Shown: in pieces, positions 1 through 64,000 of the stretch
Position numbering within the stretch: position 1 is the stretch's first letter
Layout of the letters: every line of letters starts with the position of its first letter
Made by a program: the position numbers and the translations under genes
Source of the DNA: Octopus bimaculoides
Lineage: Eukaryota
Assembly: GCF_001194135.2 (NCBI RefSeq)
Contig: NC_068987.1
Coordinates: forward strand, 76,662,896 to 76,726,895
Direction: 5' to 3'
Length of the DNA: 64,000 bases
The notes under the pieces: model-generated
The model's database searches: none
Told to the model about the DNA's origin: nothing
The model's input: the letters and a program-made list of their open reading frames with translations, nothing else

Positions 1-284
1 AAAAATACTAAAACCCAGACCTTTATACCCGATCATAACAAAGTTCTGCTATAGGAGAAATAAACAATGAAATTATCTAAACCAAAAATATATACGTTTT
101 TGCGTCGTAACTCCTTTATTATTATTAATATTACCAAAAGGATCGATTCTTGAAGAGTCTGCATATCTTCACTGTCGTTTTTTTCTGCTATTTAGGTGAT
201 GATTTTTTAAGTTAGCTTACCAATTATTTTTGTTGGTAGTTAATTTATAATATATTGTTATATATATATATATATATATATATG

Positions 285-585
285 ATGAACTCTGCCATCA
301 TCATGATGTATGATGGTTTGACAATTTCCTACTGAAGAACCACACAGATGATTTGGTTATAGTGATCAAATGTTTGTGAAGACATAAACTCACTCTCTCC
401 ATCAAATTGATATTACCTGTACAGGTGCAACTGGGTGCCACATGTCAGATGTCAAAATGATCGCAGAGAAACATGAAATGAAGTGCTTTGCTCAAGAACA
501 CAATACACTGCCCAGTCTGGGAATCGAACCCGCGATCTCACAATCGTGAGTGCAACATCCTAACCACTAAGCCATATGCCTTCAT
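285..585 (-). mobile_element. tRNA-derived SINE, type D
   Basis: Minus strand: A box TGGCTTAGTGG, B box GGTTCGATTCC, then TGTGTTCTTGAGCAAAGCACTT; related copies at 8243, 21905, 35825, 46280, 52340, 62130. Confidence 0.75.
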
Positions 586-762
586 ATATATATATGCATA
601 TCCTTATTATCACCATTTAACATCTGTTTTCCATGCTGGTATGGGTTGGACATATATTTGTATAAACACCTATTTGTGTGTATGCATGTGTGAGTGTTGT
701 GTATGTATTTGTGTGTGTATGTGTCTGTCTGTCTGTCTGTCTGTCTGCATATATATTTATAT

Positions 763-900
763 ATACTTTATTAAAGAGCAGTAGAAATATCACAGAAACT
801 GTTACTCAGAGTTTCATGTTCCTGTTCGTTAGACAGTTTTGTTAGAATGAAACTCTGAGTAACAGTTTTTGTGATATTTCTGCTGCTTTTAATAAAGTAT
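763..900. repeat. Hairpin repeat (~55 bp arms) carrying a hammerhead-like motif
   Basis: 763-817 ATACTTTATTAAAG..AGAAATATCACAGAAACTGTTACTCAGAGTTTCAT is the near-perfect reverse complement of 847-900. Confidence 0.9.
796..840 (-). ncRNA. Type I hammerhead ribozyme motif, decayed (G5A)
   Basis: Minus: AAAACUGU-CUAACGA-ACA GGAA CAU-GAAA-CUCUGAG-UA-ACAGUUU; 7-bp stem I; core differs from CUGANGA at one base; stem II changes look like CpG decay of ACG/CGU. Confidence 0.7.
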
Positions 901-1891
901 ATTACTCAACCTCTAGTACTTGAGTACTCTTTCTTTTTCCACCTTGTTTCACATTTACGTGCTCACTCCAGTATATATTTATATACATACATATGAACTT
1001 ATGAAAATATATATTAACATGAATATCTGCATTCAGATGTCATTTGCACTTATATGAATGCATTTATGGGTGTGCATGTGCATGTATTTTCATGTGCATG
1101 TGTGTGTTTGTGTATGCATACTTGTGTTTCAGTATGTGCATGCTTGTGTATGTAGCAATAACTGCTTTGCCCAGCAACAAAAAGAGATGATAAAACATAA
1201 CAAGAAAGAGAATGTGACAAACACAGAAATAGGTTTTAGCTTCATCTCATCATGAAATAAAATAAACATGTACAGGTACAGATTGGAATAATGTCAGTAC
1301 AGGAGTCATGAATGTGTGTGAGAGGTTGCATCTGGTGAGAGAAGTTGTCAGTGTAGTCTTCAGTAAGTGACTTAACTCTCTTACTCTATTGCCTTGATCT
1401 TGAGAAGAGAGACAGAGTCACTTCTAGGTTTCTGCTTTAAGTGAATGAAAAGGGGAAAAAGGCTTGTCAAAACCATTTTGATATTCCATCAGATGGTTCA
1501 GAGAGCAAATTGGAAATTCAGATTTTTGAAAAGCACTGCAAAGAGGGCATGTCAATATTCAGAATTCTAATAAATCCTTCTGGATCAGTGTGCAAAAAAA
1601 AAAAAAAAATGAAAAATGGAAAATATAATAAATCTCTTTATCACATTAGTAACACATAACCTATTTGGATTATGTATATTATTTTGTTATGCTTTATACA
1701 AACATACATACATGCATGTGTGTGTGGGGTGCACGTGTGTGGGTGTGTGTTCACATGTGTGTATGTGTATGTATGTATGTATGTATGTAATGTATGTATG
1801 TAAATGTTTGTTTTTATGTTCAGTTATAATAAAGGGTTACTCTATACTTTTGCAGAGTACAAATTTACTTTTCTGAAACAAGAATATCATT

Positions 1892-1925
1892 GACAGTGAC
1901 TTCGAAGTTTTGGCCAGCTCTTCAG
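1892..1925 (-). ncRNA. Hammerhead relic
   Basis: Minus: CUGAAGA-GCUGGCC-AAAA-CUUCGAAG-UC-ACUGUC; palindromic stem III ACUUCGAAGU; G12 mutated; stem I unpaired; homologous to 17081-17116. Confidence 0.4.
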
Positions 1926-2965
1926 TGGAAGTGCAATTATGAATTATATCAGAGAATAGCCATCCAGACCTAATAACTGTCAATGGTGAAGCCTCTAAAC
2001 CTTGGGTCAATACCAGGTGGATCATAGCTCACAAATGGAAATATTCCTGGTAATTGTGTTGTTTATATATGAAAATCTGGGAGAAACAGGTGACGGTTGT
2101 TGACAGGAAGAGCATCTGACCATGGAAAATCTATCTCATTGACCCTTGCAAGCATAGAAAAGTTAGATTTCCATGCTACAATATCCATGGCTTCACTCTT
2201 TTACTTTTTATCTTCGCATACGAATACCTAAGACTAGAATTGGTAGCATACCATAAGAATACTACCAGCTATTTGGGAATTCTAAGGGTGAATGAGCTCT
2301 ATTTGTACTCTAATACGTTCTTAACAGAACATGCCNNNNNNNNNNNNNNNNNNNNNNNNNNNNNNNNNNNNNNNNNNNNNNNNNNNNNNNNNNNNNNNNN
2401 NNNNNNNNNNNNNNNNNNNNNNNNNNNNNNNNNNNNNNNNNNNNNNNNNNNNNNNNNNNNNNNNNNNNNNNNNNNNNNNNNNNNNNNNNNNNNNNNNNNN
2501 NNNNNNNNNNNNNNNNNNNNNNNNNNNNNNNATATATATAGTTGAGGCATGTTCTGTTAAGAACGTATTAGAGTACAAATAGAGCTCATTCACCCTTAGA
2601 ATTCCCAAATAGCTGGTAGTATTCTTATGGTATGCTACCAATTCTAGTCTTAGGTATTCGTATGCGAAGATAAAAAGTAAAAGAGTGAAGCCATGGATAT
2701 TGTAGCATGGAAATCTAACTTTTCTATGCTTGCAAGGGTCAATGAGATAGATTTTCCATGGTCAGATGCTCTTCCTGTCAACAACCGTCACCTGTTTCTC
2801 CCAGATTTTCATATATAAACAACACAATCACCAAGAATATTTCCATTTGTGAGCTATGATCCACCTGGTATTGACCCAAGGTTTAGAGGCTTCATCATTG
2901 ACAGTTATTAGGTCTGGATGGCTATTCTCTGATATAATTCATAATTACACTTCCACTGTAGAGCT
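1916..2965. repeat. 420-bp inverted duplication flanking an N-gap
   Basis: 1916-2335 is the reverse complement of 2546-2965 with about 5 mismatches, all in the gap-distal part. Confidence 0.9.
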
Positions 2966-3816
2966 TGTTTTTATTTACCCACTCTTAAATTTATCAGCTA
3001 ACTTAAGCTCAGCAGTATTTCCGACCCTATATGGGTTAAGCTGCTTACTGATTTATCAGAATTTATACCACCACCACCATCACTATCCTACATCTTTTGA
3101 TGATTGGTGGAATGCCAACCTTCACTTGCAGAAGTGTTTCTCTGGTAAATGTATGGCAAATGATAACTTGATATTTCTAATTAGGTACAAGGCTAATTAT
3201 TCTAAAGCAAGGAGATTGAATTAAGCTCATTAGATTGTCTTTTTTTTTTACCCTGTACATAATTGACAGGCCCCTGGAACACTGAAAGATTAAATTCAGA
3301 TCAGAACGAATCTGAACTCAAAATAAAAAGAAACACAACAAGACATCGTATCCTTTATATTACCGATTCTGCAACTCTACCAACCTTGGAATTTTTAATT
3401 ACAAAAATTGAAATGGTTCCATAAAGAACAGTAAGGATTGTTGAAAATTGGAATCAAAATTCCATAGCTGAATCTTCAATAAAACTTTCAAAAGAGTCTG
3501 TTTTGATATGAATGTCAGTTTTTAATGAGATTTTGATTCAAGTTCAGATTAAAACTCAAGCGATAAATAAATTGATAAATATATATACATATACATATAA
3601 CAGTTTGATTCAGCTCATAGGACAAACCCATCTCATTAGATATCTAGAAAATATATCTGATGATGTGTTGAGTGCCACTTTCATCTGGCCACTTACTCAA
3701 ATATATATATGTATATATACATATAGAAATAATTAAGATTCAGTTGAATTAGGTACTTAAGTTGAAGCACCGAGTCAGTCTGATATTATCTGCACAGCTT
3801 GAAGTAAGATGAATAA

Positions 3817-4135
3817 AATCAAAATAAGTAATGAGATATCAAGTAGTAATGCAGTACAACCGTTTCAAGCAGCTCCATTTAATTGAACAATGCAGTCATT
3901 AAATCAGCTGCACAAAATACAGAATTTTTTAACAAGTAGGACACATTAATATAATTTTTCTTAAATATTTTAACAGAGTAAGAAGATGGAAGAAATTCAT
4001 GTTGTAACTATTGTAGCAGGGTGTCTAAGCACTGCATTTGAACTGATGTATTGATTGCATTGTTCAATTAAATGGAGCTACTTGAAACGGTTGTACTGCA
4101 TTACTACTTGATATGCTGTTATTTATTTTGATTAT
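3817..4135. mobile_element. MITE/foldback-like element with ~75-90 bp imperfect inverted arms
   Basis: 3836-3907 ATATCAAGTAGTAATGCAGTACAACCGTTTCAAGCAGCTCCATTTAATTGAACAATGCA is the reverse complement of ~4043-4114; no clear TSD. Confidence 0.7.
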
Positions 4136-4142
4136 GTATATA

Positions 4143-4315
4143 TAGATCGCTAGCCACTAAACCTTTTTTTTTTTTCTCTCCCTGTTTATTTCTGTGTTCC
4201 TTTCTGTCGAAGAGCAGATGCTCGAAACGCTAAAGACTTTCTTACTTTCCAAGCATTAAACTAATACATCTGTTTGTTATTTACACACCCGTCTTCATCT
4301 TTTTTTTGTAAATTC

Positions 4316-4320
<5 letters not shown>
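4143..4320 (+). mobile_element. Penelope-like terminal-repeat fragment
   Basis: Homologous to 63810-64000 (opposite strand); contains GAAGAGC..GCTCGAAACG hammerhead-type motif. Confidence 0.55.
4200..4235 (+). ncRNA. Hammerhead-like motif, A6U variant, probably inactive copy
   Basis: CUUU-CUGUCGA-A-GAGC AGAU GCUC-GAAA-CG-C-U-AAAG; U16.1 replaced by C. Confidence 0.5.
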
Positions 4321-4359
<39 letters not shown>

Positions 4360-4363
<4 letters not shown>

Positions 4364-4500
4364 GTTAGGAAAGTCATCCAGCTGTAGATACTCTGCCAGA
4401 TCAGATTGGAGCCTGGTGCAGCCTTCTGGCTTGCCAGTCCTCAGTCAAATCGTCCAACCCATGCTAGCATAGAAAGCGGACGTTAAACGATGATGATGAT
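4360..4500 (+). mobile_element. SINE-like repeat type B, 3' part with (GAT)n tail
   Basis: GGCGTTAGGAAAGTCATCCAGCTGTAG..GCGGACGTTAAACGATGATGAT; copies at 11545, 18605, 36285, 42690, 58690, 59097. Confidence 0.75.
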
Positions 4501-4735
4501 ATATATATATACATATGTGTGTGTGTGTGTGCTCTAAAGTGATACCACATGTTTTGCATGTCCATTCTTTCTTTCTAATATATATCTATCTGCTCAATGA
4601 TGAACCACTTATAGCCATTCATTGCTAAGCAGCTACAACACTTCTTTTGTTTCAGCCACAGTTCAAGTCAGAGTTTTAGCAGTAAACCAACCTGAGCACT
4701 TATTGTATATACCTACTACATTTCATCATTAGACG

Positions 4736-4839
4736 CTATTGTGTGTGTATGTATGTGTGTGTCTGTTTGTCTGTAATGCACTTTTTAATATTTTTTTTAC
4801 AGTCAAGATAACTTGAAGACTGTGAGTCAGATTCTGAGA
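4736..4839 (-). CDS. Candidate terminal exon of the SLC35F6-like gene (speculative)
   Basis: Acceptor TTGTCCATCTTTGTTGTAATTTCAG; phase matches the 32856 donor; gives VSESDSQSSSYLDCKKNIKKCITDKQTHTYIHTQ*; no homology support. Confidence 0.2.
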
Positions 4840-5479
4840 CTGAAATTACAACAAAGATGGACAAATTTTTTAAAACCGATTTCTTTTCTATTTTAATTTC
4901 ATTTTAAAATTTAAACATCAATTTAAAATATATTTTATATAATATATAATTTTCTTCTTTTATTTTATCTTTCTTTTTTTTTTACACTTAATTTTGGTTT
5001 ATGAAAACCCATGTCAGTTTTATCAATTTAAAATATTAAAAACTAAATTATATTTAACAGAAATAAATAAAAAGAATAAAGTAAAGTTGAATTAAACTTC
5101 TAGTCCCTAGTTCTAAAAATACATCATGGCAATTAATGGTAAAGGTGGCAGATAAAAATAAGAATAAATAAAATTTAAAAAAAATAAAATAAACATAAAA
5201 ATGCTTTCATTTGTGGTTGTGTACTGAAAGTTAGTAAAGCTTGACTTGGCTTAGCAGACAAATTAAGGGACAGAGAGAAAGGGGAGGTGGGGGGAAAAAA
5301 CAAAGAAGTAATTTTGTGAAATATAATTATGAATTCTGGAATAATCTTTTTACTTCACTGTATTTTTTTCGTTTTTTGTTCTCTTTCTGAGACGTTTGTT
5401 TTGCTATTTTTCACTACCTTTAACGAACTTAACTGTTAAAACAAAGATGATTAAGCAATAACATCATCTTTTCTTTTTC

Positions 5480-5920
5480 TTCTTCTCTTTCTTCTTCGTT
5501 ATCATCATTACTGACCTTATCATCCTCATCACATCATCACTCAAACCTACACCATCATCATCACCATCATCATCATCACTACTATCAATTTAAATATTCA
5601 TCTGTATTATCATTTTTTCTTTTCTGTTTCAGCTTTGCACTGTCCTTAACAACTTGGAGCCCTTGTGGCCAATAAAAGAAATCATTAGCATTATTTTTGC
5701 TATTATTGTAGTTGTTCTGGTTGTTGCTGTTGTTGTTATAATCATCTTTTCACTCTTTATCATTTTCCTATCACTGTTATTAATACTAATGTAAACAGAA
5801 TCATTGTTGTAGTTATTACTATTATTATTATTATCATCATCATCAACATCCTCATCATCATTATCTTCATCATCATCATCATCATTATTATTATTATTAT
5901 TATTTCTTTATGTAGTTGTC
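5480..5920. repeat. Degenerate (ATC)n/(ATT)n/(GTT)n trinucleotide tracts
   Basis: Direct reading. Confidence 0.85.
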
Positions 5921-6511
5921 ACTGTTGTTATTACCGATATCGTTATTGTTTTTGTTTTGTTCTTATTATAACCATTATCTTTTATTTCATTTTTTTTTCC
6001 TCGTTAGCATAAATGAAATTAAGGATAAAGTAATTTTGTTTTGTGTGATTTCATTAACAATACCAATAGAAAGACAAACAAAAAAAATAAATAACAAACA
6101 AATAACAAAATAATTGACAAAGAAAAGACAAAAAATATATTCTTTTTCATGAATATTTTTAGATTTTTGTTTTTTACCTCCTACCACTTTTCCTCTTACA
6201 TCATAATGAAGCATCAACAACAATGCCAACAACACCAACAAACAAAGAAATAAAAAGAGATATTTTGAATTTATCGCATTTGTTTTGAGTCGTTAATTAA
6301 AGTTTTGGTGGCAATCTGACAGGAGTAGCGTTAATTAAATTAGCTTTGGGTATGTTTTCTTTTGTATTAATTATTTTAAATTTTAAATTTATGTTTTTCA
6401 TCATCTACTTATTTATGACTAATTATATAGAAAAAAGAGACTATACATACATATATGTTTATGTAAATATACACATATGTATTGATGTATATGTATGTAA
6501 GACATATATAT

Positions 6512-6554
<43 letters not shown>

Positions 6555-7535
6555 NNNNNNNNNNNNNNNNNNNNNNNNNNNNNNNNNNNNNNNNNNNNNN
6601 NNNNNNNNNNNNNNNNNNNNNNNNNNNNNNNNNNNNNNNNNNNNNNNNNNNNNNNNNNNNNNNNNNNNNNNNNNNNNNNNNNNNNNNNNNNNNNNNNNNN
6701 NNNNNNNNNNNNNNNNNNNNNNNNNNNNNNNNNNNNNNNNNNNNNNNNNNNNNNNNNNNNNNNNNNNNNNNNNNNNNNNNNNNNNNNNNNNNNNNNNNNN
6801 NNNNNNNNNNNNNNNNNNNNNNNNNNNNNNNNNNNNNNNNNNNNNNNNNNNNNNNNNNNNNNNNNNNNNNNNNNNNNNNNNNNNNNNNNNNNNNNNNNNN
6901 NNNNNNNNNNNNNNNNNNNNNNNNNNNNNNNNNNNNNNNNNNNNNNNNNNNNNNNNNNNNNNNNNNNNNNNNNNNNNNNNNNNNNNNNNNNNNNNNNNNN
7001 NNNNNNNNNNNNNNNNNNNNNNNNNNNNNNNNNNNNNNNNNNNNNNNNNNNNNNNNNNNNNNNNNNNNNNNNNNNNNNNNNNNNNNNNNNNNNNNNNNNN
7101 NNNNNNNNNNNNNNNNNNNNNNNNNNNNNNNNNNNNNNNNNNNNNNNNNNNNNNNNNNNNNNNNNNNNNNNTATATATATATATATATATATGTGTGGAT
7201 GTATGTATGTATGTATTAAGCATCATATGCCTTTAGAATATACCCTGTAAAAATTGACCTGTTAGGTTTGATGGGTCACCTCTAACAATTTGATTTCATA
7301 TAAGTGCATTATAGCAATGTCAGCCTGAAGAAACCTATGACCTTTGAGGTTATGGACAAATGTAGCAATTAGTAAACATGAAGAAGAGTAAGTGAACTGA
7401 TTCCAAGAGGGAATTGAACTTGCAGAACGGAGGGACGATTCTTTGAAAATTAGCACTAGCCGATGTTAGACTTGTTCCTTCTGTCTTTCTCACTCAACCA
7501 CGCTCTCCCACCTTGTTCTATCTCTCAAATACATA

Positions 7536-7742
7536 CTCTTTTACTCGTTTCAGTCATTTGACTGTAGCCATGCTGGAGCACTGCCTTTAGTCGAAGAAAT
7601 CGCCCCCAGGACTTATTCTTTGTAAGCCTAGTACTTATTCTATCGGTCTCATTGGCTGAACTGCTAAGTTACGGGGATGCAAACATACCTGCATCGGTTG
7701 TCAAGCGATGTTGGGGGGACAAACACAGATACACAAACATAT

Positions 7743-7788
<46 letters not shown>

Positions 7789-7951
7789 GACGGGCTTCTT
7801 TCTGTTTCTGTCTACCAAATCGACTCACAAGGCTTTGGTTGGCCTGAGGCTATAGCAGAAGACGCTTGCCCAAGGTGCCACGCAGTGGGACTGAACCCAG
7901 AACCATGTGGTTGGTAAGAAAGCTACTTACCACACAGCCACTCTTGCGCCT
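7536..7951 (-). mobile_element. tRNA-derived SINE type A, full length, central (CA)n(TA)n
   Basis: Minus head GGCGCAAGAGTGGCTGTGTGGTAAGTAGC..GGGTTCAGTCCC (A/B boxes), CORE-like ACCTTGGGCAAG; more than 20 full or half copies in the window. Confidence 0.85.
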
Positions 7952-7974
7952 GGATTTATTGATTTCGATTTTGG

Positions 7975-8170
7975 TCAGTAATTTCAGAGAGGGTGGAAGT
8001 AAATTGATTTACATCAACCCCCAGTGCTCAACTGGTACTTAGTCTATTGATCCAAAAAAGACGATAGGCAAAGTTGACCTCAACAGAATTTGAACTCGGG
8101 ACATAGAAATTGACGAGATACTACTAAGCATTCTTCCCGGTGTGCTAACAATTCTTCCAGCTTGCTGCAT
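7975..8170 (-). mobile_element. tRNA-related SINE type C
   Basis: Minus: GCAAGCTGGAAGAA..GAGTTCAAATTC..GTCAACTTTGCC..AAGTACCAGTTG; many copies. Confidence 0.7.
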
Positions 8171-8242
8171 TACGTGTTTACATTTATTGCTACTTGCATA
8201 TAAACTATACCTATATACACATACATATATACATATATACAG

Positions 8243-8550
8243 TGAAGGTGCATGCCTCAGTGGTTAGAGCATCAGGCTCACAGTCATGAGGTAGCGAGTT
8301 CGATTCCTGTTGTGTTCTTGAGCAAGACACTTTATTTCATGTTGCTTCAGTTCACTCAGCTGTAGAAATAAGTTGTAATGTCACTGGTGCCAAGCTGTAT
8401 TGGCCTTCACCTTTCCTTTGGATAACATCAGTGGCATGGAGAGGGGAGGCTGGTATGCATGGGCGACTGCTGGTTCTCCCATAAAACAACATTGCTTGGA
8501 CCTGTGCAATCCCATAGTCATTCATGACTGGAGGGGGCCTTTACCCCTAT
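8243..8550 (+). mobile_element. SINE type D
   Basis: TGCCTCAGTGGTTAGAGC A box, GAGTTCGATTCC B box, TGTGTTCTTGAGCAAGACACTT. Confidence 0.75.
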
Positions 8551-9337
8551 ATACGTATTCAAACGTGCACACACACACACACACATACATACACACACAC
8601 ATCGATATATATGGTGAGTTAGCTGAGGGTAAACGAGTAATGCAGAAAAGGAAATTAAGACATAAGGACTGCATTGAGAAATCTCTGGAGAAGTTCAAAA
8701 TTTTGGAAAGTGAAAACCTTGTTCTCCATCATTCCTCCATGATGAGGGAGGGAATCTGAACAAAGTTATGACAGTTCATGAGAGATATTCATAAGGGCTT
8801 TGATGTGAATTTGCCTGTGTATGTTGGTGTTCAGCCTAATTTAACATGTAGTGAGTGTGGGCATGTTTAAATAAGGCAGGCTTTAGACATCATCAGAAAA
8901 GGTACATACACACATGCACACAAACACACACAAGAACGTTGTTAACTATCATATCATATCGTTTGTGTGTGTGAGTGTGTGTCTGTTTGTCTGTCTGTCC
9001 GTGTATGCACAACTGTACACACATACACAGAATCACATGCATACACATCCACACATGTTTTTTATGCTGTATTACTAAGGAACATAAAGCCTGGTATAAA
9101 TAACAGTTAACAAAATTTTGTTTCAATTTTTACATCAAATTCTATAATACTGTGTTACTAAAATTACTAAGGGATTCGACTAATAAGGAAAATTGTATAT
9201 ACACGACATCCAGATTAAATTCTCCCATTAGTAAAACCAAAGATATTTATGTGTGGCGCATGCATTTGTATGCTCTGCAGATGTATATGTGCACAAATAG
9301 ATAAATAAATGAAAATATATATATGTATATTCTTTTA

Positions 9338-9537
9338 TTCTTTTACTTGTTTCGGTCATTTGACTGCAGCCATGCTGGAGCACCATCTTTTAGTCGAACG
9401 AATCAGCCCCAGGACTTACTCTTTGTAAGCCTAGAAGTTATTCTATTGGTCTCTTTTGCCAAACTGTTAAGTTATGGGGACATAAACACACCAGCATGTC
9501 AAGTGATGGTGGTGGGAACAAACTCAGACACACACAA

Positions 9538-9572
<35 letters not shown>

Positions 9573-9677
9573 CGACAGGTGTCTTCCAGTTTCTGTCTGT
9601 CAAATCTACTCACAAGGCTTTGGTCAGCCCAAGGCTATAGCAGAAGACACCTACCCAAAGTGCCACACAGTGGGACT
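9338..9677 (-). mobile_element. SINE type A, head truncated at (TA)n
   Basis: Colinear with the 7536-7951 copy. Confidence 0.8.
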
Positions 9678-9679
9678 GG

Positions 9680-9729
<50 letters not shown>

Positions 9730-9859
9730 GACATAAGATACGTGTACACACACACATACATTTTACATTTATGAATATATACATATACACACACTTATAT
9801 GCATGTGTATGTGTATGTCAAATACATATATACATATGGTGCACAAGAAAAGAAAGCAG

Positions 9860-10055
9860 AGTAAATGTGTATGGACATTTGATGTATATGGATGAGGAAC
9901 GCTGTAAACGAGAAATGCAAACTACTTAATGTCGGTGAAGCTTGTGGAGCAGAAACCCAGAAAGGCTTGCAATGAAATAGTGAAGGCTGACTTCAGGACC
10001 TTGAATTTCACACAAGAGATGACCAAAGACAAGAATGGCTGCTGACATGAGGTGT
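9860..10055 (+). mobile_element. RTE-clade LINE 3' fragment, frameshifted
   Basis: Translates YGHLMYMDEERC and KPRKACNEIVKADFRTLNFTQEMTKD, matching the RTE C-terminal pattern WYGHVxRM..GRPRKxWxExVxxD. Confidence 0.7.
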
Positions 10056-10228
10056 TTGTAAAAACGTGTAGAGGTAACACACGAGTAAGTAGATATTTAT
10101 GAAAAACAAGAATGAAAATGTTACTCTCTTAAAATTGGGTACATTTTAATTTTCCTTTTACATGTTTCGGTTTTTGAGAAGTATTTTCAAAAGCCTAATT
10201 TTAAGAAAGTAACATTTTTGTTCTTGTT

Positions 10229-10281
<53 letters not shown>

Positions 10282-11269
10282 AATGTATGAATGTATGTAT
10301 GTATGTATACATATATAATTTACACAGAACAGGGCCCCTACCCAATTTTTTCCTTAAGCTTTTTTCACTGCTTATCATCTCTCTATCGCTGACTCTCCAT
10401 CACTTGCCTAACTGCAATATTATTCTGATATTGCAATTAAATGATACCAGAACTGTATATTCCATCATCTTTTGCTCTGATGTCAGTTGCCTTTCTCACT
10501 ATCCCGATCAACTTCACTTGACATCCACCCTTCATTTTTGATATTGTCCCTTTTCATTCATATTTCACATTGATTACCCTTCTGTGCCATCAAATTAACT
10601 ATTCTTCTCTTCCTCCATTAACTCTCACTCTCTCCAAGCACTATGCCTATCCCCCCTCTCACATTCTTTTAATCTTCCCACTCGCACATCATCTCTCTTT
10701 GTCTCATCCGTCCGCTCTCTACTGTATTATTATTAGAATTATGTTCCCCTTCAACTTTTTGTGCTGTCAGTCAAGCCAGTCATCACCTACTCTCCCCTAC
10801 CTTCCTCAGCTTATATGTGTCATCAATTAACCTTCGACCCTCGTCCACCATTCACTACATCCCACCCTCAACTCTACTCAATCTCTTCTCTCACCACCTA
10901 CTCTTCACTACCCTGCCCTTGACAATTATTCAACACCCCTCAATTTCTGTTGTTCATTATCTTCTCCACCATACCCCATTTTTAACCATTCTTTACTCTT
11001 ACACTTCTACTCAAACACTACTTCTCCAGCATCTACTGAGCTACACGTCTGTTCTCTGTTCTCAGTAACTTCTTTTCACCTTCTTGTACCTTCAGGGTCC
11101 ACTCTGACACCTCATCACTGATATTTTAATTCTCTTTTAAGTTTGACACAGTTACCCCCTACCCACACTTTTATAGCATGAGCAGCTATGTAGCTCCTCT
11201 ATAGCAAAACATGTGTTTAGACCCCTTCTTTCATAATTTGACTTCCCATTTTCTAGCATAGACACTTTG

Positions 11270-11525
11270 CTGTCTCACATAGCCCCACTCACTTTGCTTG
11301 CTCATATAGCCCCACTCACATAGTCCCACTCACTTTGCTCTCTTACTTAGCCCCACTCTCATGTAGTCCCATCCACTTTGCTCTCTCACATACCTCTACT
11401 CACTTTGCTTGCTCACATAGCCCCACTCATATAGTCCCACTCTCACATAGCCCCACTCACTTTGCTCTCTCACGTAGCCCTGCTCATGTAGTCCCACTTT
11501 GTTCTCTCACATAGCCCCACTCTTT
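11270..11525. repeat. Two-module degenerate minisatellite
   Basis: Interleaved CTCACATAGCCCCACT-like and CACTTTGCTCT-like units. Confidence 0.85.
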
Positions 11526-11544
11526 GACTTAGTTGTATGAACTG

Positions 11545-11735
11545 CATCAGGACCTCATTAGTGCTAGTGCCAGGAAAAAAGCCCCAGTACATTCTGTAAT
11601 GTGGTTGACATTAGGAAGAGCAACCAGCCATAGAAACCATGGTAAAGCAGACATTGGAGCAAGATGTGGTCCTTGGAACATTCAGATCCTGCCAAAACCA
11701 TCTAACCCACACCAGCATGGAAAATGGCTGACGAG
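11545..11735 (+). mobile_element. SINE type B, degenerate
   Basis: TGGTTGACATTAGGAAGAGCAACCAGCCATAGAAAC..CCAGCATGGAAAATGG. Confidence 0.6.
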
Positions 11736-12462
11736 GCTATATAGGTATGTATAAATATACTGAAATTATATCATCGTTAAAATCACTAATAGTTATCTAA
11801 AAAAAAACACATTTTTTCAATGCATTCTCTTTTATCTCCTGAAATGTGAATATTTTAGATACACAACTGCAACTTGAAACTCAGTTCCATTGCAACAGCA
11901 TAAAATGGCAATTTTCAGGGCAATTTCCGATAGACTTCAGATTTTTGTGTAATCATAGCCATGTGAGTTTATCCTAATTGTATCCTTGATGCTTTGATAC
12001 TTTGATAGGTTTCGGCCAGTATTGGCCCAGGCTATATCTAACTTAATAGCACTACTTGGTAAAGTCATTTAAAATTGGTCATCTTTAATAATCATTAATC
12101 ACTTCCAGGTTATCTTGTTATGCCTGTTAATGGCCTTTAACTTGTATATGACTTCTCGTTTCCCGTCCTTTTCTAACTCCCTTTTTTTTCCTTCATTCTT
12201 GTCTCATTCATATGTGATGCTTTGAATTTCCAGAAACACGCTGTTTGCTTTGTGTAACTATTAAGTATTTAGGTGCTTTCAGTGTGTGGTACAAAACTAT
12301 TGACTTTATGTCCTTGTTACGGTCTACTAAGATCAAGAAACTAAAACTGGTGGTGAAGGTTAGTTGATCAAACCACACTTATATGATGTCTTTGTATGAT
12401 ATCATATAACACACGATATCGCAAATATATCACACTCATTTGTATATGAATATATATACAGA

Positions 12463-25500: not shown

Positions 25501-26314
25501 NNNNNNNNNNNNNNNNNNNNNNNNNNNNNNNNNNNNNNNNNNNNNNNNNNNNNNNNNNNNNNNNNNNNNNNNNNNNNNNNNNNNNNNNNNNNNNNNNNNN
25601 NNNNNNNNNNNNNNNNNNNNNNNNNNNNNNNNNNNNNNNNNNNNNNNNNNNNNNNNNNNNNNNNNNNNNNNNNNNNNNNNNNNNNNNNNNNNNNNNNNNN
25701 NNNNNNNNNNNNNNNNNNNNNNNNNNNNNNNNNNNNNNNNNNNNNNNNNNNNNNNNNNNNNNNNNNNNNNNNNNNNNNNNNNNNNNNNNNNNNNNNNNNN
25801 NNNNNNNNNNNNNNNNNNNNNNNNNNNNNNNNNNNNNNNNNNNNNNNNNNNNNNNNNNNNNNNNNNNNNNNNNNNNNNNNNNNNNNNNNNNNNNNNNNNN
25901 NNNNNNNNNNNNNNNNNNNNNNNNNNNNNNNNNNNNNNNNNNNNNNNNNNNNNNNNNNNNNNNNNNNNNNNNNNNNNNNNNNNNNNNNNNNNNNNNNNNN
26001 NNNNNNNNNNNNNNNNNNNNNNNNNNNNNNNNNNNNNNNNNNNNNNNNNNNNNNNNNNNNNNNNNNNNNNNNNNNNNNNNNNNNNNNNNNNNNNNNNNNN
26101 NNNNNNNNNNNNNNNNNNNNNNNNNNNNNNNNNNNNNNNNNNNNNNNNNNNNNNNNNNNNNNNNNNNNNNNNNNNNNNNNNNNNNNNNNNNNNNNNNNNN
26201 NNNNNNNNNNNNNNNNNNNNNNNNNNNNNNNNNNNNNNNNNNNNNNNNNNNNNNNNNNNNNNNNNNNNNNNNNNNNNNNNNNNNNNNNNNNNNNNNNNNN
26301 NNNNNNNNNNNNNN

Positions 26315-26356
<42 letters not shown>

Positions 26357-27287
26357 GCATGTATATGTGTATTTTTGTGTTATTGCATGTGTATGTATAT
26401 ATGTTTATGTATGCATATGCTTGTGTTAGATTGGATTAGGCAATCTATTAGGAGGCTTATATCATTGCACATATTGTTGAAGAGAGTGTAATTGTATATC
26501 TATCTATCCATGTATACACTCTAGTTTTTCAATGTCTTTTCTATCCCTATGAGTTTGACTGTGTTTTTGCAGTATTTTTTAAACAGTGTATTTTCAAGGT
26601 TGTTGCTCTATGTATCTGATAGTATGATGCGATATAATACAACCAGTGTATGTATGGGAACTTCTTTGGACTCTGTTTCAAGATAATTTTGTTTTGTTAT
26701 TACTGTTGCATTTGATCTTATTGTTTCTTTGATCTGTTGTTCTGGTGTTATTATTATTATTATTATTATTACTACTAGATCTTTTGTTAGATCCTTATTG
26801 TTGTTGCTCCCCTTTTGATCAGTGTAAACCTCCCGCTGTTTTGTGAGTTATATTTCATTCTTTGATCTTGTCCTCAATGTCATAGTGACCAATTACAGAA
26901 TTATTATTATTATTATTATTATAATTACAACTATTATTATTACAACTATTATTATTATTATTATTATTATTATTACTACTACTAGTTCTACTATTATTAT
27001 TATCATTATTATTATTAATATTATTATTCAGTAGTTCTGATGAAAAGGGAATGAGAGAGCAAGAGAGAGAGAGAGACAGAGAGAGAAGCATCAAGAATGC
27101 CCTATGCACATGCCCATAGAGCACAGATGGAAGTGAGCATTTGCCCATGAGGTTTTAATTAATATTGAAATTTGTAAGATTTTTCAACTGGCCCTAGGTG
27201 GCTGTTTTTGTTCTAATGCGTTTCACTTTGTTCCTTTTGTAGACAACTGGTTTCTCATGGAACAACTGTTTCGTAATACCTCCTTAA

Positions 27288-27507
27288 CCCTTTAGTGCTT
27301 AAACCGGCCATATCTGGCCAAAATATTCTACCTGTTTTATGTTCAAACTAGTCAGATATGGTCATTCATAGCTATCTTATTGTGTCATTTTAAAAATAAA
27401 CAATCACATAATTGAAATCTCAAAGCCATGAAATGATGCAAGATTAATTTTACATGGTGTGAATACATAAGCTTTACATTTGACAGAATAATCTGTATGC
27501 TAAAGGG
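27288..27507. mobile_element. piggyBac-like MITE
   Basis: TTAA|CCCTTTAG ... CTAAAGGG|TTAA: 8-bp TIR with TTAA TSD at 27284-27287 and 27508-27511. Confidence 0.8.
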
Positions 27508-27573
27508 TTAATTCACCACTTTCATGACAAATCAAGAAATAGCTACTATCATTATCATTATTATTATTATTAT

Positions 27574-27900
27574 CGAGTGAAAGAGCAGTGCATGCCATCA
27601 AAGTGACACGGGTAAATTATACAAAGCCCAGTATACCCATCTGACAAGGGTACACCAGGCACATGCATCACAACCATATGTGCATGATATGGTGATCTCA
27701 TATCAAAATAAACAGCACATGACATTGCAGGTGGGGACCCAGTTAGAATTTTTTCAGGCTGAATAGCTCATCCCACTCAAAACGTCCCTGAATAAGGATT
27801 GTTTAAGGATGTTGAATGAAACACCCATGTTTCGAAAGGTGAATTATTCAAACCCCAAAGAATTCCTCTTGACACATGGCTATAATGCTCTTCCAAACAC

Positions 27901-27901
<1 letters not shown>
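27574..27901 (-). mobile_element. Non-coding retroposon-like insert inside an (ATT)n microsatellite
   Basis: Unique 328-bp block flanked on both sides by (ATT)n. Confidence 0.55.
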
Positions 27902-27939
<38 letters not shown>

Positions 27940-28859
27940 CATCGTTATTGTTATCATTATTGTTATAATGTTATTGCTTTTGCTAATGTTATTACAATTG
28001 TTATTAGTGATGTTGTTTCTGCTGTAGTTGTGATCACTGCTGTCTATGTTGTTGTTCTTGTTGCTACTGTTAAAGTCATAAATATTATTGGAAATGATGT
28101 TGTTGTTACTGGCACTATTTAGCCCGAGGTCAACACTGGTCAAGAAGACCTATGATCAATAGCATTCTAGTCTTGCTAACCTAATGTATCTGATGTATCT
28201 GGGATCATGTTATCTAAATATGTCTTTTTCTTTTTTCTTTGAAAAAAAGCAGAGTTTTTTGACTTGAGGGAAATTTGGCTGTTATTTCAGCAGCTCAAGC
28301 AACCACAAGCGAAACTTTGCTTGCACCCACATTTCAAAACACCTCAAAAAGAAAAAAAAAAAAGAAAGGAAAGAAATATTTTAAAAAAATAAAATTATTC
28401 AGAAGGCTTTGGTTAACTCAAGGCTATTCAAGAAGACACTTGCTCAAGGTGCCATGTAGTAGGGCTGAACCTGAAACTGTGTGGTTAAAAAGTGAACTTC
28501 TTAACCACACAGCTATGCTTGTACCTATGTGCTTAAAACTTTTTAAAAAACAATTCATTAAACCTTAAAACCCAGACTAATTTAACATAAGTTTCTTTCA
28601 ACATTCCCATAAAGGCATTTAAATCATTATCACTGTCTAATTAATTAATGCTTCTTAACATTTTGATTAATGTTCCTTAGTGTCATGTTAATGTATGCAT
28701 AACCTATGAATTTGCATAATCAAAGATTCATTATTTCTCTTGACATTGATGTACTCCAACCAGTTTGAATACACTCACAATTTGATCCTGGCACTAAGAA
28801 AAAGATTCTCCACCCTGGTACAGATGTTCCAGCTGATGCTGTTTCTCACATTCTTATAT

Positions 28860-29560
28860 TATTGCTGTTTTGCTCATTATAATGTTGTTATTGTCGTCAC
28901 TATTCCTGATGTTCTTGTTGGTGTTGTTGCTGCTGCTTGCTAATGTTGAGCTTACTCTTGTTGCTGTTGTGATTGTCATCATGGGTTTCTGTCATTGCAG
29001 ATAATGCACGTTTCAAAAGTTGTCATCCTTTCTTATTTGCTATTAGTGCTGTTGTTGTTACTGTTGCAGATGTTGTTACTGCTGCTGCTGCTGTTGGTGT
29101 TATTGTAGTTGTTGTTGTGGTTACTGTTGTTGTTGTATAACCCCAGGTCAGCCCTGATCAGACAGTCATGTCACCAAATGGCATCAAAACCATGGCCATC
29201 AGCAACTGTGTAACTTGGACTCTATGATCCAATGTGTCCTTTTTTTAAGATGGTAGGGTTTGATTTGAGGAAGATTTGACTTCTAATTCTTGCAGGTTCC
29301 TTCACTGGCTTTTGGTACATTTATGTTGCTGTGGCTTTTAGCATTGGGTATTGCAATCTGGTGATCACCGTTGATGTTGTTGTTGTTGTTTTATTACTGC
29401 TGCTGTTTGTGCTGTTGCTGTTTCTGATCTTGCTGCTGCTGTTACTTCTGTTATAGTTGATGCTGCTGTTTTTGTTGCTGCTGCTGTTGTTTTGTTTGAT
29501 GTTGTTGCTGATATTGCTGCTGTTGCAGAGGTGGTTACCACATCAACAGTCTGACCATCT
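28860..29560. repeat. Degenerate (GTT)n/(GCT)n tracts with an embedded repeat fragment
   Basis: Direct reading. Confidence 0.8.
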
Positions 29561-29653
29561 AATTTACTGCTGTCTTCACAAAGGTTAGATTTCTTAGGCA
29601 ATTTCTAAAAAAAAAAAAAAATAAATAACAATAATAATAATAATAATAATAAT

Positions 29654-29889
29654 GGTCGATTAGGTATGATAAGAAAATATTCAGACAAATACATAACAAA
29701 AACACCAGGACTTACAAATATATACAACATACAGAAAATTGCACTACTGGGCACTGCACACATCCTACGCAAAACACTTTCAATACAGTAACCATAAGAG
29801 CATCACAGCAAACCACAGCACATACCCAAGGCGCACAGAGCTGCGCTCGGTAGTGAAGTGAAAGCATGCTATAAAAATAAAACTACTGA
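29654..29889 (+). mobile_element. 5'-truncated R4/Dong-clade LINE inserted in (TAA)n
   Basis: 29660-29791 reads LGMIRKYSDKYITKTPGLTNIYNIQKIALLGTAHILRKTLSIQ*, matching the R4-clade C-terminal QKxxLLGTAxILRK motif; (AAT)n on both flanks. Confidence 0.8.
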
Positions 29890-29944
29890 ATAATAATAAT
29901 AATGATAATAATAATAATAATAAAACAACAATAATAATCCTGGT

Positions 29945-30120
29945 GGGAGGGGACTAGTCGATTACCCCAGCACTTGACTAATACTTATTTAAACGATCCT
30001 GGAAGGATGAAAGGCAAAGTCAACCTCGGTAGAATTTGAACTCAGAACATAAAGACAGATGAAATAATGCCAAATATTTTATCTGGCTTGTCAATGATTC
30101 TTCCAGCTCACCACCTTAAT
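29945..30120 (-). mobile_element. SINE type C
   Basis: GGATGAAAGGCAAAGTCAACCTCGGTAGAATTTGAACTCAG on the plus strand. Confidence 0.7.
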
Positions 30121-30319
30121 TACTAGAAAAGCACTTGGAGAGCGCAGACCACCACCAAGCAGCTCATTTTAAGATAGATACGCGAGTAAAATAACTAATA
30201 GAGAAATGAAAATAAACTTTGGAAACAGCAACGCCACCATAGGTTACGTGGAAACGATGAACGTGTTTTCAAGGGAGATTATCAAAGAACGTAACATTAT
30301 GAGGATGATGCACTTGATG

Positions 30320-30555
30320 GTACATAGGGGCACTTGACTTGATGGGTCTTCTTAAGTAGATCACATCGTCAGAAGTCTCAGTCATTAATCATTGCTTCTG
30401 TGAGGTTCAAAGTTTGATGATCATGCTTCACCACCTCATCCCATATTTTCCTGGGTCTACCTCTACCACAGGTTCCCTCCAAAATTAGAGATCAGCACTT
30501 CTTTACACAGCTGTTTGCGTCCATATGCATCACATAACCATACCAGCACAGTCAA
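30320..30555 (-). mobile_element. RTE-clade LINE 3' fragment
   Basis: LCWYGYVMHMDANSCVKKC*SLILEGTCGRGRPRKIWDEVVK. Confidence 0.8.
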
Positions 30556-30697
30556 ATCATTATCTAATAAGCTGACCTGCCATCTTTTTCATTCCAAGTT
30601 GAAGGAGACAGCTGTAACTTATTTTATTGATCCTGAAAGGAAGAAAGATAAAACTGACCTACAAAACACTGCTTCTCACAACTAACTAGTTTGCAGG

Positions 30698-31500
30698 ATG
30701 CAGTCAGGATGTGAAGACAATTTGGAAGCTAGATTTACAATAAAGTTTTATGTTAAACTGGGAAAAAATGCTACTGAAGTTTATGAAATGCTCCAGACTG
30801 CTTATGGATTAACTTGTGTGAACCAGGCATCTTTTTTTCACTGGTGCAAGAGGCCAAGTAAAGCAAGTCCACTGGGCAGTACATGATGATCCTCTTCTTT
30901 GACAGCAATGGCATCATTTAAATTCACTGGTTTCCCTCAGGCCAGACAGTCAACAAAGAAACTGTAGAGATAAACTTAGCAATTGATTTAATAGCACTGC
31001 TAACACAGTAGAACACAGTATTGACTTATAAAAGCATTTAATATACTTGGTAGTATATTGTGGTTGCATAATGAAATACAGTATCCCTACAAATCATTAA
31101 TAGTAACAAAGAGTACTTTGTGGAGGTTTGGATGGAATTCAGAAAGAGATTCCCTCACAAAAGGCCAGAGAACCTGCACCAGAACAATGCACCAATCCAC
31201 AGTTCCGTCCTGATGACCAACTACTTGATAGAGATAGGCATCAAAACTGTCCCTCACCCCCACCTACAGTCCTTGTGATTTTTGATTGTTCCTCAAGCTG
31301 AAGGAGATGATGGAGGCTGTGACAAGGGTCTCGGACACCTTCATTTTGGAGGACTTCCAGTGGGCCTTCACGAAGAGGCTAGAGTTCCATAGCAAGAGCA
31401 TTGATGGTAAAGGATTGAAGGAGGTTAAAGTTTTGTACTTCTTTGAAATTAATAAATGTCTCTCCTGAGAATGTTTCAAAACTTCTGGAATGCACCTTGC
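30698..31500 (+). mobile_element. Decayed mariner transposase with internal deletions and a 145-bp insertion
   Basis: RFTIKFYVKLGKNATEVYEMLQTAYG (N-terminal HTH), MMILFFDSNGII*IHWFPSGQTVNK, EYFVEV..LHQNNAPIHSS..IKTVPHP (DD34D region). Confidence 0.8.
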
Positions 31501-32144
31501 ATGTGCAGGTATATTAATATTTTAAATGAACACCTTAAGGTTACATATTTGAAAAGAAGGGTATAGTTAATTAAATTGATATCTGTATATGCTGAAAGTT
31601 AATCATTATATGAATACTGATGTGATTACAGGAAAAGCAGGCTTTTAACATGATTCAGATTTAGAATACAGAGAAATGGAACTAAATTATTGAAGGCGTT
31701 TAAACTAGAGGTCTATCATTCCCCTATTCATCAAGCAACTTATAAATTCAACCACATTTCCAACTTCACTTCCATAAATTTCACAATGTATTTTAAATAA
31801 ATTGCTAATATCTGAATATATTTCTTTAAACAATATATTCACTGCCTGGAGGAGCAAATATATCAACAGAGCTAGATTAAATACAGATTATTATTGAAAA
31901 AAAAAGATATATGTATATTTAACAGAGATTAAATATAGATAATTAAGTATAGTATAAAAATAAATGAACTAAAAATGATTAAATATTGAATAAATATAGA
32001 TGATTAAATCTAAATTAAATATAAATGACAAAATATATCAACTTGAGCTCAAAGCAGAAAAATAAATTAAAAGTAAATGTCTTCTAAATCCCAAGAAACT
32101 TTTATGAGATACCTCACTGAGTTCTAATTTCTTCGTATTAATCT

Positions 32145-32375
32145 GGCCTGAGGCAGTGAGTTAGCAGAACCATTAACACAGCAGACGAAATACTAAGTAG
32201 CATTTCTTCTGGTTCATTAGACACTAAGTTCAAATTCTGGTGTGGTCAACTTTACTCTTCATACTTCAGAGGTTGATAAAAATCAAGTACCAGTCAAATA
32301 CTAGGGTCTATGTAATCAAATCGCCCCTCCCCTCAAGATTATTGGCCTTGTACCAAAATTAGAAAGAAGGCAGCA
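32145..32375 (+). mobile_element. SINE type C
   Basis: GAGTTAGCAGAACC..AAGTTCAAATTC..CAAGTACCAGTC..GGCCTTGTACC. Confidence 0.65.
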
Positions 32376-32855
32376 AGCTAGTACAATCATTGACTTTTAC
32401 TTGTTTCAGCCATTTGATTGTGGCCATGCTGGGGCACTGCCTTGCAGGGTTTTTGTCGAACAAATCAACCCCAGGACTTATATGTTTTTTAAAGTCTAGT
32501 ATTTATTCTATCAGCCCTTTTTTTTGGGCCAAATTGCTGAGTTATGGGGACATAAACACACCTACACCAATTGTCAATTGGTGCCATCAAATTTCATCTA
32601 TATGGCTTTGGTGGATATGTGTTTGTAGGAGAAAACACTTGTTCTGTGCTGTATAATGAAATTGAAACAGGAACTACAAGGTTCAAATCAAACTTTTTAA
32701 ACATATAGCTATGCATAGATTCATGTTGTTAATAATGCTATTCTTACATTAAATTTCACAGACATTGTTGAGAAATCGTTATCACATGATCATATAGACT
32801 AAAATACACTCCAATCTGAAAAATATTAAAAAATAGATAACCTTAAATATCTCAC

Positions 32856-33167
32856 CTTGAATGGAACCATTTCCGTCTTGGTCAACTGGTATCAGTAACT
32901 CATCGTTTCCTCTCCGGTTGCACCATGTGATATTGCAGCGACAGAAAGCTCGCTGGAAGATGAGACCGTAGAAACTGCTAAAGCCAAGGAGAATGAGAAT
33001 CAAGCCAAAAGGTGTATACCAAAGGTCATGTCTCCAGTGTGCTGGAACCATAGCAATCCAAATAAATACGACGCATAGGCATTCGAATATTATGCGTGTG
33101 GTGGCGTTCCAATGTTTTGTTAGAGTCACTCCTGCGAATCGGAATGCTGCGAAACTGATCATTGTCC
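32856..33167 (-). CDS. SLC35F6: SLC35F6-like (nucleotide-sugar transporter/DMT family) coding exon
   Basis: Acceptor TTCTATTATATAG|GG, donor CAAG|GTGAGA; 312 nt, phase 1-1; GTMISFAAFRFAGVTLTKHWNATTRIIFECLCVVFIW..PFGLILILLGFSSFYG resembles the recalled SLC35F6 segment SIAFFNFAGISVTKELSATTRMVLDSLRTVVIW..GFLILLIGTALYN; in frame with the 53326 exon. Confidence 0.85.
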
Positions 33168-33234
33168 CTATATAATAGAAGAAAAATAGATAAATAAATA
33201 TATGAATAAATAAGAAAATAAATAAATAAATGTT

Positions 33235-33460
33235 ATTCTTTTATTTGCTTCAGTCATTTGACTGCGGCCATGCTGGAGCACCGCCTTTAGTCGAGCAAAT
33301 CAACCCCAGGACTTATTCTTTGTAAGCCTAGTACTTATTCTATTGGTCTCTTTTGCCGAACCGCTAAGGTATGGGGACGTAAACACACCTGTATCGGTTG
33401 TCAAGCGATGTTGGGGGGACAAACACAAACACACAAACATACACACACACACACACACAT
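33235..33460 (-). mobile_element. SINE type A, tail half, ~70 bp from the splice acceptor
   Basis: Ends at the central (CA)n. Confidence 0.8.
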
Positions 33461-33759
33461 ATATTTCCTCTACCTTCCTAAAACTATATAAAAATAGAAA
33501 TAAGAACAAAAATAATAGTATTAATAGTGGTAATAATGGTATTAATGGTGATAGTAATGGTAATGATAGAAATAAAAATTAAAATAAAAAGACAAAAATA
33601 TTGATATTAAAAAAATAATAAAAATATGGATACAATGGTAGTATTTATTTTTTATTTATTTTTCATCATGGCTTACATTGGATTTGAAACCTAATAGTTT
33701 TTAGTTACCAAACCTGCCTGACTATTCTAAAGGGTATACTAAAAATTAGATTTTTTTTC

Positions 33760-34260
33760 TTTTTTTTTTTTTTGGTCTAGTCCATATTATTATTTATTTA
33801 AGCTTGCTCTCATAATTATAATTTTTTTGATTGGTGACTTCGATGATGTCTGTGTGTCGTTTATTTACCCTGAAGAAGGGGTTATCACCAATTTGTGTTC
33901 TATTGTGCCCTAAATACGGTGATATACCCCCGAAATGGCCATAGGTGTTCTGTGTTTGTATTCCACCTATACTTGTAATCCACTGTAAATGATGTTTATG
34001 GTTTGATTTTACTGATGTTACCTGCCGAATGGTGAAATATGGATTTTACTTTGCCACACTTTGGATGTTTTGTTGTTGTTTTGTCCCGTGCGCTCTGGTA
34101 TTCCTGTTTATGAAATTGGATTTTACCTACTAAATTGGCTGTCATGAGGCAGGTAGTTGAACTTTCGTACTATTTATCTTGAACTTCTTTTATTGGCTAT
34201 TGGCCTCAGCGAATGAACTGTTGTGCTACGTCTCCCTATTATTTTGTTCTCTATATTTTT
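33760..34260 (+). mobile_element. Penelope-like terminal-repeat-type segment bearing a hammerhead
   Basis: CpG-richer unique block containing the canonical hammerhead at 33867; PLE assignment inferred from ribozyme architecture. Confidence 0.45.
33867..33946 (+). ncRNA. Type I hammerhead ribozyme, canonical core
   Basis: ACC-CUGAAGA-A-GGGGUUAUCACC..GGUGAUAUACCCCC-GAAA-UGGCCA-UA-GGU; long stem II; palindromic stem III AUGGCCAU. Confidence 0.75.
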
Positions 34261-34879
34261 TCTATATATATATATATATATTTTTATTCTACTGTATTTG
34301 TACCGGTCTCTAATATTTTTAATCAACTTTTAATCGCAGTTTATTTATTTATTTATATTATTCTATTGTATTTTTAATCGATTTTTATTCTTATGTATAA
34401 AAATTTTAACTTCCCTTTACTNNNNNNNNNNNNNNNNNNNNNNNNNNNNNNNNNNNNNNNNNNNNNNNNNNNNNNNNNNNNNNNNNNNNNNNNNNNNNNN
34501 NNNNNNNNNNNNNNNNNNNNNNNNNNNNNNNNNNNNNNNNNNNNNNNNNNNNNNNNNNNNNNNNNNNNNNNNNNNNNNNNNNNNNNNNNNNNNNNNNNNN
34601 NNNNNNNNNNNNNNNNNNNNNNNNNNNNNNNNNNNNNNNNNNNNNNNNNNNNNNNNNNNNNNNNNNNNNNNNNNNNNNNNNNNNNNNNAAATGGATGGCG
34701 ATATTTATGGCACACATGAAGCAACTCAATGCTAATCCCTGTATATTTATGATGATAAATGGTTTTACCGATAAAGGTTTTTTCATACTGAACTACTTGG
34801 CAAAATTGTTAATTATTAATTCTATTATTAATTGACGATTCCCTGCCCTTATTCTTGTATATATATATATATATATATA

Positions 34880-35349
34880 TACAATGGGCTTCTTTCAGTT
34901 TCCGTCTAGCAAATCCACTCACAAGGCTTTGGTCGACCCGAGGCTATAGTAGAAGACACTTGCTCAAGGTGCCATGCAGTGGGACTGAACATGGAACCAT
35001 GTGGTTGGTAAGCAAGCTACTTTATTTCATTTCAGTTTGCCACAAGGGCAGCTGCGGGCTGGACAAGCACATTAATAAGATGAGATGAATGATGAATATG
35101 ATATCAATGAGAGAAGACAGATGCCGCCTGCCGAACTCTGCTTCTCTAAATCATTGTTCTTTTATAAATTACACAAATTTACAAATTGAGGCTATAAACC
35201 TCTTACTTTACAATTTCATTATGTCTTTGAACTGAGGCACTTGCCTCTTACACTTTTCTTTTTCATGGCCACAAGCCCTTTCAATATGAGGCACTCATCC
35301 TCTTATATTTTACTGCAAGCTACTTACCACACAGCCACTCCTGCGCCTA
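34880..35349 (-). mobile_element. SINE type A head half, split by an insertion
   Basis: Head resumes at 35326 ACCACACAGCCACTCCTGCGCCTA. Confidence 0.85.
35023..35314 (-). mobile_element. 292-bp 5'-truncated non-LTR 3'-end-like insertion with 11-bp TSD
   Basis: GCAAGCTACTT at 35012-35022 and 35315-35325. Confidence 0.8.
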
Positions 35350-35824
35350 ATGTTAATAATGTTTTAAAATTTAAGCACAAGGCAAGCACGTTCAAGGGAG
35401 ATATAAATGGATTTCATCAACTCTTGTGCTTAAATGGTTCTCATCTTATTGACCTTACAAGGCTTGATGTAATTTAAACTCAGAATGTAAAGACATACAA
35501 AATGCCACTGAGCATTTCACCTGGCATACTAACAATTCTACCAGCTCACCACCTTAAATGATGTTAATAACAACAGGCTTTTTTTGACGAGTGTTAACAG
35601 GTTTACAAATAGATGGGAAGAGGTAGAATAAGAATTCATTAATTATTTAAAGTAATGTTTTTATCAGTCTAACATTTTGACTGTAGCCACATAACATTAC
35701 AGATTTATGGATGTAGAAAGTCATAGAAATTGTTTAAGTGTCAGAAGGCTAGAAAGTGATGACAGGTGAAGTAAGAGCTCATTCAATAAATCATCATTAA
35801 ATTTTAATCCCAGTAGCTACATAA

Positions 35825-36110
35825 TGTGAACGCATGAGACCTAGTGATTAGGGTGTTGCACTCATGATCCCTAGATTGTGTTTTCAATTCCTGGACCAGT
35901 TGGTGAGATGGGTCTTTGAGCAAAACACTTCATTTCACATTGCTCCAGTCCACTCAGCTGTATATTTCTTCCAGTGATAGCAGGGAAGTTAATTTTGCAA
36001 TGGACTGGTATACCATCCAGTAGGGTGGGGTAGTGTAATCTCAGTCACCTACACACCATGGAAACTGAGTTAAGTTCTGGCCTCATGAGTTTGGGGTCTT
36101 AAAACAGACC
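35825..36110 (+). mobile_element. SINE type D, degenerate
   Basis: CCTAGTGATTAGGGTGTTGCACTCATG..TCTTTGAGCAAAACACTTCATTTCAC. Confidence 0.6.
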
Positions 36111-36284
36111 TAAGCTACTTAATATTCAGAGATTCTTGGATGCTTTAGTTATTAGGGATTTTAAAAGAGTATTAAGAGTTGAAGTACATGGTTTAGTGAT
36201 TAGGATGTTCAACTCATGATCATACAATTGTGGTTTTGATCAAATAGCAGTGATTCTCGAATTGAAAGAAGCCTATTTTATGTC

Positions 36285-36640
36285 ATCATCATCATCGTTT
36301 AACGTCCGCTTTCCATGTTAGCATGGGTTGGACGATTTGACTGAGGACTGGCAAGCCAGAAGGCTGCACCAGGCTCCAATCTGATCTGGCAGAATTTCTA
36401 CGGCTGGATGACCTTCCTAACACCAACCACTCCAAGAATGTAGTGGGTGCTTTTACGTGCAACCGGCATGAGGGCTAGTCAGGCGGTACTGGCAACGACC
36501 ACACTCAAAAAAGTGTTTTTTACATGCCACCTGCACAGGAGCCAGTCCAGCAGCACTGGCAATGACCTCGATCGAATGATTTTCTAACGTGCCACCAGCA
36601 CAAGTGCTAGAAGGCAATGCTGGTAACGATTACGCTGTAA
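36285..36640 (-). mobile_element. SINE type B
   Basis: (ATC)n then TTTAACGTCCGCTTTCCATG on the plus strand. Confidence 0.8.
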
Positions 36641-36804
36641 TGGTGTTATATTATACCTATAAAGGTGCAGACTTGCTAGCCACTTTATTATTATCATTAT
36701 TATTATTAATAATGATAATGATACCTATTTAACTATCAGTTAAATATGGCTCACAATATGGTCGTTTTGAATGTTGTGGGGGCATTCAAATGTAAGAATG
36801 TAAC

Positions 36805-37207
36805 TCTTTTACTTGTGTCAGTCATTTGACTGCGGCCATGCTGAAGCACTGCCTTTAGTCGAGCAAGTCAACCCCAGGACTTATTCTTTGTAAGCCTAAA
36901 ACTTATTCCATTGGTCTCTTTTGCTGAACCGCTAAGTTACGAGGACATAAAGGCACCAGCATTGGTTGTCAAGCGATGTTGGGGTGACAAACACAGACAC
37001 AGAAACATATACACATGCATACATATATATATATATATACATATATACAATGGGCTTCTTTCAGTTTCCGTCTACCAAATCCACTCACAAAGCTTTGGTC
37101 AGACTGAGGCTATAGTAGAAGACACTTTCCCAAGGTGCCATGCAGTGGGAATGAGCCCGGAACCATGTGGTTGGTAGGCAAGCTACTTACCACACAGCCA
37201 CTCCTGT
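36805..37207 (-). mobile_element. SINE type A, full length
   Basis: Colinear with the 7536 copy. Confidence 0.85.
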
Positions 37208-37233
37208 GATGAATATTTCAGAAATAGTTGTTG

Positions 37234-37282
37234 TCTGGCTGACGAGCCTTTCATACAGAAAGTGAAATCAATTGATCCTGGA
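37234..37282 (+). ncRNA. Type I hammerhead ribozyme, canonical core
   Basis: UCUGG-CUGACGA-GC CUUUC AUACA GAAAG U-GAAA-UCAAUUGA-UC-CUGGA; 10-nt palindromic stem III AUCAAUUGAU; stem I 5 bp with two G.U. Confidence 0.75.
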
Positions 37283-37429
37283 ATATACGCATCCTTTACT
37301 TCTGTAGTTCATCCAAGGTAAGCCTATTGTTGTTATGTTTGTTGCATTTGCTGTGTGCATTTTAATAATGATGTTAGGGTGATAGCTCTTTATAGCAAGT
37401 AGTATTTTAATACCCTACTGAATTTTGTT

Positions 37430-37805
37430 TAGGCGCAGGAGTGGCTGTGTGGTAAGTAGCTTGCTTACCAACCACATGATTCCGGGTTAAGTCCCACTGC
37501 GTGGCACCTTGGGCAAGTGTCTTCTACTATAGCCTCGGGCTGACCAAAGCCTTGTGAGTGGATTTGGTAGACAAAAACTGAAAGAAGCCTGTCGTATATA
37601 TATATATGTGTGTATGCCTGTGTTTGTCCCAACATCGCTTGACAACCGATGGTGGTGTGTTTACGTCCCCGTAACTTAGCAGTTCAGCAAAAGAGCTTGA
37701 TAGAATAAGTACTAGGCTTACAAAGAATAAGACCTGGGGTCAATTTGCTCGACTTAAAGCAGTGCTCCAGCATGGTCGCAGTCAAATGACTGAAACAAGT
37801 AAAAG
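37430..37805 (+). mobile_element. SINE type A, full length
   Basis: TAGGCGCAGGAGTGGCTGTGTGGTAAGTAGCTTGC head. Confidence 0.85.
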
Positions 37806-39835
37806 ATATATATATATATATATGCGCGCACACATACGCAGAATGGGCTTCTTTTAATTTCCATTTATCAAATCTACTCACAAAGCTTTGGTCAACCAAG
37901 ATCTATAATAAAAGAGGCTGTGCAGTTGGACTGAACCCAAGACCACATTGTTGAGAAGCAAGCTTCATGAACACACAGCCACATCCCTATAAAGTCTGAT
38001 GTAATTTTCTTTGGTCTAGATTCTCTCCTTGTCACAGAATCTTTGTGTTGCATATTTTCGTCAATACTTAGATATATGAAATTCTCATTTTGTGGAACAG
38101 AATAGCTAGAATGAGAGAGTATTACTCCACAGGTTTAAAGTTTGGAAGCAGTTTCTCAACTATGAACTTTTCTTTTGGCCAAATTCCATCCCTATATCAG
38201 CAGAAAATGCTGTTACTCGATCCAATTGTTTCTCAACTATGTAAATATTTATAATATAGATCTTTTGATCATCTACAAAGGAATTCTTAGTTTCTTAGTG
38301 TCTCTTACTGTTGTAGACCCTAGCACATAAAAGAAAGGACAGTGAATTTAATGCCAAAATAAACAGAGGCGTCAACAGACTGTCTGTTTAGAATATTCTA
38401 TGAATATTTTATGCAAATATGCATGTATATGTATGTATGTATGTAGATATACCTGCATGCATATATGTGCATTTTTGTGTTTATATATATATATATATAT
38501 GTTACATCATGCATACATACATATATACGTTACATGTATACATACATCATGAATACCTATATGTATTGAAAGACTGTTTGTTTACAATATTCTGTGAAGA
38601 TATTATGCAAATATGTATATATATGTATGTATGTATGCATACATATATCTATGTATGTATGAATGTATGCGTGTATATATGCACATATGTATGCATGTAT
38701 GTATGTATGTATGTATGTAGAGTCTCTTCTATTTTTTAATTATTATAAATCTTCCACTGAGGAGGGAGTCGGTTTCCAACAAAGACTCAAGACTCCATCT
38801 TTGGGATGTAGTTGACANNNNNNNNNNNNNNNNNNNNNNNNNNNNNNNNNNNNNNNNNNNNNNNNNNNNNNNNNNNNNNNNNNNNNNNNNNNNNNNNNNN
38901 NNNNNNNNNNNNNNNNNNNNNNNNNNNNNNNNNNNNNNNNNNNNNNNNNNNNNNNNNNNNNNNNNNNNNNNNNNNNNNNNNNNNNNNNNNNNNNNNNNNN
39001 NNNNNNNNNNNNNNNNNNNNNNNNNNNNNNNNNNNNNNNNNNNNNNNNNNNNNNNNNNNNNNNNNNNNNNNNNNNNNNNNNNNNNNNNNNNNNNNNNNNN
39101 NNTATACACACGTGTTCATGCACATATGTACGCATCCATGTATACATGCATGTGTATATGTGTATGTATGCATGCATGTATATGTATGTATGTGTGTATG
39201 TATTATGCATGTATGCACGTATGTATGTATGTATGCATGTATGTATGTGTGTATGTGTATGTATATATGTGTATATATGTATGTATGTGTCTGTACGTAC
39301 GTGTTTATATGTATGTATACATGTATGTATGTGTGTGTGTGTATATATGTATATGTGTATATATGTATGTTTTTAGACTTGTGTATATGCATGCATGTGT
39401 GTATGTATGTATGTATGCATATATGCTATATCATGCATATATACATAATATAAACACATATGCGTTCATGTACATTGCAGGCATCCATGTACGCATGCAT
39501 GTATATATGTATGTATGTGTGTGCGTATGTATGTATGCACGTACGTATGTGTGTAAGTGTGTGTGTTTGTGTACGTGTATATAGCAGTTATATGATTTGC
39601 CAAAAATACTTGGATTAAAACCAATGTTCCCTTTAAGCCAAGATAGCCATTGCACAAGTTATGACATCTGAACAGCGAATGTGTTGACCTGGAAAATATC
39701 AACCAAGGATGGTGGAAAGCATCCCATAACACACTGTACATACTACTCCTACTACTACTGCTGCCGCTTTTATAAGCTTTCAAAACCATGCGTTGTTGAT
39801 TTACTAGTGTTAATGAGTGATATACTGTTAACAAG

Positions 39836-40280
39836 CTGATGAAGGAGCTTCTATACTGTTCCTCAACTTGCTAGAAATAGTAGCCAAATCTCACTCAACT
39901 TACACCCTGCTGACACAAAAGGGAAAAGAAGATACTGTTACTGAGCTAATGTAGCAGCCCCTATGCCTCTATGCAGTCACTCCACTTGCTAGAAATAGTA
40001 GCCAAATCTCCCTTAAATCATATTCTGCTGTCTTAGAAGGGAAAAGATAGTGTTATCAAGCTAATGAAGGAGCCCCTATGCTTCTATGCAGTCACTCTAC
40101 TTACTAGAAACAGTTGCCAATGTCCCTTAAATCACACTCTGCTGTCTTAAAATGATAAAAAAAAAGACACATTAGATCATGTTGTTCTGAATGCATAGTG
40201 TCTATAAAAAGATGTAGTGGTCAAAGTTTAAACACCATTGGCCATAAGCTTGGCCAATCTAGTATGGCTTTGAACTAAAT
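39836..40280. repeat. Three tandem ~110-115 bp units at the end of a dispersed repeat
   Basis: GCT(G/A)ATG(A/T)AG..CTTGCTAGAAATAGTAGCCAAATCTC recurs at ~39836, ~39944, ~40060; related single copies near 28110, 29135, 47770, 54690. Confidence 0.75.
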
Positions 40281-40749
40281 AATAATAACAACTGTATTTA
40301 TAATACTGCAGTAATAAAAGCATAATTTGTTAATAGATATCATTATCAGTAATTAGAAGTCATAAAGACAGATATCAACAGATACTTGACTGTGCATGTG
40401 TCGCTTGGAGGAATCTATGGTTATTACACTAATATTAATCTGTAGAAAGACAAATTGTACATTTAAGCATATAGGTGCAGGCATTGCAAACACATTGCTT
40501 TGACTTCAATACCACTGCATGTCCCCTTAGGCAAGTGACTTCTATTTTCTAATATAGATCTGAGTCAACCAAAGCCTTGTGAGTGAATTTATAATAATAA
40601 TAATAATGAAATTATTGTGTTTAGTGCTCAGGTGCACTACAACTCATCAAAGGTGCATGTACAGTACATAAAATTATGTACAAATGTCAGGTAAGTGAAC
40701 AGTGTATGAGTCATGATATACATGTGTTCATGTGTATAGTGGAGGGGAG

Positions 40750-40912
40750 ATATCAGGTGTAGTGTTGGTGAATTTCAGGAAGCATGGAGGTTTTAAAGGA
40801 TGCAATATCTTGGCAACTAACAACTGATGCAGGTAGTTTGTTCCATGCTTCAGCAACTCTGAGTGTGAAAAAATGTTTCCGAAAGTCATGGGAGCTGTGC
40901 TGTTTTCTGAAT
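40750..40912 (-). mobile_element. CR1/L2-type LINE 3' end
   Basis: RKHFFTLRVAEAWNKLPASVVSCQDIASFK matches the CR1-type RxxFFxxRVxxxWNxLP terminus; followed upstream by a SINE A half. Confidence 0.8.
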
Positions 40913-41224
40913 TTGGTAGATGGAAACTGAAAGAAGCCTATCTTGTGTGTGTGTTCTGTGTTTGTTCCATTATATTGCTTCACAATCAGTGTTGGTTTGT
41001 TTGCATCCTCATAACTTAGCAGTTCAACAAAAGGGGCCAATAGAATAAGTACCAAAACTTTAAAAAAAATAGCTACTGGGGTTAATTTGTTTGACTAAAT
41101 CCTTCAAAGGGATACTCCAGAATAGCCACAGTCTAATAACTGAAACAAATAAGGGATAAAACATACAATTTGAATTTTTCCCCCTGTCTGAACTGATTTC
41201 ATGTGCCCCATTTCAATATGGGGA

Positions 41225-42020
41225 ATAAGTTTATGGTAGGGGAGCTGGTAAAATCATTAGCTCACTAAGCAAAATATGTAGGAGTATTTCATCTATCTTT
41301 ACATTCTGAGTTCAAATCCCACTGAAGTCATCTTTGCCTTTAATCCTCTTCGGGTTGATAAAATAAGTACCATTTGGGTACTAGGGTCAATGTAATCAAT
41401 TTATCCTCTCCCCAGAAATTTCTAGCCATGTGCCAAAATTTGAAACCAATATAGGGATTAAATTATTTTGTTGCTATTACCGGGATAAGCTGTATAATTT
41501 TCCTATCTAATAATGACCAGGCAGCTGATACTTTTATCTAGGGAGAGATTTGACTGCTTACCCTTAAGAAATTAGAGCTATGCATTAACCCTTAAAAGAG
41601 CTGGGGCTAAGATAAACATCATTGGTTTTCATTATTACAGCAATTCATTAAGACAGTAAGCTGGCAGAATCATTAGCACGCCAGCAAAATACTTAATTGT
41701 ATTTTGCTTGTCTGAGTTCTGAGTTCAAATTCTGCCAGGGTCGACTTTGCCGTTCATCCTTTCGGGGTCGATAAATTAAGTACCAGTTGAGTACCGGGGT
41801 CGATGTAATCGACTATCTCCCCACACCACAAAATCCAAGCCTTGTGCCTATAGTAGAACGGATTATTGCAGCTCTTTCATCCAGCTCTTTATATTCCATG
41901 TTCAAATTCCACCAAGGTCCACTTTGCTTTTCATCCTTTTTGGGATCAATAAATGAAGTACAAACTGAACACTGGGGTCTATGTAATTGAGTATTCCCTT
42001 AAAATTACTGATCCTATACC
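41225..42020 (+). mobile_element. Cluster of three SINE type C copies
   Basis: GAGTTCAAAT(C/T)C..CTTTGCC(T/G)TT(A/C)ATCCT..GATAAA..AAGTACCA at ~41300, ~41720, ~41900. Confidence 0.75.
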
Positions 42021-42400
42021 AAGGCATGGCTATGTGGTAAGAAGCTTGCTTCCAAACCACATGGTTCTGAGTTCAGTCCAACTGCGTGGCACCTTCGACG
42101 AGTGTCTTCTACTATAGCCTCAGGCTGACCAAAGCCTTGTGAGTGGAATTGGTAGATGGAAACTGAAAGAAGCCTGTCATGTGTGTGTGTGTGTATTTGT
42201 GTTTGTGTTTGCCCTTCCACCATTGCTTGACAACCGATCTTGATGTGTTTATGTCCCACTAACTTAGCGGTTTGGCAAAAGGACTTGATAGAATAAGTAC
42301 CAGGCTTACACAGAATAAGTCTAGGGGGTGATTTCTTCAACTAAAAGACGGTGCTCCAGCATAGCCACAGTCAAAATGACTGAAACAAGTAAAAGCATAA
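42020..42400 (+). mobile_element. SINE type A
   Basis: GGCATGGCTATGTGGTAAGAAGC head to GAAACAAGTAAAAG tail. Confidence 0.8.
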
Positions 42401-42689
42401 AAGTGTAAAGTGTAATTATTACTGCAATCTCTAAAGCGGAAAGTTGACAGAATCATTAGAGGATTGGAAAAAAAGAAGAATGTTTTGTGGAATTTCTTCA
42501 GCCTCTTTATATTCTGAGTTTGGACTCCAACCTGGTTGAATTTGCCTTTCATCTTTTTGGGGTCAGTAAGATAAAGTACCACTTAAGTACTGAAGCTGAT
42601 ATAATAAGCGTGCTTTCACTTCTAAATTTCAAGCTTTATACCTATATTAGAAACAGTTGTTACAAGTAATTCCCTATATTCATCATCCT

Positions 42690-43045
42690 CATCATCATCA
42701 TCATTTAACGTCCGCTTTCCATGCTGGCATGGGTTGGACGATTTGACTGAGGACTGGCAAGCCAGAAGGCTGCACCAGGCTCCAATCTGATCTGGCAAAG
42801 TTTCTACAGCTGGATGTCCTTCCTAACGCCAACCACTCCGAGAGTGTAGTGGGTGCTTTTACATGCCACCGGCATGAGGGCCAATCTGGCGGTACTGGCA
42901 ACAGGGTCAATCTGGCGGTACTGGCAACAGGCATGCTCAAATGGCATTTTTACATGCCACCTGCACAGGAATCAGTCCAGCGGCGCTGGCAATGACCTCG
43001 CTCGAATGTTTTGTTCACATGACACCGGCACAAGTACTCACAAAG
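42690..43045 (-). mobile_element. SINE type B with an internal ~27-bp tandem duplication
   Basis: (ATC)n tail; CAATCTGGCGGTACTGGCAACAGG twice at ~42882-42931. Confidence 0.8.
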
Positions 43046-43247
43046 CCAGCAATTTCAGGGTAGGAGCTAAGTTGATTAATTTGACCCCTATGCTCAACTA
43101 GTAATTATTTCATCAACTCCTAAAGGATTAAAGGCAGTTGACCCCAGCTGTGTTTGAACCCAGAACATAAAGACAATGCTTCTAAGAATTTTACCTGGTG
43201 TGCTAACGGTTCAGCCATCTCGTCACCTTAGTAATTCCCTATTTTAA

Positions 43248-43716
43248 CCCATTAACTACCAATCTTTTTACTTCATGTCTTCTGACTTTGCCGGGTGTCT
43301 TGGGAGTTTAAATAATATATAGTATTTAAATTTTCTTCATATGTGAATTATTTTGGAAATTACGATAATTTTTTTCAAAAAAAACATATTTATCCTTTTC
43401 TATTCAATTGCAATAATAAATATTTTTTTTTAAACTATAGAATCAAATGTGAATCTGTATGAAATATCAATGAATGATATAAATGGGAAATGCTAAAAAA
43501 AAAAAAAACATTTTCAAAACAAGTCAATATTTTGGTAGTTCAAAAATTGCGATTTATGACAAAATGTCTTCTAGAATTGGCCAGAGTTAATAATAACAAA
43601 CTAACTGCTAAATATTGTTAAACGAGCCTCTGCAAATGCTATGTACATAAGCAATTCACTTTAAATACAATGAACAACCGGCAGATCCCTATATGGGACT
43701 CATGGCAAGCAATGGG
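43248..43716. mobile_element. piggyBac-like MITE
   Basis: TTAA|CCCATT(AACTACC) ... (GGCAAGC)AATGGG|TTAA. Confidence 0.6.
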
Positions 43717-43799
43717 TTAAAAAAAGTAATGGAAAGCAAAGAGGGGAAAAAAAAATCTTTTCATAGAACCTTTAACAATATAAACAACACTTCTGCTCA

Positions 43800-44190
43800 C
43801 TCTTACTACTACTACTACTCTAAAACTACTACCACCATCACTACTAAAACTACCACTCCATCACTGCCACCACTACTACTACTGCTCTACCATCTACTAC
43901 TACTGTCACCACAACAACTACTACTACTACCACTACACTGCCGTCACCATCATCACAGCTACCACCACCACCATTACCGTCCCTGCCACCCAGCACCAGC
44001 ACCACTGCTACTGCTGCTACTTCTACTACTACCATCACTGTTATTCAACTCTACTCTACTGCAACCACTATTTCTATTACCACTCTACCGTCACCGCTAC
44101 CACCACAACCACCACCCCTGCCACCACAACTACTAACACTTCCACCACCACCACTACCAACATTACTACTACTACTACTACTACTACTAC
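43800..44190. repeat. (ACT)n/(ACC)n degenerate trinucleotide tract
   Basis: Direct reading. Confidence 0.9.
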
Positions 44191-44959
44191 TGTCTTTGAA
44201 ACACTAATGTTTCATACTTTCCTAGCATCACTATCCTTCCATTTTGTCAATCCAGGAAACCCCCAAAACTCTCCCACACACATGATTTGAAATAGCTGCA
44301 ATATTTATTAACAGACTCTACTCAAATTTAATAGTAAATTACCAAAGCATCTCCAGAGATTCTAAATCAATAATTCTTACTCAACCATTTTTTCATTCAT
44401 GCACCATTTTCTCTCCATATTTTAGAGCATCGTCCCCTCACTTTCCCCAAGATTATCTCAGTCAAAAGGTGCATTCCAAGCCATATGTGTATGATATTGA
44501 AAAATCTTTCTTTTTCTATATTGGTACAAACATAGCTGTGTGGTTAAGCAGTTTGTTTTGCCATCATGAGATCCAGGTTCAGCCCCACTGAATATACCTT
44601 GAGAATGTATCTTTTATATTCTGAGATTGTGAAGGAATTTAGTTTCTGAAAATGTCACACCAATACCCTTGCATCACACCACGCACACCACACCAATNNN
44701 NNNNNNNAATTCCTTTTGATTTAAGGTGCCATATGTATTTGCTAAGGCCAGTGGAATTAGTTAATATATACGACGGGCTACTTTCAGTTACCATCTACCA
44801 AATCCACAAGGTTTTGGTCGGCCTGAGCTATAGTAGAAGACACTTGCTCAATGTGCCAAGCAGTGGAATTAAACCCAGAACCATGTGGTTGGGAAGCAAA
44901 CTTCTTACTGCACAGCCATGCCTGATGTAATCAATGAATTTTATGTTTGTATTCCTTCT

Positions 44960-46150
44960 TGGCATCTGAAGATTCTGAATATTCGATTGATTAAGAATAT
45001 CAATCAAATAGGCAAGGTGAATGATCTATTCCTCACCATTCAACCAAGAAAACGATTCCATCTTATGAAGAATTTAAAAACAAGTTCATTTCAAAGCTCA
45101 AAAACGTTTTTTTCAATTACATCTCCACTTTAAAAATCTTCAAACATTTTGTGTAAAACTCAAGCAGTTGTTGACTATGTCAAAAGGTAAGTGGCTGAGA
45201 AGCTGAGGTCTCCCTCTTCGTTGAAATTCTTTTTCTGAAATGTTTAATCTAAAACCTTCTGTGATGGAACTGGAAGAAATTTTGAGGTCAGTACTTGAGG
45301 GAACATACAATGATTGTCTTTCACTTTGGAAGTTCAAACATCAGTTTTGTTGCAAATATCATTGGTGTTCCATCTGTGATACATCCACGAACATTATCCC
45401 ACAAATAATATTCAGGTCAAATTTAAGATAAAAACCGTTTCCAAAATATCTGAGGTCTTTGGTAGCTCTTTCAAGACGTAAGCAAAAGAACAGCCCCTCT
45501 TTAAATAACCCTGAGTGAACCTATCTTACAATCATTAACCTGGGAAACATAAAGCTATACAAACGAATTCAAGTTGAACTGCAAATAAGACAAATGCAGC
45601 TATGTTGATCTCCTGTACAAATTGTTTCTAAATATCAATAGTCTTAGAATTGATTCTTCTTTGAACAGTATGGCTTGGAGAGTGAAACTTCTGCAGTTCT
45701 TAATTTCAATTTATTTTCTATTACAATTTCAGCTATTTTGAAAACAAAAGGCTTGACCAAAGTTTTTCCTGTTGTTTCTTTTTGTTTTTCTGCTTTCCAT
45801 GTTTTTTTTTCTTTCTTTTCCTTTTTTTTTCTCTTCCATCTCTAGTGTAATGGCACAAAAACCTTCAATAATCCTTCCATTACTTTCTTGAAATAACCTA
45901 GGTGAATCTAACGTCTTTCTAAAAGCATTCTCATAACACTGAAAAAAAAACAACTTTTGTCCTTGTCTTTCTGTTGATGATGAAGATTCTGTAAATTTTC
46001 CTTTAACTTTGTTGGTTTCACAGAATTATTTGACAAAGTTCATTACAAAATGCATTTTAAGGCTTTTCTTCATCTTCTATGATGATAAGTACGAATCCAT
46101 ATTAAATATCTGAATCAATGTCTACTCTATTTCTGACACGCACGATGGTT
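44960..46150 (-). mobile_element. Decayed hAT transposase (Charlie/Buster, ZBED5/SCAND3-like)
   Basis: Minus-strand pieces YGFVLIIIEDEEKP, FKEGLFFCLRLERATKD, WDNVRGCITDGTP, FEL*NEL, HLAYLIDILNQSN follow the family motif order. Confidence 0.75.
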
Positions 46151-46279
46151 CAAAATTCAGTAAATAGAAAACCAAGAATAAATCAAAGAAAACTATGAAT
46201 GGCATATCTCCACAGATCAAAAATTGAAATAGTAATCTTTTATTAAATTAATCTGAAATTTTATAAATATAAACCATGT

Positions 46280-46660
46280 TAAATGTTGCTGTTGTTGGCA
46301 CTCCGTCGCTTATGACATCGAGGGTTCCAGTTGATCCGATCAACGGAACAGCCTGCTCGTGAAATTAACGTGCAAGTGGCTGAGCACTCCACAGACACGT
46401 AGTTCTCGGGGATATTCAGCGTGACACAGAGTGACAAGGCTGACCTTTGAATTACAGGTGCAACAGAAACAGGAAGAAAGAGTAAGAGAAAGTTGTGGTG
46501 AAAGAGTACAGCAGGGTTCGCCACCATCCCCTGCCGGAGCCTCATGGAGCTTTAGGTGTTTTCGCTCAACAAACACTCACAACACCCGGTCTGGGAATCG
46601 AAACCGCGATCCTATGACCGTGAGTCCGCTGCCCTAACCACTGGGCCATTGTGCCTCAAA
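46280..46660 (-). mobile_element. SINE type D variant, well preserved
   Basis: Minus head GGCACAATGGCCCAGTGGTTAGGGC..GGTTTCGATTCCC; (CAA)n-like tail. Confidence 0.8.
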
Positions 46661-47499
46661 TGTTAAATGTTATAGAATAAATAAAACAAACTACAGTTCT
46701 ATGGAAGTACATAAATCTACAGAACACTGCATTGTATTAAATAGTGCTAGCTCCCTCCCTGAAACCCCATCAGGAGTGGAATCCATTCTGTTTGAGAACT
46801 CCCAGTTTAAATGACTTGAAATCATTTTAGTCCACTCTGACTTTTTCTTAAGATACCTTGCTAAGATATTTGATCATGTATGAAAAGACTAGAGCATAAA
46901 TTTCAATACAGCAGAATGGAATAGGAAGTGTGATCTTGGACCAGTCTAAAAGACATCACGGTTGAATGATGAATGCTCTGACTGTTATGCATTCGATTGG
47001 CTAACATCTGAGCTTTAAGTCAGCTCAAACAAAACTAGCTGATCAAGGCTAATCAATAAAGAAAACAACAACAAAAATCAATGACAACAACCAGAACAAG
47101 TACGATAACACCAAAAATATTTTTCCACAGACAGCAGAGTGATTAAGAAATTATTACTTATTCTATAACTGCTTATGAAATTCTCAGTTCATTTATCAAA
47201 TTAAATGGTGAGGAAATTTACACCTGGCTTAACTTAATGAATGGCTGACAAGCTAATATCTTAAATAGATTTTTGTAATCATTCTTGTAAATTGCACATT
47301 CTAATTAAGAATAAGATGTTTGTCCAAGCTATGCAAAATGCACAAATTTGAATAAATTATTACAATCATCAAACAAACAATATAATTATGACTTTGATCA
47401 CAAGATTTCTTTTTTGGTTTTGGCAAATCTAACTTACCAGTGAAACACATAATAAAACAGGAGTCTTACACTAAGACATCTAAAATAAATATGAGATGT

Positions 47500-47740
47500 A
47501 CCCTCTGTCCACCACCACCACTACCACCATCCTCACTACTGTCTCTGCTATTACCATCACCACCACCACTTCCACCAACTTCAATACCACCATCATCCTG
47601 ACCACTGTTATTGTGATCCCCACCATTACCAGTGCCACCACCACCATTAAGTCACCATTCACCACTGGTACAATTATCACTACCATCTACCTTACCACTA
47701 CCTCTCCTAACCATTACTATGCCCACTACCACTACCAGAG
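47500..47740. repeat. (ACC)n degenerate tract
   Basis: Direct reading. Confidence 0.85.
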
Positions 47741-48203
47741 CCATCAAACTATCAAAGGCTCTATGTAGTTGCTTGACCAGCTAGAAATAGCAGCTTACTT
47801 TTAATAGTAACATTTTTTTAAAAAACCATTGACCAATGTAGTTCTAGGTAGATTATGTCAGAAAAACATCCTTTGGGATGATCATGGCTGGAAAGCCTTT
47901 GAACATAGATCTGCTTGATTTAGGATGACTCGGAGTTAAATAACAACTTCTATATCACCAAAATTATGATGTGACTTGATGAAAATTTGCTTCTGAAACC
48001 AAATGCTTGACTGGTTCCTTATTTTATTGACCCAGAATGGATTAAAAGCAAGGTTGATGTTGGCAGGATTTGAACACAGGATATAAGGAATTGGAACAAA
48101 TATCACATCTTTGTGAAGATGTGAATTCAGATGCGATGTATTTGCAAAGTTATAGGGAAATGTAAACACGTGTGCTTATAGACACATGCATTTATGCATG
48201 CAC

Positions 48204-48235
<32 letters not shown>

Positions 48236-49374
48236 TTGTGTCTTATGATATTTAAAAGAGGAGGGTAGGCTATACATAATTAAATGGAAGCTTCTAGAAC
48301 AACTGGAACCATACTTCAACAGGAGCAAAGGGTGTAAGCTTCACTTGGCTGAGAGAGGAAGGATCCTGAAAACTCACTTGATCCATGGACTTTTTTAAAC
48401 TCCAGAAAAGAAGTGTTCAGTCATGCCCACATCATAGAAAATTCCTGTTTCAAACATGAAATTCCCCATTTGTCAAATAGCTACCAGCTTTGAAAACTGT
48501 TATGGACAAGGCTAGAACCAATGTAACAGGAATAACCCTACCTTGCTTGAAAGCTTACCAGTAGAATTTCATTCCAGGAATTTTTTGTTTACAAAATTAA
48601 AGTGACCATGATGTTATGTGTCTCTGGTCATTTAAGCCTGATAAATCACCTATACAGTTAAGTGCTTTGAGAATGAAGTGGATTTTTTTTTTACTAGCTT
48701 TGTAAACAACTGTTTTGGGAACTTATTGTATTGTTTCTGTTTATACTGTTGCCCACCACTCTTCTTCCACTCTTACTTTTCCAACCCTTGTGGGCAAAAT
48801 ATCCTTAAGTGGCTCTTTCTCCCACATGTCTAGTATCTAGGCTTTCTGCTCAACACCCCTGGTCCAACTGCATGTGCTTATGCCCCCACAGAAGAATAGA
48901 ATTCCAAGATAACCTTGTGGTTTTTGTGTGAGTATACCCAAGCAGATGCTACATGACAACATGTTGTTGTGCATGTCATCTCTGCACTCACTGCCTTTCA
49001 CAAAAACAACAACAAGCCAATGACTCAGATTATAGACTCTGAGTTGTGTTTCCCCCAATTACCACATCACCAACCTATAGGCAGATGTGCCGGACACCAG
49101 CTCTACTCATAACTTCAATTGGTTTTCAGTTTTAAAGACCAGGCTTCCATACACCCTGTTCTGGTTGATGGTGTACACATCATACATTCCATTCACTAGG
49201 GTTCCTTTGAAACGCTCGCTTAAGAACATATAAAACCCTATCTCTATTTTTTTTTTTTAAAAAGCTATGTCACTTTCCTCCTTGCAAGGAGCTACAGTCT
49301 CTTGGACATATTTCTCCACATTTTCTTAGTTATTTTTTTCTGAGAGCTGATATTTTCAATATTTCTTTTTGACC

Positions 49375-49600
49375 TCAGCGGTGAGTTGGCAAAATTATTA
49401 CTGCACCAGAAAAAATGTTTAGTTACATCTCTTCCAACTTTATGTTCTGAGTTCAAAAGGTACTGGAGCCAACTTTGCCTTTCATCCTTTTGGAGGTCAA
49501 TGAAATAAGTACCAGTTAGACATGGGGGGGTCGATATAATTGACTTACACCCCACCCACTAAAACTAGTGGCCTTGTGCTGAGATTTGAAACTAATATTT
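49375..49600 (+). mobile_element. SINE type C
   Basis: GCGGTGAGTTGGCAAAA..GAGTTCAAA..CTTTGCCTTTCATCCT..AAGTACCAGT. Confidence 0.7.
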
Positions 49601-50989
49601 CGTTTTGATTTGTAACATTTGAAAACAATAAATTTCAATTTCTGAGTATTTATTTCTGTTTTCAAATTTTACATTTTCCTCACTTGTGCTTACTGAAGTG
49701 GGAATGTATGAGTTTATAAACAAGTCTGCTTATGAAATTGTCATTGCCCTTCGCTAATTTCTTTTTTTCTTCTTTTTTCCAAACTGCGTTTTTGTTCTCA
49801 AGATTTTCTTTGGGGGCATATTCATTGCTATTATGTTTAATGATTAGAACTCCTTCTTCTTCCAGCTCTCCCCAATAGAAGCCTCATTAAATTATGAGCA
49901 AACAAAAGCATCAATATACTATATAAAAATATATAAAAGTGTCCAAGGACGAGTCTTAATTTTTTCCTCCAGTAAGTAACAAGGGGGAAAACATTCAAAC
50001 ATTCTTCTTTAAAGGGGGAAAAAAAAGAAAATGTAGTGTCCATCAAGTAAACTGCAGCAAATTCAACTTTCTCTTAGGACATGATAAAGACATCCTCTCA
50101 TAATAAACAACAATAATAATAATAGTAATAATAATAATGATAAACTATGCATCAAAAATATAAAAAGAAGCAATACAACAATCAAAGTTTAAATTTAAAA
50201 TAATGTAAGAAAAATGTTATATGTAAGATGTAAAACATTGTCATTGCATTGAAATATTATCATCATGTCTTGAGGTAAGAATGGTTAAGGAAAAAAAAGA
50301 TGTTTTTACTTTCTAACTATTCTTAAGATTTTTTTTATTGTTATTAAAAAATGTATAGAAGATAAGAAAAAAAGAAGAAAAATGAGTAAGAAGAAAAAAA
50401 AATTTAGAAAAAATACTAAATACCAGAATAGGAGTAAAATTTGACAGCATAAAAAAAAGGAAGATGGATAGAAGAAGATGAAGGAAAAGAAAGTTCCAGA
50501 ACAATAGAAAGAATTGTTAAATAACATTAATTTTAATTTTTCTTCCTCTGGTTTTCTATTGTTTTTCTCTTTCTTTACTCTCACACTTTTACTTCATTTT
50601 TGTTCTTTACTTTTCTATTTCTCCTACTTTACTTTTGTGTTTTTTTTCTTTCTTCCTATTTCTCCTACCTTTCTTTTGTTTTCTCCTCCTCCTCCCGTTA
50701 CTCTGTCTTTTTCATTTTCTTTCTTATTTTGTTCTAATTCTCTACTACTACTAACACCTCTTCTTCTTCTTCTCCTCCTCCTCCTCCTCCTCCCTCTCCT
50801 CCTCCCTCGCCTCCTCCTCCTCCCTCTTCTTCTTCCATAATGTTTTACTGATCTTCTAAACAGACTACCCAACACTTGCAAATGGAATTGAACCTGCTAA
50901 TATAGGCCAACAAAACACTGGTCATCTGTAAACTGTTGTAGTGGCTCTTGTTCTACTTAAGTACTGATATGGATCACTCTTTGGTGCTC

Positions 50990-52040
50990 ATTTAGTTCTC
51001 AAAATCTGAGTGTGCTCAGCTTCTGAGAACTTCTGACACTTCTTCATACAGCTGACCTCATCCATACACAACACTTGACCATACCAGTACAGTTGTCTCT
51101 CTTGCACACCACATCTGATACTTCTTATCTCCAACTTCTCTCTCAGGGTGCTTACACTCTGTCATGTATGCACACTGACATTACACATCCAGCGGAGCAT
51201 ACTAGTTTCATTTCTTGCAAGCTTACACATGTCCTCAGCAGTCACAGCCCATGTTTCACTGCCATGTAGCATGGCTGTTCACACACATGCATCATAGAGT
51301 CTACCTTTCACTCTGAGCGAGAGGCCCTTTGTTACCAGCAGCAGTAGGAGCTCTCTGAACAGTTACACTCTCAGAGCATCCAACCCTGCTACTGACTTGA
51401 TCACGGAGGTAATGGAAGCTATGAACTACTTCTAGTTTTTCCTCCTGGCATGTGACAAAAGCTGTTTTCTGCATATTTTTAGTGTTTATTGCCCCTGTAC
51501 ATTTGCCACACACAAAAAAATCTTCCCAGTTAGCTTTCCTTTGATATTGCTGCACCCCTTATGTGTCCATAGCTTACACTGAGTATATCTTAGGGAGTTT
51601 CTGCCTACGCCTTTTCTGCAGATTGAGCAGGGCCAACTACCTGAAGGGATCTGTAATTTGTCTACCTTCCTACTTACTAAGACTTTGGATTTTGCTAGAT
51701 TGACACTAAGGCCCTTCGATTCTAATTCTTGCTGTCACATCTGAAACTTCTCCTCTAATTCTGATAGTGACTCAGCTATTAGAGCAAGGTCGTCAGCATT
51801 GAGGAGCTCCCAGGGGCATGAATGCCTTTGTTATTGCCTGGAGGACTGTGATGAATAAGAGGGGGCTGAAGACTGATCCTAGGTGAACCCCCACCCAGAA
51901 TTCTTTACTATACACATTACCAACCCTCACCTTACTGACAGCATCTCTGTACATGGCTTGTACAGCTCTCACTAACTACTCATCTATCCCTAGTTTTTGC
52001 ATTGACCACCAGGCAAGGGAACAGGGGACCCTGTCAAACA
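50990..52040 (-). mobile_element. RTE-clade LINE, RT domain to near the 3' end, decayed
   Basis: KKVFDRVP, VRAVQAMYRDAVSKVRVG, GVHLGSVFSPLLFITVLQAIT, LEVVHSFHYL, KGLSLRVKGRLYDACV*TAMLHGSETWAV. Confidence 0.85.
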
Positions 52041-52079
52041 CTTTCTTCATGTCAATGTAAGTCAAGTATATTCATATGC

Positions 52080-52118
<39 letters not shown>

Positions 52119-52297
52119 CATGATGGGCTTCTTTCAGTTTCCATCTATCAAATCTACTCACAAGGCTTTGGTTGGCCCGAGGCTAGAGTAGAAGACACTT
52201 GCCCAAGGTGCCACACAGTGAGACTGAACTTGGAACCATGTGGTTGGGAAGCAAGCTTCTTACCACACAATTACATCTGCACCTATATATTTATATA

Positions 52298-52339
<42 letters not shown>

Positions 52340-52362
<23 letters not shown>

Positions 52363-52620
52363 TGTGATTGACCAGACTATTGGATGTTGTTATGCATCAC
52401 TGGTCACAATGTGCTTTGCATTGTTTCAGCTTTTGAATGACACCACCCACTGGTTACACAAGCTGGCCAACACTCCCACTTATGACTGAGTGGACTGGAC
52501 CAACATAGAATGAAGTGTTTTGCTCATGAACCCGATGTGCTCACCTGGTCTGGGAATCAAACACATGATCTGGTGATTGCAAGGGCAATACCCTGACCAC
52601 TGAGCCATGAACCTTCACAT
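52340..52620 (-). mobile_element. SINE type D
   Basis: Minus head TGGCTCAGTGGTCAGGG..GTTTGATTCCCAGACC. Confidence 0.7.
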
Positions 52621-53039
52621 TTACACATGTTGCTTTAAGATACATGGCGTAATTTATAAAAATGTCTGCTCAAGTATCATAATAGCATGAAACTATTAGG
52701 AGTTCTTTCAGTTGTGTATTTAATTTGATATGTGTGTGTCTGTGTCTGTGTATTTATGTATCTGTGTATGTATATGTACGTATGAATATGTATGAATATA
52801 CACATATGTATACATATATATGTATGTGTATGTGTTGGTGTGTGTATGTGTATATATATATATATATGTAGATATATACATATATATATATGTATGTACA
52901 TGCACACACATACATGCACACACACACACGTTAAAATTCATTCTGTTACTAGTAAAGAGTAATTCCATTAGTAAATGTTTTGTTGATATTTTGAAGCATA
53001 CTTTAAAACAGTTTAAAATCATATCCTTATTTAAGTATG

Positions 53040-53070
<31 letters not shown>

Positions 53071-53325
53071 TCATAAATACATACATATCTATGTAGGCGT
53101 ATGCATATATATGTGTATATACGTATACATGAGTGTGCTTATATACTAATATATGTGTGCATGCATGTGTATGTACATATGTTTGTACTCTTACATCCTT
53201 ATATGTAAGGAGAGAGAGAAGGAAAATGAGTTAGAGTAAAAATAATGCAACTTTCAGAAAAAGAAAGAAGGAAAAAAAATTTTAAGAATTCAAAAAAAAA
53301 ACGAAAAAGAAAAAGAGATTCTTAC

Positions 53326-53481
53326 CAAGAACAGATAAAGATATTCGCCAGGAGGAACCGATCTGTTTCATGGCATCTAAGGCATCTTCAAGTCTGTGAG
53401 AAGGCAAGTTGCTGAAATTATTGGCTCTGAAGTTGTAGAAACCGACTAGCATTCCAATAGCCATCATGGTACCAAACAACC
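53326..53481 (-). CDS. SLC35F6: SLC35F6-like coding exon
   Basis: Acceptor TTTTCTCTTTCCTTCAG|GG, donor CTTG|GTAAGA; 156 nt, phase 1-1; (G)LFGTMMAIGMLVGFYNFRANNFSNLPSHRLEDALDAMKQIGSSWRISLSVLG resembles the recalled SLC35F6 segment GLFGFVIL..GTLEDALDAFCQVG..ALLG. Confidence 0.85.
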
Positions 53482-53924
53482 CTGAAGGAAAGAGAAAATA
53501 TATATATGTGTGTATATATGTATATCATCATCATCATTACACACACACACATATATATATACACACATACACATATACATACATACACACAGATATATGT
53601 ATATGTAAATATATGTATGTGTAAGTATATGTCTGTATATATACGCACCTGTGTATGCATGAGTGTGTATTCAGGTATGTACTAAATCAATAATATAGAA
53701 CATAGAAATGACATCACAGAGGCATTGATTAATAGAAAATGGAGAGGGATAGGTGGAGGTGGTCACGATAGAGAGGGTAGTGATAGGACTGCTGCTATAA
53801 TTGTTACAATTATTCAAAAAGTGCTTTTTTTTTTCCTTTTAATACATTGTGGAGATTTTACTGGGATTTTTCAACTACTTTTAGGACATCAAACGATCAT
53901 GTAGAGGTTCCATTATTAGCTGAA

Positions 53925-54140
53925 ATTAAGGTGGCAAGCTGGTAGAATCGTTAGCACAGTGGATGAAATGCTTAGTGGTATTTCACCTGTCGCTACATTC
54001 TGAGTTCAAATTCCACCAAGGTTGACATCCTTTTGGAGGTTGAAAAAATTAAGTACCAGTGAAACACTGGGGTCGATGTAATCAACTTACCCCCTCCCCC
54101 AAAATTTCAGGCTTTATGTCTGTAGTAGAAAGGATTATTA
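53925..54140 (+). mobile_element. SINE type C
   Basis: AAGGTGGCAAGCTGGTAGAA..GAGTTCAAATTCC..AATTAAGTACCAG. Confidence 0.8.
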
Positions 54141-54427
54141 GCTGAAATCTTTTTCATTGTTGTTGTTGTTATTGCATAGACCCAATTAAACACTGATAAA
54201 CCAGATGTCATTAAAGGCAGTCCAGTTGTAACTTTCTTGTCTTAATACCTATTGAGGCTAATATTTTCTGTAACTCAGTGGTTGAAGACCGGCAGTTACA
54301 GGGGTTGAAGATCAGTGAAATAAAAAAAAAAAATTCTTCTCTGGAAAACAGGGGTTGGTAATAAGAAGGACATCCAACTGTAGAATATCAGGTTTTGGTG
54401 GATGTTGCTGTTTAATATTATTTCACC

Positions 54428-54660
54428 ACTAAGGTGGCAAGCTGGCAGAAACGTTAGCATGCCGGGCGAAATGCTTAACAGTATTTCATCTGTCTTTACT
54501 TTCTGAGTTCAAATTCCACCGAAGTTGACTTTGCCATTCATCCTTTCATGGTCAATAAATTAAGTACCAGTTGCGTACTGAGGTCGATTTAATCGACTGC
54601 CCCCCCCCCCCAAAAAAAAATAATAATTTCGGGCCTTGTGCCTAGAGTAGAAAAGAATAT
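54428..54660 (+). mobile_element. SINE type C
   Basis: CTAAGGTGGCAAGCTGGCAGAA..GGGCCTTGTGCCTAGAGTAGAAAAG. Confidence 0.8.
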
Positions 54661-55519
54661 TATTTCACCACTAACGGACAGAACTATCACCAAAGATGTT
54701 CTGGCTGTGACCTCTCCAATTTTAATACATGCTAGTGGTGCCCCAACATGGCCACAGCCTTAGGGTTGAAATGAATAAAAGAATATACCTGGGACTACAC
54801 TGTCTAATGTGTCCTTCATTTTTAAGATTATAGGGTGTGGTAATTTCTAGCAGATTGAGCAGTTATCTAGAAATTCTATCATTAGCTTGTTTCTGATGGT
54901 CTCTTTTGTTAACACCAGGCAGAGAGTCCAGACATCCTAGTTTTCTGGGATTCATCCTAGTTTTCAAACAACAGTCCCAGCATCCCAAAAGATTACATCA
55001 AGATAGTCATTTGTCCCAGTTTTGTATTCATATTTTCATTTCAAAAATAATTTTTCCGATTTATTTTTATGAAAGTGTTTTTAAAAAGTTTTTGCACACT
55101 ACAAATCTTTCACTTTTGAGAATGTACAGCTTCATTTTAAAATTTGTTTAATCACTTTCTGTTAAAGTATAAACTCATGTGTTTTGAAAATATTCACTTC
55201 ACCTTAGTTTTTATTATGCCTACAGAGGGCTGGAATTTGAACATAGCGAGGTTGGGTTCCAGTAGCGTAATTAGGGGGTGGGGTAAGGGGGCACGTGCCC
55301 TAGGCGNNNNNNNNNNGTGAGTGGATTTGGTAGACAGAAGCTTAAAGACGCCCGTCGTATATATAATCAAGGAAGATGGTGCATTAAATTGTTAAGATAA
55401 GGAGGTTTCATAAAAATAAACATTCAAATGATATATTTTGAATTACGGGCTGTAGCGAACCGGCAGGTAAACGAACCCAGGTAAAGTAGTTATTCCTAAA
55501 ATATTGCTTTAAAACATTA

Positions 55520-55723
55520 CTCATTTACTTGTTTCAGTCATTTCACTGTGGCCATGCTGGAGCACCTCCTTTAGTCGAGCTAATCGACCCCAGGGCTTAT
55601 TCTTTGTAAGCCTAGTACTTATTCTATCAGTCTCTTTTGCCAAACCACTAAGTAACGGGGACATAAACACACCAGCATTGGTTGTCAAGTGATCATGGGG
55701 GACAAATACAGACACACAAACAT

Positions 55724-55766
<43 letters not shown>

Positions 55767-56620
55767 NNNNNNNNNNNNNNNNNNNNNNNNNNNNNNNNNN
55801 NNNNNNNNNNNNNNNNNNNNNNNNNNNNNNNNNNNNNNNNNNNNNNNNNNNNNNNNNNNNNNNNNNNNNNNNNNNNNNNNNNNNNNNNNNNNNNNNNNNN
55901 NNNNNNNNNNNNNNNNNNNNNNNNNNNNNNNNNNNNNNNNNNNNNNNNNNNNNNNNNNNNNNNNNNNNNNNNNNNNNNNNNNNNNNNNNNNNNNNNNNNN
56001 NNNNNNNNNNNNNNNNNNNNNNNNNNNNNNNNNNNNNNNNNNNNNNNNNNNNNNNNNNNNNNNNNNNNNNNNNNNNNNNNNNNNNNNNNNNNNNNNNNNN
56101 NNNNNNNNNNNNNNNNNNNNNNNNNNNNNNNNNNNNNNNNNNNNNNNNNNNNNNNNNNNNNNNNNTCTGTCTACCAAATCCACTCACAAGGCTTTGGTCG
56201 GCCTGAGGCTATAGTAGAAGATACTTGCCTAAGGTGCCACGCAGTGGGACTGAACCCGGAACCATGTGGTTCATGAGCAAGCTACTTTATTTCATAAATA
56301 TTTGCCATAAAGGCATTACAAAGAGGGGACGAACAAGGACAGACAAACATTAAAGGGGTGAAGTAGCTGTATCAATTAAATATTTACAATTTTAAATGTA
56401 CAATAATAATTTCATTATATTTACAATGTTCGCTTAAAGCATTGCTCATTACAGATGCAATTTGTAATGGCTTTCCTGAAGGATAGGCGTCCGACCACCA
56501 GAGTAGACCCCTTGCTTTTTCTTTTCCTTGTTTTTGGCTTCCACTTACCTGGTGCCAAACACTCCCAGCTTCCTCGCCACGGGGAGGAAGCTACTTACCA
56601 CACAACCACTCCTATGCCTT
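55520..56620 (-). mobile_element. SINE type A with a gap in the central (TA)n and an insertion in the head
   Basis: Head resumes at 56597 ACCACACAACCACTCCTATGCC. Confidence 0.8.
56288..56587 (-). mobile_element. 300-bp 5'-truncated non-LTR 3'-end-like insertion with 9-bp TSD
   Basis: AAGCTACTT at 56279-56287 and 56588-56596. Confidence 0.8.
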
Positions 56621-58689
56621 AATTACTTAATTACATTAATTACTTGTAACAAATAAGTACTATATAATATTGTGGATTTTGTAATTGGGGTGCATTTTTG
56701 CAGCTTGCCCCGGGCGTGGTTTACCGTAACTATGCCAAAAATGAATTTGCCCAGTCAGCAACCTGCAATTTCAGCTGAGTTGTACCTTGATGATATTCAT
56801 CAATCAATAAATCGTATTTGCCAATTATTTAGTGAATTTTTGTGCTGTTATAAATAATGACTATTCCTTTGTTGCCAGAGAATTCAATTAAATGAATTTA
56901 ATGAAACAAATACAGCCTCTTGCTTGTCTAGCAAACTTTGTCATTCAGCTGCTATTTCTTGCCTGCTAACATTGCAACATCAACTTTACATTTCATGTAG
57001 CCACATTGACTTCGGGTTCAATCCCACTACATGGCACCAGTGGTTCAAAATCTTGTGAGTGTATTTCATAGCTGAAAACATGTGGAAGTTACTCTTTCAG
57101 CACGCACACACATGTAGTATAAAATTAATGTGGGTAGCTAGGCACAATATAAACCATATAGGCAAAATTTATTCATCTCTAATTGTAACTGTATGTGCTA
57201 GAAGCACACATATTGCTAGAAATAAGAGTTAAACCACTCACAGCTGCATAAAAGCACATTTACATATATACTGACAGGGTATAGATAACTGCCCCATGAG
57301 TGAAGCAAAACTAGAACATTGGAAGGTACAGTTTCATCCTGATGGGAATTGTCAACAGTGTGCCTCATATCAGAGATATTGGTATCCAAAAGACCCAAGA
57401 TGGCAGGTAAGGCCATGTATGTGCTATGGGAGGACTGTAGTTAGACTCTCGGTTTGATAATAATTTGAGTGAGGAGTCTAATGCGAGTCGTGTGTAAGCA
57501 TGTATATGTTAAATAAAATGAAACAACAAAGCCAAGGCTGAGTGGAAATTATGAAACATTTATAAAGACTCCTTTCCTGTCACCAACTTTTTAACTGTCT
57601 CTAAGCAAAGTGATATTTCCCAATGACAAGAGATATGCCAGAAGACTGGAAATGAAGGGTATCATCTGTATGATAGTGACACTCACAACTACCATGCAAT
57701 ATCAAGACAGGGAGACAATGACACACACATACACATTCATACTCACTTAGATACACACACACATATACACAAACATTCACACATTTAATACACGCATAAT
57801 TATGATGCGTTTTCCTTCAGTTTCTATCTACCAAATTCACTCAAAGGCTTTGGTCAGCCCAGGGCTATTGCAGAAGACACTTGCCCAAAGTTCCACTCAG
57901 TGGGACAGAACTCAAAACCATGTGATTGGGAAGCAAACTTTTTAACACACGGCCATGTTTCTAACTATATTTCTTCTTAAAAAACAATTTCACTAACTTC
58001 CAGTTGAACATTTATCTTCAAAGTCACAGAATTATTATTTTTTTTTTTGAAAAAAAAAGTGGGGGTTCCTTAGAACATGATCAAATAACTATCTCTGGGT
58101 TAAGAAAAGCCTATCATGTAACAAAATATTATTGAAGCTTAAGAAATACTGATTATACATCAAAGTTATTCACTGAAGTCTTTCCAGATTCACAACTGGT
58201 GAAAAAAAAAGTTTTCTAGTACAACAACAAAATCTATTTCCCTTATGAAAATGTTATTTCACCTTTCACAACCAATATATATATTTAAAAGATTTGGAAA
58301 ATAGTAGTTTTTATGGAATTTCAAAAGATTCTAGCAATCAGAATACAGTAAAATATTTTTCTTTATTAATGCATTTTCTTTTTTTTATACTGGAAAAAGA
58401 AATAAAGTAAGAAAAGCTTTTAACATTGAATACTTTGCTAAATAAAATTGTAGTTACTACTTAAAGAAATGCTTGGACAATAATAAAATGTCTAAAGAAA
58501 AATGTGTACGATTTGGAGCAAACAATTCCAGTGATTAGCTGTGATTTCTTTTGGGGCTTTTTTGCTGTATTTCTATACATTGTGATCTCAACCATATTAA
58601 TTCTTGTTTGTTTTTTTCAATAAATGATTTAGTAAACTAGATTGTCAATAATTCTTATTCTCATACATAAAACATATACAAGATATCTG

Positions 58690-59085
58690 TAGGTGCTGGA
58701 GTGGCTGTATGGTTAAGAAGCTTGCTTTGCAACCACGTGGTTTCAGGTTCAGTCCCACTGCAGGGCATCTGTGCTGGTGAAACATAAAAAGGACTGTAAG
58801 AACATGGTCGATGTCAGTGTCGCTTGACTGGCCCCATGCCAGTGGCAAGTAAAAAGCACTATTTGAGCATGGTGGTTGCCAGTGCTGCCTTACTGGCCCT
58901 CCTGCTGGTGGCACGTAAAAAGCACCACTACACTCTTGGAGTGGTTGGCATTAGGAAGGGCATCCAGCTGTAGGAACCTTACCAGATCAGGTTGGAGCCT
59001 GGTGCAGCCTTCTGGCTTGCCAGTCCTCAGTCAAATTATTCAACCCATGCCAGCATGGAAAGCGGACGTTAAACGATGTTGTTGA
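58690..59085 (+). mobile_element. Composite SINE: type A tRNA-like head plus type B body
   Basis: TAGGTGCTGGAGTGGCTGTATGG..GGTTCAGTCCC followed by the B body ending GGACGTTAAACGATG. Confidence 0.75.
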
Positions 59086-59096
59086 TATAGATATAT

Positions 59097-59296
59097 CATC
59101 ATCATCATTTAACATCTGCTTTCCATGCTAGCATGGGTTGGACAATTTGACTGGGGACTGGCGAACCAAATGGCTACACCAGACTCCAATCTGATCTGGC
59201 AGAGTTTCTACAGCTGGATGCTCTTCCTAATGCCAACTACTCTGATAGCGTAGTGGGTGATTTTTACATACCACCAGCACGAGGGCCAGTCCAGCG

Positions 59297-59300
<4 letters not shown>
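59097..59300 (-). mobile_element. SINE type B, inverted tail-to-tail with the preceding copy
   Basis: (ATC)n TTTAACATCTGCTTTCCATGCTAGC..GAGGGCCAGT. Confidence 0.8.
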
Positions 59301-59362
<62 letters not shown>

Positions 59363-60075
59363 ATGCATATATATATATATGTATGCTTGTGTGTGTGACA
59401 GACATTGTCCTTCTAGTTTTCATCTACCAAATCCACACACAAGGCCCAAAGCTATAGTAGAATATACTTGCCCAAGGTGTCCACATAGTGGGACTGAACA
59501 CGGAACCGTGTAGTTGGGAAACAAATGTCTTATTACATATCTATACCTTCAGTAAACATTACCAATGTATATACATCTTATCCCCTTCTATTAACAAAAA
59601 CATAACAAACAAAAATCCCACCCCGTATCCTACAGACACAACAGAATTTGAACTCAGAGATGAAATACAGAGAGGAATAACACCAAAATCCTGCAAGGCA
59701 TTTAATCTCCCTTACATTGTATTGTTTCTGGTACTTCATTCCTCACCATAATTTATCAATATGGAAATATGAACACAATACAATGATAATCCAATAACAA
59801 ATGTACAGCAATAGTGGGAAAGTCTAGCATGAACATCAAACATTGATAACATTTAGTGTGGTCCGATGTTACTCTAGCCTGTGGCAGTTACCAATTTATT
59901 AATTCTTAATGACATCTGCTTGTACATTGCAATGATTGTGGTATGGTGCTATGACAATATATAGCATCTCTCAGTTATCTCTCTTTTTTCTTTCTCACTT
60001 ACTCACAATATATATATGCATATATATATCTTGATACATGTATACATAAATATATGTGTGTCTGTACACATATAC

Positions 60076-60140
<65 letters not shown>

Positions 60141-60287
60141 CACAAACACACATATATACATACACACACATATACATATACATACATGTATATGTATACA
60201 TACATATACAGATCTATATACCTATCTATCTATCTATCTATATATATATACACATACATATCTATATGTATATATATTTATATATAT

Positions 60288-60337
<50 letters not shown>

Positions 60338-60929
60338 GTTATTCTTCATACACACATGTGTAAGCACACACAGAGAAATACATACAAACATGCACACAGC
60401 ACTTATACATGCCTAGGGTCACATACATACACACGTATAGACTAATGTTTATATTCATATTCAGACATATACACAGAAATAGAAATATGTGTGTGTATAT
60501 ATGTGTGTGTGTGTGTGTATAAGCACGCATATCCCCCTCATAAACACACACACACATATTAAATTTTCCTCTAAGTTTAAGAGGAAGAAAGTATTCTTCC
60601 CTTTGGCAGTTTCCAGCTTTACAGAATAATGAAATAAAAAGAAGAAAAAAAGAAAGAAAGAGAAACAGAAGTAGGAATATGAAGCAGAAATTTGTCTTGC
60701 AAGTAAGTTTAGTAACTAAATAATGATCCTATGTCCTTCAGTGAAGTCAAGTCAAATAGTCACCAAAAAGATTAGAATAAAATTGGTTTTACACTAACTA
60801 ATAGCTAAGCTTTACTCCAATTTAATGAATTGCTTCTTGGTGTTTGAATATCTCACAGCTGCCACATTGCTTTATTGTCATGATTTCATCGAGAGAGAAT
60901 CTCTCTTGTTTTTCACAGTAGAATAATAG

Positions 60930-61460
60930 GTTGTTCTCTCTCTGCCTCTTCTTTCTTTTTTTTTTTCTGCTCCTCATTCTTGACTTCTTTCTCCATCTTC
61001 TTCATTCTTCTTCTTCTTCTTCTTCTTTGTCTCCTTCTTCTCCTTCTTTCTGCTTCTCCTCCTCCTTCACCTCCTCTTTTTCATCTTCCTCTTTCCTCCT
61101 TCTCCTCCTCCTCTTTCTTCTTCTTCTTCTTCTTCATTTTCTTCTCCTCCTCCTCTTCTTTCTTCTTCATTTTCTTCTCCTCTTGCTCCCCTTCTTCCTC
61201 TACCTTTTCCTTCTCCTTCTCCTCTTTCCTCTTCCTCTTCATTTTCTTCTCTTGCTTCCCTCTTCCTCTACCTTTTCCTTCTCCTCCTTCCTCTTCATTT
61301 TCCCCTCCTCTTCCTCCCTTCTCCATCTACCTTTTTCTTCATCTTCTCACTCCACTTCCTCTTCTCCCTCTTCATTTCTTCTCCTTTTTTGCTTCTTCTC
61401 CTTTTTCTTCTTCTTCTTCTTCTTCTCTTTCTTCTCTCAGCAGAAGTTCTTTCCTCCTTG
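60930..61460. repeat. ~530-bp (CTT/CCT)n polypyrimidine tract
   Basis: Almost purine-free on the plus strand; similar shorter tract at 50540-50835. Confidence 0.9.
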
Positions 61461-62129
61461 CAACAATCTCCTATCCATCCAGGAAGTTTCACAAATTTAT
61501 GAGAGCAATAATAAGATTCTGTGATATTCATGGTTCTTCACTTCAACATACATTACACATACCTGGCTGTCACATCACTTCCATGACGATTTCTTTTTAG
61601 TCAGTTCTTCCATTCTAATAACATTTTTCTTGTTTATCTAATGCAGGAAGGTTCGCAATTTTCTTTTGCATTTTTTCTTTTTTTTTTTTTTGTGGTTTCA
61701 AGCAAAGCAGTCATGCAAATGTGAGGTACTCATGATTTCTATGTACCACCTGCTGAAGATTTTCAAAGAATGAAATAAAGTAAAAGTAGAAAAGAATAGC
61801 AGAAGTTAAATTGAATCTTTATGCAATTTTTTTTTATTCGTAATTCTTGGTTTTCAGTTACCGACAATGTGATTGGTATAAGACATTTCAAAGACTTAAG
61901 TTCTGTATTGTTCCAGTGGTATTGCTAATAGGTCAATGTAGCTATTAAAAAACATTGTTCTTTTGCCACTACAGAACTTTATATTTTGGGCCTCCTCACC
62001 ACACGTTTTTTTATTTCTTTGCTTTTCCTTGACGAAGGTAAAACTGTCCAAAATATAGAACACATTTTAATTACTTTCTTCCTTATGGCACTAAATTATT
62101 ACTATATACTGTATATATATATATGTGAT

Positions 62130-62350
62130 GACACATGGCCTGGTGGTTAAGGTGTTGCACTCACAATCTAACAATTATGATTTCAATTCCTTGACCAGGT
62201 GGTGCATTGTGTTCTTGAGCTAAACACTTCACATCACGTTGTTCTCTGATCAATTCAATACTTGACACAAGGTATCTGTTCAAACAACGCCGATTTGATG
62301 GAGAAAGTGAACTAAAGTGTGACACAAACATTTAATCATTATAAACAAAT
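62130..62350 (+). mobile_element. SINE type D variant
   Basis: TGGCCTGGTGGTTAAGG..TTTCAATTCC..TGTGTTCTTGAGCTAAACACTT. Confidence 0.65.
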
Positions 62351-62394
62351 CATTTATGCAGATCATATATTTCTATATATACTCTTTACTCTCT

Positions 62395-62830
62395 CTCTCT
62401 TTTACTTGTTTCAGTCATTTGACTGTGGCCATGCTGGAGCACCGCCTTTAGTCGAGCAAATTGACCTCNNNNNNNNNNTGGAGCACCGCCTTTAGTCGAG
62501 CAAATTGACCTCAGGACTTATTCTTTGTAAGCCTAATACTTAGTCTATCGGTCTCTTTTGCCGAACCGCTAAGTGACGGCAACATAAGTACACCAGCATC
62601 GGTTGTCAAGCAATGCTGGGGACAAACACAGACACACAAACACACACATATATATATACATATATACGACGGGCTTCTTTCAGTTTCCATCTACCAAATC
62701 CACTCACAAAGCTTTGGTCGGCCCGAGGCTATAGTAGAAGATATTTGCCCAAGATGCCACGCAGTGGGACTGAACCCGGAACCATGTGGTTGGTAAGCAA
62801 GCTACTTACCACACAGCCACTCCTATGCCT
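62395..62830 (-). mobile_element. SINE type A, full length
   Basis: Colinear with the 7536 copy. Confidence 0.85.
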
Positions 62831-62856
62831 ATATATATATACATATATGTATATAT

Positions 62857-63078
62857 AAATTATAATACAGGGTATCCAAGAGATACCGNNNNNNNNNNNN
62901 NNNNNNNNNNNNNNNNNNNNNNNNNNNNNNNNNNNNNNNNNNNNNNNNNNTTTACTGGTTTATTTTGTCTTCGGCTTCGCTCCTTGTGCTATGTGAACAT
63001 TTATTGTGGTTTAGAGTCAGGATTTGACTGCTATTTTTCAGCGTGGCGGTATCTCTTAGATACCCTGTATTATAATTT
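62857..63078. mobile_element. MITE with 32-bp TIRs
   Basis: 62857-62888 AAATTATAATACAGGGTATCCAAGAGATACCG vs the reverse complement of 63047-63078, one mismatch. Confidence 0.8.
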
Positions 63079-63164
63079 TAAATAATTATTACCTTTGATG
63101 GTTTTTATTCCCATGCTGGCCACTTGATAAAATCAATATTTTAAATATCGATCTTATCCTTATT

Positions 63165-63195
<31 letters not shown>

Positions 63196-63309
63196 TTTAG
63201 TTTCAGTCCAAGGACCTCAGCCATGCTGGGGCACCACCGTTTACATTGCTTCACTTTCACTAAACCCCCTCAGATGTGTAACATTCAGTGGATGAAGGAG
63301 TTTGATGCT

Positions 63310-63777
63310 GTTACTCTCATTTGTGTTTCTTACCTTGAGGTTCATCCGGAACTCTTGAAGAAGGAGATCCAGTTTTGTTTGTGAAAAAGCTTACATCCAC
63401 ACCATGCAGGTCTCCCAGGCTTTGTGAGAGGATGTTGAAGAGCTGTGGGCCTTTGAAGCTCAAGCTGTAGCAGTATTTGGTTTTGTATCCTGATGGCAAT
63501 GTTGATGCTTTTGGTATTATACAGTGCTGCCCCATCCTGCTGTTCATGTAACTGACAGTGCCAAAGTTTGGCACAGGCTTTTCCAGATGTATATTACTGC
63601 ATATCTTTCCCGCCTTCACTCCAGGGAATAGAATCTTAACTCTTCCAGTCTCTCCCAGTGGCTGATATGTCACTTGTGTTGGTAGTGCTGGGCTTGGAAT
63701 TTCCAGCATTAAACTGCATGTTATTTCCCTTAGCCCACCTGTATATTGCCCCCATCTCATGTTGTAGATGCACTGTA

Positions 63778-63780
<3 letters not shown>
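63310..63780 (-). mobile_element. CR1/L2-type LINE 3' region, decayed
   Basis: LQHEMGAIYRWAKGNNMQFN and CIIPK..SLSFKGPQLFNIL..RVPDEP. Confidence 0.7.
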
Positions 63781-63809
<29 letters not shown>

Positions 63810-64000
63810 GGGAGAATATACAAATAATAACAACAGACGAGGACAGGTGGTGTAAATAACAAAAGTATATATTAGTATGACGCTCGGGAATACGGAAAGT
63901 CTTTGACGTTTCGAGCTACGCTCTTCAACAGAAAGAATACGGAGACAAGGAGAAAAACACGGAGGAAAAAAATTGAATAGTGTTCAGTCAACGGTCAATC
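63810..64000 (-). mobile_element. Penelope-like terminal-repeat fragment
   Basis: Homologous to 4143-4320; carries a hammerhead-like motif; runs off the window. Confidence 0.55.
63900..63936 (-). ncRNA. Minimal type I hammerhead-like motif with A6U core variant
   Basis: UCUUU-CUGUUGA-A-GAGC GUA GCUC-GAAA-CG-UC-AAAGA; stem I 5 bp, stem II 4 bp, palindromic ACGU stem III, GUC site. Confidence 0.65.

What the first reader, a model, noticed from the sequence alone, without database searches (positions are those of the whole stretch)
35012..35325. Retro-insertion at a fixed nucleotide of the SINE-A tRNA-like head: candidate SINE-targeting site-specific retrotransposon
Seen: a 292-bp insert splits a SINE-A head at GCAAGCTACTT^ACCAC with an 11-bp TSD. 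A second, largely different 300-bp insert sits at exactly the same base of another copy 21 kb away (56288-56587, 9-bp TSD). Both have the same orientation and related ends at that junction (TATTTCATTTCAGTTTGCCACAAGGGC vs TATTTCATAAATATTTGCCATAAAGGC). That is 2 of the ~7 copies carrying the GGTAAGTAGC head variant. Established: a fixed 3' junction, variable 5' junction/TSD length and 5' truncation are hallmarks of target-primed reverse transcription, and Tx1-clade and some REL-type LINEs are sequence-specific for multicopy targets. Inference: a cephalopod LINE family uses an abundant SINE (or the RNA gene it mimics) as a safe-haven target just 3' of the Pol III A box, which would also disable the SINE.
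Basis: partly seen in the sequence, partly recalled or inferred. Interest (0 to 1): 0.88.

Follow-up and report, generated by a model that had tools for sequence, protein, structure and literature searches.

The report
Two retro-insertions at one SINE nucleotide
Two unrelated ~300-bp retrotransposed pieces that share a 28-nt 3' end sit at exactly the same nucleotide, in the same orientation, in two separate copies of an abundant octopus SINE. This points to sequence-directed insertion, but a dedicated SINE-targeting LINE is not shown.

Summary
The window is Octopus bimaculoides DNA from the SLC35F6-like gene region. It holds about 19 alignable copies of a tRNA-derived CORE-type SINE ("SINE-A"). 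Seven of them carry the head variant GGTAAGTAGC.

Two of those seven are split at the same bond, CTACTT^ACC on the + strand:
- a 292-bp insert with a perfect 11-bp target-site duplication (TSD);
- a 300-bp insert with a perfect 9-bp TSD, or 13 bp with one mismatch.

The two SINE copies have different flanks and share no private mutations. The inserts are non-coding, have no terminal inverted repeats, and are unrelated except for their last 28 nt (21/28 identical). That shared end is a 4-bp-stem, 5-nt-loop hairpin followed by ...ATGAAATA.

About 57 nt of insert 2's tail match the 3' tail of a different SINE subfamily that sits elsewhere in the window. The tail is therefore a LINE-type 3' module that is not confined to SINE-A. 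SINE-A's own tail matches an RTE LINE 3' end, so a different partner LINE is implied.

Best reading: two independent target-primed reverse transcription events guided by at least 6-8 bp of target sequence. In this window that sequence is supplied almost only by SINE-A heads.

No parent LINE, ORF or genome-wide census could be obtained, so "site-specific SINE-targeting LINE" remains a hypothesis.

The parts
34880..35022 (-). SINE-A copy 1, 3' part (SINE positions ~28-170), ending in a (TA)n tail
   Evidence: blastn against the reconstructed SINE, 100% over 143 nt; alignment
35012..35022 (.). TSD copy 1, left: GCAAGCTACTT. Its 3' end is the inferred first-strand nick (CTACTT^ACC on the + strand)
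35023..35314 (-). Insert 1 (292 bp). No protein homologue detected. The 5' half (element sense) is built of ~50-55-bp direct repeats
35023..35050 (-). Shared 3' tail of insert 1: TGCCCTTGTGGCAAACTGAAATGAAATA (hairpin TGCC-CTTGT-GGCA plus terminal TGAAATGAAATA)
35315..35325 (.). TSD copy 1, right
35315..35347 (-). SINE-A copy 1, 5' head part (GGCGCAGGAGTGGCTGTGTGGTAAGTAGCTTGC) with the A-box-like TGGCTGTGTGG
56166..56287 (-). SINE-A copy 2, 3' part; its distal end is cut off by an assembly gap
56279..56287 (.). TSD copy 2, left: AAGCTACTT (possibly 13 nt starting at 56275, with one mismatch)
56288..56587 (-). Insert 2 (300 bp), no protein homologue detected
56288..56345 (-). 3' tail domain of insert 2, ~57 nt homologous to the SINE-B-variant tail. 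The last 28 nt are TGCCTTTATGGCAAATATTTATGAAATA
   Evidence: local score 44, z = 7.9
56588..56596 (.). TSD copy 2, right
56588..56618 (-). SINE-A copy 2, 5' head part
19548..19795 (-). SINE-B variant. Its 3' tail (...TGTCTGTCTTTGTTTCTCCCCTCTATGTTTAGCCCCATGTGGGCAATAAAGAAACTA) is homologous to insert 2's tail. It is not inserted in a SINE-A
8317..8340 (-). Antisense CORE of a CORE-SINE (ATGAAATAAAGTGTCTTGCTCAAG). It matches the insert-2 junction 24-mer with 3 mismatches

Best explanation
These are two independent target-primed reverse transcription (TPRT) insertions. Each insert is either a 5'-truncated LINE 3' end or a short tail-only non-autonomous retroposon. The two have different bodies but the same LINE-type 3' recognition tail: a small hairpin with a YTTRT loop, then AA-N5-ATGAAATA.

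Proposed steps:
1. The strand antisense to the SINE is nicked at 5'-CTACTT^ACC-3'. This bond lies just 3' of the A box, inside the palindrome GGTAAG-TAGCTTG-CTTACC of the tRNA-like head.
2. The freed 3'-OH primes cDNA synthesis at the RNA's ...AUGAAAUA end.
3. The other strand is cut 9-13 nt away, in the opposite arm of the palindrome. This produces the TSDs.

Target choice is directed by at least ~6-8 bp of sequence. In this genome region that motif is supplied almost only by SINE-A heads, so SINE-A becomes the de facto landing pad. The insertion separates the A box from the B box by ~300 bp.

The partner LINE is not the RTE that mobilises SINE-A itself. It is a lineage whose tail is also carried by a SINE-B subfamily.

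Shown: the insertion anatomy, the independence of the two events, the shared tail, the tail's homology to the SINE-B variant, and the scarcity of the motif outside SINE-A.

Inferred: TPRT, the order of the nicks, the source of the specificity, and the identity of the partner LINE.
For: - Perfect TSDs of different length flank both inserts, and neither has terminal inverted repeats.
- Both have the same junction base and the same orientation.
- The last 28 nt are 21/28 identical, against 0 of 200,000 random 28-mers. The rest of the inserts is not convincingly related (global score 0).
- The hairpin folds in every tail tested. Stem sequences are swapped between families with a similar loop (mostly CTTGT): GCC..GGC, GGC..GCC and GCCC..GGGC.
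- Insert 2's tail is homologous to the 3' end of a complete tRNA-headed SINE-B copy (z = 7.9). This fixes the tail as a 3' end and therefore fixes the orientation.
- The host SINE copies are independent.
- GGTAAGTA occurs 7/7 times, and TAAGTAGC and TGGTAAGT 7/9 times each, inside SINE-A heads.
- The chance of a same-site hit under uniform insertion is ~1.5e-4.
- SINE-A's own tail matches an RTE 3' end, which is a different tail type.
- A third nested insertion in a SINE-A (40590-40908) has a different tail, position and orientation. SINE-A is therefore not simply fragile at one spot for all elements.
Against: - There are only two events.
- No parent element or ORF was found, so the LINE origin of the inserts rests on the tail alone.
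- One copy of a related tail (the SINE-B variant) sits outside SINE-A, and an old tail-like element at 5659 has an unresolved context. The machinery is therefore not strictly SINE-A-specific.
- 5 of the 7 young heads and all ~12 older heads are uninterrupted.
- The finding was picked out after the fact from a large scan, so the raw p-values overstate the significance.
Confidence: 0.6

Rival explanations
1. A dedicated site-specific LINE lineage. An autonomous octopus LINE, for example a Dong/R4-type element with a restriction-like endonuclease or a Tx1-type element, would have an endonuclease that recognises the SINE-A head palindrome. Most of its copies genome-wide would sit at this bond. The two inserts would be its 5'-truncated copies or its dependent non-autonomous elements.
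For: - 2 of 2 copies with the exact ...TGGCAAA-N5-ATGAAATA tail in the window are at this site.
- The nicks on the two strands fall at near-symmetric positions in the two arms of a palindrome (CTT^ACC and C^TTACC), as a dimeric or restriction-like nuclease might cut.
- Dong-R4, L1-Tx1 and R2 LINEs are reported as recently active in O. vulgaris (PMC13282606).
- tRNA-gene-specific LINEs exist (NeSL-1_TV, LIN15_SM, LIN25_SM; PMC4640811).
- No CORE-SINE core and no SINE-A true core in the window is interrupted by this tail type, although they resemble the site.
Against: - No ORF, no parent and no clade assignment were obtained.
- A homologous tail is carried by a SINE-B copy in a non-SINE-A site.
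- The two insert bodies are unrelated, so at least two source families are needed.
- N = 2.
Confidence: 0.28
2. Homology-primed integration rather than endonuclease specificity. The template RNAs would extend 3' of ...AUGAAAUA into an antisense-CORE-like sequence (AAGUGUCUUGCUCAAG), either intrinsic to the tail or read through from a parent sitting in a CORE-SINE. That extension anneals to the similar sequence AAGTAGCTTGCTYA in the SINE-A head. The junction is then set by where the homology starts, whichever nuclease or break provides the 3'-OH.
For: - The junction 24-mer of copy 2 (8 nt of insert plus 16 nt of SINE-A) matches the antisense CORE of the CORE-SINE at 8317-8340 with 3 mismatches. 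Expected by chance: 0 in 100 shuffles and 9e-5 analytically.
- The copy 1 junction matches the same sequence with 5 mismatches (expected 0.016).
- A closely similar antisense-CORE motif recurs at 473 and 22122.
- In copy 2, three clustered substitutions just past the TSD make the flank closer to CORE (GCTCATG, against CORE GCTCAAG and SINE-A GCTTACC).
Against: - The inserts themselves are not significantly similar to CORE-SINEs beyond the terminal 8-mer.
- ATGAAATA alone is expected ~8 times in the window.
- True CORE sequences are better matches, but none of the ~6 CORE-SINE copies or SINE-A true cores is interrupted.
- If the 13-nt TSD is real, the GAG change predates the insertion.
Confidence: 0.2
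3. Chance. Two unrelated nested insertions happened to fall at the same base of an abundant repeat, and were noticed because very many windows were scanned.
For: - SINE-A occupies ~7% of the window, and nested insertions are common.
- The finding was selected after the fact.
Against: - Same base, same orientation and a shared 28-nt tail must all coincide.
- The site coincidence alone is ~1.5e-4.
- The tail identity was reached by 0 of 200,000 random 28-mers.
Confidence: 0.05
4. A composite master copy, a segmental duplication or an assembly artefact. The two interrupted SINEs would descend from one already-interrupted copy, or the inserts would be mis-joins in a gap-rich draft assembly.
For: - The window has 15 N-runs, and copy 2 abuts one of them.
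Against: - The insert bodies are not convincingly related outside the tail.
- TSD lengths differ.
- Flanks differ, and the SINE copies share no private substitutions.
- Both inserts, their TSDs and both SINE halves lie in uninterrupted sequence.
- A mis-join would not create a perfect flanking duplication, let alone twice.
Confidence: 0.03

Closest known systems
Target-specific non-LTR retrotransposons that insert into other repeats or small-RNA genes: Tx1L into the Tx1D transposon; Keno and Utopia into U2 snRNA genes; NeSL-1_TV, LIN15_SM and LIN25_SM into tRNA genes (PMC4640811; the remainder from general knowledge)
   Same: Insertion at a fixed nucleotide of a multicopy sequence. TPRT-type junctions with a defined 3' end. 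The multicopy target acts as a 'safe haven'. The target here is a tRNA-like sequence.
   Different: No autonomous element, endonuclease type or clade is known here. Only two copies are seen. The target is a SINE head variant rather than a functional RNA gene. A related tail also occurs outside the target.
Stringent-type LINE/SINE pairs that share a 3' stem-loop and terminal short repeats (eel UnaL2/UnaSINE1, L2/CR1-type tails; Ohshima and Okada's 'common tail' concept, from general knowledge)
   Same: A small conserved hairpin followed by a short, partly reiterated terminal motif (TGAAA-TGAAA-TA). The same tail is carried by otherwise unrelated short elements and by a tRNA-headed SINE subfamily.
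   Different: Those systems are not known for nucleotide-precise targeting. The partner LINE is not identified here, and RT recognition of the hairpin is untested.
R1/R2-type precise integration, helped by annealing between target DNA and 3' read-through sequence of the element RNA (general knowledge)
   Same: The junction looks like a pre-existing contiguous sequence (antisense CORE). That is what annealing-guided initiation would give.
   Different: There is no evidence of read-through transcripts here, and the target is not rDNA.
Dada DNA transposons, which target tRNA and snRNA genes (general knowledge)
   Same: Insertion at a fixed position of a small-RNA-like sequence.
   Different: Dada elements have terminal inverted repeats and TSDs of fixed length. 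These inserts have no such repeats and have TSDs of 11 and 9 (or 13) bp.

Membership tests
Non-LTR (TPRT) retro-insertion | Target-site duplications of variable length flanking the insert | tested here: met
   11/11 and 9/9 perfect duplications; the second is possibly 13 nt with one mismatch
Non-LTR (TPRT) retro-insertion | A defined, family-specific 3' end at one junction and a variable 5' end at the other | tested here: met
   Shared 28-nt tail at the fixed junction. The 5' ends are unrelated. The tail is shown to be a 3' end by homology to the 3' end of a complete SINE-B copy
Non-LTR (TPRT) retro-insertion | No terminal inverted repeats or LTRs | tested here: met
   The repeat finder shows no terminal inverted or long terminal repeats
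LINE (autonomous non-LTR retrotransposon) | Encodes a reverse transcriptase and an endonuclease, or is a truncated copy of an element that does | tested here: not met
   All six frames are interrupted by stops, apart from a 67-codon stretch open at the 5' end of insert 2. No protein homologue at E <= 10. No longer copy in the window or fetched loci
Site-specific LINE (Tx1, R4/Dong or NeSL type) | The large majority of genomic copies lie at one target sequence | not testable with these tools
   No octopus genome collection could be searched. 2 of 2 exact-tail copies in 64 kb are at the site, but a related tail lies elsewhere. Scans of metagenome, prokaryote-genome and viral collections found no octopus DNA
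Site-specific LINE (Tx1, R4/Dong or NeSL type) | Clade assignment from RT/EN phylogeny; APE or restriction-like endonuclease | not testable with these tools
   No coding part of the element is available
tRNA-derived SINE with a LINE-derived tail (the target, SINE-A) | tRNA-like head with A and B boxes, and a 3' tail shared with a partner LINE | tested here: met
   A-box-like TGGCTGTGTGG and B-box-like GGTTCAGTCCC in the consensus. The tail GTAGACGGAAACTGAAAGAAGCCCGTCG(TA)n matches the 3' end downstream of an RTE ORF in L003. ARAGORN and Rfam do not call it a tRNA
Stringent-type 3' tail (stem-loop recognised by the partner RT) | Conserved hairpin with compensatory changes, plus a terminal repeat | tested here: inconclusive
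   4-bp-stem, 5-nt-loop hairpins are predicted in all tails, but individual z-scores are weak. Stem swaps between families fit covariation, but there are few sequences and no formal covariation test was run
Dada-type DNA transposon | Terminal inverted repeats and TSDs of fixed length | tested here: not met
   No terminal inverted repeats; TSDs of 11 versus 9 or 13 bp

The most novel reading that the evidence does not exclude
Octopus genomes harbour a LINE lineage, with dependent short elements, whose endonuclease recognises the palindromic D-loop/anticodon-like hairpin of the young RTE-mobilised SINE-A head. It inserts there nucleotide-precisely. This would be the first LINE specialised on a SINE as its landing site, a parasite of a parasite that also splits the SINE's Pol III promoter.
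Probability: 0.28. Interest if true: 0.72.

Novelty: new variant of a known kind. Interest (0 to 1): 0.47.

Why it matters
If a genome-wide census confirms it, this would add a SINE head to the known list of multicopy targets of sequence-specific non-LTR retrotransposons (rDNA, snRNA and tRNA genes, microsatellites, telomeres, one DNA transposon).

It would also show TE-on-TE targeting in a genome where SINEs and LINEs each make up more than 10% of the DNA. Each hit would inactivate a SINE copy, so one retroelement lineage could shape the activity of another.

The shared hairpin tail, found on unrelated short elements and on a SINE-B subfamily, also gives a handle on which octopus LINE mobilises which non-autonomous elements.

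If the census is negative, the finding is an ordinary pair of nested insertions with a modest target preference.

Tried and rejected
1. Protein homology for the inserts. One search with their longest stop-free stretches (67 and 54 codons of insert 2, two shorter ones of insert 1, all element-sense) joined together found nothing at E <= 10.

2. Looking for other interrupted copies as translated junction peptides (...SKLLYFI.CHKG). No candidate at all was found. The protein collection holds no raw ORFs from octopus repeats.

3. Pattern scans for the junction and for a conserved SINE-A 20-22-mer in JGI metagenomes, prokaryotic genomes and viral contigs. All returned 0 hits.

4. Fetching the orthologous or re-assembled locus through the host gene (SLC35F6-like). 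The gene ranges are 171-454 kb, too long to obtain DNA. Two isoforms are not on record.

5. Fetching more octopus DNA through LINE RT proteins.
   - L001 (O. vulgaris, 21 kb) has only 2 SINE-A copies and no insert relatives.
   - L002 lacks SINE-A (blastn), and L004 gave no exact match to one SINE-A 15-mer, so neither ENA locus looks like Octopus.
   - L003 is a 1.3-kb octopus-like scaffold.

6. CORE-SINE origin of the inserts in the opposite orientation. Rejected: there is no significant similarity, and insert 2's tail is clearly a 3' end.

7. DNA transposon or MITE. Rejected: no terminal inverted repeats and unequal TSDs.

8. A known RNA gene inside the inserts or as the target. Rejected: there are no Rfam or ARAGORN hits.

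Full report
**What is there.** The window is Octopus bimaculoides DNA. An exon-like ORF at 32785-33162 (minus strand) is 100% identical to SLC35F6-like XP_014771771.1. The gene spans more than 450 kb in the newer assembly. The window is gap-rich (15 N-runs) and packed with repeats.

A ~170-bp tRNA-derived SINE ("SINE-A") gives about 25 blastn hits. Nineteen copies could be aligned. The consensus is GGCGCAGGAGTGGCTGTGTGGTAAGTAGCTTGCTTACCAACCACATGGTTCCGGGTTCAGTCCCACTGCGTGGCACCTTGGGCAAGTGTCTTC...GGTAGACGGAAACTGAAAGAAGCCCGTCG(TA)n. Seven heads carry the young variant GGTAAGTAGC, and the older ones have GGTAAGAAGC.

Both interrupted copies lie on the minus strand.
- Copy 1 has the TSD GCAAGCTACTT at 35012-35022 and 35315-35325, around a 292-bp insert.
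- Copy 2 has the TSD AAGCTACTT at 56279-56287 and 56588-56596, around a 300-bp insert.
- The repeat finder confirms both. It suggests the second TSD may be 13 nt with one mismatch.

Written in SINE sense, the structures are:
- ...GTGTGGT[AAGTAGCTTGC]-insert-...GAAATGAAATA[AAGTAGCTTGC]TTACC...
- ...GTGTGGT[AAGTAGCTT]-insert-...TTTATGAAATA[AAGTAGCTT]GCTCATG...

The junction next to the shared insert end is at the identical bond in both. The other junction differs by 2 (or 2-4) nt.

**Independence.** The two SINE-A copies share no private substitutions, and their flanks differ where both can be read; the SINE-tail side of copy 2 runs into an assembly gap. Outside the tail region the inserts do not align convincingly (global score 0), and neither has another copy in the window. 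A composite master copy or a segmental duplication is therefore excluded. A double mis-join that produces perfect flanking duplications twice is very unlikely.

**What the inserts are.**
- The only long stop-free stretch is 67 codons at the 5' end of insert 2.
- They have no protein homologues.
- They contain no Rfam family.
- They have no terminal inverted repeats.

Their only common feature is the last 28 nt in element sense: TGCCCTTGTGGCAAACTGAAATGAAATA versus TGCCTTTATGGCAAATATTTATGAAATA. These are 21/28 identical when anchored at the junction. None of 200,000 random 28-mers from the window reaches that. Each tail folds into a hairpin with a 4-bp stem and a 5-nt loop.

This architecture is not private to the two inserts:
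- Ordinary copies of a second tRNA-headed SINE ("SINE-B") end in ...GGCCTTGTGCCTATAGTAGAAAGGATTATT.
- A variant SINE-B at 19548-19795 ends in ...AGCCCCATGTGGGCAATAAAGAAACTA.
- An old element at 5659 has GCCCTTGTGGCCAATAAAAGAAATCA.
- A LINE 3' fragment at 62950-63781 ends in ...GGTCCTTGGACTGAAACTAAAA(TA)n.

The loop is similar across these families (mostly CTTGT) while the stem halves are swapped (GGC/GCC, GCC/GGC, GCCC/GGGC). That is what a structural 3' recognition element would show.

Most importantly, about 57 nt of insert 2's tail are homologous to the tail of the variant SINE-B (score 44 against shuffles of 17.8 +/- 3.3, z = 7.9). In that SINE the tail is unambiguously the 3' end. This fixes the orientation of the inserts and shows that the fixed junction is the 3' junction, as TPRT predicts.

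It also shows that this tail type can integrate outside SINE-A, because that SINE-B copy sits in a (GATA)n-like site.

**A different partner from SINE-A's own.** An octopus-like scaffold (L003) carries an RTE-type RT ORF. The ORF is followed by ...GTAGACAGAAACTGGAAGAAGCCCGCCATATATATA, which is the SINE-A tail. SINE-A is therefore RTE-mobilised, and the inserts use another tail.

**How specific is the site?** Under uniform insertion, the chance that a second insert hits the homologous bond and orientation of another SINE-A head is ~1.5e-4. This is before requiring the same tail.

Some sequence direction is therefore needed, but not much. In this window GGTAAGTA occurs 7 times, all in SINE-A heads. 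TAAGTAGC and TGGTAAGT are each 7/9 in SINE-A. GGTAAG occurs 35 times. A 7-8 bp preference would make SINE-A the near-exclusive target without the element being "aimed" at a SINE.

A third nested insertion in a SINE-A (40590-40908) is a LINE fragment with an (ATT)n tail and a 7-bp TSD. It is at another position and in the opposite orientation. The head site is therefore not a universal hotspot.

**Anatomy of the site.** The bond lies just 3' of the A-box-like TGGCTGTGTGG, inside the palindrome GGTAAG-TAGCTTG-CTTACC. The inferred first nick is CTT^ACC on the antisense strand. The second nick in copy 1 is C^TTACC on the sense strand, nearly symmetric. In copy 2 the second arm is mutated (CTCATG) and the nick is shifted. 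This fits a nuclease reading the arms, but with two events it is only suggestive.

**An unexpected coincidence.** The junction 24-mer of copy 2 (8 nt of insert plus 16 nt of SINE-A) matches the antisense CORE domain of a CORE-SINE at 8317-8340 with 3 mismatches. The expected number is 0 in 100 shuffles and 9e-5 analytically. The copy 1 junction matches with 5 mismatches (expected 0.016). A closely similar antisense-CORE motif recurs at 473 and 22122.

The inserts themselves are not significantly CORE-like. One reading is that the template RNA continues 3' into a CORE-like sequence that anneals to the SINE-A head and sets the junction. Against this, true CORE sequences in the window are not hit. 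I keep it as a rival mechanism.

**What could not be done.** No octopus genome could be searched as DNA.
- Scans of metagenome, prokaryote and viral collections were empty.
- The host-gene loci were too long to fetch.
- RT-based look-ups gave only 21 kb of O. vulgaris with two SINE-A copies, plus two loci that do not look like Octopus: L002 has no SINE-A by blastn, and L004 lacks an exact SINE-A 15-mer.

**Comparison with known systems.** Sequence-specific non-LTR elements that use multicopy targets are well known, including tRNA-gene-specific ones (NeSL-1_TV, LIN15_SM, LIN25_SM; PMC4640811). Tx1L, which targets a DNA transposon, is known from general knowledge. Dong-R4, L1-Tx1 and R2 lineages are reported as recently active in O. 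vulgaris (PMC13282606).

The present case behaves like such a system at two loci. Membership in any such family cannot be claimed because there is no coding sequence, no clade and no census. The shared hairpin tail resembles stringent-type LINE/SINE tails (UnaL2-like, general knowledge).

**Verdict.** It is best explained as two independent, sequence-directed TPRT insertions of elements with a common LINE-type tail into the SINE-A head (confidence ~0.6).

A dedicated SINE-targeting LINE is possible (~0.28) but unproven. It would be a new variant of a known kind. Interest is moderate.

Noticed in passing
L003:1195-1250, and SINE-A tails such as window 34880-34915: The 3' end downstream of an RTE-type RT ORF on an octopus-like ENA metagenome scaffold (...GTAGACAGAAACTGGAAGAAGCCCGCCATATATATA) matches the SINE-A tail. 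SINE-A therefore appears to be mobilised by an RTE LINE with a (TA)n end.
   Followed up: partly
window 40505-40941: This is another SINE-A (+ strand), split at about position 137 by a 318-bp LINE 3' fragment in the opposite orientation. The fragment has an (ATT)n tail and a 7-bp TSD (TGAATTT). Its site, tail and orientation all differ from the two inserts under study.
   Followed up: partly
window 8236-8545 (+), also 22084-22234, 35916-35962, 467-503, 52486-52618, 62207-62241: These are CORE-SINE copies: a tRNA head followed by CTTGAGCAAGACACTTTATTTCATGTTGCTTCAGTTCACTCAGCTG, which resembles the MIR-type CORE. The antisense of this CORE closely resembles the insert/SINE-A junction. The antisense SINE-A head itself looks like a pseudo-CORE.
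   Followed up: partly
window 56270-56287 and 56567-56596: Copy 2 has three clustered substitutions just beyond the TSD (CATGAG instead of GGTAAG on the + strand). The TSD can be read as 13 nt with one mismatch. A 9-bp perfect palindrome (AGCTTCCTC...GAGGAAGCT) spans the insert's 5' junction and 5 nt of the TSD. This may be a trace of how the 5' end was resolved.
   Followed up: no
window 35179-35314: The 5' half of insert 1 (element sense) consists of two to three ~50-55-bp direct repeats. Each contains a GAGG...CCTC hairpin. One unit carries a second tail-like motif (GGGCTTGTGGCCATGAAAAAGAAAAG).
   Followed up: no
window 54431-54650, 41650-41860, 53928-54130, 19548-19795: SINE-B copies share head and body (positions 14-182) but carry at least two different 3' tail modules. 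This is an example of tail swapping among octopus SINE subfamilies.
   Followed up: partly
window 32785-33162 (-): This is an exon of an SLC35F6-like gene, 100% identical to the O. bimaculoides protein. The gene spans ~454 kb in assembly GCA_001194135.2 and ~171-178 kb in O. sinensis and O. vulgaris.
   Followed up: partly
window 50950-51800 (-), 62950-63781 (-), 14924-15350 (-): These are degraded LINE fragments. The first is an RTE-like ORF2 C-terminus with a PHD-like CxxC motif, 74% identical to an O. vulgaris RT protein. The second is a LINE C-terminus ending ...VPDEPQ, with a 3' end GGACTGAAACTAAAA(TA)n. The third is an RT-domain fragment.
   Followed up: partly
proteins P0005, P0012, P0017 and locus L003: Mollusc or cephalopod-like LINE RT sequences are deposited inside bacterial or metagenomic records, for example a 'Herbaspirillum sp.' MAG protein and JGI/ENA metagenome scaffolds. 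This looks like host or prey DNA contamination.
   Followed up: no
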